Of a stretch of 58,345 nt of DNA, positions 1 to 58,345 are shown piece by piece; within the stretch, counting starts at the first letter, position 1; each line of letters opens with the position of its first letter. Both the position numbers and the translations under genes were made by a program. This DNA is from a virus (taxonomy: Duplodnaviria; Caudoviricetes), in IMG/VR virus record IMGVR_UViG_3300038424_000171, positions 1 to 58,345 of that record. One strand, written 5' to 3'. The notes below the pieces were generated by a model, which ran no database searches, was not told where the DNA came from, and saw nothing but the letters and a program-made list of their open reading frames with translations.

Positions 1-127
1 CCGCCGTTAGTAGCGGCACGACGGGGACGCTATCGACCACACACGATGCAATCTTGGCGGTTGCAGGGTTTGTAGCTTCGGCGCTTAGCTCAGGGCCCAC
101 CGGTGGGTTTACCGAGTTGTCCAACCC
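1..127. repeat. Terminal direct repeat / circular assembly overlap (copy 1)
   Basis: 1-127 is identical to 58219-58345, and the ORF reads in frame across the junction. Confidence 0.97.
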
Positions 128-491
128 CTCCGACGACACCGCCTATGGTGCGGTTGCAACACCAGCGGCCACCGCCGGCGTTGTGGCAGGGTGGACTGCC
201 TCTGGCGAGACTAATTACGCCGGGGTCGCGGGACCATTCATATTGGCCACGGCCACGGCAACACCCACGGCGACGGCGACGGCGACGGCGACGGCTACGG
301 CTACGGCAACCGCAACACCCACAGCGACCGCAACGGCGACGGCTACTACTACTGCGACAGCAACGGCGACCGCAACCCCGACCATCAGCGCAACGCCTAC
401 GGCGACGGCATCGGCGGGTGCTTGCAGCGGCGGCATCAGCCTCGGCAAGCGCAACGCAGGGATGTACGGCTGCGAACCGAGCGGATCCTGA
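1..491 (+). CDS. C-terminal part of the secreted Thr/Ala-linker protein that starts at 57750 (about 319 aa in total)
   Basis: In frame with ATG 57750 across the overlap; long TATATPTAT tract followed by a short Cys-containing tail. Confidence 0.85.
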   Translation, partial: AVSSGTTGTLSTTHDAILAVAGFVASALSSGPTGGFTELSNPSDDTAYGAVATPAATAGVVAGWTASGETNYAGVAGPFILATATATPTATATATATATATATATPTATATATATTTATATATATPTISATPTATASAGACSGGISLGKRNAGMYGCEPSGS

Positions 492-967
492 TGGCTGCAC
501 CTGAAAACATCTACTCGCTGCTGTGGTCAGAAGAGGGCGAACGGCTCATGGTCTACGACGATGCGACGCGCGAGCCGATTAAGCCGGGGACGCACGTGAT
601 TGGGCATCCCACGATCGGAGCCGGGATACGGCTGGACGTTCCGATCCTCCAGAAGGAAAGCGACACGATGCTGGCGAATCGGGTGCAAGCGCTGGTCGCG
701 CGGATGATGCTCCGCGCCTGGTTCCGGGCGCTCGACCCGACACGGCGATGGGCGATTATCTCGATGGCGTACACGATCGGCGTCGAAGGTGTTGAGGCTT
801 TCACGGGCATGATAGCGGGCTTGCAGGCGGCCGATTGGGCGGCGGCGAGCGCCGCGATACTCGACTCGGTATGGGCGAAGGAGCAGGCGCCGGCGCGTGC
901 GGGCCGCGTCGCCGCGATGATTCTTTCGGGCCAGTGGCCGCCAGGCGGGAATGACGGACCGTCGTAG
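491..967 (+). CDS. Endolysin, phage lysozyme (GH24 / T4-lysozyme-like)
   Basis: EEGERLMVYDD...HPTIGAG catalytic E/D/T pattern, F..MIAGLQAADWAAAS..ILDS.WA.Q...RA.R C-terminus; ATG overlaps the upstream TGA. Confidence 0.85.
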   Translation: MAAPENIYSLLWSEEGERLMVYDDATREPIKPGTHVIGHPTIGAGIRLDVPILQKESDTMLANRVQALVARMMLRAWFRALDPTRRWAIISMAYTIGVEGVEAFTGMIAGLQAADWAAASAAILDSVWAKEQAPARAGRVAAMILSGQWPPGGNDGPS

Positions 968-968
968 T

Positions 969-1364
969 ATGATGGCTGCACCTGAAAACAACGGAGTCAG
1001 CTGGGACGCGCTCTGGCGGATAATGGGCGGGTGCGCCGCTGTCATCGCGGGCGCGTTTGCGTGGCTGTGGGCGATGATTGCTTCTAACGCCAGGGACATT
1101 AAGGAAAGCCAGGAGGCGGTCTACCAGGCGCTCGGCAATGCCGCATCGAAGAGCGAGGTCAAGCTGCTCGTTGACGGCCATCTCAGAGACGACGACCATC
1201 GGTTTGAAGAAATGGGCAAGCATCTGAATCGCGTGCAGGAACAGACGCGCGACGACTTGCGGGAGCTGGGCGATCGCTTCGACAAGAGCCTGCAGAACCA
1301 TGAGGAGCGGGAAATTACATTGCTCAACATGATACTGACGGAGACGAAAAGGAACGGCAAATGA
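969..1364 (+). CDS. Membrane-anchored coiled-coil protein (holin- or i-spanin-like candidate)
   Basis: One N-terminal TM segment (IMGGCAAVIAGAFAWLWAMI) then a charged helical region; next to the endolysin. Confidence 0.55.
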   Translation: MMAAPENNGVSWDALWRIMGGCAAVIAGAFAWLWAMIASNARDIKESQEAVYQALGNAASKSEVKLLVDGHLRDDDHRFEEMGKHLNRVQEQTRDDLRELGDRFDKSLQNHEEREITLLNMILTETKRNGK

Positions 1365-1400
1365 GCGTTACCGATTATCTACCTGCTAAGGAGTACTGAC

Positions 1401-1601
1401 ATGGACCCAGTAGGAATTCTGACAACGATCCTCGTTCTGGCGCTTATCGGATTTGTGGTGTATCTGATCGTCACATACATTCCAATGCCCGACATCTTTA
1501 AGCAAGTCCTGATGGTGGTGGTCGCGGTGCTCCTGATTCTGTGGGTGATCAGTATCGTCGTTGGCGGTGCTCCTTTGCCGCAACTGAGGATCAGGCAGTG
1601 A
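1401..1601 (+). CDS. Small two-TM membrane protein (Thivi_2564-like, holin candidate)
   Basis: AAGGAG RBS; two hydrophobic helices separated by YIPMP. Confidence 0.6.
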   Translation: MDPVGILTTILVLALIGFVVYLIVTYIPMPDIFKQVLMVVVAVLLILWVISIVVGGAPLPQLRIRQ

Positions 1602-1804
1602 CGACCATCGGCACGTTCTGGGAAGGCGTCATTCTGATCGCGCTCGGCATTGCCATGTCGGTGATCGGCTCCGTATTCAAGGTGGATTTCGGCGAGAATG
1701 CAAAGATGCTTATGACGCTGGGTATCGGGTACATCGGCGGCGGCGCGGCCGGCAAGGTCGAGCAGATAAAGGCGCCCATCGAGCCGGTACCGCCGCATCC
1801 GTGA
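1598..1804 (+). CDS. Small two-TM membrane protein (holin candidate)
   Basis: GTG start overlapping the previous stop (GTGA); two hydrophobic segments. Confidence 0.55.
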   Translation: MTTIGTFWEGVILIALGIAMSVIGSVFKVDFGENAKMLMTLGIGYIGGGAAGKVEQIKAPIEPVPPHP

Positions 1805-1856
1805 TTGCAGTTCCGGTTGCAACAGCGTACAGTCGGCAAGATAAAGAAACGACGTG

Positions 1857-2381
1857 ATGGATTTAGAACTCCGCGAATACCTGGAACGGCTTTTTGAGTG
1901 GGAGCGCGCGACGTACATACTCGCCGCGCGGATTGCGGCAAAACTCGGAATTGGCGATATAGTGTCTTTAGGCGGCTCGATCAGTAAACCAATTAACCAG
2001 CAAGGAGAAACGGATATGCCAGTCAAATCACTCGGACCCACAGCACTCACTCAGAACATGTTCGACGATCAGAAGGCGACCTACACGCCTTCGCCGACGA
2101 ACGGTGCGGGGGTTGCAGAAGCGTTCCCGACCGGCACTGCGCCTGTGTATGTCGCAGTGCCAGGAACCGCAGTAACGATGGTTCCGGCGACTGATGGTAG
2201 CGGCAGTCTTGCCGTCCTCGGCGTCAAGGGTCAGGCGGGAGTCGAAGTTATTACCGGAACCTACACCAACCCTGACGGGACCACCGCGGTCGTGACACTG
2301 ACTTTCACACAGAGCGTCGATCCGACAGAAGCGGACGTGGCGAGTCTCGGCGGAAGCATCAGCACGCCTGTCGCGCAATAG
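1857..2381 (+). CDS. Ig-like beta-sandwich protein with a probable internal start at 2016
   Basis: Thr/Val/Gly-rich beta pattern; AAGGAG RBS before the in-frame ATG 2016; SLGGSISxP motif occurs twice. Confidence 0.55.
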   Translation: MDLELREYLERLFEWERATYILAARIAAKLGIGDIVSLGGSISKPINQQGETDMPVKSLGPTALTQNMFDDQKATYTPSPTNGAGVAEAFPTGTAPVYVAVPGTAVTMVPATDGSGSLAVLGVKGQAGVEVITGTYTNPDGTTAVVTLTFTQSVDPTEADVASLGGSISTPVAQ

Positions 2382-2385
2382 TTCG

Positions 2386-3222
2386 ATGCCTGCATCTACG
2401 TTGCCTAGCGGCCGTAAACTCGGCAACCGGAAGCGCAGCTACGACTCCAAGCGCCTCTTTTTCAATCACTACCTCGATCGCAAGGCGGTAGTTCCGCCGT
2501 CCGTCGCGCTCGACATGAGCGTAGCGCCGCTGATCGTCGCGAATCCGTGGATCATGACTTCGATGCTCTGCAACGGGCCGAGTCCATCGAATCCGCCGCA
2601 GATACCTGACGGCATCGGGTGCTGCTGGTGGGCGGCTGCGGCACGGCGCGCGGCGACTGCTGCTGCGTCCGTGGGCAAACTGCTCTGGACCTCCGAAGCC
2701 GACATGATCAAAGCGGTCTTGCAGGGTTACGCGAGCACCGGCTTCGACATCAATAACGCCACGGCGACTGACCAGGGCACCGACCCGACGGAAGGCGATG
2801 CCTACATGAAGAGTACTGGCTTGCTCTGCTCGGATGGCACTTACGTCAAGGTGGCGACAACGCTGAGCGTCAATCCGCAGGACTGGAACGAGGTCATGCT
2901 GGCGTTCCAAGTGAGCGCTGGCAATCTGAGAATTGGAGTCAACTTCCCACAGGCTTGGGAGACGGCGGCGGTCTGGGATCAGACCTCGTCGCCATCGGCC
3001 GGCGGCCACGAGATCCCGGGGTACTCGAATCTCAAGGTGACGCCGGCGGGGATCTGGATTCGGTCGTGGGGCGAAGGGCGCATCCTCACGTCGGCCGGGC
3101 TCAGTCAGAACGGGCAGGACGTGTCGATTGACGTAACGCTCGACCAGCTCGGACCCGGGGGAATCAATATTGCAGGCTTCGACAACGCGGCAGTGATCGC
3201 GGACATTCAGGTGACGCCATGA
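2386..3222 (+). CDS. Papain-like cysteine peptidase (possible second cell-wall hydrolase)
   Basis: GCCWW (Cys), GGHEI (His) and IRSWG motifs in papain order. Confidence 0.6.
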   Translation: MPASTLPSGRKLGNRKRSYDSKRLFFNHYLDRKAVVPPSVALDMSVAPLIVANPWIMTSMLCNGPSPSNPPQIPDGIGCCWWAAAARRAATAAASVGKLLWTSEADMIKAVLQGYASTGFDINNATATDQGTDPTEGDAYMKSTGLLCSDGTYVKVATTLSVNPQDWNEVMLAFQVSAGNLRIGVNFPQAWETAAVWDQTSSPSAGGHEIPGYSNLKVTPAGIWIRSWGEGRILTSAGLSQNGQDVSIDVTLDQLGPGGINIAGFDNAAVIADIQVTP

Positions 3223-3464
3223 AGCGATTACTTTTAGCTCTGGTCTTTCTCGCGGCCTGCGGCACCACACCGCCGGCGCCTCCTGCTCCGACCGCCGTAC
3301 AGCCGACCGTCACAGCGTCGCCGACACCATCGCCGACACCTGCCAGCGTGACCTGTCTCCAGACTGCGGCGCAGGACTGCCTGACGGTCTGTCAAGGGAC
3401 AGCGGGAGCGTGCTATGCGAACTGTATCGCGATTCGCAACAATTCCTGCAATGGAGGTTCGTAA
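3219..3464 (+). CDS. Lipoprotein with Pro/Thr linker and Cys-rich tail
   Basis: MKRLLLALVFLAA-C lipobox; six further Cys. Confidence 0.75.
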   Translation: MKRLLLALVFLAACGTTPPAPPAPTAVQPTVTASPTPSPTPASVTCLQTAAQDCLTVCQGTAGACYANCIAIRNNSCNGGS

Positions 3465-3474
3465 GGAGGACTCT

Positions 3475-3612
3475 ATGTATCGCAAACTCGCAATCGTTCT
3501 CACTCTCGCGGCGCTCGTGGCGGGATGCTCGACTCTGTGCAGCATCCCCGGCGTGAGTTCCATCCCTGGTGTCTGCACGCAGGCATCCCCAACGGCAAGC
3601 CCAACCCCGTAG
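3475..3612 (+). CDS. Small lipoprotein
   Basis: AAGGAGG RBS; MYRKLAIVLTLAALVAG-C lipobox. Confidence 0.75.
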   Translation: MYRKLAIVLTLAALVAGCSTLCSIPGVSSIPGVCTQASPTASPTP

Positions 3613-3620
3613 GAGGCATT

Positions 3621-3845
3621 ATGAAAATAAACGATTTTGTAACCGAAGATTTGATCATCCCGATCATTGCCCAAAGGGGGCAGTTCTCAGACCCGACGAG
3701 CGTGCGAATCACGATCACAGACACCGATGTAAAGCTCTACGTTGGCCCGCGCGATTGGCAGTGGGACCGTAAGACCGGCAACTTAATCGGCGCGGGCACG
3801 GCGGTCTGCACGCAGGCAACGGCGACACCGATACCCGCTCCGTAG
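3621..3845 (+). CDS. Hypothetical protein (74 aa)
   Basis: AGGAGG RBS and ATG 3621; C-terminus duplicates that of the upstream lipoprotein. Confidence 0.7.
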   Translation: MKINDFVTEDLIIPIIAQRGQFSDPTSVRITITDTDVKLYVGPRDWQWDRKTGNLIGAGTAVCTQATATPIPAP

Positions 3846-3853
3846 GAGGCAAT

Positions 3854-4177
3854 ATGAAATTCACAACTCTCATCGCGGCGGTGCTTGCCGTGAGTTTGGC
3901 GGGGTGCAGCACCATCTCTCTCAACTGCCCGTCTGACCATGTGACGACAGCGACCCTCAACGGCCCCAACATCGTGACCATCGCTCAGCAGCTCGTTACG
4001 ATCCTCGGCCCGATGGTTGCCAGTGGCGGCTTGGCGACGAAACAGGGATTGAAGGCGACTGCGCCAGCGACCACCAATGACGGCACGTTGACGGTCAAGA
4101 CGCTCGACATCGTGGGTGTGCAGCAGTACTCGTGTGGTAATGCGGCGGCTGCTCCGACACCAGCACCAGGCGGATGA
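3854..4177 (+). CDS. Lipoprotein
   Basis: AGGAGG RBS; MKFTTLIAAVLAVSLAG-C lipobox. Confidence 0.8.
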   Translation: MKFTTLIAAVLAVSLAGCSTISLNCPSDHVTTATLNGPNIVTIAQQLVTILGPMVASGGLATKQGLKATAPATTNDGTLTVKTLDIVGVQQYSCGNAAAAPTPAPGG

Positions 4178-4284
4178 GACTCGCCGCGCTCCTGCTCCTG
4201 GCGCTGCTCTCCGGGTGCTTCCTGGTGCCGGACAACATTATCCCATACATGGCACCAGCGCCGAGCGCCAGCCCAACGCCCTAA
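4174..4284 (+). CDS. 36-aa lipoprotein (not in the ORF track)
   Basis: ATGA overlap; MRLAALLLLALLSG-CFLVPDNIIPYMAPAPSASPTP. Confidence 0.7.
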   Translation: MRLAALLLLALLSGCFLVPDNIIPYMAPAPSASPTP

Positions 4285-4314
4285 CGCTTGCGCGCTCCAT
4301 TTGCCGCCATAGCG

Positions 4315-4569
4315 TCATGGCGCAGCCGTCGCCTTGTCAGGGCATGCATTCGGATGGGGGCAGTTATCTCCCTTCTTGCCGTGGCTCGACCCGCAGAATG
4401 CTTTGCGAGCATACTCGATAGAAACGCGCTCGATGGTCGCGCCCCAGCGCATGAAACTCGCAACGTCTTTAGCGACATCCTTTTTATGCTCAGGATTATC
4501 TACAGTCATGGCCATCACGCACCCGCAGGACGCGATTCCAAGATAGGCATGGGTAGCTTTGTCGCTCAT
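4315..4569 (-). CDS. Hypothetical Cys/His-rich protein
   Basis: GAGGAG RBS; last gene of the leftward operon. Confidence 0.65.
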   Translation of the reverse strand: MSDKATHAYLGIASCGCVMAMTVDNPEHKKDVAKDVASFMRWGATIERVSIEYARKAFCGSSHGKKGDNCPHPNACPDKATAAP

Positions 4570-4635
4570 GGCTTGCTCTCCTCGAACGGCCCGACCTGCC
4601 CGGCTATATTGGTGAGGGTGCTCATGGGTGCTCCT

Positions 4636-5127
4636 TTAGCGCTTGAGGCTCAATAGACCGCCCGCCGACGTGATTGCGCCAGCCGCTTTCAACTTCGCCG
4701 CATGGAATTGGACCGTGTTGTAATGGCGCTTCAATAACTTCGAGAGATTGGTCATCTTCATCTCGCCGTGAATCAGAAGTGCATCAATGATTTCCGCACC
4801 GACGCCGGGAAAACTTTTTTTGAAGCTCTCCCAGCGGGGATCGTTGCTTGACGCCGCAGGTGTCGCTGAACTTACGTCATTGTTTAACTCGTCCCCGATC
4901 GCCAATTCCATCTCACCGAACAGCGCAGCAAGCGCCCGATGAATCGGATTGAGGGTGTGTTGGAGATTTCGGACGGTGCGCGCGAGTTGGTCTTTCTCGG
5001 CGCTCACGTTTCCGAGTTCGTGAATTAGGCGCCGGTTTTCTTCTTCGAGATGTTGAATCTCACGTCGATAGTCGCGAATGTCGGGTTGCTCGCCGAAGCC
5101 TTCAAGCAGTAATGGTTCGTTCGCCAT
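4636..5127 (-). CDS. Coiled-coil protein with a C-terminal winged HTH
   Basis: Heptad region, then IIDALLIHGEMKMTNLSKLLKRHYNTVQFHAAKLKAAGAI. Confidence 0.6.
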   Translation of the reverse strand: MANEPLLLEGFGEQPDIRDYRREIQHLEEENRRLIHELGNVSAEKDQLARTVRNLQHTLNPIHRALAALFGEMELAIGDELNNDVSSATPAASSNDPRWESFKKSFPGVGAEIIDALLIHGEMKMTNLSKLLKRHYNTVQFHAAKLKAAGAITSAGGLLSLKR

Positions 5128-5725
5128 TGGTTTTATCCTCAATCGCGGTCTTGAATCCCTTGAACGCGCGCTCAAGCATCCCCGGCAGTCCGTACTCGTC
5201 AATCTTCCGCAGAGCCGCGACGCCGAGTTTGAGTGCGTTGATGTTCCAGCGCGGCTCAGTGAATTTGTCGCAGGCCAGCGCGAACTCATGCTCGGCCTTC
5301 TCGTTGTTTATCCATGCCTTCGCGCGGTCCCGATGCGCCACTAGCGCACGATATACCTCGACATCGCCGCCACGGTCCGGGTGATGCAGCAACGCCTTTT
5401 CTTTGAATGCCTTGTCGATCTCGGCCAACGTAGGTGCCGGATTGTCGATGCCAAGAGCCAGTTGCCAACTGGAATCCTCTTCGCGCGGTTTCGAGAAATA
5501 AACTGTCACGCCGGGGTCGCGCCGCGCATCGTCGCCAGTGTTGTAGGTCAGTAAAACTTCGGTCGCGCCAAACTTTCGCAACTGCTCGGTCAACCCGTCT
5601 CGATAGACGGAAAGGGGCTTTTTCCAGATGCGCTTGTGCTCGCGGTCACTGATAGCGGTATGCGGCCAGCCTTTTGCCCATTGGACGGGAGACTTTTCCT
5701 GTACTCGTACTTTCTCAGTTTTCAT
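5102..5725 (-). CDS. Phage J-domain (DnaJ-like) protein
   Basis: WQLALGI...EIDKAFKEKALLHHPDRGG with the HPD motif, embedded in a phage-type protein. Confidence 0.8.
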   Translation of the reverse strand: MKTEKVRVQEKSPVQWAKGWPHTAISDREHKRIWKKPLSVYRDGLTEQLRKFGATEVLLTYNTGDDARRDPGVTVYFSKPREEDSSWQLALGIDNPAPTLAEIDKAFKEKALLHHPDRGGDVEVYRALVAHRDRAKAWINNEKAEHEFALACDKFTEPRWNINALKLGVAALRKIDEYGLPGMLERAFKGFKTAIEDKTNGERTITA

Positions 5726-5899
5726 CTTCTCTCCTGCCGGCAGCGCCGGGTTATGCCTCGACGCCCTCGTCTCGGCAACTACACTCGCATTCCTCGTCGC
5801 GGCAGACGCGGTGCCACCTGTTGGCGCACGCCGCGCACGGGTACGGGTGGAGTTCCGCGCCGTCGTCGTCGGAGCCGTTCCAACTATTCAGAATCGCCA

Positions 5900-6568
5900 T
5901 CACGCCTTCCCCGATACGATCTTGTCCTCGTCCCATGCCTGCCGGTACAACTTGAACAGCCGCCACGCCGCTTGAAGCCGTGGATGATCGATGCGAAACG
6001 AGTGCTGCGCGAAGTCCATCCCTTCCTTGCCGAATCGTATAACGTGAAGGAAGCCATCGATCGGCGATTTGGGGTATGCCTCATTCCAAAGATTGATGTA
6101 GGCGGCACCTTGGATCAGATTGTCGGGGTAGAAGTCTTTGGCCGATTTCCAGTCGATTATCGACATCTGATCATCGTGCTCGCAGCCGCTCGCGTCGGGT
6201 GTGCCGCCATAAAGGAACTTTTCGGACACAAGCGCAACCTCGATTGGCGCAATCGCCATGCGTGCGCCGTCGCGCCAGCGGAGGAACGCCTCGAACGCAT
6301 TGGCGCGCGCCCGTTTCACGTTCTCTGGCGGGATGTTCGCAGGCGGCTCCGGTTCGGGCTGCTTGTTCAGATGCGCTTCGATGAGCGCATGAACGTAGGT
6401 GCCGAGGTCGGCTTCGGGTTTCTCGAAGCGCGGCTTGCCGTCGCGTCCTTGATTGTAAGCCCATCCGATGAGCGCGCCTGAATCCTTGAAACGACCGATG
6501 ATTGTGGTCGTGCCAGGGACGGACACTCCGGCGGTGGTGTGATAGCCCTTAACTGGCGTTGGACACAT
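5900..6568 (-). CDS. PD-(D/E)XK exonuclease (partner of the recombinase)
   Basis: GTYVH, EVALV, YGGTPD...IIDWKS, Q..AY motifs. Confidence 0.8.
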   Translation of the reverse strand: MCPTPVKGYHTTAGVSVPGTTTIIGRFKDSGALIGWAYNQGRDGKPRFEKPEADLGTYVHALIEAHLNKQPEPEPPANIPPENVKRARANAFEAFLRWRDGARMAIAPIEVALVSEKFLYGGTPDASGCEHDDQMSIIDWKSAKDFYPDNLIQGAAYINLWNEAYPKSPIDGFLHVIRFGKEGMDFAQHSFRIDHPRLQAAWRLFKLYRQAWDEDKIVSGKA

Positions 6569-7052
6569 TGAGATGCCTCCATCTGAGTCCGCGTCGGATG
6601 CGGCTGATTTGCATGGGCCCGACCCCGTAGAGGCGAGCTAATTCAATTCCCTTGAGTGACGAATTGCGGATTGCTTGAGCTTGCGTGGTTGTTAGTTTGT
6701 GGCGTGAGTGTCGTTCGCCGAAAGGGGGGTTCTGGCGTCCCTTGTGAATCATATCTTGAGAATTATCCTTAGACGTTCCTAAAAAAAGGTGCTTTCGATA
6801 ATTCACGCATTTTCGATTGTCGCACGAATGGAGCACCTTCATTCCGTGAGGAATCGGGCCTCGGAAAAGAATCCATGCGGCGCGGCTCGCCTTCATGTTC
6901 TTACCGTCCATCCAAAATTGTCCATATCCTTGCCCGCGCGTGCTCTTGATCCAATTCCAACAATCCGTGAGCGCATCGACGCGATAGCCATCGCCAAACC
7001 GCTGCTTAGCGGTCAGGGATCGTCGATGGAACGTATTGAGCGGATTCGGCAT
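6549..7052 (-). CDS. HNH homing endonuclease
   Basis: CWNW...GYG...A.RAAW...VLHSCDNRKCVN..HLFLGT..DN..D plus a C-terminal HTH. Confidence 0.9.
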   Translation of the reverse strand: MPNPLNTFHRRSLTAKQRFGDGYRVDALTDCWNWIKSTRGQGYGQFWMDGKNMKASRAAWILFRGPIPHGMKVLHSCDNRKCVNYRKHLFLGTSKDNSQDMIHKGRQNPPFGERHSRHKLTTTQAQAIRNSSLKGIELARLYGVGPMQISRIRRGLRWRHLNVSNAS

Positions 7053-7234
7053 CAGGCATCCGCCATTTCGCGCTTCACCATACCGTAAGACGCAAGCGCA
7101 GCTTCGACTACTTCCGCCATTGAGACGCTATTGACGCCACAGTCGCGAGCGACCGCGATCTTAAGCGCCTTGAAAATCCCGGCGTCGATTCTGACGCGCA
7201 ATTCCGGTTTGGGCTTCTTGCGTGGTTTCTTCAT
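7052..7234 (-). CDS. Ribbon-helix-helix-like regulator, probably leaderless
   Basis: ELRVRIDAGIFKALKIAVA...SMAEVVEAAL; start lies just downstream of a -10 box. Confidence 0.6.
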   Translation of the reverse strand: MKKPRKKPKPELRVRIDAGIFKALKIAVARDCGVNSVSMAEVVEAALASYGMVKREMADA

Positions 7235-7242
7235 GCTCGGCA

Positions 7243-7316
7243 GATTTAGCGCGTTTGCGGATATTTGTCAATAGTGGAAGATTCCGCTTGACAGTCGCGC
7301 GCAAAAAGTCTAGATT
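7243..7316. promoter_or_regulatory. Divergent sigma70-type promoter pair 1
   Basis: Leftward TTGACA (7271-7266)-17-TAAATC; rightward TTGACA (7288-7293)-17-TAGATT (7311-7316). Confidence 0.75.
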
Positions 7317-7340
7317 CTCCATCCACGGAGGAAACCCAAA

Positions 7341-7745
7341 ATGGATCAAACAACCGAAACGAAGAAGGTCAAGGCGTTCTACGACAAGCTGCGAGCGCAG
7401 ATCGTGAGAGAGAGCGACCAGGCGCTCGCGCGGCTCGACCTCGCCGAAGCCGCCGCGCACAAAATTTTCCAGAAGAGCGTCGCGCCCGCGCCGAACGAGG
7501 CCGCGCCGAAAGCTCCGCGGGTTCGCGGCTCGCGACTCGATCCTGAGATTCAGAAGGCGGTGCTCGCTGCGGTATCAACTCACGCGGGCCGCACGGTGAA
7601 GGAAATCGCGAAGTTATCGAAGGCGGGGCCGTCGCAGGTGCGCGCCGCGCTCGCGATTGCGGAGAAGGCGGGGACGGTCGCGGGCGACGTGAACAGGCGG
7701 AACCGGCGGTACATTTTGACTACGGAGGTCGCGGCCAATGGCTGA
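7341..7745 (+). CDS. Winged-HTH DNA-binding protein
   Basis: GGAGG RBS; AVLAAV..HAGRTVKEIAKLSKAGPSQVRAAL...G.V. Confidence 0.65.
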   Translation: MDQTTETKKVKAFYDKLRAQIVRESDQALARLDLAEAAAHKIFQKSVAPAPNEAAPKAPRVRGSRLDPEIQKAVLAAVSTHAGRTVKEIAKLSKAGPSQVRAALAIAEKAGTVAGDVNRRNRRYILTTEVAANG

Positions 7746-8685
7746 AAAATCGGTGACGAACGAAATCCGCCCGTTCAAGGGGCTAACGGAATCGCTCGCT
7801 GAGCGCTTCGAGGTTGCGCCTGAGGAGTTAGTCCGCATCGTCAAGAGCACTTGTTTTCCAGACGGCGCGGCCAGCGATGGGCAACTGATGATGCTGCTCA
7901 GCTTCGCGAAAACCTACGACCTCAATCCGCTCGCGAGCGAGTGCTACGCCTTCATCGACAAGAAAGGAAAAATGCACGTCGGAGTTCAAGTTGATGGCTG
8001 GTCGAAGATCGCGAACCGACAGGAAAACTTCGACGGACAGGAAATCGAGTACGAGAACGACGCTAACGGCAATGTGACCGCGATCACGTCCAAAACCTTC
8101 GTGAAGGGCCGCGCGCATCCGACGATTTACCGCGCCGTGATGAAGGAATGGAAGCGTGCTACTGATGTTTGGAACTCCATGCCGAGCCATCAGCTTTTCG
8201 TCAAGGCGCGCGACGAGGGCATCCGGTTCGCTTTTGGTGTCCCTGCATACGACCCTGACGATGAAGAACGGTTCAAAACGAATCAGCCCGCTATCGAAAC
8301 GACGGCGACTCATGTAGAAGATGGAGCAGGTGTATCCTCCCAAGCCGCTGGCGCCACGACCGGCGAGGCCGTCCCCCCAACGGCTGAACCGGCTGGCGCT
8401 GGCGGCGAATCCGAGAAACCGAAACGCGGGCGCCCGCGCGCCGTCAAACTGACACCGGACGCCGCGCCCGCCGCTCCCGCAAGCGAACCTGCTGCGGCTC
8501 CGGCGACGGCTGGCGCCGACGACTTGGCCGCATTCATCGAGGCGCACAAGGTTCCGCAAGCCAGGGTTAATATGGCAATGACCAAGGCGGGCGTCGAGCG
8601 GATGGATCAACTGACGCCCGAACAGAGCGCCGCGATTCTGGCGCAGTTCACCAAGAGCTACGGAGAGAACAATGCCAAAAGTTAA
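7738..8685 (+). CDS. bet: Single-strand annealing recombinase (Red-beta/RecT family)
   Basis: AKTYDLNPL..ECYAF...VGVQVDGWSKIAN....FDG and W..MP..L motifs. Confidence 0.85.
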   Translation: MAEKSVTNEIRPFKGLTESLAERFEVAPEELVRIVKSTCFPDGAASDGQLMMLLSFAKTYDLNPLASECYAFIDKKGKMHVGVQVDGWSKIANRQENFDGQEIEYENDANGNVTAITSKTFVKGRAHPTIYRAVMKEWKRATDVWNSMPSHQLFVKARDEGIRFAFGVPAYDPDDEERFKTNQPAIETTATHVEDGAGVSSQAAGATTGEAVPPTAEPAGAGGESEKPKRGRPRAVKLTPDAAPAAPASEPAAAPATAGADDLAAFIEAHKVPQARVNMAMTKAGVERMDQLTPEQSAAILAQFTKSYGENNAKS

Positions 8686-9259
8686 TTTCGGCACCATACC
8701 CGACCAGCAAGACTTCACGCCGCTGCCGCTCGGCAAATATCCGTGCCTCTTGCGGGTGACGAACATCGCCAAGGCGTCGGACGGGCAGGTGATGACGGAT
8801 GGCGATGGCAATCCCGCGTTGCTCAGGAGTAACGATGGCTCCGAGAAGTGGGATTTAAACGCCCTCATCCTTGGCGGTGCGCACGTCGGACGCGAGATTC
8901 GGGACAATCTTGTTTTCAGCGAGAAAGGAATCAAGAAGGTCAAGCCGATCTTCGTGCGCGCGGGGATTGTCGAGGGTAACGAAACCTATGACTGCCAGCC
9001 CAACGAATTGAACGAGACCTTTTGGTGGGTGGAAATCGACAAGCATGAGCAGGGGAAAAACAAGGACAACACCCTGAAGGTGACGAAGGACGGCAAGCCG
9101 AAGATGTACCACAAGGTCGCGTTCGCCGGGTACACGCTGATGCAGCCGGCGGAGGCGAAGAAGTACCGCGCGGAATACGATGCGTGGCTGGCGAAGAAGG
9201 GCGGCGGCGCGCGACCTGTGGTTGATGAGGGCGCGGGCGACGACGAAGTGCCGTTCTGA
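8672..9259 (+). CDS. Single-stranded DNA-binding protein (DUF669-like)
   Basis: FTPLPLGKY N-terminus, GREIRDNL, acidic DDEVPF tail. Confidence 0.75.
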   Translation: MPKVNFGTIPDQQDFTPLPLGKYPCLLRVTNIAKASDGQVMTDGDGNPALLRSNDGSEKWDLNALILGGAHVGREIRDNLVFSEKGIKKVKPIFVRAGIVEGNETYDCQPNELNETFWWVEIDKHEQGKNKDNTLKVTKDGKPKMYHKVAFAGYTLMQPAEAKKYRAEYDAWLAKKGGGARPVVDEGAGDDEVPF

Positions 9260-9336
9260 TCATGTGCTGGTCGCCTAATAATCCGTGGCATCGGCAAGCC
9301 GCGCGTGCGCTGATTCGCGCGTTTGGATGGGGTTGA

Positions 9337-10961
9337 TGAATTACGACCTCGCCAAAGTGCCGCAGTTCCCGCGAAACCTAATCGCCCGCGCTGAAACCGA
9401 GTTCGACGACTTTCAAGCGGCTATGGCGGCGGACCCGTATCAGCTTACGAAGGTCCACGGCATCGGGTTCCGCCTCGCCGACCGCGCCGCGATGACGTGG
9501 GGCATGAAGCCGAATGCCATTGAGCGCCAGCGTGCCGCGAGCTACTACGCCTTGCAGGAAGCGGAGCACGACGGCCACACGCGGATTGCGATTACCGAAC
9601 TCGGCAAGCGCGTTTGCGAACTCATGGAAGTCGGGATGGATAGCTGCGAACTGGACGAACGAATCGTCGAGGACGGCGGCTACGTTCAGCGGATGGCAAT
9701 GCAGAGCGCCGAGGTCGAGATTGCTGAGCGGCTGAAAACGCTCGCGGGGCCGCGACTCTGGCCTGGTGACTACAACCTTGAGGGTCTAGAGCAGGACCAA
9801 GAAGAAGCCATCGGGCGCATCGTCGGGCAGGGCTGCTTCTGTCTGCTTGGCTCGCCCGGCACCGGCAAGACATTCGCGGTCAGGGGCCTTGCGGAAGGAT
9901 TCAAAGGAAAGTACGCGCTGTGCGCTCCGACCGGCAAGGCGGCGAAGCGCATCGAGCAATCATCGGGATTGCCCGCGAAGACGATTCACCGGCTGCTCGG
10001 CGTGGTAGGGAGAGAAAATGGACGTTTCGTCTTTAAACACAACGATAAGAAACCGCTGGAAGTCGATCTGGTTATCTGCGACGAGGCGTCGATGGTCGAT
10101 ACCTGGCTGCTACGCGATCTACTGCGCGCGTTGCGAGAAGATGCTCGGCTACTTTTTGTCGGCGACCCGCACCAACTTCCAAGTGTCGGTCCGGGAAGCA
10201 TACTGCGCGACCTGCGAAAAAGTCACGTCCCTTACGTCGAACTCTCTACCCTCAAACGCCAAGATCCGAAGCTATTAATCGCCAAGAACTGCGCGCGAGT
10301 GCGCGACGGGCTAGACATCCTTGTAGAGAACGCGACGGCGCAGGATTTCTTTTTCGTGCCGGCGGCGACCGAGGCCGAAGCCGCGCAGTCCGTGGTGGAC
10401 CTGTTCTGCGAGCGGTTGCCGAAAAAATACGGACTCGATCCAGCCTCCGACATGGTGGTGTTGACGGCGCTCAAAACGCGCGGGCTGCTCGCCACGGAAA
10501 ACTTGAACACGATGATCCGCAAGCGGCTGAACCCGCAGCCGGGGCCGGAGTTCGCGCCCGGCGACCGCGTGATCCAGAAATCGAACAACTACGACCTTGG
10601 GCTGATGAACGGCGAGTGTGGGACCATCACGGCGACGAAGGGACGCGAGCTGACGCTCGAAACCGACGACGGCGAGATAATCAAGGACGACCGCAGCGAG
10701 TTCGACCTGATGTTCGCGTGGGCGCTAACGGTCCACAAGGCGCAGGGCAGCGAGTGGCCGTGGGTGATCGTGCCGGTCCACAGGTCGATGGGCGCGATGG
10801 TCCCGCGCAAACAATGGTTCTATACTGCAATTTCGCGCGGGAAGGCGGGCGTGGTGCTTGTCGGCTCGCGCGAGGACGTGCGGGCGACGATCTCGAGGAC
10901 GCAGGAAATCAATCGCTGCACAGGGTTGGCGGGGCTGCTCAATGGCAAAGCGAGCGCCTGA
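9337..10961 (+). CDS. recD2: RecD2-like SF1B helicase (start uncertain, 9285-9337)
   Basis: HhH GIGFRLAD; GSPGTGKT; APTGKAAKR; DEASM; VGDPHQLPSVG; ALTVHKAQGSE; YTAISR. Confidence 0.92.
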
Positions 10962-11409
10962 GTTCGTCGTCTTGCAGGACACGCGGGAGCAACACCCGCT
11001 CCGCTTCCCGCACTGCGAGGTCGAGGTCGCGACGCTGCCGACCGGCGACTACTCCGCCAAGGTGGGCGGGCGCTCGCTGCACGATGTTGTCGCGATCGAG
11101 CGCAAGTCGGTCGCGGACCTGCTCGGCTCTCTCGGCAACGGGCGCGAGCGGTTCGAGCGCGAGCTGGCGCGGCTGGCCGATTTGCGTTTCAAGGCGCTTG
11201 TGATAGAAGGCGACATGGCGGCTGTGACGGCGGGCACCCGCTACTCCACGCTCACCCCACGGCAGACAATCTCGCCGGTACTCGCATGGACTTTCAAATA
11301 CGGAGTCGCGCCGATTTTCGCGCCCAATCGGGCGTGGGCGGCGCGCGTGGTGTGGCTGATGCTGAGCCACGCCGTTCGTTATCACTTGGGGGATCTGGAT
11401 GCCAAATGA
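10942..11409 (+). CDS. ERCC4/XPF-family nuclease (resolvase candidate)
   Basis: DTREQ...LPTGDYS...IERKSVADL motif. Confidence 0.9.
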   Translation: MAKRAPEFVVLQDTREQHPLRFPHCEVEVATLPTGDYSAKVGGRSLHDVVAIERKSVADLLGSLGNGRERFERELARLADLRFKALVIEGDMAAVTAGTRYSTLTPRQTISPVLAWTFKYGVAPIFAPNRAWAARVVWLMLSHAVRYHLGDLDAK

Positions 11410-13852
11410 TTTCTTTGCGACAGTCAACGGCGCGGCGCTCTCAAAACTACCATCGCTACTTTCCGAGTGGTTCCCCGCCGGCCATCTAGCCGGTCGCGAG
11501 TTCGAGTGCGGCGACGTTAACGGCACGCCCGGTCGCTCATTCAAAGTAAATACGCAAACCGGCGCGTGGGCCGACTTCGCGGGCGTCGAGAAGGGCGGCG
11601 ACCCCGTGAGTCTCTACGCCGCGCGTCACGGGCTGAAGCAGGGCGAGGCGGCGTTGCGGCTCGGCCGCGAGCTCGGGCTGGAACCGCCGAAGCTGCGCGC
11701 GACGAAGCAAAGCTGGCAGGCGCTCACGCCCGTCCCGCCTGACGCGCCCGACCCGACCGCCAAGTTCCCGCGCTGGAACGATACCTGGGGGCGCCCTGTG
11801 GCTGCGTGGCTGTATTTGGACGCCGAGGGGCGGCGCGTCAACTACCGCGTGCGCTTCGAGACGTCCAACGGCGACAAGGACGTAATTCCGCTGTCATGGT
11901 GCCGAAACCGCGAGACGGGCGAAACGGCGTGGCGCTGGATGGACATTCCCGCGTCGCGCTCGCTGTACGGCATCGAGAAGCTGGCCGCGCGCCCCGACGC
12001 GCCCATTCTCATCGTGCAGGGCGAGAAAAAGGTCGATACCGCCGAGGCGCTGTTGCCGGGCTGGGTATCGCTATCGTATGCGGGCGGCGACAAGCGAGCT
12101 TCCAGCGAGTACACGGACTGGAAACCCTTACTTTCATTGACCGGCCCGGCGCGCGCGCAAACGAAAATAAGGATATGGCCTGATAACGACGACAGCGGCA
12201 AGCACGCGGCGCTCGCGATCGCCATGATGTTCCCCGCCAGCGCCGACGTGAAAATCGTCGCGCCCGATCCGACATGGCCCGCGACCTACGACATCGCCGA
12301 CCTCGCGGCCGATGGCTGGGACTGTGCACGCCTCGAGCGCTGGATTGAGGAACACTCCGTCTCGTCCGACGCGCCGCCAAATCTCGAACGCCCGCGCGTC
12401 CTCATCGGCACGCAAGACCACGGCGTTTTACAAGATTTGGCGTGGCAGGGGATCAAGGAATTGAACGCGCGGCCGGAAGGTCCGCGCTATTTTTTCGTCG
12501 AAAACGGACTGTCCGGCGAGCTTCGACTGGTTCAAAAGTTCGGGTCAGATAGTGCGCTTGTGGGGCTGGACGCTGCGGGGCTGCGCGCCTATCTGACCCG
12601 ACATCTTTACTTCTACGTCGTCAACCAGAAATGGGGCGAGCGCGGCGAGACCCCGCCGACCGAACTGCTCATGTCGCTGACCCGCGCGCCGTCGCACGAG
12701 CTTCCGCGGCTCCGGCGCTTCGTCCGCATCCCGATATTCGTGCCAGACGGTCGGCTCATCGCGACACCGGGCTTCGACGCGCGCTCGGGCATCTACTACG
12801 CGCCGTCACCAGGCCTTGAGAATCTGACCATCTCCGACGACCCGACGACCGATGACCTCGAAAACGCCAAAATCTACATCAACGACCTGCTCCACGACTT
12901 CCCGTTCGCCGCGCCGGCCGACCGTGCGCACGCCTGGGCGCTGATGCTGCTGCCGGTTGTGCGCGAGCTAATCGACGGCCCGACGCCGCTGCATCGCGTC
13001 GAGGCTCCTGACTTCGGCACTGGTAAGACGCTCCTGATGAATGTTCTGCTCAAGCCAGGCGTCACGAATCCGATTACCCTGCCGGAAACCGACGATGAGG
13101 AAGAGTGGCGCAAGGTGATGGTGTCGGCGCTCCGTGACGGCGCCGAGGCCATCCTGATCGACAACTGTAGAAACTTAAACTCTGGCGTGTTGGCGTCGAT
13201 TCTGACGGCGCGCGTTTGGGGGGCCCGCATCCTCGGCGCCAACGAAATCCCGCGCTATCCGGTCAACTGCATCTTCGCCTGCACCGTCAACAACCCTGAG
13301 TGGTCGCGCGAGATGAACCGCCGCATGGTGCGAATCCGGCTCGACGCCAAGGTTGAAGACCCGTTCAAGCGCCAAAATTTCAAACACGCCGAGTTGCTCA
13401 CATATGCCGAGCGCCGCCGCCCGGAGCTGCTCAGGGCGCTCCTGACGGTCGCCGCCTACGGTTTGCGCCATCCGGGGGCGCGCGGGCCGCTGAAGGGGTC
13501 TTTCGAGGCGTGGTCGCGGGTGATGGGCGGGATACTGTCGGGCGTCGGAATAGAGGGGTTTGGGGACGTTCACGACGACATGGACATCCAAGATATTCGG
13601 CAACAGGCGATGCGTGGGTTCGTTAAAAAATGGTGGGAAACTTATGGAACGCAAGAGATGACATCAGCGCAGCTTTATGAAATTGCCAGAGAAATGGAGA
13701 GTTTGGAGTTGCGCGGCGAGAAAGAAAAGGGGCTGAAAATTAGCTTCGGACGCCGCTTGAGGGAATATCGGGACCGAATTATTGATGGGAAAATGATTAT
13801 TTTCGGGGGCGTAAAAGACGGATACCCCCTTTTTCGGCTCCGGGAGATTTAA
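11399..13852 (+). CDS. Primase-helicase-type replication protein (Toprim plus P-loop)
   Basis: WADFAG..GGDPVSL N-domain; ILIVQGEKK, WPDNDDSG Toprim; GTGKT and ILIDN NTPase. Confidence 0.8.
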   Translation: MPNDFFATVNGAALSKLPSLLSEWFPAGHLAGREFECGDVNGTPGRSFKVNTQTGAWADFAGVEKGGDPVSLYAARHGLKQGEAALRLGRELGLEPPKLRATKQSWQALTPVPPDAPDPTAKFPRWNDTWGRPVAAWLYLDAEGRRVNYRVRFETSNGDKDVIPLSWCRNRETGETAWRWMDIPASRSLYGIEKLAARPDAPILIVQGEKKVDTAEALLPGWVSLSYAGGDKRASSEYTDWKPLLSLTGPARAQTKIRIWPDNDDSGKHAALAIAMMFPASADVKIVAPDPTWPATYDIADLAADGWDCARLERWIEEHSVSSDAPPNLERPRVLIGTQDHGVLQDLAWQGIKELNARPEGPRYFFVENGLSGELRLVQKFGSDSALVGLDAAGLRAYLTRHLYFYVVNQKWGERGETPPTELLMSLTRAPSHELPRLRRFVRIPIFVPDGRLIATPGFDARSGIYYAPSPGLENLTISDDPTTDDLENAKIYINDLLHDFPFAAPADRAHAWALMLLPVVRELIDGPTPLHRVEAPDFGTGKTLLMNVLLKPGVTNPITLPETDDEEEWRKVMVSALRDGAEAILIDNCRNLNSGVLASILTARVWGARILGANEIPRYPVNCIFACTVNNPEWSREMNRRMVRIRLDAKVEDPFKRQNFKHAELLTYAERRRPELLRALLTVAAYGLRHPGARGPLKGSFEAWSRVMGGILSGVGIEGFGDVHDDMDIQDIRQQAMRGFVKKWWETYGTQEMTSAQLYEIAREMESLELRGEKEKGLKISFGRRLREYRDRIIDGKMIIFGGVKDGYPLFRLREI

Positions 13853-13856
13853 TTTC

Positions 13857-13960
13857 AGTGAGAAAAGTGGCAAAAGTGGGAACTCGCCCTAAAGGGAATA
13901 TAGGTTTTTTAGGCTCACTCTTGTCTAGTTTTCTCACTTAATCTCACTTTTCTCACTTAT
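13857..13960. promoter_or_regulatory. AT-rich repeat region after the primase-helicase (candidate origin)
   Basis: TCTCACTT three times, with an inverted AGTGAGAAAA copy; AT-rich intergenic DNA. Confidence 0.45.
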
Positions 13961-13972
13961 AAGGGAAAAACG

Positions 13973-14446
13973 ATGAAATTCACCCATCCAACCCCTGTGG
14001 CAATGGATAACACGCTCGAAGCGCTCGGCTCGCTCGTCGGCAGCGGCCCCGAGTGCGTGACGCCGTCTCAGTACGCGGACTCGCGCGGCAGGGACGACCC
14101 GTATCGCGCGGAGCGGCAGCTGTGGCTGGCTGTGTTCGAGGACGCGCTCAAGGACGCCCGCAACCTCTGCTCCTGCCCCAAGCACACGCGCCTGCGGCTG
14201 AACGCCTTGGAATGGGTGGCGGACACGTCAGGCGTGATTCTCTCGTTCGACTGGTACTGTGACGCGCTCGGCTTCGACGCGGGGGCGTTTCGGGCGCGCC
14301 TGCTCAATCCAGCCCCATCCCTGCCGCGCGAGCCTGTCGGCGTGCCGGTGAGCGACTGGAACAGCTACATGAGGGCGTACCGCAAGGCGCGGCCGGAGGT
14401 CAGGGAGTACAACCGTCGATGGATGAGAAGGGCGAGGTCAGTGTGA
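13973..14446 (+). CDS. Hypothetical phage protein (possible regulator)
   Basis: AERQLWLAVFEDALKD...SFDWYCDALGFD motif seen in phage proteins. Confidence 0.6.
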   Translation: MKFTHPTPVAMDNTLEALGSLVGSGPECVTPSQYADSRGRDDPYRAERQLWLAVFEDALKDARNLCSCPKHTRLRLNALEWVADTSGVILSFDWYCDALGFDAGAFRARLLNPAPSLPREPVGVPVSDWNSYMRAYRKARPEVREYNRRWMRRARSV

Positions 14447-14781
14447 CAGTCGCCCAGCGCGTGAACGAAGTGATCGGCGAGTCCGCGATGCGCCGCCTAG
14501 TCGAGCGGTACGGCGGCACGCGGCTCTACATCCCAGTCGAGATTCCCGAGGATAGCGAGTTGGGCCGGTGCCTCGGTGACGCGTTGCCGAAAGTCCTGCC
14601 CAAGTTCGCCGGCGCGTGCCTGTACCTTCCCGCCCACAAGATGCGCGAGGACATCTTGCGGCTGGCGGCTCAGGGCGTGCCGTTGCTGGAGGTGGTGCGG
14701 CGGGTGGGCTGCACGGAGCGGTATGCGTACATGGTGATGGGGCGGAGTGAGCGGAATGGTCGCAAAACGCCAAGGACGTGA
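14443..14781 (+). CDS. Mor/C-like transcription activator
   Basis: LVERYGGTRLYIP and KFAGACLYLP repeats plus a C-terminal HTH (GCTERYAY). Confidence 0.7.
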   Translation: MTVAQRVNEVIGESAMRRLVERYGGTRLYIPVEIPEDSELGRCLGDALPKVLPKFAGACLYLPAHKMREDILRLAAQGVPLLEVVRRVGCTERYAYMVMGRSERNGRKTPRT

Positions 14782-14842
14782 TGGACAACTCTCGCTTAGT
14801 ATTTCTTGATTTGTGCTCCGGTCTTGGCGGTGCCAAATTACG
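14781..14842 (+). pseudogene. N-terminal fragment of a C5 DNA methyltransferase
   Basis: VFLDLCSGLGG resembles motif I, but no other motifs follow. Confidence 0.45.
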
Positions 14843-14865
14843 CGGAGGTATAACGTATAAAATTC

Positions 14866-15142
14866 GCGGAGCGCGAGGATTTGCTACTCACGTCAAGCAT
14901 TGCAAGGGGAAAAGGAAGATGAGCGACGATATAGAAACCGAAAGTGAATGCGGCCATCCGTGCGCGTCCGACGAAGCCTGCGATGAATGCGCCGGTTATT
15001 GGGAGCGTATGCGCGCCGAAGGACTTTGGAAAAATGGGCGCTGGACGGATAAAGATTGGCGCGACATTCTCTAGAGCGTTCACCCGTCTTATCACGACTA
15101 GCGGAGCGCGAGGAATCGCTACTCACGTCCAGCATTGCAAGG
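14866..15142 (+). repeat. 42-bp direct repeat pair (14866-14907, 15101-15142)
   Basis: 39/42 identical; each copy precedes a purine-rich RBS and ATGAGCGA. Confidence 0.9.
14919..15074 (+). CDS. Small Cys-rich hypothetical protein
   Basis: AAGGA RBS; lies between the 42-bp repeats. Confidence 0.6.
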   Translation: MSDDIETESECGHPCASDEACDECAGYWERMRAEGLWKNGRWTDKDWRDIL

Positions 15143-15149
15143 AGAAGAG

Positions 15150-15611
15150 ATGAGCGAGAGTTACGGTAAGGGCGTTCTTGGGCGATATAAGCGTCGCAAA
15201 CGGGATGCTGAGGACGCGAAGTGCGAACATTGCGGCTCGAAAGAAAAGCTGACCGTGGATCATATCGTGCCCAAAGGTCGGGGCGGACGATCCGGCAGTG
15301 TCCATAATTTTCAAGTGCTATGCGAACCGTGTAATACCAAGAAGGGCGACAAGCTCGACAAGGTAAAGGGAATCCCGCCAAAGGCTCTTCGAGAAGGTTT
15401 AAAAAAGCCGTTGCCTCCGCGATTGGGAAAATTATTTATCAACAAGGCGCATGGAGTTCCGCTGCGGGATTTAGAGCCGATGGAATTAGGATCGATTCTT
15501 CACCGGCTTTCCCTAATCGGAAAGCGTGGCAGAAATTTCACATCGGCGCTTTCGCGAGCTAAGGCGCTCGCTGAGGTTGCGGCTGAACTTCAACGGCGTA
15601 TTCGAGCCTAG
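15150..15611 (+). CDS. HNH endonuclease (McrA-like)
   Basis: CEHCG...LTVDHIVPKGRGG...NFQVLCEPCNTKKG. Confidence 0.9.
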   Translation: MSESYGKGVLGRYKRRKRDAEDAKCEHCGSKEKLTVDHIVPKGRGGRSGSVHNFQVLCEPCNTKKGDKLDKVKGIPPKALREGLKKPLPPRLGKLFINKAHGVPLRDLEPMELGSILHRLSLIGKRGRNFTSALSRAKALAEVAAELQRRIRA

Positions 15612-15705
15612 CGCAGCGCAGCGGCCGCCAGCAGGCCCGCGATGACGATGGCGCGGGCTAACCAGACCAGCGCGCCGGGCGGACGGGAGAGGCCGGGGTT
15701 GCGCT

Positions 15706-15909
15706 TCATGGCCATCGCAATCTCACGCTTCTGAGTTCCATCAGTTTATGACTACTTTCGCGCATTGTGTACCAGAGATGATAAAGGCACCAATGCCATC
15801 CCGCCCAGTCACAGAAATAGGCGCTACGCTTACAGCCAGTCCACCAACAGCGTCGATGATTTTCGCGAATCTCACCAGGACTTGCCTGGCACGCGCCGTT
15901 ATCGTTCAC
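15706..15909 (-). CDS. Hypothetical Cys/Trp-rich protein
   Basis: Start/stop overlaps with both neighbours. Confidence 0.5.
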   Translation of the reverse strand: MNDNGACQASPGEIRENHRRCWWTGCKRSAYFCDWAGWHWCLYHLWYTMRESSHKLMELRSVRLRWP

Positions 15910-16112
15910 AGCCGCACCGTCGCGATGACGATCGCTCGCGGGAGCGGCGTGGGACTCTGGCCGAGGTCGCGGCGCCGGTCCAGGTCGCGGGCGATGGATG
16001 CCTCGACGATGTTGACCTTGCGCGCGAGTCTGCGGAGCTGGCCGACTTCGTTGATGCGCCGGGCGTAGTCGGCGGCCTGCGGAGTGACGGTGATTTCAGC
16101 GATGCGTGCCAT
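15906..16112 (-). CDS. Hypothetical protein
   Basis: AAGGAGG RBS before ATG 16112. Confidence 0.6.
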   Translation of the reverse strand: MARIAEITVTPQAADYARRINEVGQLRRLARKVNIVEASIARDLDRRRDLGQSPTPLPRAIVIATVRL

Positions 16113-16318
16113 CGGAGCCTCCTTGTTTGGCGTCTCGGAAGAGAATCGTGAACTCCTCGTGCGGCTAGTGGCGAGCCATGAGCGCCCAAGCCGCCGCTGT
16201 GAGAGCCCAAGCCATGAGAACCAGCGAGTCGCGTTGGGGACGCAGCCCGTAGTACCACTCTGCGCCAATACAAGCAGCGTAAAATATGCCACAAAACGCA
16301 ACTATGTAATTTGGTATA

Positions 16319-16591
16319 TTACCCATGTTCATTGCCGCTCAGGTCGGTCAACTCGGCGAGTTTTAGAAGACGTTTGTAATCATAGTCGCTGGTGGTCGAT
16401 CTGCCGCTCGCTGCTATATCGTGCGGATGCGCGATGATCTGCTTGAGCATCACGCGGATCGCCCGCCAGTTACTCATGATCATGGGGAACAAGCTCAGCA
16501 GCTCGCGCGCGATCGCGTTGCGATCGACTTCGCGATTCTTGGCTTTTGCTTCAAGCTCGGTCAGACGACGATGTAAGCTCGATTGTTTCAT
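16319..16591 (-). CDS. Hypothetical protein
   Basis: ATGA overlap with the upstream gene. Confidence 0.6.
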   Translation of the reverse strand: MKQSSLHRRLTELEAKAKNREVDRNAIARELLSLFPMIMSNWRAIRVMLKQIIAHPHDIAASGRSTTSDYDYKRLLKLAELTDLSGNEHG

Positions 16592-17013
16592 ATTGGATTC
16601 TCCACGAGTAGCTTGTAGGTGGCGTCTAGTTGCGCACGTTTCCAGTCAGGGTGAACAGCGACCCGGAATTGTTCGCGATTTTCAGGCAACAACGCTTCGT
16701 CCAAAGTCGATGGCAATTTACTCTCCCTTAGGATACTAAAGTGAACGCCAGCGGGTGCTTCCCATTGGTCGAGTTTGTAGCCTGCCTTAAGTAGCGCCGT
16801 CTTGAGCATATCTGCGCCTTCGGGTGTGGTGAGGTCGGGGGGTGGGGTGTAGTGATTTACGCGAGTAGGGAAGAAGAGCTTCTTTGGGCGCTCATGCTTG
16901 GCGGCCTCGTGATGGCAGTTTAGGTCGAGGCACCACTGACCTATTTTCCACAGTCCCAGCTTCTCGGCCACGCGGCGGGATTTCTCGTCATTTGTCGGGT
17001 TCAGCAGGTTCAT
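16588..17013 (-). CDS. Hypothetical protein
   Basis: AAGGAG RBS; tightly coupled operon. Confidence 0.65.
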   Translation of the reverse strand: MNLLNPTNDEKSRRVAEKLGLWKIGQWCLDLNCHHEAAKHERPKKLFFPTRVNHYTPPPDLTTPEGADMLKTALLKAGYKLDQWEAPAGVHFSILRESKLPSTLDEALLPENREQFRVAVHPDWKRAQLDATYKLLVENPI

Positions 17014-17240
17014 TATAGGCTCCTTCTAGGATCGCCGACGAGCATTAGGACGCGCTTCACGCACGCATCACAGATAAACTTGTCAGGTTCAGCAACATCT
17101 TCGCCACCTTCGTACATCGCTGGGTTATCTGACAACATGACGCCAAGCCCTTGTATCTGAGGGTCTAGGTTATCTGGAATACGAACGCCGCACACACAGC
17201 AGTATACTTTAAGAACCTCATGGTCGTTGTCTGTGGTCAT
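17013..17240 (-). CDS. Hypothetical zinc-ribbon-like protein
   Basis: CCVC and CDAC motifs; coupled operon. Confidence 0.6.
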   Translation of the reverse strand: MTTDNDHEVLKVYCCVCGVRIPDNLDPQIQGLGVMLSDNPAMYEGGEDVAEPDKFICDACVKRVLMLVGDPRRSL

Positions 17241-17860
17241 CCGAAGATACCGCCGAACATCTGCTCAAAGTGTTTACGCTGCCATTTGACTTCTGCATCC
17301 TGCGCCGCATCCCGCGCCGCATCCCGCGCCGCTCCCCGCGCCGCTCCCCGCGCCGCAGCCCATGCCGCTCCCTGCGCCGCAGCCCATGCCGCTCCCTGCG
17401 CCGCAGCCCATGCCGCTCCCTGCGCCGCAGCTAATTCTTCTTGCGTTGCCTTCCCGTCGACGAATCGACGGGACACGTCGATTGCTTGATGTGGGCGTTT
17501 GTCGTCTGGATGTTCACGTTCGTAAATGGGCAGAACATGCTCCGCACAATCGCAGGCAAATAGCCGTAGTTCACGATTGTTATTCACGGCCTTGATCAGC
17601 TTCCGAGTGGCGCTGACAGCCTTACATTGATTGACGGTGTTATCGGTGAACAACGGCTGGCTGATTTCAACCAGGCACGCTATCGGACCGGATGCGTATT
17701 GCAGCGCATCCCAGAGCGACGGCGACGAATGGTATCCGTACTCGCAGAGCGCGATCTTGGAAGGGTCGGCAATCGTGCGAGTCTCGCCGATTTCCCAAGG
17801 CTTTTCGTTGCCGGAACCAGCGGTCATGTTGTCTCTAAGGAAATGGTACGCTCTGGTCAT
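17237..17860 (-). CDS. Imm5-like-domain protein with AAWAA repeats
   Basis: LRLFACDCAEHVLPIYEREHPDDKRPHQAI domain; 24-bp tandem repeats at about 17300-17430. Confidence 0.7.
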   Translation of the reverse strand: MTRAYHFLRDNMTAGSGNEKPWEIGETRTIADPSKIALCEYGYHSSPSLWDALQYASGPIACLVEISQPLFTDNTVNQCKAVSATRKLIKAVNNNRELRLFACDCAEHVLPIYEREHPDDKRPHQAIDVSRRFVDGKATQEELAAAQGAAWAAAQGAAWAAAQGAAWAAARGAARGAARDAARDAAQDAEVKWQRKHFEQMFGGIFG

Positions 17861-17895
17861 CGTCTAAACTCCTGATACTCGTAGTAAATCCACTG

Positions 17896-18042
17896 TCATT
17901 TCATCAGCTCCATTCTTAGCATTTCAGATACTTGGTCGAGCCAATGGATATTCTCGGCGGCGAAATGGCCCATCCAGATCGCCACGCCAAGCAGTAGGAG
18001 CAACGCGCTTAGGAACATGGCGGCGTCACAGAAGCGGATCAT
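17896..18042 (-). CDS. 48-aa membrane protein (not in the ORF track)
   Basis: ATGA overlap; MIRFCDAAMFLSALLLLLGVAIWMG...; the stop abuts the repeat. Confidence 0.55.
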   Translation of the reverse strand: MIRFCDAAMFLSALLLLLGVAIWMGHFAAENIHWLDQVSEMLRMELMK

Positions 18043-18335
18043 CGGGGATCCTTTGCCGGACATGTCCCATCAGCGCGTGGAACCGGCTCATAGGTTGCGG
18101 CAAATATATCAGGCTTGCAGAGATAGGGTTCGCCCTTCACGCCCTGAACGATCCAGTCACCGCCTTTGGCTTCTATCGTGCCGATCCAATTCTTAATCCA
18201 CAGCCCGCGCAGATAGCCTTCGGGAGAATACGCCTTACCGATCGTTGGCCAGCGTTTGATAATCACTTCGGCTGATCGATGTGAGCCATCGAACTGAATA
18301 GCCTCGACAACAAGGGGTTTCTGTCGGTACTTCAT
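18039..18335 (-). CDS. Conserved phage protein (PGDYG-like)
   Basis: MKYRQKPLVVEAIQFDG...GDWIVQGVKGEPYLCKPDIFAATYE. Confidence 0.8.
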   Translation of the reverse strand: MKYRQKPLVVEAIQFDGSHRSAEVIIKRWPTIGKAYSPEGYLRGLWIKNWIGTIEAKGGDWIVQGVKGEPYLCKPDIFAATYEPVPRADGTCPAKDPR

Positions 18336-18606
18336 CGTTCTATATCCTCATAGTAAATCCACTGCACAATTACGTTGGCTTTTTGGTTATCCCCATCATC
18401 GCGTCACCTCCTTTCGCGCGTGCCGTTTGCGCAGGGTCGCGTTGCGCAGCGTCGCGGCGATTTCGTTCAGCGTGTCGCGAATGTCCATCGCCACCTGAAG
18501 CATCGCGCGGCCGTGGAAGTTCGAATGAGTACTACAGGTGCATTCCCATGTCTTGTTTCGTAGCCGAGTTGGTGGAGGCATTGCTGTAACTCCTCGTATG
18601 GCGCGA

Positions 18607-18690
18607 ACGATAGCGGAATGTGCGTACAATGTCAAGCGGCGCGAAAGTGTGTGTGCGCATATTGACGCGGCCAAGGAAAAATAATAGATT
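18607..18690. promoter_or_regulatory. Divergent promoter pair 2
   Basis: Leftward TTGACA (18635-18630)-17-TATCGT; rightward TTGACG (18662)-17-TAGATT; TGTGCGYA boxes at 18619 and 18652. Confidence 0.7.
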
Positions 18691-18698
18691 GCGTGCCG

Positions 18699-18890
18699 AT
18701 GGCTCGGACGCTGAAAAAAGCAGGCAACGCGGCGGCGCAGATGGCGCGGCTCAGGTGGTCGCGGCTCGACGGCGAGGAGCGCAAGCGCGCGCTCCAACCG
18801 GCGCATCGCGCTCGCAAGCGCGCCTCGGCACGGCGGCGTCGATTGAAAGAAGCGCAAGCGGCGGCGGCTGGGCGGGGGAGCGATGAGTGA
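18699..18890 (+). CDS. Small basic 'A..RW' protein, probably a leaderless regulator
   Basis: AAQMARLRWSRLDGEERKR; ATG 8 nt after the -10 box. Confidence 0.6.
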   Translation: MARTLKKAGNAAAQMARLRWSRLDGEERKRALQPAHRARKRASARRRRLKEAQAAAAGRGSDE

Positions 18891-19239
18891 GAGAATCGAG
18901 CGGCCAACTGAGCAGCCGCGCTGGCAGCGCGCTCGAATCGTCGTGGCCAAGGCGGACTGTGAGGAAGCCTGGCGCGAGTTCGTTGGAGCGGAGTTTTGGG
19001 TCTCAACGGGGGCGCCGAATGGTGGCGGGCCCGCGATTGACTGCCTGACTGGCAAGCTGGGGTCGATGTCGATGGGGGGAACCTACGCAAGCAATATCAT
19101 CCAAGGGGGCGTATCCTGCAAAGTCGCGGCGGAGTTCGCCGAGCTGCTTGGCGAATTCGCCGACGAAGTCGAGATAGTCGAGTTGGAGTCGCTGCGCGCG
19201 ACAGCGGGATGTAGTGCCCACGCGGGGGCGCAGGAGTAG
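18883..19239 (+). CDS. Hypothetical protein
   Basis: GGGAG RBS; overlaps the upstream gene. Confidence 0.55.
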   Translation: MSERIERPTEQPRWQRARIVVAKADCEEAWREFVGAEFWVSTGAPNGGGPAIDCLTGKLGSMSMGGTYASNIIQGGVSCKVAAEFAELLGEFADEVEIVELESLRATAGCSAHAGAQE

Positions 19240-19246
19240 GATCGCT

Positions 19247-19597
19247 ATGGCGGACAAATACACAAGCAGCAGATTTGGCTTTGGCCTAAATCCAACTCGC
19301 CGACGACAGGTGGCGGAAGAAGCGCGGAAAGGCGAGCGGGTACTTATAGATTACCCTGAACGCATCATTGCCCTGCTCGACGAGATCTCTGCGCTGGAAA
19401 AACTGATATCGGACCTGGTGGCTGCGCTTAAGGAATGTTCGCGTTACGATGGGCCATCCTACAGCAAATCTATCCAAGCCCTCGCCGCCGCCGAGGCCGC
19501 GGGTTTCAAGCCGAGGAGCGGGCATTATTGCTGCTTAGAGGCGCGAGTCGCTGCGGCGATGAACAAGGCGAAGCGGGTTGATAATTCGGGCGGATAG
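19247..19597 (+). CDS. Hypothetical protein
   Basis: AGGA RBS; PERIIALLDEI..LE motif common in phage accessory proteins. Confidence 0.55.
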   Translation: MADKYTSSRFGFGLNPTRRRQVAEEARKGERVLIDYPERIIALLDEISALEKLISDLVAALKECSRYDGPSYSKSIQALAAAEAAGFKPRSGHYCCLEARVAAAMNKAKRVDNSGG

Positions 19598-19664
19598 CCG
19601 GGCGATACCCTGCTGGAAAAATTAAGCAGATGAGACCCTACTACGACGAAGGCGGGGATAAAAT

Positions 19665-20090
19665 ATGCTGACTAATCGCGGATGGTTTAAGCCTGGACAC
19701 TCGCAGCCTAAATCCGAGGCGCACAGGAAGGCCATTGGAGAGGGGCAACGCCGCGCGTGGAGCACAAAAAGGCAACGGCTTCCGATTGGTTCAACTTGGA
19801 TCGACAACGATGGCTATGTTCGGGTCAAGACGAGCGAGCCTTGCGATTACTGGCGACCGGAGCACCTGATTGTAGCAGAAAAGAAACTCGGTCGCAGTCT
19901 CCTGCCTGGCGAGATTGTTCACCATATCAACGTAATCCCGAACGATAATCTGCCCGACAATTTGCACGTCTTCCCGAGCATATTGGAGCACAACGCTGCC
20001 CACCGGTCATTTCTTGATTTGGTCAAAGGACTGCTCGATGACCGGATTATTCGATTCAACACCAAAACAGGGAAATACGAGCGTTGCTGA
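19665..20090 (+). CDS. HNH homing endonuclease with a NUMOD3-like N-terminus
   Basis: SEAHRKAIGE; GYVRV...EHLIVAEKKLGR.L.PGEIVHHIN....DN..DNL. Confidence 0.88.
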   Translation: MLTNRGWFKPGHSQPKSEAHRKAIGEGQRRAWSTKRQRLPIGSTWIDNDGYVRVKTSEPCDYWRPEHLIVAEKKLGRSLLPGEIVHHINVIPNDNLPDNLHVFPSILEHNAAHRSFLDLVKGLLDDRIIRFNTKTGKYERC

Positions 20091-20794
20091 TGAAGCCTTA
20101 TTACGAAGACACTACAAGCGGCATCACGATTTACCACGGCGACTGCCGCGAGATTCTGTGGATGTTCAAGGCCGACCTCGTGCTGACCGACCCGCCCTAT
20201 GGTTCAGATACTTGCGTTGATAATGCTCGATTCTCAGGCGGAGCACTCTGGAATCGTCAGGTAATGCGATCTGCAGTGCAGGAACGCCGGAAAGTTGAGG
20301 GTGACTGTAAGCCGTTTGATCCAACGCCGCTTCTTGAATTTAAGCGACTCGCGCTCTTTGGAGCCAATTGGTATGCCTCGCGACTTCCTGATTCTGGTGG
20401 CTGGATCGTTTGGGATAAGCGAGGTAACGGACTCGAGGATATGAAGGGCTGGCCGATGGGCGAGTGTGAATTGATCTGGACGAATCTCGCTGATGCTGTG
20501 CACGTCTTTCGGAATCGCTGGATGGGCTTGGTGCGGGATTCCGAGCATGGCGAACATTACCATCCTACACAGAAGCCAGTCGCGCTGATGCGATGGCTTA
20601 TTGAGCGATTTACAAAGACAGGCGAGCGAATCCTTGATCCATATATGGGGAGCGGTTCGACCTTGGTAGCAGCCAAGAGCGTCGATCGTCGCGCCATCGG
20701 TATTGAGATCGAGGAGCGCTACTGCGAGATCGCGGCGAAGCGGTTGGCGCAGAGCGTGATGCAATTTGGGAGGCACTGTGACGAAACCGGTTAA
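20090..20794 (+). CDS. N6-adenine/N4-cytosine DNA methyltransferase (beta class)
   Basis: LTDPPY...HPTQKP...LDPYMGSGST...GIE. Confidence 0.92.
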   Translation: MKPYYEDTTSGITIYHGDCREILWMFKADLVLTDPPYGSDTCVDNARFSGGALWNRQVMRSAVQERRKVEGDCKPFDPTPLLEFKRLALFGANWYASRLPDSGGWIVWDKRGNGLEDMKGWPMGECELIWTNLADAVHVFRNRWMGLVRDSEHGEHYHPTQKPVALMRWLIERFTKTGERILDPYMGSGSTLVAAKSVDRRAIGIEIEERYCEIAAKRLAQSVMQFGRHCDETG

Positions 20795-20971
20795 GAAATT
20801 CAAGTCGCTTTTTGATGAGCAGGAGTGGGTAGAGGCAGAAATCAAGAGACTCAAGAAGCGTTGGTTGAGTCTGGATATGAGATTGGCGAAGGAAGCAAGG
20901 AAACGGTCGTGAGGTTGCGGAGTTACCAAGCGTAGAATTAGTGGGCGCGGTGCTCGACGATCTTTATCCCG

Positions 20972-21247
20972 TTATAGATTCCCTCGACCGCTCCGATCAC
21001 CCTTCGCGCTCGATGCGAGATCGCATGCTGCGACGCGGTATCCGTTGGCCTGGATCTCCGCGATCATCTCGGTTCGCGTACCCTCAATGAGCCACGTCTC
21101 GCCTCTTCCGTCGTCGAGACCGACTGAAGTGAAAGTCTTGGGCAATTTCACCAGGTGTCCGGTTCGGCGCATGTCGAAACCCACGTCGATCGCCGACAAC
21201 CGCAGGTCGCCGACGACCGTGTAGCCTGTCATGTTTGTCTTTTTCAT
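20972..21247 (-). CDS. Hypothetical protein
   Basis: GAGGTG RBS. Confidence 0.55.
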   Translation of the reverse strand: MKKTNMTGYTVVGDLRLSAIDVGFDMRRTGHLVKLPKTFTSVGLDDGRGETWLIEGTRTEMIAEIQANGYRVAACDLASSAKGDRSGRGNL

Positions 21248-21448
21248 TTGCTTCACCTCTCCTTCTCTCCGTTGGTGTTTCTCAATCACAATCTATGAGA
21301 AAGTAAAAGCTGCGGTCGCCGCAGGTCGCCGAAATACAAAGCTGCATTTTCATCAACTAAGCTCCTGATGCGGGTTTATCGGCTTGCGGCGCGCATACCG
21401 CAAACCAGTTTGCGGCCATCCGATGCGCCGGTCTGAGGCTGACTGCAA

Positions 21449-22057
21449 TCATGCGGTGGCCTCGGTCGATACTACCGGCTCTATCGTATAGCCGCGCTCG
21501 ACGAAGCGTTTTTGCATATCAGCGGGAATGTAATCCCACAATTCAGACCAATCGCAGCGCCACGCCGTCCGGCAATGACGGCATTTGATTACCGGAAACA
21601 AGCCCTCGGCGGTGGTTTTGACGCTACTCAATTCGTAGCTGTGCCCTTTGCCGTTCCAGAACGCTTGCATCGGTTTGGTGACTTCCGGCAAGCGCTCACC
21701 GTGGAAGCATGGCACATTGAGCATCAGCCCGGATGCTTCGTGCCTTAACTGAATGATGCCCGGATTCTCGGCTAGAGCGGGATCGCTGTAGTCTGTGGGC
21801 CAGCGGTCCATTGGTGGCTTTGATGGATCGCCCGGCTTGTAGAGGCGCAATCCGCGCGCGTGATTTTCGTATCCGCCCGGCCCGATTGCATCCTCATCGG
21901 GGAATGGCAACCGAAAGTAAAGCCCCAGCATATCGCGCGGGTCCAAGCTATTTGAAATCTTCTCCACCTTGCCGCGATCTTCCCAGCGAAGATAAAACAT
22001 TTCTTCGCAGGTTCCAATCTTGATTTCGTGACCGTTGTATTTTGCGTATTCGCCCAT
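21449..22057 (-). CDS. Hypothetical early protein
   Basis: GAGGTG RBS; MGEYA...KIGTCE.M.YLR; C-terminal CxxC. Confidence 0.75.
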   Translation of the reverse strand: MGEYAKYNGHEIKIGTCEEMFYLRWEDRGKVEKISNSLDPRDMLGLYFRLPFPDEDAIGPGGYENHARGLRLYKPGDPSKPPMDRWPTDYSDPALAENPGIIQLRHEASGLMLNVPCFHGERLPEVTKPMQAFWNGKGHSYELSSVKTTAEGLFPVIKCRHCRTAWRCDWSELWDYIPADMQKRFVERGYTIEPVVSTEATA

Positions 22058-22120
22058 TGTTGTACACCTCAGTTTGCACGGTTGCGGGAGTTAATCGGCC
22101 ATAAAATATACGATGGCTGG

Positions 22121-22513
22121 TCAGCTCACGTGTTCGACGTTCTCAAACGCTTTGCTGATTGCGCGCGTGCTGAATCCGATGGCGCGAAGCTGATCGCGGA
22201 GCTCAGAAAGCTGCTCGTCCTGAATCTCTTTCAGATAGCTCGCGTCTGAATCGTTCTCAATGCCCCATAATCCGCCTGAATTGATAGTCTGGATTGGCGC
22301 TGCTGCGTCAAGCATGACGTGGCGCGATTCATTGACTGGATGCAGCAGGATTACAGCTTCAGCCGCGATGCCGACGAAGTTGAATTGACCATCACGATAT
22401 TGGCGCATCCGATCCTCAAAGCCTTCCTGCTCCAAATACGATGAATCGGCGTCTTCGTCGGCCATGCACTTAACGACCACTTTCAGGATGCGTTTGCTGC
22501 TCGTCTTTCCCAT
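22121..22513 (-). CDS. Hypothetical early protein
   Basis: GAGGA RBS; first gene after a strong leftward promoter; SGGLWGIE motif. Confidence 0.7.
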   Translation of the reverse strand: MGKTSSKRILKVVVKCMADEDADSSYLEQEGFEDRMRQYRDGQFNFVGIAAEAVILLHPVNESRHVMLDAAAPIQTINSGGLWGIENDSDASYLKEIQDEQLSELRDQLRAIGFSTRAISKAFENVEHVS

Positions 22514-22559
22514 TGCCTTATCCTCTCTTGGTTGTCGATCGGTTGATTCCGATACGCTC

Positions 22560-22689
22560 AATATACGATGCAAGCGCACGCATGTCAATAGCCAATGCAA
22601 TGCAAGCGCATGAATAAAACTAATCTCATTCCTGAGCTATCTAATACAAGCGCACGCATCTTGACAAGGCTACTTAGATGTTAGATAAT
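22560..22689. promoter_or_regulatory. Divergent promoter pair 3 with operator-like repeats
   Basis: Leftward TTGACA (22588-22583)-17-TATATT; rightward TTGACA (22661)-17-GATAAT; CAAGCGCACGCAT at 22571 and 22647, partial copy at 22603. Confidence 0.85.
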
Positions 22690-22696
22690 GTCGTGC

Positions 22697-22858
22697 ATGA
22701 CTGCTGAAGAAATGGCTGCGCGACGCTGGGCTAAAGTACCGCCTGGCCCCGAGCGCACCAAACTAGCGCGCAAGGCCGCCCTGACTCGCTGGGCCGGCCA
22801 CGTCAAACAGGCCAAACCCAAGCCGCGCAAATCCAAGCCCTCAGATGTGCCGGCGTGA
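22697..22858 (+). CDS. 53-aa basic 'A.RW' repeat protein, leaderless (not in the ORF track)
   Basis: MTAEEMAARRWAKVPPGPERTKLARKAALTRWAG...; ATG 7 nt after the -10 box. Confidence 0.7.
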   Translation: MTAEEMAARRWAKVPPGPERTKLARKAALTRWAGHVKQAKPKPRKSKPSDVPA

Positions 22859-23385
22859 GACGGCCCGACATCGATGATAGCCAAGTCGTTGCTCTTTACA
22901 CCATCGAGCATCTAACGGTCAGGCAAATTGGCGCGCGTCTGGGAGTGAGTGGCACGGCCGTCTGGAAGCGCCTCAAACGCGCTGGTGTATCTGCTTATGC
23001 CGGCGAGCACGTCCAGGCCGTCTGTGTCCAGTGCGGCAACCCAATAGACCGGACTCGTGCACGCTTCCGAATCACTGAACGGTCATTCTGCTCAAAGCCT
23101 TGCTATTATCTCGCTCGTGAAAGCCCTAATCTGGTTATCTCGCGCTGGGGCGGTATACAGGCGCGTCAACTGGTGAATCAGCATTTCCCCTTACAGACTG
23201 GCTATATCGTTCACCATGAGGATCGAGACGAGTGCAATAACGCCCTCGGCAACCTCCGCGTATTTGCCTCCCAGTCCGACCACGGCCGCTATCATCATGG
23301 TAAATTTGTCATTCCTCTGTGGGATGGAAGGAATTGTCGATGTGAGGGTTGTTTAACCTTTCTTTCTGTGGCGCTGACCGAGTAA
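22855..23385 (+). CDS. HTH / zinc-finger / HNH endonuclease
   Basis: N-terminal HTH, CVQCG...FCSKPC, IVHHEDRDECNN.LGNL. Confidence 0.8.
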   Translation: MRRPDIDDSQVVALYTIEHLTVRQIGARLGVSGTAVWKRLKRAGVSAYAGEHVQAVCVQCGNPIDRTRARFRITERSFCSKPCYYLARESPNLVISRWGGIQARQLVNQHFPLQTGYIVHHEDRDECNNALGNLRVFASQSDHGRYHHGKFVIPLWDGRNCRCEGCLTFLSVALTE

Positions 23386-23425
23386 CCCAAATGGGGTATT
23401 ACACCAAATGGGTAACCCAAATGGG
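23382..23425. repeat. Triple CCAAATGGG repeat
   Basis: GTAACCCAAATGGG at 23382 and 23412, CCAAATGGG at 23404. Confidence 0.8.
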
Positions 23426-23842
23426 TTTCGCATAAGAAGTATTCTGTCTCCTACGATCAACGCAGATGCTCAGGTATTTCCCGCGCCTCGTGATTATGTC
23501 CACTTCGAGCGCTTCGCCATTTATCCAAGGCTAACCCCTGCTCGTGCCTAACAATCGTAGCCAGCTTACAACGGTCAGCGGCCCGCGTGCGGCGTTGCTC
23601 GAGACCTGGCGTCGGCATCGCGGCCGCTGCGTCCAGTGTCAGGCGGCCGAGCATCCGCGATCGATGTGCCGATGCGCATGGAGTCTGTTCGCGTTGCAGC
23701 GCGATACCGAGGTTCAGGGCCGGGGGTACCCTAGGCGTCAGGGCTGCCAAGGGACTCCAACGAAGAACCCTAGTGTTTAACAGACTCCGTGGCTTAGGTC
23801 AGACCCTTGACAGTCTCTGGGGTCTCAGGGTATAGGGAGTGT

Positions 23843-24115
23843 ATGGGGTATCCGATACGGCGATGTAAGTGCGGGGCGGCACACGAGTGTCCGCTGATGG
23901 ACCCTGTGGAGAACGGGCGGCGGGCGCAGGCGGCGTTACGGCGGTTGCCGAGGATAACGGGAGGGAAGATAGACGTGCGCCGTGAGGTAGCCGAGCCGTC
24001 TCAGGCTGACACAAGCCAGATACAGGGTGCGAATCCCGACATAGCTCCAAACACCGAGACGGCATGGGAACCGCGGCCGCGGCGGTACATCGAGAGCAGG
24101 GAGCGAAAGCCATGA
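23843..24115 (+). CDS. Hypothetical protein
   Basis: GGGAG RBS; CKCGAAHEC. Confidence 0.5.
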   Translation: MGYPIRRCKCGAAHECPLMDPVENGRRAQAALRRLPRITGGKIDVRREVAEPSQADTSQIQGANPDIAPNTETAWEPRPRRYIESRERKP

Positions 24116-24230
24116 ACTTTGAGCGAGAATTGCAAATCGCGGCCTTTCTTCACATCATCAAGAATCTGATTCAGGGCGCTAATCGGGTAGTAACAAAAGG
24201 GAATTATTGATTTGAGTCCCTTGGGCGACA

Positions 24231-25274
24231 ATGTCTGCTTACTACAATGAAAATGAACCCTACGCGGCGCAGTGGCTCCGAAACCTCATCGCCGCGAAAC
24301 TCATCGCGGACGGAGATGTTGACGAACGAAGCATCGTCGATGTCAAGGCAGGCGACATTGCTGGATACACCCAATGTCATTTCTTCGCCGGAATCGGCGG
24401 ATGGTCCTATGCACTCCGGCTCGCCGGATGGCCCGACGAGCGCGCCGTCTGGACCGGCTCCTGTCCGTGCCCGCCCTTCAGCGCGGCGGGAAGGAAACGA
24501 TGCCCAAATTGCACTCATCGGGGTCTGGGATTCCTTGCAGGCGAGCATTCAGTCATCGAAGAGTTTGGCTGTCCATCGTGCGGATGGCGCGACGAGCGAA
24601 ATTTATGGCCTGAGTTCCGCAGGCTCATCGAAGGCGCACTCCCTGAGCGAATCTTTGGCGAGCAGGTTGCGAGCCCGCTTGGACGTGAATGGTTCGCCGG
24701 AATACGCGCTGATCTGGAAGCTCTGGGATATGCCTGCGCAGCCGTCGATTTGTGCGCTGCGAGCGTCGGCGCGCCCCATATCCGACAGCGGCTCTACTGG
24801 GTGGCCGACAGCGACAAGACAGGACGCGGGTGGAAGCCGCTCGCTGGGCTATGGCGGCCAGCGCTTTATGACGCTGACCGATGCGGCGCGAATGACGGGC
24901 TGGCCGAGTCCGAACACGCCGAGCGGCGGCCCGAACTCAAGGAAAACAGCCAGCCATCGGGGCGGCATGGATTTAGAGGGTGCGGCGAAGTTCGCGGGAT
25001 GGGCGACGCCTACTGGGCGGGATCACAAGGACGGCGAGAGCACCTTGGAGAACACGCCGATCAACTCTCTGCTTGGGCGGCTGGTCAGTCTCTCCGTTGC
25101 CTCGACGGAAAATCGCGGCGCATTGAACCCGGCGTTCAGCCGCTGGCTCATGGGGTTCCCGCCCGAGTGGGACGATTGCGCGGCTACGGCAACGCGATCG
25201 TCCCGCAAGTCGCGGCGGAATTTATCAAAGCCTGTAGGGAGTGCCGGCCATGCGTAAGGGACTCAAGTCAATAA
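24231..25274 (+). CDS. C5-cytosine DNA methyltransferase (alpha-type chain)
   Basis: FFAGIGG (I), GSCPCPPFS (IV), FGEQV (VI), PHIRQRLY (VIII), YGNAIVPQVA (X). Confidence 0.9.
   Translation: MSAYYNENEPYAAQWLRNLIAAKLIADGDVDERSIVDVKAGDIAGYTQCHFFAGIGGWSYALRLAGWPDERAVWTGSCPCPPFSAAGRKRCPNCTHRGLGFLAGEHSVIEEFGCPSCGWRDERNLWPEFRRLIEGALPERIFGEQVASPLGREWFAGIRADLEALGYACAAVDLCAASVGAPHIRQRLYWVADSDKTGRGWKPLAGLWRPALYDADRCGANDGLAESEHAERRPELKENSQPSGRHGFRGCGEVRGMGDAYWAGSQGRREHLGEHADQLSAWAAGQSLRCLDGKSRRIEPGVQPLAHGVPARVGRLRGYGNAIVPQVAAEFIKACRECRPCVRDSSQ
24247..25257 (+). CDS. Overlapping +1-frame ORF, probable methyltransferase beta chain (true start likely internal)
   Basis: Open for 336 codons; repeated GW(P/A)(T/S)(P/A) units; LNPAFSRWLMGFP resembles motif IX, which the main frame lacks. 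Confidence 0.65.
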   Translation: MKMNPTRRSGSETSSPRNSSRTEMLTNEASSMSRQATLLDTPNVISSPESADGPMHSGSPDGPTSAPSGPAPVRARPSARREGNDAQIALIGVWDSLQASIQSSKSLAVHRADGATSEIYGLSSAGSSKAHSLSESLASRLRARLDVNGSPEYALIWKLWDMPAQPSICALRASARPISDSGSTGWPTATRQDAGGSRSLGYGGQRFMTLTDAARMTGWPSPNTPSGGPNSRKTASHRGGMDLEGAAKFAGWATPTGRDHKDGESTLENTPINSLLGRLVSLSVASTENRGALNPAFSRWLMGFPPEWDDCAATATRSSRKSRRNLSKPVGSAGHA

Positions 25275-25317
25275 TTCCCCATGTTTAACTGACTGAGCGT
25301 TCGTGGTATTAGGTTTC

Positions 25318-25533
25318 ATGCCCATCTACACCGCGCGCATCGAGGACAACAAGCGCAAGCCGCATTTGAGGAAGGTGATGATTGTGGGGGTGCGGGACGA
25401 GCGGGAGGCGCGACGGCTGTTGTGGGAGCGGCGGTATCAGGTCGTGAGCTTCGGGATGGTGGAGGGGGTGGAGGTTTTGATTGGGGACTGGGTGGAGGAA
25501 GTGAAGCAGGAGCCGGTGGATGAGCCAGCCTGA
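25318..25533 (+). CDS. Hypothetical protein
   Basis: ORF overlapping the start of the next gene. Confidence 0.55.
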   Translation: MPIYTARIEDNKRKPHLRKVMIVGVRDEREARRLLWERRYQVVSFGMVEGVEVLIGDWVEEVKQEPVDEPA

Positions 25534-26113
25534 GACTGCGAAGCGCGCACGCCGACGGGCGTACGAGAAGCTGCCGTTCGAGCCGCTGAATCCAGAAGCA
25601 GCACGAGCGTTGGCGGACAAGGCAACTGAATTGCTTCACGAGCGTCCGCAACCTCCGACACCATGCGCCATCTGCGTTCACCCCGAAATGGCCGACATTA
25701 ACTTCCGACTCCTAGTCGGGGAGGACTGTCGGCAGATCGGGGAAGACTACGGGTTACATTCGGTCGGCTATGCGAGGACCATCCGTGTGCATCGGGACAC
25801 CCATTTGGTGCCGCTGATTCACGACGGCGCCCTGACCGGAATACTCGCTCTTCAGTTGCAACTTTATCCGCCTGATGGCAACGAGTCGCAGCGCCGCCAC
25901 TGGTACATCATGCAGGCGTATGGGATAAGGGCGCAGGCTATCAAGGAAAAGAATTGGTATCTCGCGCTCAAGGCGTTGCATGAAATGCGCGAGTCCGAAA
26001 CCGCATCGTTGACTCCCACCATCGCACTCTTCAAACAACTCAACGAAGAACCGCGCGGCGTCGAGCAGTTCCTGCCGCCCGCGAAACCGAAAGAGGTAAC
26101 TTACGATGAGTGA
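25520..26113 (+). CDS. Terminase small subunit candidate
   Basis: CAICVHP...INFRLLVGEDCRQIGEDYG HTH-type motif; position upstream of TerL. Confidence 0.55.
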   Translation: MSQPETAKRARRRAYEKLPFEPLNPEAARALADKATELLHERPQPPTPCAICVHPEMADINFRLLVGEDCRQIGEDYGLHSVGYARTIRVHRDTHLVPLIHDGALTGILALQLQLYPPDGNESQRRHWYIMQAYGIRAQAIKEKNWYLALKALHEMRESETASLTPTIALFKQLNEEPRGVEQFLPPAKPKEVTYDE

Positions 26114-26486
26114 CGAAGCCCCGAATCTCGACCTCGGCGACGGCGTGGTGCTCGAAACCCCCGCGTCCGACCCGAACAAGATTTTTAACTCGAACGACCT
26201 GACTCCAAAACACAAGGGTTGGCCCAAGGGCAAGTCGCGCAAGCCGCAACCGCAGATCGCGCCGCGTCAACTGCTCAACAAGCCGCAGGAAGGGGAGAGC
26301 GTCGAGCACTCGCTCATCCGGCGCTTGCTGAATGCCGCGAAGGCGCGCACTCAACTCGCGACGATCATCCCCGACCAGTGCACCGGCTGCGTCAATCAGC
26401 ACAAGATGGGGATTCGGCGCATGCCGGTCTGCGATTGCGTCTGCCATCAGGCGCGGGCATGGCTCGCGGATCCGAAGAACAAATGA
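26106..26486 (+). CDS. Hypothetical protein
   Basis: GAGGT RBS; GWPKGK; CxxC...CxCxCH. Confidence 0.65.
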   Translation: MSDEAPNLDLGDGVVLETPASDPNKIFNSNDLTPKHKGWPKGKSRKPQPQIAPRQLLNKPQEGESVEHSLIRRLLNAAKARTQLATIIPDQCTGCVNQHKMGIRRMPVCDCVCHQARAWLADPKNK

Positions 26487-26578
26487 ACAACTCTTGGCCT
26501 AAATATCCTGGACAACACATTCCAACGACACCGAATGCTTGCAACGCTCGGGTGATTTTTGATTCAGAAGATTTGAAG

Positions 26579-27050
26579 GGGAATTATTGATTTGAGTCCC
26601 TTGGAGGACAACTAACATGCCTGAAACGCCAAGGATGTTCTATTTCGGACCTTGGGATGAGGCTGGACACTACTTTTTTGATGAGCGCGGTAGTTACCAA
26701 AGCACAGACAGTATTCCGCGCTTTCCATTCGGTCACGAGGCCGGGAAGGTTTACGTTGATGGTGCGTTACAGCCCGGCTGCCCCGATTCTGGTGATCGAC
26801 TTTGCCGCCAAACGCGCCCGGAGATAGAAGGGGAAGCCGCGTTGCACCACATTCAGGGATGGACTGCGCTCTGTTTCTGGGATCGTTCCGTGGATGAACG
26901 AGGAGCCTGCAACAGCAATTACTTCGCGGAGGGAACCTTCACGTTCGATCAGATGGTTGAGATGGCAAAAACTCGTTTCGCGCATCGGTGGGACAAGATG
27001 AATTTCACGGTGCATCTTGCAGCTTAAAGGGACTCAAATCAATAATTCCC
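26579..27050 (+). mobile_element. TIR-bounded non-autonomous cassette 2 (472 bp) with an 8-bp TSD
   Basis: Perfect 24-bp TIRs at 26579-26602 and 27027-27050; ATTTGAAG at 26571-26578 and 27051-27058. Confidence 0.93.
26617..27027 (+). CDS. Passenger gene of cassette 2, unknown function
   Basis: GGAGG RBS just inside the TIR; the stop overlaps the right TIR; YFG.W..AGHY and GWTAL.FWDRSVD.RG.CNS motifs. Confidence 0.85.
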   Translation: MPETPRMFYFGPWDEAGHYFFDERGSYQSTDSIPRFPFGHEAGKVYVDGALQPGCPDSGDRLCRQTRPEIEGEAALHHIQGWTALCFWDRSVDERGACNSNYFAEGTFTFDQMVEMAKTRFAHRWDKMNFTVHLAA

Positions 27051-27149
27051 ATTTGAAGCATCATGCCTATATTTTCTGCGACTTGAAGTTGCACCATTGG
27101 GGCAGGCACAAATGGCGGGGACCATTCTGCACGGTGACGTGGCGCGGCA

Positions 27150-28736
27150 ATGTCTGAACCTAACCTCGCCGCCGCGCTGCAACCGCCCGACTTAAAATCG
27201 GTGCTGCGCGCCGACCTGCATAAGTACTTTCTCGCGCAGACCGGCGGACTCGACGCCTCTGGCGCGGTCACGGAAGAAGGCAAGATTTTCGACGTGGCGT
27301 TCATCCGCGACGTGATGGCTCCGGCAGTCACCGCGGCGGTCAACCACGAAATCGAAGCGCTCGCGCTGCTGTTGCCCGTGAGGCATACAAAGACCTGGTT
27401 TGTGAGCAAGCACACGATTCCGTGGGCGTTCGGTCGGTTTCCACAGCGCTCGAACATGCTGCTCTCCTACAGCGACGTATTCGCCAAGCGGTTCGGTCGC
27501 AACATCCTCGATCGCATGCAGACGATGGTGCACCGCTCCCTGTTTCCGGCCAATCAGATTTCCAAGTACGCGCATGGCGGCAATTATTTCGAGATAACCA
27601 ATGGCGCTTTTTTCGCTTCGGCGGGTTTCGACGGCCAAATTTCCGGGCTCGGTATAGGGGGAATTTTTGTCATCGACGACCCAATCAAAAATATCGAAGA
27701 GGCGCGTTCGCAGGCGCATGAGCAGACGTTGATGGACGTGTACCTTTCAACGGTCAAGACCCGACTCGAAAACGCATCGACCATCATGGCGACCACCCGC
27801 TGGTGCCGTGGCGACTTTTTCGAGCGCGTGATCGACGAAGAGGGATTGGCCGAGGACGGCGGCAAGTGGACCGTCATCACGCTGCCCGCGGAGGCGCGCG
27901 ACAACGATCCGGTTGGACGAGTACCGGGTGAATATTTGTGGCCGGAGCGTTGGTCGGAGAAGTGGTATCAGAACGCGAAAAAGAACAAGCGGTTCTGGCC
28001 TGCGCTCTATCAGCAAGACCCTCAGAGCGCGAGCGGCAAGAAGTTCGAGCGCTCTTGGCTGAATTTCTACCGAGAAGCGATTCGCCCCGGCAAGTTCAAA
28101 ACCTACATGATCTGCGACCCGGCCAAAGGCGGTAAGGACAAGTCGAGCAACCGGACTTCGATTCCGGTGTTCGCCGCCGCTCCGGGCAAAAAGCTGATGC
28201 TGGTCGATTGGGCGCTCGGCAGATTCGATCCCGACGAGCGCGCTGACCATTGGCTGCGCCTGTACCGCAAGTGGAAGCCGGTGCGCGCTGTGTACGAGGA
28301 ATACGGGCTGGTCAACGACAGTTGGTACTTGAATAAGCGCATGAAAGATCTCGGCTTCAACGCTCGCGCGATTCCAGTTGGGCGCAAGGGGCGCGCGTTC
28401 CGTCACTCGAAGGGCGACCGCATCGACTCGCTGATTCCCGACTTCCGCGAGGGGATGCTCTGGTTGCCCGATGAACAGTCACCCAACCGCGCCGCAATGC
28501 TCGGCAAGGAAGACGGAGAGCCGTTTGATCCCGTTCAATACCTGATCGAACAGGAGTACGTCGAATGGGCGGGCGAGGACTCGATACCCAACGACGACGC
28601 GCTGGATTCTTTTGCGTGGTTGCACTGCGACGAGTTGGGGATTACATATCCGAGAGACGACACACCGCGAGAGCCTGACTATATGAACATTTACAAGAAA
28701 ACGAGTGCGCGACCTCGAAGTTGGGAGCTTTGGTAA
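27150..28736 (+). CDS. terL: Terminase large subunit
   Basis: PVRHTKT (Walker A variant), IFVIDDPIKN (Walker B), TRW, ALYQQDP, ICDPA nuclease, NDDALD. Confidence 0.9.
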   Translation: MSEPNLAAALQPPDLKSVLRADLHKYFLAQTGGLDASGAVTEEGKIFDVAFIRDVMAPAVTAAVNHEIEALALLLPVRHTKTWFVSKHTIPWAFGRFPQRSNMLLSYSDVFAKRFGRNILDRMQTMVHRSLFPANQISKYAHGGNYFEITNGAFFASAGFDGQISGLGIGGIFVIDDPIKNIEEARSQAHEQTLMDVYLSTVKTRLENASTIMATTRWCRGDFFERVIDEEGLAEDGGKWTVITLPAEARDNDPVGRVPGEYLWPERWSEKWYQNAKKNKRFWPALYQQDPQSASGKKFERSWLNFYREAIRPGKFKTYMICDPAKGGKDKSSNRTSIPVFAAAPGKKLMLVDWALGRFDPDERADHWLRLYRKWKPVRAVYEEYGLVNDSWYLNKRMKDLGFNARAIPVGRKGRAFRHSKGDRIDSLIPDFREGMLWLPDEQSPNRAAMLGKEDGEPFDPVQYLIEQEYVEWAGEDSIPNDDALDSFAWLHCDELGITYPRDDTPREPDYMNIYKKTSARPRSWELW

Positions 28737-28990
28737 TGCACTGTCCCGCCTGCTATCACTCGGGTCACGCCGAGGAATCCTGCCGCACCTACGTTGCGGG
28801 ACAGGGTTGGTGCAAGTGCGACGGCGCGATGCCGGGGAGCATCCCGCATGGCGTGACGACCATAGTGCCGGGCAACGCGCTCAAGCGTATGCACTACACC
28901 GAGACAAAGGCGTTCGTCGAGAAGGCGCTAAAAGGCGCAGGCAAGCCGCCAGAGAGGGTGCGGAGGGCGATGCAAAATGTCGGAAACTGA
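28736..28990 (+). CDS. Hypothetical Cys/His protein
   Basis: TAATG coupling; CPACYH..H...C...CKC. Confidence 0.6.
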   Translation: MHCPACYHSGHAEESCRTYVAGQGWCKCDGAMPGSIPHGVTTIVPGNALKRMHYTETKAFVEKALKGAGKPPERVRRAMQNVGN

Positions 28991-31088
28991 TCTCACGCAG
29001 GGTCCGAATCAAGTAGGTTCCGGCGCTGACGGCATACAGCCCGGTCCTCAAGCCAGCGGCGACTACGTTCCCGACCCGTTGCTGCGCTGGATACTCCAGC
29101 AAGTCGGACGCGCGGAGCCGAAAATCAAGGATTGGCGCAAGAACACCGCGATGCCGGGCTTCCGGTTTCTCGCGGGGAGCCAGCTCTCCGACGAAGACGA
29201 AGCCATCCTGAAATCCGAGAACCGCCCGACTACCGCGTTCAACACGGCGCAAAAATATATCCGCTACATCTCCGGTGTGGAACGCGACTCTCCCGCCGGC
29301 CTGATGGTACAGGCCATCAATCTCGACTCGACACCCGCCGCCGCCGCCAGCGATTACCTGACGAAGTTCTACAACTGGGCCAATCGGCAGACCAAGGGCG
29401 ACAGCGAGCGCTCGCGCGCATATGAAGACTTCCTGACATGCGGGATGGCGTTCACGCAATCCTGCATTGACCGCTCCCGCGATCCGCGCGGACTCATTTC
29501 CGTAAGGCGTTTCTCCCCATTCGAGGCTCTATTCCCTGATAACTGCGATCGCATGAACCTGGAGGGCGCACGCTGGCTCGGCCGCGAATCGTGGGTGGAG
29601 GCCGAAGAAGCAAAAAGCTGGTTCGATGATGCGCACTCCTACTTTCTCATCGACCAGTGCGCTCGCAACAAGGAAGACGGCGGCGGCGGTCCAAGTCAGA
29701 ACCAACTCTGGCAGTGGCCGGAGCCTCCGCGCGTTCCCTATAAGATTCCCTACGTCCAATCGTATCCTCTGAGTTCTCTGGAAACCGAAGCGCCGAAAGC
29801 CGGACAAGTCAAACTGATGGAGTTCCAGTGGTGGCAGAACGCGCCGAAAATCATCTACATGGACCCGCTCACCCAGAAGGTTGAGACGAAAGACGAAGCC
29901 GACTTCAAGAAGTACGAGCGCCGCCTGCAACTGATCAACATTCCGATTCTGGATCACGAACGCGAAATCTCCCGTTCGTATCGCAAGGCGTTCGTTCTGG
30001 ACCGCCGCTTCATTCTCGGGGAGCCGACACCGCTTCCCGGCCCGCGCTTCACGATCAACGCTCTGTGTTGTCACTTCGCCGAGCATCTGCGGACCTGGTA
30101 CGGATTCATGTCGCTGCTGATCGATCCACAACGCTACAAAAACAAGGCATGGAATCAGGCGCTCGAAGCGCTGGCGCACGCGACCAAGGGCGGCTACATC
30201 GCGGAATTGAGCGCCATCGGCGATAAGGGCGACGTTGATCAGTTCAAGAAGGACGCCGCGGTGCCCGGAAGCATCAGCATCGTCACGGACGGGGCGCTGA
30301 AAAACGGCGCTATCAAGGAAAAGTCCAACGAGAAAGTGCCGGAAGCCGCACTCGCAATTATGAGCCACGTCGATTCTGAGATGGACGTGGTGACGGGCAT
30401 CTCCGCGGAATCGCTCGGCCTTGGCGCATCGACTACGGCTGGCGTGACGATCAAGCGCCGCCAGAGAGCGGGCATCGTTTTGCTTGCGGCCGAGTTCGAC
30501 GCGCTGCGCGACTTCCGCATCAACGAAGCGCACATCATTTTCGACCACGCGGAATTTATCACCGACGACCGCATGATGATGGTCGGCGAAGACCCTTACG
30601 ACCAGCAGGTCATGCAGTTGGTACGCGACCCGTTCACGTTGGAATACCTCGTGCAACTCGACGAAGCAGAGACCAACCCCGACGTGAAGATGATGTACAT
30701 GGAGTATCTGCTCGGCCCGCTCGGACAGACGATGCTCCGCATGAATATATTTACGCCCGACATGCTTAACGCGCTCCCGTTCCCGCGCAAGTGGATCGAG
30801 GCGATCAAGCAGAGCATCGAGCAGAAGACGAAGAAGGAGCAGGAGATGCGGGCGCAGGGCTTGCCGATACCGGGGCAACGCGGGCCTCAGAAGACGCCCG
30901 ACGAACGCGCATCGGAGATTCTCTATCGCCGTGCGCAATCGGTGCAGAAACTCGCACAGGCAGAAAGCCTCACCAAGAAGACGGGGCTGGAAGCGGTGCG
31001 GATGCTTTTGGAGTCCCTCACGCCGCAGCCGCAGATGCCGGGCGGGAACGGCGGGCCTCCGCAACCGCAGAATCGCGGGATTGCGTAA
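28977..31088 (+). CDS. Portal protein (P22/N4-like)
   Basis: F.AG.Q.S......L....RP...FN; YGFM.LLIDPQR..NK; VTGI.AESLG; RQ.AG; position after TerL. Confidence 0.88.
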   Translation: MSETDLTQGPNQVGSGADGIQPGPQASGDYVPDPLLRWILQQVGRAEPKIKDWRKNTAMPGFRFLAGSQLSDEDEAILKSENRPTTAFNTAQKYIRYISGVERDSPAGLMVQAINLDSTPAAAASDYLTKFYNWANRQTKGDSERSRAYEDFLTCGMAFTQSCIDRSRDPRGLISVRRFSPFEALFPDNCDRMNLEGARWLGRESWVEAEEAKSWFDDAHSYFLIDQCARNKEDGGGGPSQNQLWQWPEPPRVPYKIPYVQSYPLSSLETEAPKAGQVKLMEFQWWQNAPKIIYMDPLTQKVETKDEADFKKYERRLQLINIPILDHEREISRSYRKAFVLDRRFILGEPTPLPGPRFTINALCCHFAEHLRTWYGFMSLLIDPQRYKNKAWNQALEALAHATKGGYIAELSAIGDKGDVDQFKKDAAVPGSISIVTDGALKNGAIKEKSNEKVPEAALAIMSHVDSEMDVVTGISAESLGLGASTTAGVTIKRRQRAGIVLLAAEFDALRDFRINEAHIIFDHAEFITDDRMMMVGEDPYDQQVMQLVRDPFTLEYLVQLDEAETNPDVKMMYMEYLLGPLGQTMLRMNIFTPDMLNALPFPRKWIEAIKQSIEQKTKKEQEMRAQGLPIPGQRGPQKTPDERASEILYRRAQSVQKLAQAESLTKKTGLEAVRMLLESLTPQPQMPGGNGGPPQPQNRGIA

Positions 31089-31252
31089 TGGAAGTCTCCG
31101 ACGTGGATCGCGCCAATGCAGCCGTGCGCCGCGCCGAGATTGGGCACGATGAAGGACTCCGCGACATCCGCCACCTGCGCGACATCATCAAGAAGCAGGC
31201 GGAGACGATTCTGGACCTCGAACGCAAAGTGAAGGACGTTGGTGTGCCGTGA
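31088..31252 (+). CDS. Small coiled-coil hypothetical protein
   Basis: TAATG coupling to the portal stop. Confidence 0.5.
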   Translation: MEVSDVDRANAAVRRAEIGHDEGLRDIRHLRDIIKKQAETILDLERKVKDVGVP

Positions 31253-31754
31253 AGCGGATGGTCGAATGTGGAGATTCATCGTGAACTCAGGAAACTTAAT
31301 CGAAGTAAAACTAATTCCCCACGAACAGGAAAGGTATTCATCATGGGCGGATTGGACATTCCATCCTGACGGCTCAATAACGATCTACGTCTCAAATGAA
31401 TCAAAGCTCGCGAGCATCAAGGATCGTCGCTACCTGTTCCTCGCCGCAATCCACGAATTGGTGGAGGCGTTTGTCTTGAGCCATCAACTCGGCAGCGACC
31501 AGAAAGCGCAGGTGGAATGCGACGACTTCGATTTCGATTACGAAGCGCGCCGTATGGAAGGTCAGATTCATGCCGCGTGCGGCTGCGAAATTACGGACGA
31601 TCCTGGTGCTGACAAGCACGCTCCCTACAAAAGCGCCCATCACGCTGCGGAAGTGGTGGAGTACGGACTGGCGAGACTGCTTGGCGTGGACCCGAAGGAA
31701 TACGACGCGGCGTTCATCGCGCTCGATGGCGGAGTGGCGGGAAATCGGAAATGA
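31239..31754 (+). CDS. Metallopeptidase-like (zincin-type HExxE) protein; start uncertain
   Basis: AIHELVEA and DDPG...APY..AH..A..VE. Confidence 0.5.
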   Translation: MVCREADGRMWRFIVNSGNLIEVKLIPHEQERYSSWADWTFHPDGSITIYVSNESKLASIKDRRYLFLAAIHELVEAFVLSHQLGSDQKAQVECDDFDFDYEARRMEGQIHAACGCEITDDPGADKHAPYKSAHHAAEVVEYGLARLLGVDPKEYDAAFIALDGGVAGNRK

Positions 31755-33067
31755 AACCCGTTGAAGATGTCATCGCGTGCGTGATCGACCAGGGCACGTT
31801 CATCTCGATAGCAGAAAAGCTCGGCGAGACATGCGCGAAAGTTTTTTACCATTCCCCTTATGAAACTGAATACCAGGACATTCGCGCGTGCGTGCAGGGG
31901 CACGGACTCGACAACGTAGAGCGCCTTGACGATCTGTTCGACCGCATCAATGAGATCGATCTGTTCGTATTCCCCGACATCGGTTTTAGTTCCCTCCAGC
32001 GCCATCTCCGCAGTCTCGGCAAGGCGGTGTGGGGGCATATGGGCGCAACTGACCTTGAGTTGTACCGCGACTTCTTTCTCGACATATTGCGCGAGCACGG
32101 CCTGCCGACGATTCACTCCGAAACGCTGGTCGGCGTGACCAAGCTCGCCGCATACCTGAAAGAGCACAAAAACCAGTGGGTGAAGATTAACCGCTTTCGC
32201 GGGAACATGGAAACATTCAGATCGTTCGACTACAACCACAGTATTCGTAAGCTAGACGAGCTCGCGGTGATCTTCGGCGGCGCGAAAGAGCATGTGGTCT
32301 TTGTCGTGCAGGACGACCTCGAAACAGTTGGTGAAATCGGCTACGACGGCTGGTGCATCGACGGTCGATACCCGTCAGCGTCGTTTCAGGGCTACGAAAA
32401 AAAGAACGAACTATATCTCGGCTCATTGCTTGCGGCTGAAGACCTCCCCGAAGAAATCATCATCGTCAACGAAGCGATGGCGCCGATTCTCGAAAACTAC
32501 GGATACCGCGACTGGTGGGCGACGGAGATTCGCAAAGGGAAAGATGGACTACCCTATTTCATCGACCCTACTCCGCGTATGCCGGGGCAGACGGGAGAGC
32601 ATCAACTTGAGACTCTGACCAACTTTGCCGATGTGATCTGGCAGGGCGCGAACGGGTTTTTGATCGAGCCGGAGTTCCAGTGGCACTTCGCCGCAGAAGC
32701 CACCCTTCACTACGACCTGAAACCGCGCGACCCGACCGTTACCGACGAATGGAAGACGCTGCACCTGCCGGAAGATTCCCGCTGGTTCAAGTTCTATCAC
32801 TACTGCAAAATGAACGGCATCTATCACTTCACCGCGAAAGACACCGACGAAATCGGTGTCGTGCTCGGCGTCGGCGATTCGGTCGAGGAAGCGATCAAGC
32901 ATCTTCAGGCGAATCTCGATACGGTCAAGGACTTGCCGGTGTCGGCCAACCTCGCGGGATTTGCGAGTCTGCTGGATTCAATCAAAAAGGCTGAGAAACA
33001 AGGGGTCAAGTTTGGCGGGCGCATTCCGAAGCCCGCAGAAATTTTCAAAGACGGAGCGAGTTTATGA
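31751..33067 (+). CDS. ATP-grasp ligase (PurD-like)
   Basis: DLFVFPD, LELYRDF, WVKI, FVVQD, EIGYD, YFIDPTPR. Confidence 0.75.
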   Translation: MKPVEDVIACVIDQGTFISIAEKLGETCAKVFYHSPYETEYQDIRACVQGHGLDNVERLDDLFDRINEIDLFVFPDIGFSSLQRHLRSLGKAVWGHMGATDLELYRDFFLDILREHGLPTIHSETLVGVTKLAAYLKEHKNQWVKINRFRGNMETFRSFDYNHSIRKLDELAVIFGGAKEHVVFVVQDDLETVGEIGYDGWCIDGRYPSASFQGYEKKNELYLGSLLAAEDLPEEIIIVNEAMAPILENYGYRDWWATEIRKGKDGLPYFIDPTPRMPGQTGEHQLETLTNFADVIWQGANGFLIEPEFQWHFAAEATLHYDLKPRDPTVTDEWKTLHLPEDSRWFKFYHYCKMNGIYHFTAKDTDEIGVVLGVGDSVEEAIKHLQANLDTVKDLPVSANLAGFASLLDSIKKAEKQGVKFGGRIPKPAEIFKDGASL

Positions 33068-33327
33068 AGGCAGAATTTAAACGATTGAATTGTATCGAAC
33101 TCACGGCGGAAAATTCCGCCGAACAAGTGCTAATGGCGGAGTTTGCGCGCTCTTCTCTTCCGACACTTTCCGATGACCATGTGGAATTGGTAGTGAACAA
33201 TCCAAATGTCGGACAAGTTTTGCAGAATCTTGCTGTTGGATCACCGATGGAAATTATGATTCATCGCGAGCCAAAGAAAGCGCAAAACTTGGTAATACCA
33301 GCGGTCAAAATTGGCAGGGGTCTTTAA
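33064..33327 (+). CDS. Hypothetical protein
   Basis: ATGA overlap; GGAG RBS. Confidence 0.6.
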   Translation: MKAEFKRLNCIELTAENSAEQVLMAEFARSSLPTLSDDHVELVVNNPNVGQVLQNLAVGSPMEIMIHREPKKAQNLVIPAVKIGRGL

Positions 33328-33328
33328 C

Positions 33329-34540
33329 ATGGCAAACGCAGGACGGCTACGAACCAAAACAATCGACAATCCGCTCGAAACGATGCTGCTGGAGCAGGAG
33401 ACGCAGGTGCTCGCGGGCGTGCCGAAAGAAACGCGGGAAGCGTTGGGTCTGGAGAGTCCCGAAATAGCGCCGCCGCCCGCGCCACCCGAGAAGGAACCCG
33501 TAGTCGAGCCGCCTGCGCCGCCGGAAACACCTGTTGCGGAACCGCCACCTGCGCCCGCTCCTGTTGCCACACCGCCGTCACCAGAACCGCCGCCCGCCGC
33601 TGCGCCACCTGAGCCAGCGCCCGCTACTGCCCCGCCTGCTGCGGCAGCCGCACCCCCAGCGGCTCCACAGCCTCCAGTTGCGCCAGTGGCCGAACCGCCA
33701 GGCGGGTTTCCGTGGCGTGAACTCAAGAAACTGCGCAAGGAGATGGACGCTCTCAAGAGTCGAGCGCCGGCGCTTCCAACGCCCGAAACTCCACTGGTCC
33801 CAAGCGAGCAGCCGCCCGCCGACGCTGACGATCCGTTGGGTATTGACGCGCGAGCGCGAGCGATCATCCAGCCTGAAATCGATCGCCTTGCTCAGCAGCA
33901 AGAGCAATTCCGAGTTCAGCAGGAGCAGGAACGCCAGCGCGTCGAACTGCAATCGCAAGAAGCGACATTTCGCGCCAAGGAACCCGCTTACGACGAAGCC
34001 GCGGTGTTTCTCATCAAGAGCGCCCGCGACGAGTACGAGGACAGCGGTGCTGACAAATGGCGCGGCTCGATGATTCTCAAGGGTGCAGAGACAAATCCGC
34101 AAGTGCGTGCCGCCGTCGATCAGGTTGCCGACCAGTTCAACATCTCCGACGAGGAAGCCGCCCGCCGAATCGCCGTCGATCTGTACGTCACCGAGCAGTA
34201 CAACAACATCCGCAATGGTGCCGCAGCCGCAAGACAGCCGCTTCCCGAAGTTGTCTGGAGACGCGCGGTTGCCCGCGGATTCACGAAAGCGGCACCCGCT
34301 CCAGCGCCCGCGCCAGCCGCGCCCCCCATGTCGCCCATCGAACGGGCGCGTCGGTTGAATGCGGCCGGCCCAAGTCTGGGGAACATGCAGAGCGGCGGAG
34401 CGCCCGCGCCGAGACAAGGGGCAGCGCCGCCGAAAACGAAGGCGGAATACGAACAGATTGTCCGTGATGGTCTGTTCACCGATCAACTGTCGGCGGCATG
34501 GGACCGCATGGACCCGAAATGGGATGAGAAACTAGCATGA
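33329..34540 (+). CDS. Capsid scaffolding protein (putative)
   Basis: Pro/Ala/Glu-rich N-terminus, coiled coil, PSLG near the C-terminus; position between portal and capsid. Confidence 0.7.
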   Translation: MANAGRLRTKTIDNPLETMLLEQETQVLAGVPKETREALGLESPEIAPPPAPPEKEPVVEPPAPPETPVAEPPPAPAPVATPPSPEPPPAAAPPEPAPATAPPAAAAAPPAAPQPPVAPVAEPPGGFPWRELKKLRKEMDALKSRAPALPTPETPLVPSEQPPADADDPLGIDARARAIIQPEIDRLAQQQEQFRVQQEQERQRVELQSQEATFRAKEPAYDEAAVFLIKSARDEYEDSGADKWRGSMILKGAETNPQVRAAVDQVADQFNISDEEAARRIAVDLYVTEQYNNIRNGAAAARQPLPEVVWRRAVARGFTKAAPAPAPAPAAPPMSPIERARRLNAAGPSLGNMQSGGAPAPRQGAAPPKTKAEYEQIVRDGLFTDQLSAAWDRMDPKWDEKLA

Positions 34541-34797
34541 GCAAAAGAATAGTTGGTTTCACTTCGTTGGTTGGCAAGGACAAAGTGTACGTCGATGCTG
34601 ACAAAGTAGAAGCGCTGGCTTACGGCACTTTTGCGCGGCCGAGTCCCATCAACGGAGCCACAGTGAGCACGGCGATTGTGCAGCTTCTCGGTGCGGGCTG
34701 GCAACTTGTCACGCCCGAGAAGATGGACGAAGTGCGCCGCAAACTCGGATGGACGATTGCCGCCGACGTGGAAAAATCTGCTGAGAAGGTTGCGTGA
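34537..34797 (+). CDS. Hypothetical protein
   Basis: ATGA overlap. Confidence 0.6.
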   Translation: MSKRIVGFTSLVGKDKVYVDADKVEALAYGTFARPSPINGATVSTAIVQLLGAGWQLVTPEKMDEVRRKLGWTIAADVEKSAEKVA

Positions 34798-35513
34798 GTC
34801 AGCCGACAATCGTTCTGGGCTACGTCCACGGCGACATGCTGGACGCTGCGTTCAAGCAGAGCATCGACAACTTCAAGGCATTCGACGAGCGCAGCCGCCG
34901 CGTGGCGATCGCTCAAGGATTCGAGAGGGGCAACTTCGTTGACGACAACCGCAACGCGATGGTCCACGACTTTCTCGACACGCCCGCTGACTACTTGCTC
35001 TTTCTCGATACCGACATCGAGTTCGAGCCGCATCATCCATACGTCCTGCTCGACGAAGCAGTAACGAATGACCGCGCGATCATGAGCGGCATCTACTACT
35101 CGTTCATCATCGACGGCAAGCTGCGGCCGGTCTGGTTCACCGATCCGCTCAAAGCTGATGGCCCCGTCTGCGCGTTCGGCAACTTCGATCCTGCTGAAGT
35201 TGTCGTGCCGCTCGCCGCCGCTGGCATGGGCTTCTGCCTGATTCGCCGCGACGTATTCGAGAAGATGTGGGGGGTGCCGGAGTGGGCGGCTGATTACTGG
35301 ACGTGGTTCGGCCGCGACCGCTATCGCATCCCCGACGGCACCTTCAAGCATCATGGCGAGGACATTTGCTTTTGTCTGCGCGCGAAAAAAATCGGCATCC
35401 AGACGTGGGGCCACAAGGGCGTAGCGGTCAAGCACTGGAAGAAGATTCCGCTCGACGAAGAGTTGTTCCGCGTGCTGGTGGAAGATGCGCAGCGGCGTGG
35501 AGTTGAATATTGA
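34794..35513 (+). CDS. GT-A fold (GT2-like) glycosyltransferase
   Basis: RN.MV..FL....DYLLFLDTD (DxD), GMGFCLIRRDVFE, GEDI.FC. Confidence 0.88.
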   Translation: MSQPTIVLGYVHGDMLDAAFKQSIDNFKAFDERSRRVAIAQGFERGNFVDDNRNAMVHDFLDTPADYLLFLDTDIEFEPHHPYVLLDEAVTNDRAIMSGIYYSFIIDGKLRPVWFTDPLKADGPVCAFGNFDPAEVVVPLAAAGMGFCLIRRDVFEKMWGVPEWAADYWTWFGRDRYRIPDGTFKHHGEDICFCLRAKKIGIQTWGHKGVAVKHWKKIPLDEELFRVLVEDAQRRGVEY

Positions 35514-35530
35514 CCCATTGAGGTTGCGCG

Positions 35531-36625
35531 ATGCGCGTTGAAGTTTATCTCACAACGGCGATGGAAGTATCCCATTTTGCGCCGGTCGTGCGGGCGTTAA
35601 GGTCGCTCGAAGTGGACGCGGTATTTATCTCTCCGCAGCAGCATCCCAAAGCGAAGGCGCGCGGATGGGACGATGCCGACCGCACTGAATTGCTGCTCAA
35701 GCGGCTCGATCTGCCATTCGAGAAATATTCCGACATCTACGCGGACGCGGTGCTCACGATCCAGCCGGAGGGATTCGTCGATCACTACCGCAAGCTCAAG
35801 ATTCGGATGACGTATGGAGTCGGGCTGATTCCGCCGACCAATTCATCGTCGCCCGGTAAGCCGTTCGATTTTCACTTGGTACACGGCCCCTTCAACCAAC
35901 GAGTGCAGTTCCAGTACCACGCGCTGCCATCGCCGAGCCTGCCGCCCGAACGGGTGAAGGTGATCGGCTATCCGAGATTCGATGATTGGTGGAATGGAAA
36001 GAAAGATTGCACCTGCAATCCGAAGTGGATAATGCACTGGCCCGACTGTCCGAAGTACATTCAGCCGGACTATGGCGTGGGCATAAAGAAACCGCCCGTT
36101 CTGCTTTGGCTGCCGACTTGGGGTGCGGCCTCATCCATCGCCCGCTTTGCCGACGCCATCTTTGCCCTCTCCGACAAGTACGATATTTGGGTGAAGCCGC
36201 ATCACGGCACGGTGACGTGGGAGCGCGAGCGCATGGCGCGGCTAGCGGACGGCCCATGCCGCATCGTGGACTTCGATGAGCAGCCGGAGCCGTCATTCGC
36301 AGCGGCAAGTATTGTGCTCGCAGACTTGGCGAGCGGAGCGTTTAGCGAGGCGGTGTTCCTTAGGAAGAGACTGATCGGGCTGTCGAGTTTTAGCGAGATA
36401 GCGAATCTGCTAGTACCGATTAACCATTCGATACCGATTGCTTGTACGCCAGATCATATCGGCTCCGCGATAGGGACGAGCGAACTCACGGCATCGCGAC
36501 GAACGGAGATACGAAGCGAACTCGTCGATTCCACCGAAGGCGCAGACGGTATGCGGGCGGCGAAGATTATCGTGGAGTGCGTCGAGGGGACTATTGACAA
36601 TCGCGCGAAAAACGCGCATGGATGA
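35531..36625 (+). CDS. CDP-glycerol glycerophosphotransferase-like (TagB/TagF, GT-B fold) protein
   Basis: IGYPRFD, LLWLPTW, VKPHH, LAD.ASG..SEA motifs. Confidence 0.75.
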   Translation: MRVEVYLTTAMEVSHFAPVVRALRSLEVDAVFISPQQHPKAKARGWDDADRTELLLKRLDLPFEKYSDIYADAVLTIQPEGFVDHYRKLKIRMTYGVGLIPPTNSSSPGKPFDFHLVHGPFNQRVQFQYHALPSPSLPPERVKVIGYPRFDDWWNGKKDCTCNPKWIMHWPDCPKYIQPDYGVGIKKPPVLLWLPTWGAASSIARFADAIFALSDKYDIWVKPHHGTVTWERERMARLADGPCRIVDFDEQPEPSFAAASIVLADLASGAFSEAVFLRKRLIGLSSFSEIANLLVPINHSIPIACTPDHIGSAIGTSELTASRRTEIRSELVDSTEGADGMRAAKIIVECVEGTIDNRAKNAHG

Positions 36626-36805
36626 TTTTAGTGACCTTTGATGTTTCGGGTCTGATCTGAGAAGCATCCGCAGCGGCCCTGCGTTACCAAGGCTTCGACC
36701 CATAGTTGGCGGGTCTCTTCTATAACCAAGCCAGCGCGTGCGCAAACCGTCCGGCGACATAAAGGACGGGGAAACTTTAGGTGCAAAACTTGAAGGCTCA
36801 CGCAA
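36626..36805 (+). promoter_or_regulatory. Structured leader upstream of the major capsid gene
   Basis: Three hairpins (36669-36683, 36697-36715, 36747-36769); TTGACA at 36594. Confidence 0.4.
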
Positions 36806-37996
36806 ATGGCAGAAACGAGCGTTCCCGCAAACGACCCGACTGCGGTAGTCGTTTATTCTAGCAGGACTCTCCGACAGGCAATCTGGAAAACGACCGCATC
36901 GAAGCTGATGTCGGTCGGCCTCTCGGCAGACGATCCTTCCAACTTCGTTCAATACTTTCAGGAAACCGCGCAAGGCCCCGGCGGTGAGATCAAGTACGAT
37001 CTGATCTACAACCCGTTCGGACCCGGCGTTGCTGGCGACAATGTGATCGCGGGCAACGAGGTTCCGTTCGATTGGGATCAGGACGTAATCTTCATCGACC
37101 AGCTCCGGCAGGCGATTCTGATCGGCGGGCGCATGTCGCAGCAGCGCGTGCCGTACAGCCTGCGCGTCAAGGCCAAGAACGGACTCGCGAACTGGTGGGC
37201 GCAGATGTTCAACTGGGGCTTGATGAACCAGTTGGCCGGCAACACCTACGCGCTGAACGTGCCGTACCTCGGCATCACGACCGGAGAAGGTGCGTACAAC
37301 TACACCGGCATGAACAACCCGTTGGCGCCGACTACGGACGGCCACTGGCTGTTTCCGCAGGGCGCGACCACGGAATCCACAGTCGGCACCGACCCGAAGT
37401 ATGCGTTCGCAGCCGAGGCGATTCCGACTATCGAAGCGCAGGCAACCGGCGCGCTCATCAACCCGATCAAGCCGATCGTCATCGGCAGCCTCGAAATTAC
37501 CGGCGTGATATTCCTGACTCCGCTTCAGGTCAAGTCGCTCAAGACGAACTACTCCGAAGGCGAGTGGGGCGCGATCATGGGACTGGCGGCCCAGGGCGGC
37601 CAAGTCACCGGCAATCCGATATTCACCGGAGCCTTGGGAATCATCGACAACATCGTTCTCCATCGCGATGCGTACCTGCCGTGGGGGGACGGAGTGAACA
37701 CCAACACGCTGTCCGTGCTCGGGCAGACCATCGCGAATCCGTCATCGCTCTATGGCGCGGCTTACGCGACCAAGAACATCGGACGCGCCATCTTCGTCGG
37801 AGCGCAGGCGGGAGCGTTCGCGACCGGCGCGGTCGAGGGTCCGCTAGGCCAGCCGCTCAAGCTGACTTGGGTGGAGGAACCGCTGGACGGCGCGAATCAG
37901 TTGCGCATCATCTCCGGCATGATCACCGGCACCAAGAAGACGCAGTTCGGCCAGAGCGATTACGGCGTCATAACCTATTCAACTTACGTCGGCTAA
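36806..37996 (+). CDS. Major capsid protein (N4-gp56 / DUF4043-like)
   Basis: G.GV.GD....GNE, IDQLRQAI...GRMSQQR, NPIFTGALG.IDN.VLH, RAIFVGAQA, K..F...DYGVI. Confidence 0.9.
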   Translation: MAETSVPANDPTAVVVYSSRTLRQAIWKTTASKLMSVGLSADDPSNFVQYFQETAQGPGGEIKYDLIYNPFGPGVAGDNVIAGNEVPFDWDQDVIFIDQLRQAILIGGRMSQQRVPYSLRVKAKNGLANWWAQMFNWGLMNQLAGNTYALNVPYLGITTGEGAYNYTGMNNPLAPTTDGHWLFPQGATTESTVGTDPKYAFAAEAIPTIEAQATGALINPIKPIVIGSLEITGVIFLTPLQVKSLKTNYSEGEWGAIMGLAAQGGQVTGNPIFTGALGIIDNIVLHRDAYLPWGDGVNTNTLSVLGQTIANPSSLYGAAYATKNIGRAIFVGAQAGAFATGAVEGPLGQPLKLTWVEEPLDGANQLRIISGMITGTKKTQFGQSDYGVITYSTYVG

Positions 37997-38011
37997 GGCG
38001 GGTGAACTAAA

Positions 38012-38623
38012 ATGGCAGTAAACAACACATATTATGCCGATGATTTTGCCCAGCCGGGGCCGGCGTGGGTATCGCCTTCGGTATCGATCACCCGGTCCTT
38101 CCGCTTCACCATCGCCAATCAGCCGTTGCTCGTAACAAACGTCGGGTTCAGCGTCAACGACATTATCAAGCTGTGCCCGCTTTCGCAGGGGCAGTTGATC
38201 GAGTTGGAGGAATACTTCATCTACGTTCCCGAACTCGACACCGGCTCGGCGGTCGTGGAATCGCTCGGCGACGATGGCGGAGCATCGGCGGGAACTACCA
38301 ACGCGGCGATTTATCAGACGGGCGCGGTTGCCGGGCGCGGAGCAGCTAGTTATCTGACGCCGCTCGGTCAATTCACTACCGCGACTTGGGCCAGTTCCGC
38401 CGTTGGTGGTTCGATTCCGGCCGTCTATCAGGGTGCGCCGCCGAAACAAGTGTACGTCACAGATACCGGAGGCGGAGCGCCAGTCGGTGCGGGCGGCTAC
38501 GTCGGAAATGCGCCACTCAACCTGATTCTCAAAATCACCACGGCGCCGACCACCGGAACGACAACCGGAGTGCTCAAGGGCTGGGTCCGATTCCATGCCT
38601 GTGGGCCGTATCCTCTGGTCTGA
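38012..38623 (+). CDS. Capsid decoration/cement-like protein (putative)
   Basis: Directly after the MCP; beta-rich, ELDTG and ILKITTAP...G.LK. Confidence 0.55.
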   Translation: MAVNNTYYADDFAQPGPAWVSPSVSITRSFRFTIANQPLLVTNVGFSVNDIIKLCPLSQGQLIELEEYFIYVPELDTGSAVVESLGDDGGASAGTTNAAIYQTGAVAGRGAASYLTPLGQFTTATWASSAVGGSIPAVYQGAPPKQVYVTDTGGGAPVGAGGYVGNAPLNLILKITTAPTTGTTTGVLKGWVRFHACGPYPLV

Positions 38624-38633
38624 CGAGGACGCG

Positions 38634-38945
38634 ATGACGAATCCGCTGAAACTAAAACAGGTGCTACCGGTGGTGCAAGTCACCGGTAGCTTCCCTGACC
38701 GGATGGCCTTTCCGCATGGGCCGTGGCCGTCAGACGAGGGCGTACCGGGCGGCGGCGTCTCGTTCCCTATCGACTGCGAGATGGCGGATTCGCGGATACC
38801 GACCAAGTTGAGTGCGGACGAGCGCGCGGCAGGAACCGAGGCTCGCGCACGCAAAGAGGCGAAGCAGAGGACGTTCCGATTAACCGAAGCACAGGTGCTC
38901 GCCGGACAGGGCACTAATGACGGAGAAGAACATGGCGAAAAGTAA
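38634..38945 (+). CDS. Hypothetical protein
   Basis: GAGGA RBS. Confidence 0.55.
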   Translation: MTNPLKLKQVLPVVQVTGSFPDRMAFPHGPWPSDEGVPGGGVSFPIDCEMADSRIPTKLSADERAAGTEARARKEAKQRTFRLTEAQVLAGQGTNDGEEHGEK

Positions 38946-39261
38946 AGGCTCATCCTTTCTGAGTGAAGACGAACTCGATCCCGCGTCCAATGCGGAGCAG
39001 GACCAGGCGCACGCTGATCGCGTGACGTTCGCGCCGCACAGCATGGAAATGCTGCTCGGCGGCGAGATGCACGATTTCGGCAAGGGCGTCGGACCGGTGG
39101 TCGGCACCCCCTACGACGACGACCTGATGGGCGAGGAGCGCACGATGGTCACGTACAAGGGCAGCCGCAAGAGCAGCCGCGGCGACGGCGCGTCGAACGA
39201 CGAAGGCCCGATCAAGACCGGCAAAGACAAGGGCATGATCAACGGCGGCGTCAAGAAGTAG
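38932..39261 (+). CDS. Hypothetical charged protein
   Basis: GGAG RBS; codon bias resembling the capsid gene. Confidence 0.65.
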   Translation: MAKSKGSSFLSEDELDPASNAEQDQAHADRVTFAPHSMEMLLGGEMHDFGKGVGPVVGTPYDDDLMGEERTMVTYKGSRKSSRGDGASNDEGPIKTGKDKGMINGGVKK

Positions 39262-39265
39262 CGCA

Positions 39266-39517
39266 ATGCCGAGCGTCAGCCGCAAGCAGCGTAAGACGGC
39301 TGGTATGGCACGAGCCATCCAGAAGGGCGAGATGAAGGCGAAGCCCGGTACGCCGTCCGCTGAGATGGCGAAGATGAAGCCGAGCGCGCTGCGCGATTTC
39401 GCCAAAACCAAAGAGAAGGGTCTGCCGGAGAAGAAGGGCAAAAAGAAGGGCAAGGACAAGATGAGTCTTAAGACGGACTCGATGCGGTTCCAGCCCAAGA
39501 GCAAGAGGTACGAGTGA
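39266..39517 (+). CDS. DUF3008-like small basic protein
   Basis: MPSVSRKQRK.AG.A.A...G...MAKM....LRDFAKTKEKGLP. Confidence 0.7.
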   Translation: MPSVSRKQRKTAGMARAIQKGEMKAKPGTPSAEMAKMKPSALRDFAKTKEKGLPEKKGKKKGKDKMSLKTDSMRFQPKSKRYE

Positions 39518-39849
39518 TGGCTGGCGATGATTATTCGGGCGGCCCGACAACTCGCGGTATCGAGAAATCGTATCAGCGTGCAGCCAAGAAGGGCAGTGCA
39601 GTTCCAGCGGATGAGAGGTCGGGCAGTGTGCTCGGTGGTGAGGTGTACTCGACGAAAAAGGAGTACTCCAAACAGGGGGCCGCAGCTCGTGGTATGCGAA
39701 AAGGGTTTGCGCAGAGTAAGCAGGCTGACGCGAAAGATATGAAGATAGGGGCCGATGCTTTGGCAAAGCGAGACGAAGGGCTCGTGAAGGATATGAAGAA
39801 GCGCGGCGCGGATCGCTTAACCGTGGGTGGATTCAAGAATAGTTGGTAA
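39517..39849 (+). CDS. Small basic hypothetical protein
   Basis: TGATG coupling; Lys/Gly-rich. Confidence 0.6.
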   Translation: MAGDDYSGGPTTRGIEKSYQRAAKKGSAVPADERSGSVLGGEVYSTKKEYSKQGAAARGMRKGFAQSKQADAKDMKIGADALAKRDEGLVKDMKKRGADRLTVGGFKNSW

Positions 39850-39996
39850 CCATGTGGACAGCCTCAAGACCAAGTACCGAATACCGAGCCGTCGCGAGAA
39901 AATGAAGGTCAAACCGTTCACGACGCCGAAAGTCCGAAAGATTGACGACAGCAGGTTCATAGGGATCGCGACAAAGTTCTTACCGAGAGGAAACCA

Positions 39997-40431
39997 ATGA
40001 AACGACGAATTTTTCCACTCTTTTACGTTCTCGCATTCATGGCGCTGTACGCGGGAGCCGCATACGCATTTGCGCCGCCGTGCGCCGGTTCCTATGTCTC
40101 GACGACGAAGCCGATCATCGTGCCGTCGGCGGCTGCGACAGTGGCGATCTCCAATCATTCCAGCACCGCTGGCGTGATTTACGTCTGTGGTTGGCACTTG
40201 TTAAGTACGGGCGGAACGTCGCTATTGTCGTATGGCACTGGCACGACCTGCGGCACTGGCGGAGTGAATCTGACTGGTGCGCTCGCTGCGGCTGATACGG
40301 TCACTCAGCATTCAGACGGTTCAGAACTCTTCAAAATCCCGCCTGGTAACGACCTCTGCGTAACTGGTGGCACATCGGCGGCAGGAACCGGCTGGGTCAC
40401 TTACGTTTCACCGACCAATCTGAATCCGTAG
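39997..40431 (+). CDS. Signal-peptide-bearing beta-rich protein
   Basis: MKRRIFPLFYVLAFMALYAGAAYA; four Cys; IYVCG...YGTGTTCGTG. Confidence 0.75.
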   Translation: MKRRIFPLFYVLAFMALYAGAAYAFAPPCAGSYVSTTKPIIVPSAAATVAISNHSSTAGVIYVCGWHLLSTGGTSLLSYGTGTTCGTGGVNLTGALAAADTVTQHSDGSELFKIPPGNDLCVTGGTSAAGTGWVTYVSPTNLNP

Positions 40432-40435
40432 GCCA

Positions 40436-40627
40436 ATGAAAAAGGGCAAGAAGACCGTCAAACTAAACGCGGGCAATACTCAGTTCGACCGGGGCAACAC
40501 CAAGTTCGATTCGGGCAATACGAAGTTGAACAGTGGCGACACGGAGTTCATCGCGCAGAAACCGGGCGGGACTCAGAAGCATCCGGCGAAACCGAGTCAG
40601 CCCAAAGAAATGAAGTTCATCGAGTAG
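40436..40627 (+). CDS. Small basic protein with 7-aa repeats
   Basis: GNTQFDR-GNTKFDS-GNTKLNS-GDTEF. Confidence 0.6.
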   Translation: MKKGKKTVKLNAGNTQFDRGNTKFDSGNTKLNSGDTEFIAQKPGGTQKHPAKPSQPKEMKFIE

Positions 40628-40648
40628 CCGAGGGATAGGGAAACGTGA

Positions 40649-41785
40649 GTGAACTACGCCGCTCTGCGCCAGCAAATTGCTCAGAGGTTGTATAATCGTA
40701 CCGACCTCGATCAAGTAATAGTCGACTATTCAGGTCAGGTCTGTCAGTCCTACCTCGACTCGATTTTCTATCCGTCTGACGTTCAAGACACTTCGATCAC
40801 GACCAATCCGGGGCAGTTTCTCTACAATTTTCCGCAGAACATCCGGCAAGTAAATCGCGTTCGGATTCTGCTGTCGTCGGTCAACGCGGCCGGCGCGTCG
40901 GTCTCCGGCTCCGGACTATTCGGAGCACCGCAGACCATTCTGAGTGCTCCGGTTACGTTACCAAGCGCGGCGATTCCAGTCGTCAATGCGAGCGGGTTTC
41001 TTTCGGTCGGCACTCTGGTAATCGGCGGGAACCAGATAGTCAACTACACCGGCATCAGCGGCAACACATTCACGGGTGCGGCGGGCGGCGTCGGGACTTT
41101 CGGGTCAGGCGCAATCGTGACTCAGGTTGCGTCTGCTACCACGCTGACTGCGGATACATCGGTTCCGGCTTCTAACTCCCTGCCTGTCGTTTCAACTACT
41201 GGATTTCCGCAATCAGGCACGCTGTTTTGCCAAGGGTTGATCGTTACCTATGCGGGCATCACGGCGACGAGTTTCACCGGCATTTCGATTCAGCAGGGCG
41301 GTGGCGGTTCGCTCTTTCCGCTCAACATGCCGATTCAAACGGTGCTTGCCAACGGCGCAATCGTGCAACTCGCAAGCGGCGTCTGGATCACTATGAGGAA
41401 AATGAGCTATCGGGACTTACTCCTTATTGACGACTTGCAGCCGCCGGTAACGACTATCCCGTCAAGATGGGCGCCGTTCAACAACCAATTTCGGCTGTAT
41501 CCCGCACCTGGCGCTCCGTTCACCGTGGAGATCACTGGTAACGGCGCTCCGCCGGTTCCGTTCGCCGATACCGACGACAACTTCTGGACCGAGGACGCGG
41601 CGTTGCTGATCATCGCGGGAACGACTGCGGAGATTATGGAGAATTATCTGGGTGGCGAGATGGTGCAGGACGCGCAGTCGCATCGCAAGCGCGAGGACCG
41701 CGAGTACAAGCGGCTGCTCAAGGTCAGTCTCAGGCTTGGCGGCCCTCATGTCGTAGAACCGCACGGGTGGTATTTGCATCGATGA
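40649..41785 (+). CDS. Head-tail adaptor-like protein with two inserted beta domains
   Basis: MNYAALRQQIA..L.NRTDL N-terminus; P.RWA......RLYPAP; D.NFWTEDA..LI C-terminus. Confidence 0.65.
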   Translation: MNYAALRQQIAQRLYNRTDLDQVIVDYSGQVCQSYLDSIFYPSDVQDTSITTNPGQFLYNFPQNIRQVNRVRILLSSVNAAGASVSGSGLFGAPQTILSAPVTLPSAAIPVVNASGFLSVGTLVIGGNQIVNYTGISGNTFTGAAGGVGTFGSGAIVTQVASATTLTADTSVPASNSLPVVSTTGFPQSGTLFCQGLIVTYAGITATSFTGISIQQGGGGSLFPLNMPIQTVLANGAIVQLASGVWITMRKMSYRDLLLIDDLQPPVTTIPSRWAPFNNQFRLYPAPGAPFTVEITGNGAPPVPFADTDDNFWTEDAALLIIAGTTAEIMENYLGGEMVQDAQSHRKREDREYKRLLKVSLRLGGPHVVEPHGWYLHR

Positions 41786-43200
41786 AAATACCGCTTCAAG
41801 ATTTTGAGCCCGATAGCGACCCGACCAAGAAGGGAATCATTCTCGATGCCAACTGGGTCTGGAGAAGCCCCGCCGGATGGCGCGGCCTCGAAGTGCCCAC
41901 GCCGAGCTCGCCCGTGCTGCCTAACGGTCCTGCGCTCGGCGGTTTCATGGCGAATTTCGGCACTGCCGGGGTGCTCGTGTTCATCGCTAACGCCAACCAG
42001 ATTTACCAATGGACTATGCTCGGGCCATTGGCGCTGGTTTCTCCCACTTACAACAACCTCAATAATTCGTGGGTCTTCGATACCTACGGCAACGACATCA
42101 TTGCGGTAAACGGAACGGATCCGCCGCAGGTGTTTACGCAGGGCAGTTCCATCGCATTCGCACCTTTGGCGGGCAATCCGCCGGTGTCTTCGATTGTCGC
42201 GGCGACCGACTACGGCGTGTTTCTCATTACCGGCAACGCATGGCTCTTTTCCGCCAACGATACGCTGTGGACACCGGGCATCGAGAACGAAGTAGTCGGC
42301 GATGTGATTACCGCGACTCCGGGCAGCATCACGGCGGCAAAGGGGCTTCGCGGCGGCATCGCGATGTATAAGCAAACCGCCGTCCATTACGGGCTGTTCA
42401 CCGGGCCGCCGAATTTCTGGCAGATCAACAACTACTCGGAAGTCGTCGGGACGCCCAGCGCGCACAGCGTCATTCCCTACCGCGACGTTCACTACTTCGT
42501 CGGCCCCGATGACTTCTATACTTTCGATGGATGGTCGGTGCAGCCGATTCCGAATAATCTGCGCACCTGGTTTTTCCACACGAATCTCGACCGCCTCTAT
42601 GCTGCAAACATTCGGGGGGCGGCCAATCCAAGCCGGAACCAGCTCGTCTGGTTCTACCCGAGCATCAACGCCAATCCGCGCGGCTCGCTGGATTCGGCCA
42701 TCTCGCTTTCGACTGTCACCGGGTTGTGGGCGCCATCGTCGGTAAAGGCCGACTTGCCGCTTGAGGGATACGAGCCGCTGGACGGCCCATCTCCCTTGGT
42801 CGGACAGATGGGGCTTGCCTACGTTGACTCAAATCATATCCTTCAACTCCTGCTTGAGCCGACGGGAGAAGCGCCGATACCGGGGCGCCCGATCAGTTAC
42901 ATCACGAGCGGCGATCTAGGGGACAAGGTAAACCTCTATAAGATCACGCGCGTCTGCCCGGGCTTTCTCAATATGCCGTCAACCATGCCGATGAGCGGCC
43001 TTTCGACGTTGCAGGTCTGGAGCCAGTATGTGCTCGGTCAAGCGGCAGGACTTCAACAAGGGCCGAAATCGGTGTTTTCGGTGTCGGGGTTTTTCGACTT
43101 GGTGACGGCAAATCGGCTCCAGAGGTTGCAGATTACTTTGCTGCCGAGAATGACGATTACCGATATGGACGTAGAAATGGCCTTCGCGGGGCGCCAATGA
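41782..43200 (+). CDS. Tail nozzle / DNA stabilisation protein (P22 gp10-like)
   Basis: F.PD start; beta-propeller-like pattern, FYTFDG.SVQPI, VWFYPS. Confidence 0.65.
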   Translation: MKIPLQDFEPDSDPTKKGIILDANWVWRSPAGWRGLEVPTPSSPVLPNGPALGGFMANFGTAGVLVFIANANQIYQWTMLGPLALVSPTYNNLNNSWVFDTYGNDIIAVNGTDPPQVFTQGSSIAFAPLAGNPPVSSIVAATDYGVFLITGNAWLFSANDTLWTPGIENEVVGDVITATPGSITAAKGLRGGIAMYKQTAVHYGLFTGPPNFWQINNYSEVVGTPSAHSVIPYRDVHYFVGPDDFYTFDGWSVQPIPNNLRTWFFHTNLDRLYAANIRGAANPSRNQLVWFYPSINANPRGSLDSAISLSTVTGLWAPSSVKADLPLEGYEPLDGPSPLVGQMGLAYVDSNHILQLLLEPTGEAPIPGRPISYITSGDLGDKVNLYKITRVCPGFLNMPSTMPMSGLSTLQVWSQYVLGQAAGLQQGPKSVFSVSGFFDLVTANRLQRLQITLLPRMTITDMDVEMAFAGRQ

Positions 43201-43634
43201 ACTCGCCTATCCAACAGTTTCAGCTTCCCGATTCTCCAGGCGCCTTGTCGCCTGCGCGCTCACCGGCCTATCACGAGGTCGTCAGTAAATTGAACGAACA
43301 CGCGACGTGGGCGAAGCGGACGACGGTGAATCTGGCGAATTGGCTGAGTCAGGTCCGCACGCAACTCAATACTCAGGTGCAGGGGGAAGGCGCCGTGCTT
43401 GCGTCGGCGGCGACGATCTCTCCAACCAACGCGATTCATCATGTGAGCGGCAACGCCGCCATCAAGACTATCAACACACCAAAAGGATTCAGCGGCCCGG
43501 TCTGGCTGCTGATGCAGGGAGCGCCGAGTTTCGCGGCTGGTGGAAACATTGCATTGGCGCGCGGGCCGTTTACTCCGGGACAGGCGGTGAGAATCGTGTA
43601 CTCGCAAAATACTCAGATGTGGTATCCAGAATGA
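43197..43634 (+). CDS. Tail-associated protein (helical N-terminus plus small beta domain)
   Basis: LASAATI.P...IHHVSG.AAI.TI...GGNIA motif; position. Confidence 0.55.
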   Translation: MNSPIQQFQLPDSPGALSPARSPAYHEVVSKLNEHATWAKRTTVNLANWLSQVRTQLNTQVQGEGAVLASAATISPTNAIHHVSGNAAIKTINTPKGFSGPVWLLMQGAPSFAAGGNIALARGPFTPGQAVRIVYSQNTQMWYPE

Positions 43635-44143
43635 AAACTACTATGAAGCGACTTATCGGATGCGCCGTGCTGACGGCGGCTTTGCTATTGGTCTTCGCCG
43701 GAGTGTCGGCTGCGCAAACTGCCACTGCTACAGCGACCGCGACGGCAACAGCAACTGCCACGCCTACCAGCATTCCATGTTCATTCTCGACGCCTACCGT
43801 TGATAATCCGACCCGATGCTGCTCGACTACTGTTGGCAGCACCTCGGTGCCGGTATCGGTTGTGCCGGCTTGGGGGAAGACGACGTATTGCATCGCGTTG
43901 CGTTCCAGCCCCTCGGAGAATGTTCTCATCTATCCCTATAGTCCGTTGACTGGACTGCCAGCCACCGTCCCTACCGCCAATTCGCATGAGCTATCCACGT
44001 TGAATCCCATGTATTGCGACGGGCAAGGACTCGCGAAGCCGGGTAGTTTGAATCTGCTCTCGGATGGCTGGGGAGCATCGCTCGAAACCGGGACGACGGG
44101 GGTGCCAGTCGATGCCTGCATCCGAAGGGAGATCAGTCCATGA
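43631..44143 (+). CDS. Signal-peptide protein with TATATA linker and Cys-rich domain
   Basis: MKRLIGCAVLTAALLLVFAGVSAA-QTATATAT. Confidence 0.75.
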   Translation: MKTTMKRLIGCAVLTAALLLVFAGVSAAQTATATATATATATATPTSIPCSFSTPTVDNPTRCCSTTVGSTSVPVSVVPAWGKTTYCIALRSSPSENVLIYPYSPLTGLPATVPTANSHELSTLNPMYCDGQGLAKPGSLNLLSDGWGASLETGTTGVPVDACIRREISP

Positions 44144-44652
44144 ATAACGGCGGCACTCCGACAACGACTCCGGCAAGCGTCCCCCAGATCGTGCGATGCG
44201 ACGGTGCGATGCTCGCGCGGTACTGGCCGTTTCTCGAAGAGAAGCTGCTGATCATAAAGCACAAGACCGACGTGGCGCAGCGCAAGGCGGGCCTGACGCA
44301 ATCGCAGGTGACTTGGACGCCGCAGCAGATTCGGTTCGCTGTGCTCAAGGGACTTATCGGTCAGAACACCGTCGAGTTGTACTTAGTGATGGAAGGTGCG
44401 GAAGTCCTTGGATTCTTCGTTACATCCTGTCCGCCTGACGAATTTTTGCAGGTGCCGTTGGTGCTTCATCTCTGGATTGCGTGGTCGGGCAAGCCGCGGC
44501 TGCTGGAGCAATGCGAGCCATTTTTGAAAGAACTCAAGCGGCAGCGGCATTGCATGGTGATTCAACATACGTCGGGACGGCAGGGATGGCTCCGGCGCAA
44601 CACGCCCGGCTGGAAACTGTCGCAACTGATTTATCGATGTGAGGTTGATTAA
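44140..44652 (+). CDS. GNAT-like fold protein of the podovirus tail/ejection region
   Basis: GFFVT...LHLWIAW...C..I...SGR.GW.R motif. Confidence 0.55.
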   Translation: MNNGGTPTTTPASVPQIVRCDGAMLARYWPFLEEKLLIIKHKTDVAQRKAGLTQSQVTWTPQQIRFAVLKGLIGQNTVELYLVMEGAEVLGFFVTSCPPDEFLQVPLVLHLWIAWSGKPRLLEQCEPFLKELKRQRHCMVIQHTSGRQGWLRRNTPGWKLSQLIYRCEVD

Positions 44653-44654
44653 CC

Positions 44655-45434
44655 ATGTCGGGCGGACCAAGCCAAACCACGACTACCACCAGCGCGCCGG
44701 CATGGGCGAGTCAGTTGGACAGGTGGCTTTCCGAGCAGGGAATCGGCACGCTGACCGGCGGACCTACGAATATCGCGCAGATGCCTCCAGGGGCGCTCTC
44801 GTCGGTTGCCGGACTCACGCCGGACCAGCTCGCGGCGATTTCGAACATCGAAAATGTCAGCGGACAGGCTGGGCAGGTCGGCAGCGCCGGCGCAAACATG
44901 CTGACCAATCAACTGCAAGGGGACTACCTCAATCCGGCGACTAACCCGTACTTGGCCGCGACTTACGCGGAGGCAGCGGCACCGATGGTGCAGCAATACG
45001 AAACCGCAACCGCGCCTTCGACGATGGCGGCGGAGCAGACTGCGGCCGGCGGAGGCCCGGGCGCGTTGTCGGGATCGACTGCGTTTGGAGAAGAGACGGC
45101 GCTGAATCAGTACGGACTCGGCCAGAATCTCGCCAACCTCGGAACGAATATTTATGGCGGCGCCTACGAACAGGGCGTGCAGAATCAACTGACGGCGGCG
45201 GGTCTCGAAGGCGCGGTGCAATCGGGGCTGTACGCTCCAGCCAACGCGCTCTTGGGCGCCGGCACGATCCAGCAACAGCAGCAGCAGAACGTACTCGACA
45301 CGAATACGCAGAACGCGCTCGCACAAGCGAATTGGCCGATTTCAAGACTGAGCGATATAGCGTCGATTGTGCAGGCGTTGCAGTCGGGGCAAGGATCGGT
45401 GCTCGGGCCGAATCCAGCCGCATCGAAGCTGTGA
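44655..45434 (+). CDS. Internal virion / ejection protein
   Basis: MSGG..QTTTT..P.W; VAGLTPDQ; YLNP..NPYL; Gln/Gly/Ala-rich. Confidence 0.65.
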   Translation: MSGGPSQTTTTTSAPAWASQLDRWLSEQGIGTLTGGPTNIAQMPPGALSSVAGLTPDQLAAISNIENVSGQAGQVGSAGANMLTNQLQGDYLNPATNPYLAATYAEAAAPMVQQYETATAPSTMAAEQTAAGGGPGALSGSTAFGEETALNQYGLGQNLANLGTNIYGGAYEQGVQNQLTAAGLEGAVQSGLYAPANALLGAGTIQQQQQQNVLDTNTQNALAQANWPISRLSDIASIVQALQSGQGSVLGPNPAASKL

Positions 45435-45445
45435 GGATGTGACTT

Positions 45446-46003
45446 ATGAGTGACGCGATTCAGAAATATGTGGTGCCGGGAATCGAAACTGTGGGCGGTG
45501 CGGCGAGTGAGTTGTTTGCTCCGGGCAATCCGGCGGGCATTGCGGCAATGACGAGCGGAGCTACGGGGCTTGTAGGCGGCGCTGCTGGTGGCGGCGCGAC
45601 TGGCAGTACGGCACCAAACGCCTCGAACGCCAATAACCCTTGGAATACGAGCTTCAATCCGACAGCGAATCCTTATGGTATCAGTTCGGGAACCGATCCT
45701 GCCGGTGGTGGCATTATGGGTGCGGTTGCATCTCTCGCGCCACTGGCCGGTCAGGGAATCGGGATGCTTGGCAAAGCCGCACAGCCGCAGGGTCAAACAT
45801 CGAACAACGCGATACCACGGCCCGCGACGCCTGCTCAAGCGATGTCACCTCCTGTGGCTCCGCCACGCACGCCGGTTGCTGGCAACGTGGGAAGTCCCGG
45901 CGTAGCGACACCGGCAGCAATGGCGAAACCGGCTGCGGCGACTCCGCAACTTAACGCTCTACAGGTCTATCAGAACTTCTTGAGGCAGATTGGAGCAGCC
46001 TGA
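45446..46003 (+). CDS. Internal virion / ejection protein (Gly/Ala/Pro-rich)
   Basis: Composition and position. Confidence 0.55.
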   Translation: MSDAIQKYVVPGIETVGGAASELFAPGNPAGIAAMTSGATGLVGGAAGGGATGSTAPNASNANNPWNTSFNPTANPYGISSGTDPAGGGIMGAVASLAPLAGQGIGMLGKAAQPQGQTSNNAIPRPATPAQAMSPPVAPPRTPVAGNVGSPGVATPAAMAKPAAATPQLNALQVYQNFLRQIGAA

Positions 46004-47226
46004 TGGCCGATGGAATCAGCGGCGCGCTCGACAGCGTGCTCAATAGCCCCCTGATAACGACGCTGGCGCCGATCGCTCTCGGTGTGCTCGGCGGTCTCGG
46101 ACAGCCGGGAACGAAATGGGGCGGCGGACTCGGCAAGGCGCTCGAAGGTGCGGCGACTGGGCTACAGCAGGGCGCACAGACCCGCGCGTTGCTGGCAGAG
46201 GCGCAGCGCAATCAGCAGGATCTCGCGCTCAAGACTCAGCAACTCAACCAGCAGAAGCAACTGAACGACATCACGCTGGGCAATCAACAGATATTGCAAA
46301 AACGAATCGCGGGACTGCCACCAGATGAACAGGCGCTCGCGATTGCTGATCCGAAAGCCTACTTCGATATGGATTTGATGAAGAAGGCCGCACCGGCCAG
46401 TATCGCGGCGCTCCAAGCGACGGGGAAATTTTCGCCAGAAGCGATCAAGGCATTCAAGGATCTCGATCCGGCAACTCTTCACGACCTAACCAGCAAGACT
46501 CTCGATGCGTATTCGGCGGGTAAGGAAACCGATCTTCAGAAAGTTCACGATGCCATTCTAAAAGCAGATACGCGCCCCGTCCCTCAAGCACAGAAAGAGA
46601 AAGATGCTTGGACGGGGGCGGCGTATCAGTTGAAGGCCGCGCCGCAGATTGCGGTCACGGAAGCGCGGGGCGAAGAAGCGCGAGAAACCAAACAGACGGA
46701 GGGAACGGCGTCCGGCACAACGGCAGCGCGCACTATCGCGAAACTTGGCCCTGACGGAAAGCTACACATATTCGGTTTCAATCCTGCGACGACAAATTAT
46801 GACCGCGACCAAGGACTCGCGGCAGAGAAGGGCGGGAAGATTGATGTCGATGCTGCGACGGGGAAATTGATCATTGTCAATGCAGACGGCTCGGTTGTGC
46901 AGACGGGCGTGGATGCGGGTACGAAATCGGGTGTGGAGCTGAATCGACTCTTGAACTCTGGCGGAACAGGCGCGCCGACAGACGGCTCTACTCCTGCGGC
47001 GGCGCCATCTGCAACGGCAACTCCTGCTGCTCCACCGCCGCGCACTGCATCGGCTTCAGCGACACCGGGTCCAGCCGCTCGCAAAGCTGGGGAGGCTGTA
47101 CCCCCGCCGAGTCGAAACACACCGCTAGGCATGGGGAAATATAATCCAGATAAATCAAAGCTGGCGGGGATGGCGGTTTATGATCTGCCAAACGGTAAGA
47201 TTTGGGGATTCCCATCTGGGGAATGA
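46003..47226 (+). CDS. Internal virion / ejection protein
   Basis: N-terminal Gly-rich hydrophobic helices, then a Gln-rich coil; position. Confidence 0.55.
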   Translation: MADGISGALDSVLNSPLITTLAPIALGVLGGLGQPGTKWGGGLGKALEGAATGLQQGAQTRALLAEAQRNQQDLALKTQQLNQQKQLNDITLGNQQILQKRIAGLPPDEQALAIADPKAYFDMDLMKKAAPASIAALQATGKFSPEAIKAFKDLDPATLHDLTSKTLDAYSAGKETDLQKVHDAILKADTRPVPQAQKEKDAWTGAAYQLKAAPQIAVTEARGEEARETKQTEGTASGTTAARTIAKLGPDGKLHIFGFNPATTNYDRDQGLAAEKGGKIDVDAATGKLIIVNADGSVVQTGVDAGTKSGVELNRLLNSGGTGAPTDGSTPAAAPSATATPAAPPPRTASASATPGPAARKAGEAVPPPSRNTPLGMGKYNPDKSKLAGMAVYDLPNGKIWGFPSGE

Positions 47227-47274
47227 CGAGCGTATTAGCGGCGAACAGGAATGCTAGGACGAGATTCATAGTGT

Positions 47275-50200
47275 ATGCCCGAACTTGACCCTACAACTCT
47301 CGCGCCCGTAGGGCAAACCGCACCCGCCGGGGGCGGCATGGAGCTTGACCCCGACACCTTGCAGCCCAAGCAGGGTGCGTTGCGCCGCACCGCGGGCTAC
47401 GTCGGGCAGGAACTAAGCGACATCGCACATCATCCCATCAGGTCGGCACTCGGACTAATACCAGGCGAGCCGGAAGCCGCCGAAGCGTACAAGAGCGGGC
47501 TGACGCCCGACGCACAGTCCGAACTCGCCGCACCGACCAGTCTCGGCATGGAAGCGCGGTTCGGACTACTCACGCCAGAGAACACCAAAGAGAAAGTCGC
47601 CGAAGCGGAGAAGGAATCGTCGGAGCGCGCGAAAGAGATTGAAGCGAGTCCGACTCAGCGCGCGATCGTCGGCGGACTTCGCGGAGCACCCAAGACTCTC
47701 GCCGAGTACGAGCTGGCGGGCAAAGCGTTCGGACCAGTATCCAGCGTAACTGGCAAAACGGGTGCGGCGGCAACTATCGGAGCGGCGTTCGGTGCGGAGC
47801 AAGCCGCGAAAGAAGAAGCACCGAAGGGTGAACAGGTCGATGCCGCGAAGCAGGCGGCGGACATCATCACTGGCGGGGTGGTCGGCGGTGGACTCGGTTA
47901 TGGCGGCTCGTTGCTTGAACACGCTCATCTGGCCGAACCGTACCTTCGCGCGCAAGGGATGACGCCGCAGGTCGGGCCGGAAGCTAGCGTCGAGGCGCAA
48001 GAAGCTGCGGCAGAACCCTCCCGGCCGGAAGCACCGAAAGAAGAAGCAAAACCAGCAGCGGAAGAAGGGAGGAAGCCTAGCGAGGCGGAGACACCCAAAG
48101 AAGTCAAGGCGCCCGTCGCTACGGAAGTCGCCCCTTCTCCTGCGGCTGACGTACCGCCAGCCGTCGCCGACCAACTAACGGCACTCAGCGCCCATCCTCA
48201 CGGCTCCATCGAGGAAATCAAAGTCGGCGACCTACGGAAGAATTCCGACCTGTTGAAAGTCGACCCCGACCGTTTTCAGTTTAAGCAGAACGTGAACGAC
48301 AAGGGCGTCGGCAAAGACCTCGGCGACATCAACGAATATAAAACTGGACTCTCTGACGTACTCACGGCGTACCATGCGCCCGACGGTAATTTCATAATCG
48401 ACGGGCATCACCGTCTCGACGCGGCGCTCAGGCTCGCGGACGACAACGACGTGATCCGTTATCAGTGGCTCGACTCTGGCAATTCCATCCCGGGTGCGAT
48501 CGAACATAACGTCACTGATGCGGCGGCGCGGGCATTCGGCGCTCTCAAGAACATGGCGAATCAGCGCGGCACCGCCTACGACATGGCGAAGTTCATGCGC
48601 GAGTCTGACATGGGCGCGGCTGACCTCGCGAAGATGGGCATCAGTCTGACCGAAGCGAAAACGTCCGACGCGCTCGCGATGAAGAATCTGTCGCCGTTTC
48701 TCTGGCAGCAATTCCGTACCGGCAACCTTCGCGATTCTCTGGCCGTGACGCTCGGCCGTGAACTACCTGACGACCAAATCGCGCAAGACGATCTCTACAA
48801 GCTCATCTCCGGCAAGGAAGTCAAAGGTGAGATGCGGCCGCAGCAACTCACCAATCTGATTCGACTATCGAAGGGCGTCGAGACCGTGCCCGAAGAAGGC
48901 GGTTCTCTATTCGGAAAAGATTTCTTCAAAAAGACGACGCTCCCGCAGCAGGCGCTCATTCTCGACCAGGTGCAGACGGAACTCGAGCGCGATGCCCGTC
49001 GGATGTCGGGAACCGCCAAAGAGCAGGAACTCCTCGAAAGCGCGGGACAGACCAAAATCGACAAACCCGAACTCGAGGCGAAGGCGCGCGAAGCGAAGAC
49101 GGTCGCGGAACTGCTGCCAAAGTTTGCGTACAACGCGGACACCGACACGAACGCCGCGATCAAGGAAATGGCGTATCGGCTTGCCGGCGACTCGAAGCTA
49201 AAAGGAAAGATTCTCGGCGAAGCACGAGCTGCGATCTCCCAAGCGGTGATGCGGGATGCGCGGCAGGCGGGATTGTCTGGAGAACAATTTAGCGAGCCTG
49301 CCCCAGAAGAACCTTCACTGTTCGGCGGCAAAGGCACTGAACTATCAGGCGGCATCGTGCCGGTACAAGCGGCGAAGCACCTCCAGGGTCTTGGCGCTTG
49401 GGTGATGGAGAAGCTGTCGAGCGGCAAGGTATCGACAACGCTCAAAGCGGCGATGGCGCCTGAAATGGTTGATACGTTCTCGAAGCGCGAATCGACGATG
49501 GTCGAGGAGAAAGCGGCAGAACTTCGCGCCCGCGTCGGGTCCGCGCGGCATCTATGGGCGCCGCTGCATTCGTTCTATCAGAACGTAATTGGCGCGGGCG
49601 ACGACTGGAAACAGGCGTTTCAGATTTACTCCAAGCTAGAACACGGCAACCTCGATGCGCTCCCGAAAGAACTCCAGCCGTTTCAAAAGATGGCGCGCGA
49701 GGCGTTCGATACCGTCCACGAGCGCATCCAGAAAATCAAAGGCGGCGATGCGGGCTATCGGGACGACTATCTACCGCATATGTACGCGGAGCCACCGGAC
49801 AGAGTGAAGGAAGTATTTGGCTCACTCAAGAACGCAACAGGGCGTGCATTGACTGGACCGAAGGGGTTTCTTCAATCGCGCACCTATCGCGACATGATGG
49901 AAGCGATTACGGAGGGCGGACTCACGCCCAAATTTAAGAACCCCGTCGATATGATGCTCGCGGGACTTCAGAACGAATGGCGCTACGTCACCGGGCAGGA
50001 ACTCTTCAACAACATGAAGGATGCCGGTCTCGCGCGATTCTTCAAGTTCGGCGAGAACCCGAAAGGATGGGCGCCCATCGACGACAAGATCGCCAAGGTG
50101 CGGACGTATTCTCCGACAGAGCACGGCTACATCGAGCGCGGGCACTACATGGCACCGGAAGCAGCGGCGCGTGTTCTCAACAACCATCTTGGTCCGGGGC

Positions 50201-52023
50201 TCGGATCGCGAGACGGCATCTTCGGTCCGCTGTCGTCGGCAAGCGCCATCGGCAATCAGATCCGCGTCGGACTATCGGCATTCCACATTATGCTCGAAGC
50301 GAACTCGGCCGCGGACATCGAAGCCGGCGGCGTTATCGGCGAGGGATTGGGGAGGATCGCGCATGGCGACCTGAAGGGCGGACTATCGGCGTTGTCGCGC
50401 GTGCCGCGCACTTGGATGACGCCGGTAGAACTCTACAAGACGATCGCGAAGGGACGTGAAGTTCAGGGCGCAGCTCACGCGGGAATGTTTGAAGACCCCG
50501 CAGTGAAGTCGGTTCTGCTCGGGGGCGGGTCATTTGATTACGGCGATTCGATTATGACCGAGGCGCTGACGCGAGCCTTTCAAGATAAGTTCGGCACCAA
50601 ACTCGGGCGGGCAGGTCGGGTCGCGCACGGCATCGCGGATTCGGTGCTCGGCTTCACGATGAAGAAGGTCGTCACGCCGGCAAAGCTCGGCAGTTTCCTA
50701 AGCCTCTATGACACGGAACTAAAGCGCGCCTACGCCGCGAATGGTGGCGAAGACATCCCGTTCGTTCAGCGGCGCGAGATTGCGAGCAACGTGCGGCGTC
50801 ACCTCGACGATACGATGGGGCAGATTGCCCGCGACAATCTTCATTTCGGCAACAAGATGAAGGACGCCCTGAGCCTCATTATCGGGTTTCCGGGCTGGAA
50901 TATCGGCACCGTGCGCCTATTCGGTGGCATCGTCCGCGGCGCCGGAGAACTGATGACGGGTCGCGAACTAGACCCACAGGCTCGCCTCGCACTGCAATTT
51001 GCGGCGGGGAAAGCGATTCGAGCAGGGATCACCGGTACGGTAATCAACCGTCTCGTCACTGGACACATGCCTCAATCCATCGTCGAGATGTACACATGGC
51101 CGACCGGACAGAAAGACAAGAACGGCAACTACATTCGCGTGTCTCCACCTGAATATCTTATTCGCGACCTGCTGTCGTACATGGGGCATGAAAAGACCGG
51201 CATCGGGCCGGGGCACGCGCTGGTCGAGACGGCGATGGGGAAACTCAACTGGCCGCTTGCGGCTGGGTACGAGATTTATCGCAATGCCGATTTCTTCAAC
51301 CGCCCCATCACCTTTCGAGATTCAAGCGTGCCGGCTAATGCGATGCGGATCGTGAAGCATATCGCAGAGGCGGGGGGCGTCCCTTTTGCCCTGACCAACA
51401 TCAAGGAACAAGCAGAGGAAAAAGGCACCGATGTAGGAAGCGAACTTAAGGCGGGGCAATTCGGCGCGTTGGCGAAACAGGGCGCGGTCGGCGTTCTTGG
51501 CCTGACACCGGCACCGTCGTCGCTACGTCAGACGCCCATGCAGAACTTCGTATTCGGGCTTCTCAATCAGCAGGGACGCCAAGCGCCCCAGGCATCGTCG
51601 CCGGAACAGATGGAGACCGACAACCAGGTGCGTCGATTCAAAGGCGAGATGCGGGACTATCTGGCGGGTCGGACCAAGCAGCGTCCTGATATAAAGCCGC
51701 TGATCGATGCGCGCATGACGCAGAAGCAAATTGCGCACACTCTTAAGGGTGCGAAGATATCTCCGATCGAAGCGGCACTCGAACAGGTAGGGGCAATGCC
51801 GCACGGGCAGGGTATTATTAGCCTCGCGCAGGCTTGGCAAGTTGCGAATAAAGACGGGAACGAGAACGACATGAAGATAGTCCGTAACGTCGCGATCCGC
51901 CGTCTGAAAACAGAGTGGCCGCAACTGACGCCGGAACAGCGGAAACAAATCGGGCCGATTATCAACAAGATGCTGAGTCCGAAGACCGAGCGCGAGGCGG
52001 CAATCGAAGGAGGCGGAGTATGA
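47275..52023 (+). CDS. Large ejection (polyvalent) protein with a ParB/Srx-like domain
   Basis: DPDRFQFK...FIIDGHHRLDAA; DYLPHMY; largely helical C-terminal half; 1582 aa. Confidence 0.7.
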   Translation: MPELDPTTLAPVGQTAPAGGGMELDPDTLQPKQGALRRTAGYVGQELSDIAHHPIRSALGLIPGEPEAAEAYKSGLTPDAQSELAAPTSLGMEARFGLLTPENTKEKVAEAEKESSERAKEIEASPTQRAIVGGLRGAPKTLAEYELAGKAFGPVSSVTGKTGAAATIGAAFGAEQAAKEEAPKGEQVDAAKQAADIITGGVVGGGLGYGGSLLEHAHLAEPYLRAQGMTPQVGPEASVEAQEAAAEPSRPEAPKEEAKPAAEEGRKPSEAETPKEVKAPVATEVAPSPAADVPPAVADQLTALSAHPHGSIEEIKVGDLRKNSDLLKVDPDRFQFKQNVNDKGVGKDLGDINEYKTGLSDVLTAYHAPDGNFIIDGHHRLDAALRLADDNDVIRYQWLDSGNSIPGAIEHNVTDAAARAFGALKNMANQRGTAYDMAKFMRESDMGAADLAKMGISLTEAKTSDALAMKNLSPFLWQQFRTGNLRDSLAVTLGRELPDDQIAQDDLYKLISGKEVKGEMRPQQLTNLIRLSKGVETVPEEGGSLFGKDFFKKTTLPQQALILDQVQTELERDARRMSGTAKEQELLESAGQTKIDKPELEAKAREAKTVAELLPKFAYNADTDTNAAIKEMAYRLAGDSKLKGKILGEARAAISQAVMRDARQAGLSGEQFSEPAPEEPSLFGGKGTELSGGIVPVQAAKHLQGLGAWVMEKLSSGKVSTTLKAAMAPEMVDTFSKRESTMVEEKAAELRARVGSARHLWAPLHSFYQNVIGAGDDWKQAFQIYSKLEHGNLDALPKELQPFQKMAREAFDTVHERIQKIKGGDAGYRDDYLPHMYAEPPDRVKEVFGSLKNATGRALTGPKGFLQSRTYRDMMEAITEGGLTPKFKNPVDMMLAGLQNEWRYVTGQELFNNMKDAGLARFFKFGENPKGWAPIDDKIAKVRTYSPTEHGYIERGHYMAPEAAARVLNNHLGPGLGSRDGIFGPLSSASAIGNQIRVGLSAFHIMLEANSAADIEAGGVIGEGLGRIAHGDLKGGLSALSRVPRTWMTPVELYKTIAKGREVQGAAHAGMFEDPAVKSVLLGGGSFDYGDSIMTEALTRAFQDKFGTKLGRAGRVAHGIADSVLGFTMKKVVTPAKLGSFLSLYDTELKRAYAANGGEDIPFVQRREIASNVRRHLDDTMGQIARDNLHFGNKMKDALSLIIGFPGWNIGTVRLFGGIVRGAGELMTGRELDPQARLALQFAAGKAIRAGITGTVINRLVTGHMPQSIVEMYTWPTGQKDKNGNYIRVSPPEYLIRDLLSYMGHEKTGIGPGHALVETAMGKLNWPLAAGYEIYRNADFFNRPITFRDSSVPANAMRIVKHIAEAGGVPFALTNIKEQAEEKGTDVGSELKAGQFGALAKQGAVGVLGLTPAPSSLRQTPMQNFVFGLLNQQGRQAPQASSPEQMETDNQVRRFKGEMRDYLAGRTKQRPDIKPLIDARMTQKQIAHTLKGAKISPIEAALEQVGAMPHGQGIISLAQAWQVANKDGNENDMKIVRNVAIRRLKTEWPQLTPEQRKQIGPIINKMLSPKTEREAAIEGGGV

Positions 52024-55000
52024 AGATTCGGCTGGCGATTATCTGTCTCCTTGCAACTCTAGTACTGCCGCATCTAGCGGTTGCGCAGACGGCTACACCG
52101 ACAGTGACCGCCACAGCGACGGCAACTGCCACGGCAACGCCTACTGCCACGCCGACGCCATGCGGCACGCTGCGTCAAATTGTCAGCGGTGCGTCCAACT
52201 CATGTACCGCGAGTTTCCCGTCGCTCTTGACTCCAACTCTAGGCGACCTGATGGTGGTTAATCTCAATACGATAGGAAGCGGCAACACGCCTGCTTCGTT
52301 GACCGTCACAGACACTCAAGGAAATAGCTGGATTCCTCATCCTCAGAACGGCAACAGCAACGTGTGTTCGTCCACGACGAAAGTGTGCTCCGCTCAATTC
52401 GCGACGATTGCGAACGCTAGTACATCCGATATTGTTACCGTGCACATCGGGTCGCCCGGCTCGGGTACTTGCCGGGCTATTAGTTCCGTTGCCGATTTCT
52501 TCGGTAATGCGAACTCGGCGGTTTATGACGGGTCGAATTGGGGCAGCAGCGGCTACAGCACCACGCAGGTTACGGGGCTGACCGCGACGACAATTCAGAA
52601 CGCCGAGATAGCGGTCGGTGAAATCGGGATCAGCCTCGGCACCGGCCCGACGAGCGGGCCGACCGAGTACGGCACGGCAAACGGCTCCGCTGCGAGTATT
52701 GCGAATTATGTGGGGCCAGGCATCGGACAGTTTATCGGATGGGTGAATCAAAATCTCGCCGGGACCGAAGGACTTGACTGGACGACTGGCGCGAATGTTT
52801 ACAATACCGGGCTGATCGGCACCTTCTTTTGCTCCGGTGCGGCAACCCCGACGCCGACTGCTACCGCCACATCAACCGCCACCGCAACCGCCACGACCAC
52901 ATCAACCGCGACCAAAACCGCCACCGCCACGGCGACGCCTACGATCAGCGCAACGCCTACGATCAGCGCAACGCCGACTGCGAGCGCATCATCTACCGCG
53001 ACGACTACAGCGACTCCGACTGCGACTCCGACTGCACAACCATCAGGTCCGCCTGTGGCCTGTCTGACTGGAAATCTCCAGCACCTCTACGGCATCGGTG
53101 CAGTCAAGGCGCGCGTGAATTACAAGACGCCGGCGTTCCCGCAGGTGCCTCCATTCGGCGGGTCGGTTATCCCCGGCGTTGACCTCTGCTCATCGATCAC
53201 TGACGCCAGCGGCAACCTGCCTACGAGTGGTCAATGCACCTGCTTCATCCAGGGGGAATGCCTGCTCGTACAAGTCGGCACGGGGCAGCCTGTGCAAATC
53301 CAGATTCCGATGATGACTGGCGCCGATTTGAGCACACTGATTCTGGCGAATACGGATCCCGATTCCATAGTGACCGACATCGATCTCGCCGGCCCCGACT
53401 TCTCGGGGTACACCGTGGCAAATCCGTCCGATGGCGCGATCGGAACGGCGACGATTACCAGTCCGTCCGCCTACTCAGTACAGGCCAATGGCAGTTTGAA
53501 CCTCAACATCAGCGTGAACGGAAACCTTCAAGTTGTCACGTTGAATGGCAGCTCGACGTTGACGCTTACGAATTTCGCCAGCGGCGGCAAGTTTGTCATC
53601 GACACCTTGGAGAACTCGACAGGCGGATACACGCCGACATTCGCGGTTCCTGTTGGCTACTCGCTGGTCTGGGCGGGCGGCGGCATTCAACCGCCGTCTT
53701 CGCTGACTGCGGATACTTACTCGGAGTGGCAGTTCGCAGTGTCCAACACTACGGTTGTCGGCGTGTTGCTCCAGTCTCCCAACGGCGGCAACAGCTTCAG
53801 TTCCTTGAGCGTCGCATCCGGCATTACCGACACGGGCCAAGTGGACGTATTGCCGATCATCGCAGAGAGTCCGACCGTGACGGTCCAAGGTACGGAAGGC
53901 TCGACTACCTACACTTACGCGCTGATGTGTAATGATAGCACTACCGGGCAGACGACGGCATCTCCATTCGTCCCTGTGACTGATGGGAACGCCGTTCTGA
54001 GCGGATCGAATTATAATCAGATTTGCGCGGCAAACGAGGCGGGATGCGTGTCGTGGACGGTGCTCAAGACCAACACCTCAACGACTTTGGGAACCATCGC
54101 GGCTCCGAGCGGGTGCCTGAACGACACGGGGCAGGCGACGACAGCCTGTACGCAGACGATCAACGGCGCGAGTTTTCCTTGCTCGACGGCCAATACGACT
54201 GGAGCGATTGATGCGAGTCTGTGGGTTGGAAATTGGGCGCTGCTCACGGCAACGGGGCAGATTCCCTACGCCGCCAGCCCATTCGTCGATGCGGCTCTCA
54301 ACGGTTTCACAGGGCAACTCTCCGCCCCGACTGCTCCGGTCATCACGCAAGGCGGAACGACCGGCTCGACCACCTACACCTACTATCTCGTCTGTCACGA
54401 CTCGCACGGTGGCTCGACGGTGCCATCAGGGGCCGGATCGACGGGCACCGGCAACGCGACGCTTTCAGGAAGCAACTATAATATCGTGACCTTTCCCGGC
54501 GAACTGGGATGCGTCACTTGGGACGTGCTCTCGCCGGACACGGCGCATGTGGTGTCACTGACGCCACAGCCGGGGCCGACATTCAACGATACGAGTAATT
54601 GTCAGAACACATCACCCGTTACTTGCAGTCCGTACACGACACCGGCGACGAATACGACCTCGGCTGACGCTTATCTCTACAGCGCGCCGAACGGTCAAGC
54701 GACGCCTGTGGGCGCGAGCGCTCCAGCGTGGCAACCGATTCTCGCGTCAGACGTGCCGGGCTTCGACAATGTAACCGTCAACGGGATTCCCGCCAAGGGC
54801 TACCTTCCCATCGCCACGGGACCAAACTCCGGCACCTGGCAATCGGGAACGAGCATCACGCAACTAATCACGCATGGGCAGCAGCTCGTCACCGTAAGCC
54901 AGGCCTTCACCGTGCCTGCAAACGTCTTTTCCATCACGGCTGAGTGTTGGGGTGGAGGAGGCGGAGGAGGAGGATACGGCGCTGGCCCTGTTTCCGGCAC

Positions 55001-55463
55001 GGCTGGAACCACGACATCGTTTGGAAGCGGCAGCGGCGTGATATGCAGCGCTGGCGGGGGGCAAGGCGGACAGTCGGTAACGTCAGGCAATGCTGGCGCG
55101 GGCGGCGTCGGCGGGATACCAGCCACAGGCACGTTGACGATTTCCGGCCAGAACGGACAAACTGGCGCCAAGTATGTCAGCGTTAGCGGATTTGTCGCAG
55201 GTGGCGGCTCCCCGCGTGGAGCACTGGGCACCGAGAGCAGCAACGCGGGAACGCCAGGTGCCGGCGGCGCGGGCGCCACGCCTACAGGGGTCGGTGCAGA
55301 AGGCGGCGGCGGGGGCGGCGGCGGTGCTTATGCCGAGGGCCAGACGCAGACCTCGCCGAATGCGGTATTCACCGTGACGATTGGCGCCGCGGGTGCCGCT
55401 GGTACGGCCGCAACCGTCGATGGGATCGCGGGGGCTCCGGGCGAAGTGCTGATCACCTGGTAG
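52020..55463 (+). CDS. Tail-fibre-like multidomain protein with an N-terminal signal peptide (1147 aa)
   Basis: GGAG RBS and ATGA overlap; MKIRLAIICLLATLVLPHLAVA-Q; two TAT linkers; duplicated GSTTYTY...GNA.LSGSNYN domain; C-terminal Gly-rich domain. Confidence 0.8.
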   Translation: MKIRLAIICLLATLVLPHLAVAQTATPTVTATATATATATPTATPTPCGTLRQIVSGASNSCTASFPSLLTPTLGDLMVVNLNTIGSGNTPASLTVTDTQGNSWIPHPQNGNSNVCSSTTKVCSAQFATIANASTSDIVTVHIGSPGSGTCRAISSVADFFGNANSAVYDGSNWGSSGYSTTQVTGLTATTIQNAEIAVGEIGISLGTGPTSGPTEYGTANGSAASIANYVGPGIGQFIGWVNQNLAGTEGLDWTTGANVYNTGLIGTFFCSGAATPTPTATATSTATATATTTSTATKTATATATPTISATPTISATPTASASSTATTTATPTATPTAQPSGPPVACLTGNLQHLYGIGAVKARVNYKTPAFPQVPPFGGSVIPGVDLCSSITDASGNLPTSGQCTCFIQGECLLVQVGTGQPVQIQIPMMTGADLSTLILANTDPDSIVTDIDLAGPDFSGYTVANPSDGAIGTATITSPSAYSVQANGSLNLNISVNGNLQVVTLNGSSTLTLTNFASGGKFVIDTLENSTGGYTPTFAVPVGYSLVWAGGGIQPPSSLTADTYSEWQFAVSNTTVVGVLLQSPNGGNSFSSLSVASGITDTGQVDVLPIIAESPTVTVQGTEGSTTYTYALMCNDSTTGQTTASPFVPVTDGNAVLSGSNYNQICAANEAGCVSWTVLKTNTSTTLGTIAAPSGCLNDTGQATTACTQTINGASFPCSTANTTGAIDASLWVGNWALLTATGQIPYAASPFVDAALNGFTGQLSAPTAPVITQGGTTGSTTYTYYLVCHDSHGGSTVPSGAGSTGTGNATLSGSNYNIVTFPGELGCVTWDVLSPDTAHVVSLTPQPGPTFNDTSNCQNTSPVTCSPYTTPATNTTSADAYLYSAPNGQATPVGASAPAWQPILASDVPGFDNVTVNGIPAKGYLPIATGPNSGTWQSGTSITQLITHGQQLVTVSQAFTVPANVFSITAECWGGGGGGGGYGAGPVSGTAGTTTSFGSGSGVICSAGGGQGGQSVTSGNAGAGGVGGIPATGTLTISGQNGQTGAKYVSVSGFVAGGGSPRGALGTESSNAGTPGAGGAGATPTGVGAEGGGGGGGGAYAEGQTQTSPNAVFTVTIGAAGAAGTAATVDGIAGAPGEVLITW

Positions 55464-55471
55464 GAGTATCA

Positions 55472-56029
55472 ATGAAGATTATTAAAATTCTACCGCTGCT
55501 GATGCTCCTGCTTGCGCCATCTCTTCACGCAGCCTGCACGAATGGATGTCCGAATAACAGCGGCATCGGAGCAAACGTTGTAGGCGGACCGCCATCGGGA
55601 GCCGGCGAGTGCATCGAGTCGATTAGCCCGACTACCGCGCAATGGGTGTCATGCCCGTTCGCGTTGCCCTATCCGCTGGCGTTCTATTTCGCGGGGCCGT
55701 TGCCACTTGTGAATAGCGAATCTGATTGCGCGTTCGTGCCGAATGCGGCGACGATACCTCTCAATCTCGCGCGGTCGGGATGCTCTGCAACTACCACGGC
55801 GTTCGGTTCGGCAGTCTTCACTGTGACTGATACCCCATACGGCGGACTGCCGTCCACGGTTGCCACGTTCACTTTTACGGGCGGCTCGAAACTTTGCACG
55901 CCTTCGCTTCAAGCTGCGATTCCGATAGCGGCCAGAGACACGGTTTGCGTAGTCGGGCCAGCGAGTGCAGACGCGATCTTGGAAGGCGTTGTCGTCACGG
56001 TTTACGCCACGACGACGGATTATCCGTGA
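55472..56029 (+). CDS. Signal-peptide, Cys-rich tail-associated-like protein
   Basis: AGGAG RBS; MKIIKILPLLMLLLAPSLHA; VGPASADAILEGV C-terminal motif. Confidence 0.75.
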   Translation: MKIIKILPLLMLLLAPSLHAACTNGCPNNSGIGANVVGGPPSGAGECIESISPTTAQWVSCPFALPYPLAFYFAGPLPLVNSESDCAFVPNAATIPLNLARSGCSATTTAFGSAVFTVTDTPYGGLPSTVATFTFTGGSKLCTPSLQAAIPIAARDTVCVVGPASADAILEGVVVTVYATTTDYP

Positions 56030-57045
56030 ACTGGAGGCTGACATTCACAGGAGTTTTGATGTGCTTGTTGTATGCAACGTCGGGAGAGGCGCAAATCGCA
56101 GTCGTGGGTGTGCCGTCGGCGGCTTCGACTGTTACCAACGGGTTCACCGGCGGGCATGGATGTACGGCAGTGGAGTGCCCCGACATTCTAAGTCTGACGC
56201 TGAATAAGCCTACGGGCACGACGAGCGGAGATGTCGAATTGATCGGCCTGTATTTCGGTGACAGCTCCACATCGCCGTACCTGACACCTCCGGCTGGATG
56301 GACTCCCCTGGTATCCGAGATTGGCAGCAGCGCTTTTCTGGCGCTCTATTGCCTGAATGCAGGGGCCAGCGAACCCGCAAGCTATACCTTCCAGTTCAAC
56401 GGGAGTTATTGGGGCTACCTTTTTGCTTCGGGCGGTATCATTACTTATTCGGGTACGCAACCATGCGCGAGTCTTCTGGACACGAATACCGCCAAGGCGG
56501 GCGACGGCACAGTGCCGGTTGCTGGCGGTGTCACGACCACTATTCCGAACGACTGGATTGCGACGTTGTGGGGGTTCTCGTCCACCGATGCCGGCGGTAA
56601 CGAGGTATCGTCCACTCTCACGATCCCAAGCCCCTTGAATTTGGAATACGGGGTTTCATCGGTGGCGGGAATTCCGCCGGCAGGGGCGCTCGGAATTACC
56701 TGGGGAGATGAGGGGCCGGTCTCGCCTGGGCCGACGGGCAACTTTACGGGCAGCCTTACGAACAGCATCTTTTGGGATGTTTATACGCTTGCGCTCGCAC
56801 CTGCGAGTCCCACGGCGACTGCGACGCCGACTGCCACTGCAACGTCAACAGCCACTGCAACGTCAACAGCCACGGCAACCTCGACAGCAACGGCTACGGC
56901 GACTGCTACCGCTACCGGCGTTGCGACGGCGACTGCTACCGCTACCGCTACCGGCGTTGCGACGGCTACCCCAACTGCCACAGTTAGCGCGACACCAACA
57001 GCGTCACCAACGCCTGCGGGTAGGGTAACGGTGAGGATTCTGTGA
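56026..57045 (+). CDS. Signal-peptide protein with a beta domain and C-terminal TAT tract
   Basis: GTGA overlap; MNWRLTFTGVLMCLLYATSGEA-Q; KPTGTTSGDV...TPPAGWT...ASEPASYTF. Confidence 0.75.
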   Translation: MNWRLTFTGVLMCLLYATSGEAQIAVVGVPSAASTVTNGFTGGHGCTAVECPDILSLTLNKPTGTTSGDVELIGLYFGDSSTSPYLTPPAGWTPLVSEIGSSAFLALYCLNAGASEPASYTFQFNGSYWGYLFASGGIITYSGTQPCASLLDTNTAKAGDGTVPVAGGVTTTIPNDWIATLWGFSSTDAGGNEVSSTLTIPSPLNLEYGVSSVAGIPPAGALGITWGDEGPVSPGPTGNFTGSLTNSIFWDVYTLALAPASPTATATPTATATSTATATSTATATSTATATATATATGVATATATATATGVATATPTATVSATPTASPTPAGRVTVRIL

Positions 57046-57070
57046 CCACTGAGTGGCAAGGGCGTTGGGT

Positions 57071-57328
57071 ATGCGGAAACTAGCTCTACTCATCGCCGTG
57101 GTGCTGATGCTCGCGGGCACGGCGCGGGCGCAGATAGCGATTCCGATGCCGACCGCGACGCCGTGGCGTCCGCCGCCTATGCCACCGACCCCAAGCTGCA
57201 AAGGCTGCGGAACGCCGACTGCGAGTCCGACTCCTACGGAGATGTGGTGCGGGTCGTTCCTGCCGTCCTGCGAGTGGTGGAAGTGCGGCGTGCAGGTGCC
57301 TACACCATGTGCGATAGGGACGCCATGA
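57071..57328 (+). CDS. Small secreted Pro/Cys-rich protein
   Basis: MRKLALLIAVVLMLAGTARA-Q; six Cys. Confidence 0.7.
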   Translation: MRKLALLIAVVLMLAGTARAQIAIPMPTATPWRPPPMPPTPSCKGCGTPTASPTPTEMWCGSFLPSCEWWKCGVQVPTPCAIGTP

Positions 57329-57753
57329 AGCAGAACTTAGTATCAACTTTACTCATCGCCGTGGTGCTGATGCTCGCGGGCACGGCGCGGGCGGCGACGC
57401 CAACCGCAACCGCGACTGCAACCTACACGGCCACGGCGACTCCAACGGCAACACCAACCTATGTTCCTTTTAGCGCTGCTGCACCGACCACCGCATTGAT
57501 TCAGCAGGGCGCTGGCGTTCCGCCGACGCTTGTCGATGGCGAGATAGCTGTTCTTTCAGGGCCGTCATCGGTGACGTACAACTGTTGCGCGAGCGGCGGC
57601 TGCTCAATTAGTTGCACCCCTTGCTGTGCAGCAACTTCAAAGATCGCGCTGTACGACTCGTCGAGTGGTTGCGTATGCGCCGCCGCCACGATGACAATTT
57701 GCGTGACAACCACCGGCACCAACGCGACCGGCATGACCTTATCGACGCCATGA
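57325..57753 (+). CDS. Secreted TAT-linker, Cys-rich protein
   Basis: ATGA overlap; MKQNLVSTLLIAVVLMLAGTARA-ATPTATAT. Confidence 0.75.
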   Translation: MKQNLVSTLLIAVVLMLAGTARAATPTATATATYTATATPTATPTYVPFSAAAPTTALIQQGAGVPPTLVDGEIAVLSGPSSVTYNCCASGGCSISCTPCCAATSKIALYDSSSGCVCAAATMTICVTTTGTNATGMTLSTP

Positions 57754-58345
57754 AGAACTTAGCAGCAACAGCAGCAACTCTATTCATCGCCGTGCTGATG
57801 CTGTGCGTGGCAAGCGCCGATGCCCTAGCCGTGATTCAGTGCGTAAACTCGGGATCCACTTGCGGCACTACGAGTGTGACCTGCTCGTCTTTCAGCGGCG
57901 GCACAATCCAGCTTGGCGACGCTCTTTTCATAGGGACGGGCACGGTAACCTCAACAACGTCCAAACAGACCGTGAGCTCCATCAGCGAGGGTGGAGACAG
58001 CCCTACAGCTAACTATTGCTCTAAGAGCCAAGGCGCGGCAGCCGGTCAGAATGCTGCAATCGGGTACGTTCTCAACATCACCACCACCAGCCCGTCTGTC
58101 GTGGTCAATTTCACTGGCGGTCTAGTTATATGTACGCAGAATGTTTATGTAGTCGATCTCGGGCCGGCCGCCATAGATTCGAGCTCGGCCTGCGGGACAG
58201 CATCGGCTTCCAACACAACCGCCGTTAGTAGCGGCACGACGGGGACGCTATCGACCACACACGATGCAATCTTGGCGGTTGCAGGGTTTGTAGCTTCGGC
58301 GCTTAGCTCAGGGCCCACCGGTGGGTTTACCGAGTTGTCCAACCC
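57750..58345 (+). CDS. N-terminal part of a secreted protein that wraps to 491 (not in the ORF track)
   Basis: ATGA overlap; MKNLAATAATLFIAVLMLCVASADA; open to the window end and in frame with 54..491. Confidence 0.85.
   Translation, partial: MKNLAATAATLFIAVLMLCVASADALAVIQCVNSGSTCGTTSVTCSSFSGGTIQLGDALFIGTGTVTSTTSKQTVSSISEGGDSPTANYCSKSQGAAAGQNAAIGYVLNITTTSPSVVVNFTGGLVICTQNVYVVDLGPAAIDSSSACGTASASNTTAVSSGTTGTLSTTHDAILAVAGFVASALSSGPTGGFTELSN
58219..58345. repeat. Terminal direct repeat / circular assembly overlap (copy 2)
   Basis: Identical to 1-127. Confidence 0.97.

Follow-up and report, generated by a model that had tools for sequence, protein, structure and literature searches.

The window, by which we mean the whole stretch of DNA analysed, is a complete 58-kb peat-phage genome with direct terminal repeats, in which the 24-mer GGGAATTATTGAYTTGAGTCCCTT occurs four times (search allowing up to three mismatches; no copies are expected by chance, and none of 100 shuffled sequences held a match). 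As a preliminary description of this DNA had proposed, the copies form two inward-facing pairs. Each pair encloses one gene, and the two genes are indeed unrelated, being a C5 DNA methylase in cassette 1 and a 136-aa protein lacking any family match in cassette 2 (Table 1). Three of the repeats are identical, and a C variant is confined to the copy at 25256. Neither unit encodes a transposase, and a search of the whole genome for one of IS1595 type found none, in line with what had been noted before.

Table 1. Positions of the two cassettes and associated features in the window.
Feature	Position	Strand	Remark
Cassette 1 (repeat, C5 DNA methylase gene, repeat; 1081 bp)	24199..25279	+	without target duplication
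Cassette 1 left terminal inverted repeat	24199..24222	+	0 mismatches
Cargo 1, C5 cytosine DNA methyltransferase, 347 aa	24231..25274	+	stop TAA comes from right repeat
Cassette 1 right terminal inverted repeat	25256..25279	-	one difference, T13C
Short ORF, 5′ part, cut by cassette 2	26483..26590	+	ends K-G-N-Y-stop within repeat
Target-site duplication ATTTGAAG, left copy	26571..26578	.	perfect 8-bp match
Cassette 2 (repeat, GGAGGA ribosome-binding site, 136-aa gene, repeat; 472 bp)	26579..27050	+	repeats 24/24 identical
Cassette 2 left terminal inverted repeat	26579..26602	+	24-mer search
Cargo 2, 136-aa protein, conserved family	26617..27027	+	no Pfam, PHROG or NCBIfam match
Cassette 2 right terminal inverted repeat	27027..27050	-	24-mer search
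Target-site duplication ATTTGAAG, right copy	27051..27058	.	perfect 8-bp match

The intact ORF occupies 87–97% of each unit. The two start codons lie 8 and 14 nt from the left repeat, the distances given earlier, but beyond its inner edge and not inside the repeat, while the stop codons do overlap the right repeats, that of the 347-aa ORF wholly (TAA at 25272–25274) and that of the 136-aa ORF by its last base (TAA at 27025–27027). The left ends of the two cassettes have 33 nt in common, that is, the repeat plus GGnnGACAA. The two ORFs upstream, whose in-frame ATGs stand at 24112 and 26483, were correctly said to end alike in K-G-N-Y-stop, and they do so because the repeat itself, read from outside, is GGG AAT TAT TGA and closes one frame; a second frame meets a TGA at bases 15–17 of the repeat, and finding both upstream ORFs in the same frame is about a 1-in-3 event. 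Beyond cassette 2 the frame from 26483 resumes at 27051–27157, overlapping the terminase start at 27150, such that the two parts would make up one split 64-codon ORF, itself a putative gene. A composite element reaching from the outermost left to the outermost right repeat (24199–27050) was considered and rejected, as its flanks, TAACAAAA and ATTTGAAG, form no duplication.

Cargo 1 matches Pfam PF00145 (2.4e-08) and phrog_363 (7.3e-69), is covered to 96–98% by homologues, and is 55% identical to one of them, P0001 (E = 1e-122); against another, P0040, an N-terminal block is 64% and a C-terminal block 73% identical. A second frame (24247–25257) is fully open and also matches methylase PHROGs, which raised the suspicion of a gene broken by two frameshifts. 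Codon-position GC gives no decision between the two open frames, but homologues align over the whole length of frame 1 and not over that of frame 2, which led us to reject the broken-gene reading. Judged by alignment, cargo 1 is an intact methylase gene, full length against its homologues. Cargo 2 belongs to a conserved family, with 168 homologues and 27 invariant columns in their alignment, and its fold is confidently predicted (pLDDT 91.6). It has no family in Pfam, PHROGs or NCBIfam, a fold search returned no PDB match at E ≤ 0.001 (best PDB E-value 0.08) and, as the best viral match, an uncharacterized protein (E = 3e-3), and its profile found 0 matches among PDB sequences; a protein atlas held no usable information on it, and the gene neighbours of its homologues offer no functional hint. 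The 24-bp repeats are found at none of the 11 viral loci that encode cargo-2 homologues.

Other contigs encode IS1595 transposases between the same ends (DDE_Tnp_IS1595, Zn_ribbon_IS1595, transpos_IS1595), which bears out the suggestion that the repeat is the end of an IS1595-family element. The ends, starting GGGAATTAT, fit the consensus GGnnATTAT of the ISNwi1 group of that family, to which they may belong. ORFs of 305–313 aa lie between these ends in L005, L015/L020, L025/L026, L029, L064, L068 and L080. Family searches covered three of them, with matches to PF12762 (2.1e-43) and PF12760 in L005, to PF12762 (3.8e-47) in L064 and to NCBIfam NF033547 (transpos_IS1595; 3.9e-61, 206.6 bits against a cut-off of 75) in L015. 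Six of the ORFs (all but that of L068) were aligned; they are 68–96% identical and display a DE..TD..N.IE....K pattern that is quoted for IS1595 elements in the part of PMC12561309 consulted. In L025, both ends equal the cassette 2 repeat at 24 of 24 positions, and the 309-aa ORF between them is 68–80% identical to the family-matched transposases of L005, L015 and L064. The autonomous elements carry variable passenger genes upstream of the transposase and, just inside the left end, a TTGACA-17-TAnATT site that is absent from the cassettes. One autonomous element is located in a complete viral genome and another in a contig of chromosomal look; the source of transposase may be a co-infecting phage instead of the host.

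The 24-bp ends also enclose other, unrelated cargo on other contigs, again as anticipated. DNA-modification genes are present in five of ten distinct transposase-less cassettes: two C5 methylases, two N6/N4 methylases (N6_N4_Mtase, 6.1e-20 and 1.6e-20) and one Mom (7.9e-16; phrog_1384, 3.4e-25). An eleventh distinct cassette, L096, stands outside this set of ten. The other cargo and passengers lack matches in Pfam, PHROGs and NCBIfam, save for one PHROG of unknown function, and the DNA-modification theme extends to only half of the distinct cassettes because cargo 2 is without known function. Homologues of the methylase and cargo-2 types are also found among the ordinary resident genes of phages. 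One such gene, an N6 methylase in the window (20090–20794), is 48.7% identical to a cassette cargo and is without repeats. Across ten copies of single-ORF cassettes (eight of them distinct), the ORF starts −11 to +22 nt relative to the inner edge of one repeat and stops 0–19 nt into the opposite one, and the layout of L096 is alike. By crude longest-ORF maps, the nearest upstream ORF lies on the cargo strand at 8 of 11 insertions and on the opposite strand at L058 and L061, while cassette 1 is ambiguous; not every cassette fits expression by read-through.

Passenger genes located between IS-type inverted repeats without a transposase have been termed MICs (PMC3129680), for which the portion of the literature consulted gives the qnrS2 and qnrD cassettes as examples. 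The window units likewise consist of passenger genes inside IS-type inverted repeats with the transposase absent, and we consider it probable (roughly 0.85) that both are MICs of one IS1595 lineage, each made of the 24-bp repeats and, filling the space between them, one promoterless gene. MIC231 of Bacillus cereus is reportedly another MIC, with IS231 ends. Unlike the known MICs, the units described here have ends of IS1595 type, are carried by phage genomes and not by chromosomes or plasmids, bring DNA-modification genes instead of resistance or peptidase genes, and hold one promoterless ORF per unit that abuts both repeats. MICs are a known class; the phage-resident, ultra-compact form is new, and a literature search found no description of phage-resident, one-ORF, IS1595-ended MICs.

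A competing view, which we regard as improbable, is that the cassettes are dead relics, IS1595-derived but now fixed and immobile passengers whose mover is gone and which matter only as ordinary phage genes. The genome is without an IS1595 transposase, cassette 1 has one mismatch between its repeats and is not flanked by a target duplication, and neither cassette is found at a second site: both are known only from their two window positions, the one other contig with a part of them, L030, being the same phage at 99.8% identity. Among the 24 public runs that contain the stretch, contigs of four other runs (X5, X6, X8 and X11; 23800–27500) yielded no empty-site allele, although contigs drop rare variants. 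In these same contigs all four cassette junctions are bridged exactly as in the window; since no contig joins across either cassette and the junctions are the same, both insertions look fixed where sampled. The terminase and the gene between two sister cassettes have no close relative in the viral contigs, so that these offer no related phage for an empty-site comparison. Against immobility, the repeats of cassette 2 agree at 24 of 24 positions and its 8-bp duplication is perfect, as for a recent insertion, and these repeats equal both ends of the intact autonomous element in L025. Moreover, two sister cassettes without a transposase each occur at more than one site with 100% identity: a 523-bp Mom cassette in L013 and L035 (duplications AAAGTAAG and CAAAATAG), with a third junction in L018, and a 726-bp C5 cassette in L014 and L031 (duplications CAAGAAAG and CATAAAAT). 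These sites are unrelated and the shared sequence is that of the cassettes alone; on this sequence evidence the sister cassettes have evidently moved recently.

It is less probable still that the cassettes are portable modules spread mainly by homologous or illegitimate recombination, with the repeats providing shared homology and not serving as transposase substrates. The 8-bp duplications foreseen for IS1595 are perfect in 17 of 22 element copies, each a different AT-rich sequence (19% GC overall), as against 0 of 22 when the next 8-mers outward are compared as a shifted control. Such duplications are the signature of DDE transposition. They agree with the AT-rich 8-bp repeats that the consulted text of PMC12561309 reports for an IS1595/IS1016 element, and the insertion targets are often palindromic. 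With 7–9-bp AT-rich duplications as the standard, ATTTGAAG stands at either side of cassette 2, and the flanks of cassette 1, TAACAAAA and CATGTTTA, differ and form no direct repeat. Recombination between copies would yield missing duplications, as at cassette 1 and four other copies (L005, L016, L026 and L029), and the same element occurs in L025 and L026 with one flank in common and one different; the latter difference, however, may reflect an assembly chimera at the repeat. Finally, the 24-mers might be regulatory or structural inverted repeats of the phage (operators, terminators or recombination sites) that bracket two genes by chance, as a small palindrome, GGGA...TCCC, inside the repeat and weak promoter-like matches (9 of 12) that overlap the left repeats and face outward could suggest. 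This we dismiss: in unrelated contigs the 24-mer lies on both sides of IS1595 transposase genes, target duplications adjoin it, and this genome contains no more than four copies.

Several other classes of mobile elements resemble these IS1595-ended MICs in part. Elements that combine a transposase with passenger genes are termed tIS in the part of PMC7986276 consulted, and the autonomous relatives in L005, L015, L025, L029, L064, L068 and L080 are of this kind. The elements with these ends share with IS1595-family tIS the transposase family, 8-bp AT-rich duplications and the starting sequence of the ends, but the window units are without a transposase or an internal promoter. The ultra-small mobile elements MPME1 and MPME2 of mycobacteriophages have a single small ORF and are not known to have a cognate transposase. 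MPME elements are phage-resident, about 440 bp long and bounded by inverted repeats, and closely related phages carry identical copies at separate sites; their insertion adds 6 bp at the left repeat, and a target duplication is not described in the sections of the source consulted (PMC3029335). Cassette 2 resembles them in size and in its single small ORF, but it has IS1595 ends of 24 bp, is flanked by an 8-bp duplication and can be linked to autonomous relatives, and so does not belong among them. Integron cassettes likewise lack promoters, mostly hold a single ORF with hardly any non-coding DNA and are expressed from outside, but they have one attC site at the 3′-end and are moved by the tyrosine recombinase IntI. 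The likeness is thus one of architecture only, as the window units have the same 24-bp repeat inverted at both ends, and two identical inverted repeats together with the target duplication of cassette 2 point to DDE transposition and not to an integron cassette. MITEs are small, non-coding and non-autonomous; the window units share with them the non-autonomy, the IS-derived inverted repeats and, in cassette 2, the target duplication, but each carries an intact gene.

IS1595-type ends without a transposase, together with methylase-type genes in sister cassettes of other phages, give the appearance of a shuttle for DNA-modification genes between phages. We infer that the window cassettes are mobilized in trans by a cognate transposase, and the testable parts of the mechanism first proposed for them (IS1595 ends, 8-bp duplications, other cargo, identical sister cassettes) all held. 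A transposase made in the same cell, from a tIS of a co-infecting phage or prophage or of the host chromosome, would bind both repeats and insert the cassette into AT-rich intergenic DNA of phages, where the cargo would mostly be transcribed through read-through from upstream phage genes. The cassettes would persist because their cargo benefits the phage, with DNA methylases and Mom-type modification shielding its DNA against restriction by the host. The compactness of the units may reflect deletion down to the indispensable parts, repeats and ORF, with the repeat giving the stop codon in some cassettes. More tentatively, and at odds somewhat short of even, this may be an IS1595 lineage adapted to phage genomes and acting as a shuttle for counter-defence genes, in the way that plasmids have resistance-gene MICs and integron cassettes. 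Any self-sufficient single gene of benefit to a phage would be trimmed to repeat–ORF–repeat and, when unrelated phages co-infect a cell, passed between them; DNA methylases and Mom would be the first such genes seen.

According to PMC3429520, insertion sequences are poorly tolerated by phages, which are reported to make poor vehicles for them. By contrast, one IS family is here found repeatedly in phage genomes, as the smallest still-movable unit and with a cargo that plausibly repays its cost. Such findings suggest DDE transposition in co-infection as a route that spreads orphan methylases and accessory genes among unrelated phages, and such transposition would join recombination as a source of phage mosaicism. 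If the shuttle reading is right, the unannotated cargo (the 136-aa family of cassette 2, the ORFs of 77, 67 and 150 aa, and the tIS passengers) would represent new anti-restriction or DNA-modification functions. The repeat offers a short search handle with which to mine candidate counter-defence genes from metagenomes, and a transposase of about 308 aa together with the 24-bp ends would make a compact, testable two-part system.

Within the family, complete viral genomes are represented by the window and G004. Two further contigs encode phage structural proteins, namely a tail sheath and tape measure (G001:C444) and a head–tail adaptor and tail proteins (G003:C163), and the cassette in L035 adjoins a portal-like gene. 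A contig with an autonomous element (L017) and three bearing cassettes (L018, L031 and L035) have names with one common prefix. In a candidate host class, that of G002, the ends occur in 3 of 401 sampled genomes, a rarity that does not mean absence as MAGs lose repeats; in three MAGs they lie on one contig each. A looser end pattern matches 28 stretches of viral contigs, and the family extends to MITE-sized members of 232 bp (L097) and 169 bp (L033).

The 24-bp terminal inverted repeat occurs four times in the 58,345-bp window, a complete record, with 127-nt direct terminal repeats, of a virus present in peat samples, and no further copies were found there. Three of the copies are identical and the fourth, the right end of cassette 1, differs by one base; chance matches appeared in none of 100 shuffles. 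As the preliminary description had proposed, the copies face inward in two pairs, which span 1081 bp (cassette 1) and 472 bp (cassette 2) and each enclose one ORF with little spare DNA, and the two cargos are unrelated, one a C5 methylase and the other a 136-aa protein. Both stop codons overlap the right repeat, that of cargo 2 by a single base (its final base is the first of the repeat), and the distances proposed between the starts and the left repeat also hold, although both starts lie after that repeat rather than within it. The left ends of the two cassettes have 33 nt in common. The short upstream ORFs do end as K-G-N-Y-stop, but this ending is dictated by the repeat itself, which when read from outside has stop codons in two of three frames. 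The expected 8-bp duplication was found at cassette 2, as a perfect direct repeat (ATTTGAAG), but not at cassette 1, whose flanks differ (TAACAAAA versus CATGTTTA). When cassette 2 and one duplication copy are removed, the flanking stretches join in frame as a 64-codon ORF, the stop of which would overlap the start of a large ORF at 27150 that we take to be the terminase; the insertion may have split a small gene directly upstream of it.

Our end scans covered part of the viral, metagenome and genome collections, and their counts are lower bounds: the exact 24-mer occurs on at least one viral contig besides that of the window, in at least four stretches over three contigs of the species-genome collection, and in at least 19 metagenome stretches, with two facing copies in many of the scanned loci. 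Between facing ends in L005, L015/L020, L025/L026 and L029 (L-numbers denote loci with related ends on other contigs) there is an ORF of 306-313 aa, preceded by between one and three small, unrelated ORFs. This ORF is, judged by its sequence, an IS1595-family transposase: that of L005 matches the Pfam families DDE_Tnp_IS1595 (2.1e-43) and Zn_ribbon_IS1595 (3.6e-09), and that of L015 matches NCBIfam transpos_IS1595 (3.9e-61; 206.6 bits, cut-off 75). A looser end pattern, matched by at least 28 stretches in viral contigs, adds the autonomous elements L064 (transposase PF12762, 3.8e-47), L068 and L080, plus further transposase-less units. Six transposase ORFs share 68-96% pairwise identity and have the DE..TD..N.IE....K pattern given for IS1595 elements in the available text of PMC12561309. 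With such ORFs between the same ends, and with both ends of the L025 element identical to the cassette 2 repeats at 24 of 24 positions, the earlier assignment of the repeat to this family is borne out. The same 1609-bp element is present, 100% identical, in L025 and L026, which have one flank in common and the other different, the L026 copy lacking a duplication; this mismatch reflects either recombination between copies or an assembly chimera at the repeat.

A perfect 8-bp direct repeat, different in sequence each time, abuts the ends of 17 of the 22 tabulated element copies (the exceptions are cassette 1, L005, L016, L026 and L029), while the control, the next 8-mers outward, is identical in 0 of 22. 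These duplications are 19% GC, versus 34-60% for their loci, and several are palindromic (e.g. TTTCGAAA, AAAATTTT, TAAATTTA); AT-rich 8-bp direct repeats are also described for another IS1595/IS1016 element in the available text of PMC12561309. Cassettes that encode no transposase also show signs of mobility. L013 (duplication AAAGTAAG) and L035 (CAAAATAG) share a 523-bp cassette at 100% identity, as L014 (CAAGAAAG) and L031 (CATAAAAT) do a 726-bp one; within each pair of loci the cassette alone is shared, and the 523-bp cassette has a third junction at the start of L018. Comparison of these loci indicates that both cassettes have moved recently. Evidence of mobility is weaker for cassettes 1 and 2 themselves, which were not found at a second site among the scanned collections, the sole other contig with part of them (L030) being the same phage at 99.8% identity. 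The empty-site alleles that the preliminary description had suggested seeking did not appear in contigs of four other public runs: these span each of the four junctions just as the window does and never join across either cassette. Taken together, the proposed interpretation is supported, and we put the probability that the window units are IS1595-derived cassettes moved in trans at roughly 85%.

Transporter ISs (tIS) were reportedly defined by Siguier et al. in 2009 on the IS1595 family. In the available text of PMC7986276 that name is applied to ISs with passengers, and in that of PMC3129680 IS ends with passenger genes but without a transposase are called mobile insertion cassettes (MICs). 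The window units qualify by definition as IS1595-derived MICs, except for the duplication at cassette 1 and for mobilization in trans, which we infer. They differ from MITEs in bearing genes, and from integron cassettes in having two inverted repeats and, for cassette 2, a duplication; nor are they MPMEs, in which 6 bp are added at one repeat and for which the available part of PMC3029335 describes no duplication. What is new is the phage setting, because ISs are, according to the available text of PMC3429520, poorly tolerated by phages, together with the DNA-modification cargo and the edge-to-edge single-ORF design; no description of such cassettes was found in the literature searched, supplementary files and ISfinder lying outside that search. 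The main interest lies in the possibility that this family shuttles counter-defence genes among phages.

Several carriers are recognizably viral. The window and genome record G004, which holds the autonomous L005, are complete viral genomes; contig G003:C163 has head-tail adaptor and tail protein genes, and the L035 cassette adjoins a portal-like gene. The preliminary description had also suggested seeking an autonomous IS with the same ends in candidate hosts; the autonomous L015 is located on a contig (G002:C1, titled Terriglobales MAG) that looks chromosomal, with glycosyltransferases and another transposase; the ends occur in 3 of 401 sampled genomes of the same class. Since autonomous elements are present both in a viral genome and on a chromosome-like contig, either a phage (co-infecting or prophage) or the host chromosome could supply the transposase. 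A common name prefix links one autonomous element to three cassette-bearing contigs, which suggests that donor and cassettes can co-occur. MITE-sized non-coding relatives (169 bp and 232 bp) have similar ends, and the L097 copy, on a contig of >394 kb, has the duplication TTTTGGAG.

As anticipated, the repeat also surrounds other cargo: Mom, N6/N4 methylase, second C5 methylase and small ORFs in sister cassettes, with DNA-modification enzymes in five of the ten distinct transposase-less units of the 22-copy table. Such cargo types are also ordinary phage genes at other places. A window methylase without repeats around it shares 48.7% identity with the cargo of the 698-bp L013 cassette; counting cargo 1, the phage therefore encodes at least one resident and one cassette-borne methylase. 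Frame 1 of cargo 1, a C5 cytosine methylase, aligns end to end with homologues that span 96-98% of its length (P0001, 55% identity, E 1e-122; P0040, 64% in an N-terminal and 73% in a C-terminal block), and on these alignments the gene is intact; that two frameshifts break it was rejected, as frame 2 does not so align. A second frame stays open over the whole gene, has WPTP-like and LMGFP-like stretches, and matches two PHROGs annotated as DNA methyltransferase, yet shows no alignment with homologues of the frame-1 protein; either these PHROGs hold wrong-frame calls or the gene family was frameshifted in the past. At E <= 0.001, 168 homologues of cargo 2 were found, all lacking a Pfam domain, and a 34-sequence alignment has 27 invariant columns, including H18, E23, D48, D89, D93 and R95. 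The AlphaFold model of cargo 2 is confident (pLDDT 91.6), with no solved relative (best PDB E-value 0.08), an uncharacterized protein as best viral fold match (3e-3) and no match among PDB sequences; repeats surround its homologues at none of 11 viral loci. The 75-kb phage-like contig L019 (= L013 + L014), which encodes a tail sheath and a tape measure, carries N6 methylase, Mom and C5 methylase cassettes within 4.5 kb, an 'array' of DNA-modification genes all on the strand of the adjacent genes.

Positions of window features and of elements at other loci, with cargos of sister cassettes
Feature	Position	Description	Family matches
Cassette 1	24199-25279	24-mers at 24199-24222 (+) and 25256-25279 (-)	
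Cargo 1	24231-25274	347-aa ORF; start 8 nt past left repeat; TAA stop within right repeat	PF00145 2.4e-08; phrog_363 7.3e-69
Second frame of cargo 1	24247-25257 (+)	+1 versus methylase; open 336 codons	phrog_1008 2e-19; phrog_31772 7e-15
Cassette 2	26579-27050	24-mers at 26579-26602 (+) and 27027-27050 (-)	
Cargo 2	26617-27027	136-aa ORF; start 14 nt past left repeat, preceded by GGAGGA	
Joined ORF	26483-26578 and 27051-27157		
Window methylase	20090-20794 (+)	N6/N4-type; DPPY motif	
Periodic GC-rich repeats	223-424, 52831-53056, 56789-57035	6-, 12-, 18-nt periods; ACG/GCG/ACC-type triplets	
Separate run	17287-17442	12-nt units	
L013 cassette cargo		N6/N4 methylase	PF01555 6.1e-20
L061 cassette cargo		N6/N4 methylase	PF01555 1.6e-20
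Sister cassette cargo		Mom-like protein	PF25680 7.9e-16; phrog_1384 3.4e-25
Sister cassette cargo		second C5 methylase	PF00145 4.2e-06; phrog_363 2.1e-13
Sister cassette cargo		ORFs of 77, 67 and 150 aa	none
Sister cassette cargo		two small ORFs	one PHROG, function not annotated
Sister unit		no clear ORF	
1609-bp element	L025 412-2020; L026 2195-3803		
Promoter-like site	L015 355-405		
Three-cassette array	L019 6481-10901		
Decayed element	L074 9829-11049		
MITE-sized relatives	L033 2-170; L024 2801-2922; L032 1246-1367; L097 1291-1522		

Across ten single-ORF cassette copies from the 22-copy table, representing eight distinct cassettes, the start codon ranges, relative to the inner edge of one repeat, from 11 nt inside to 22 nt past it, and the stop lies 0-19 nt into the opposite repeat, being the repeat's own TAA in three cassettes; L096 is laid out in the same way. 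Directly inside the left repeat of the autonomous elements, where 52-71 bases are conserved, lies a TTGACA-17-TAnATT promoter-like site; as TTGACA-17-TA(C/T)ATT it begins at the final bases of that repeat in L015, L016, L025/L026, L029 and L065. An AGTCCC...GGGACT inverted repeat has the -35 in its loop, and transposase binding may interact with transcription at this site. In the single-ORF cassettes just the 24-bp repeats remain, and an inward promoter-like site is absent. Crude longest-ORF maps place the closest upstream ORF on the strand of the cargo at 8 of 11 insertions and on the other strand at L058 and L061 (at cassette 1 its strand is not readable), which makes read-through expression of the cargo plausible for most, not all, cassettes. 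We favour an origin of these tight units by deletion of all but the repeats and the ORF, the two parts under constraint; L065 resembles an earlier stage of such deletion, because its transposase is gone and its promoter is still there, and the transposase genes of L016 and L074 are truncated. The decayed L074 element, with duplication GAAAATAG, includes a 406-aa protein whose P-loop NTPase matches are weak, under the Pfam cut-offs, and whose C-terminal part has a HHYL stretch that resembles the NHYL of the Mom cargo. Elsewhere in the window, periodic GC-rich runs recur at no fewer than three distant places; several proteins probably contain low-complexity linkers of Thr/Ala/Pro type encoded by these runs.
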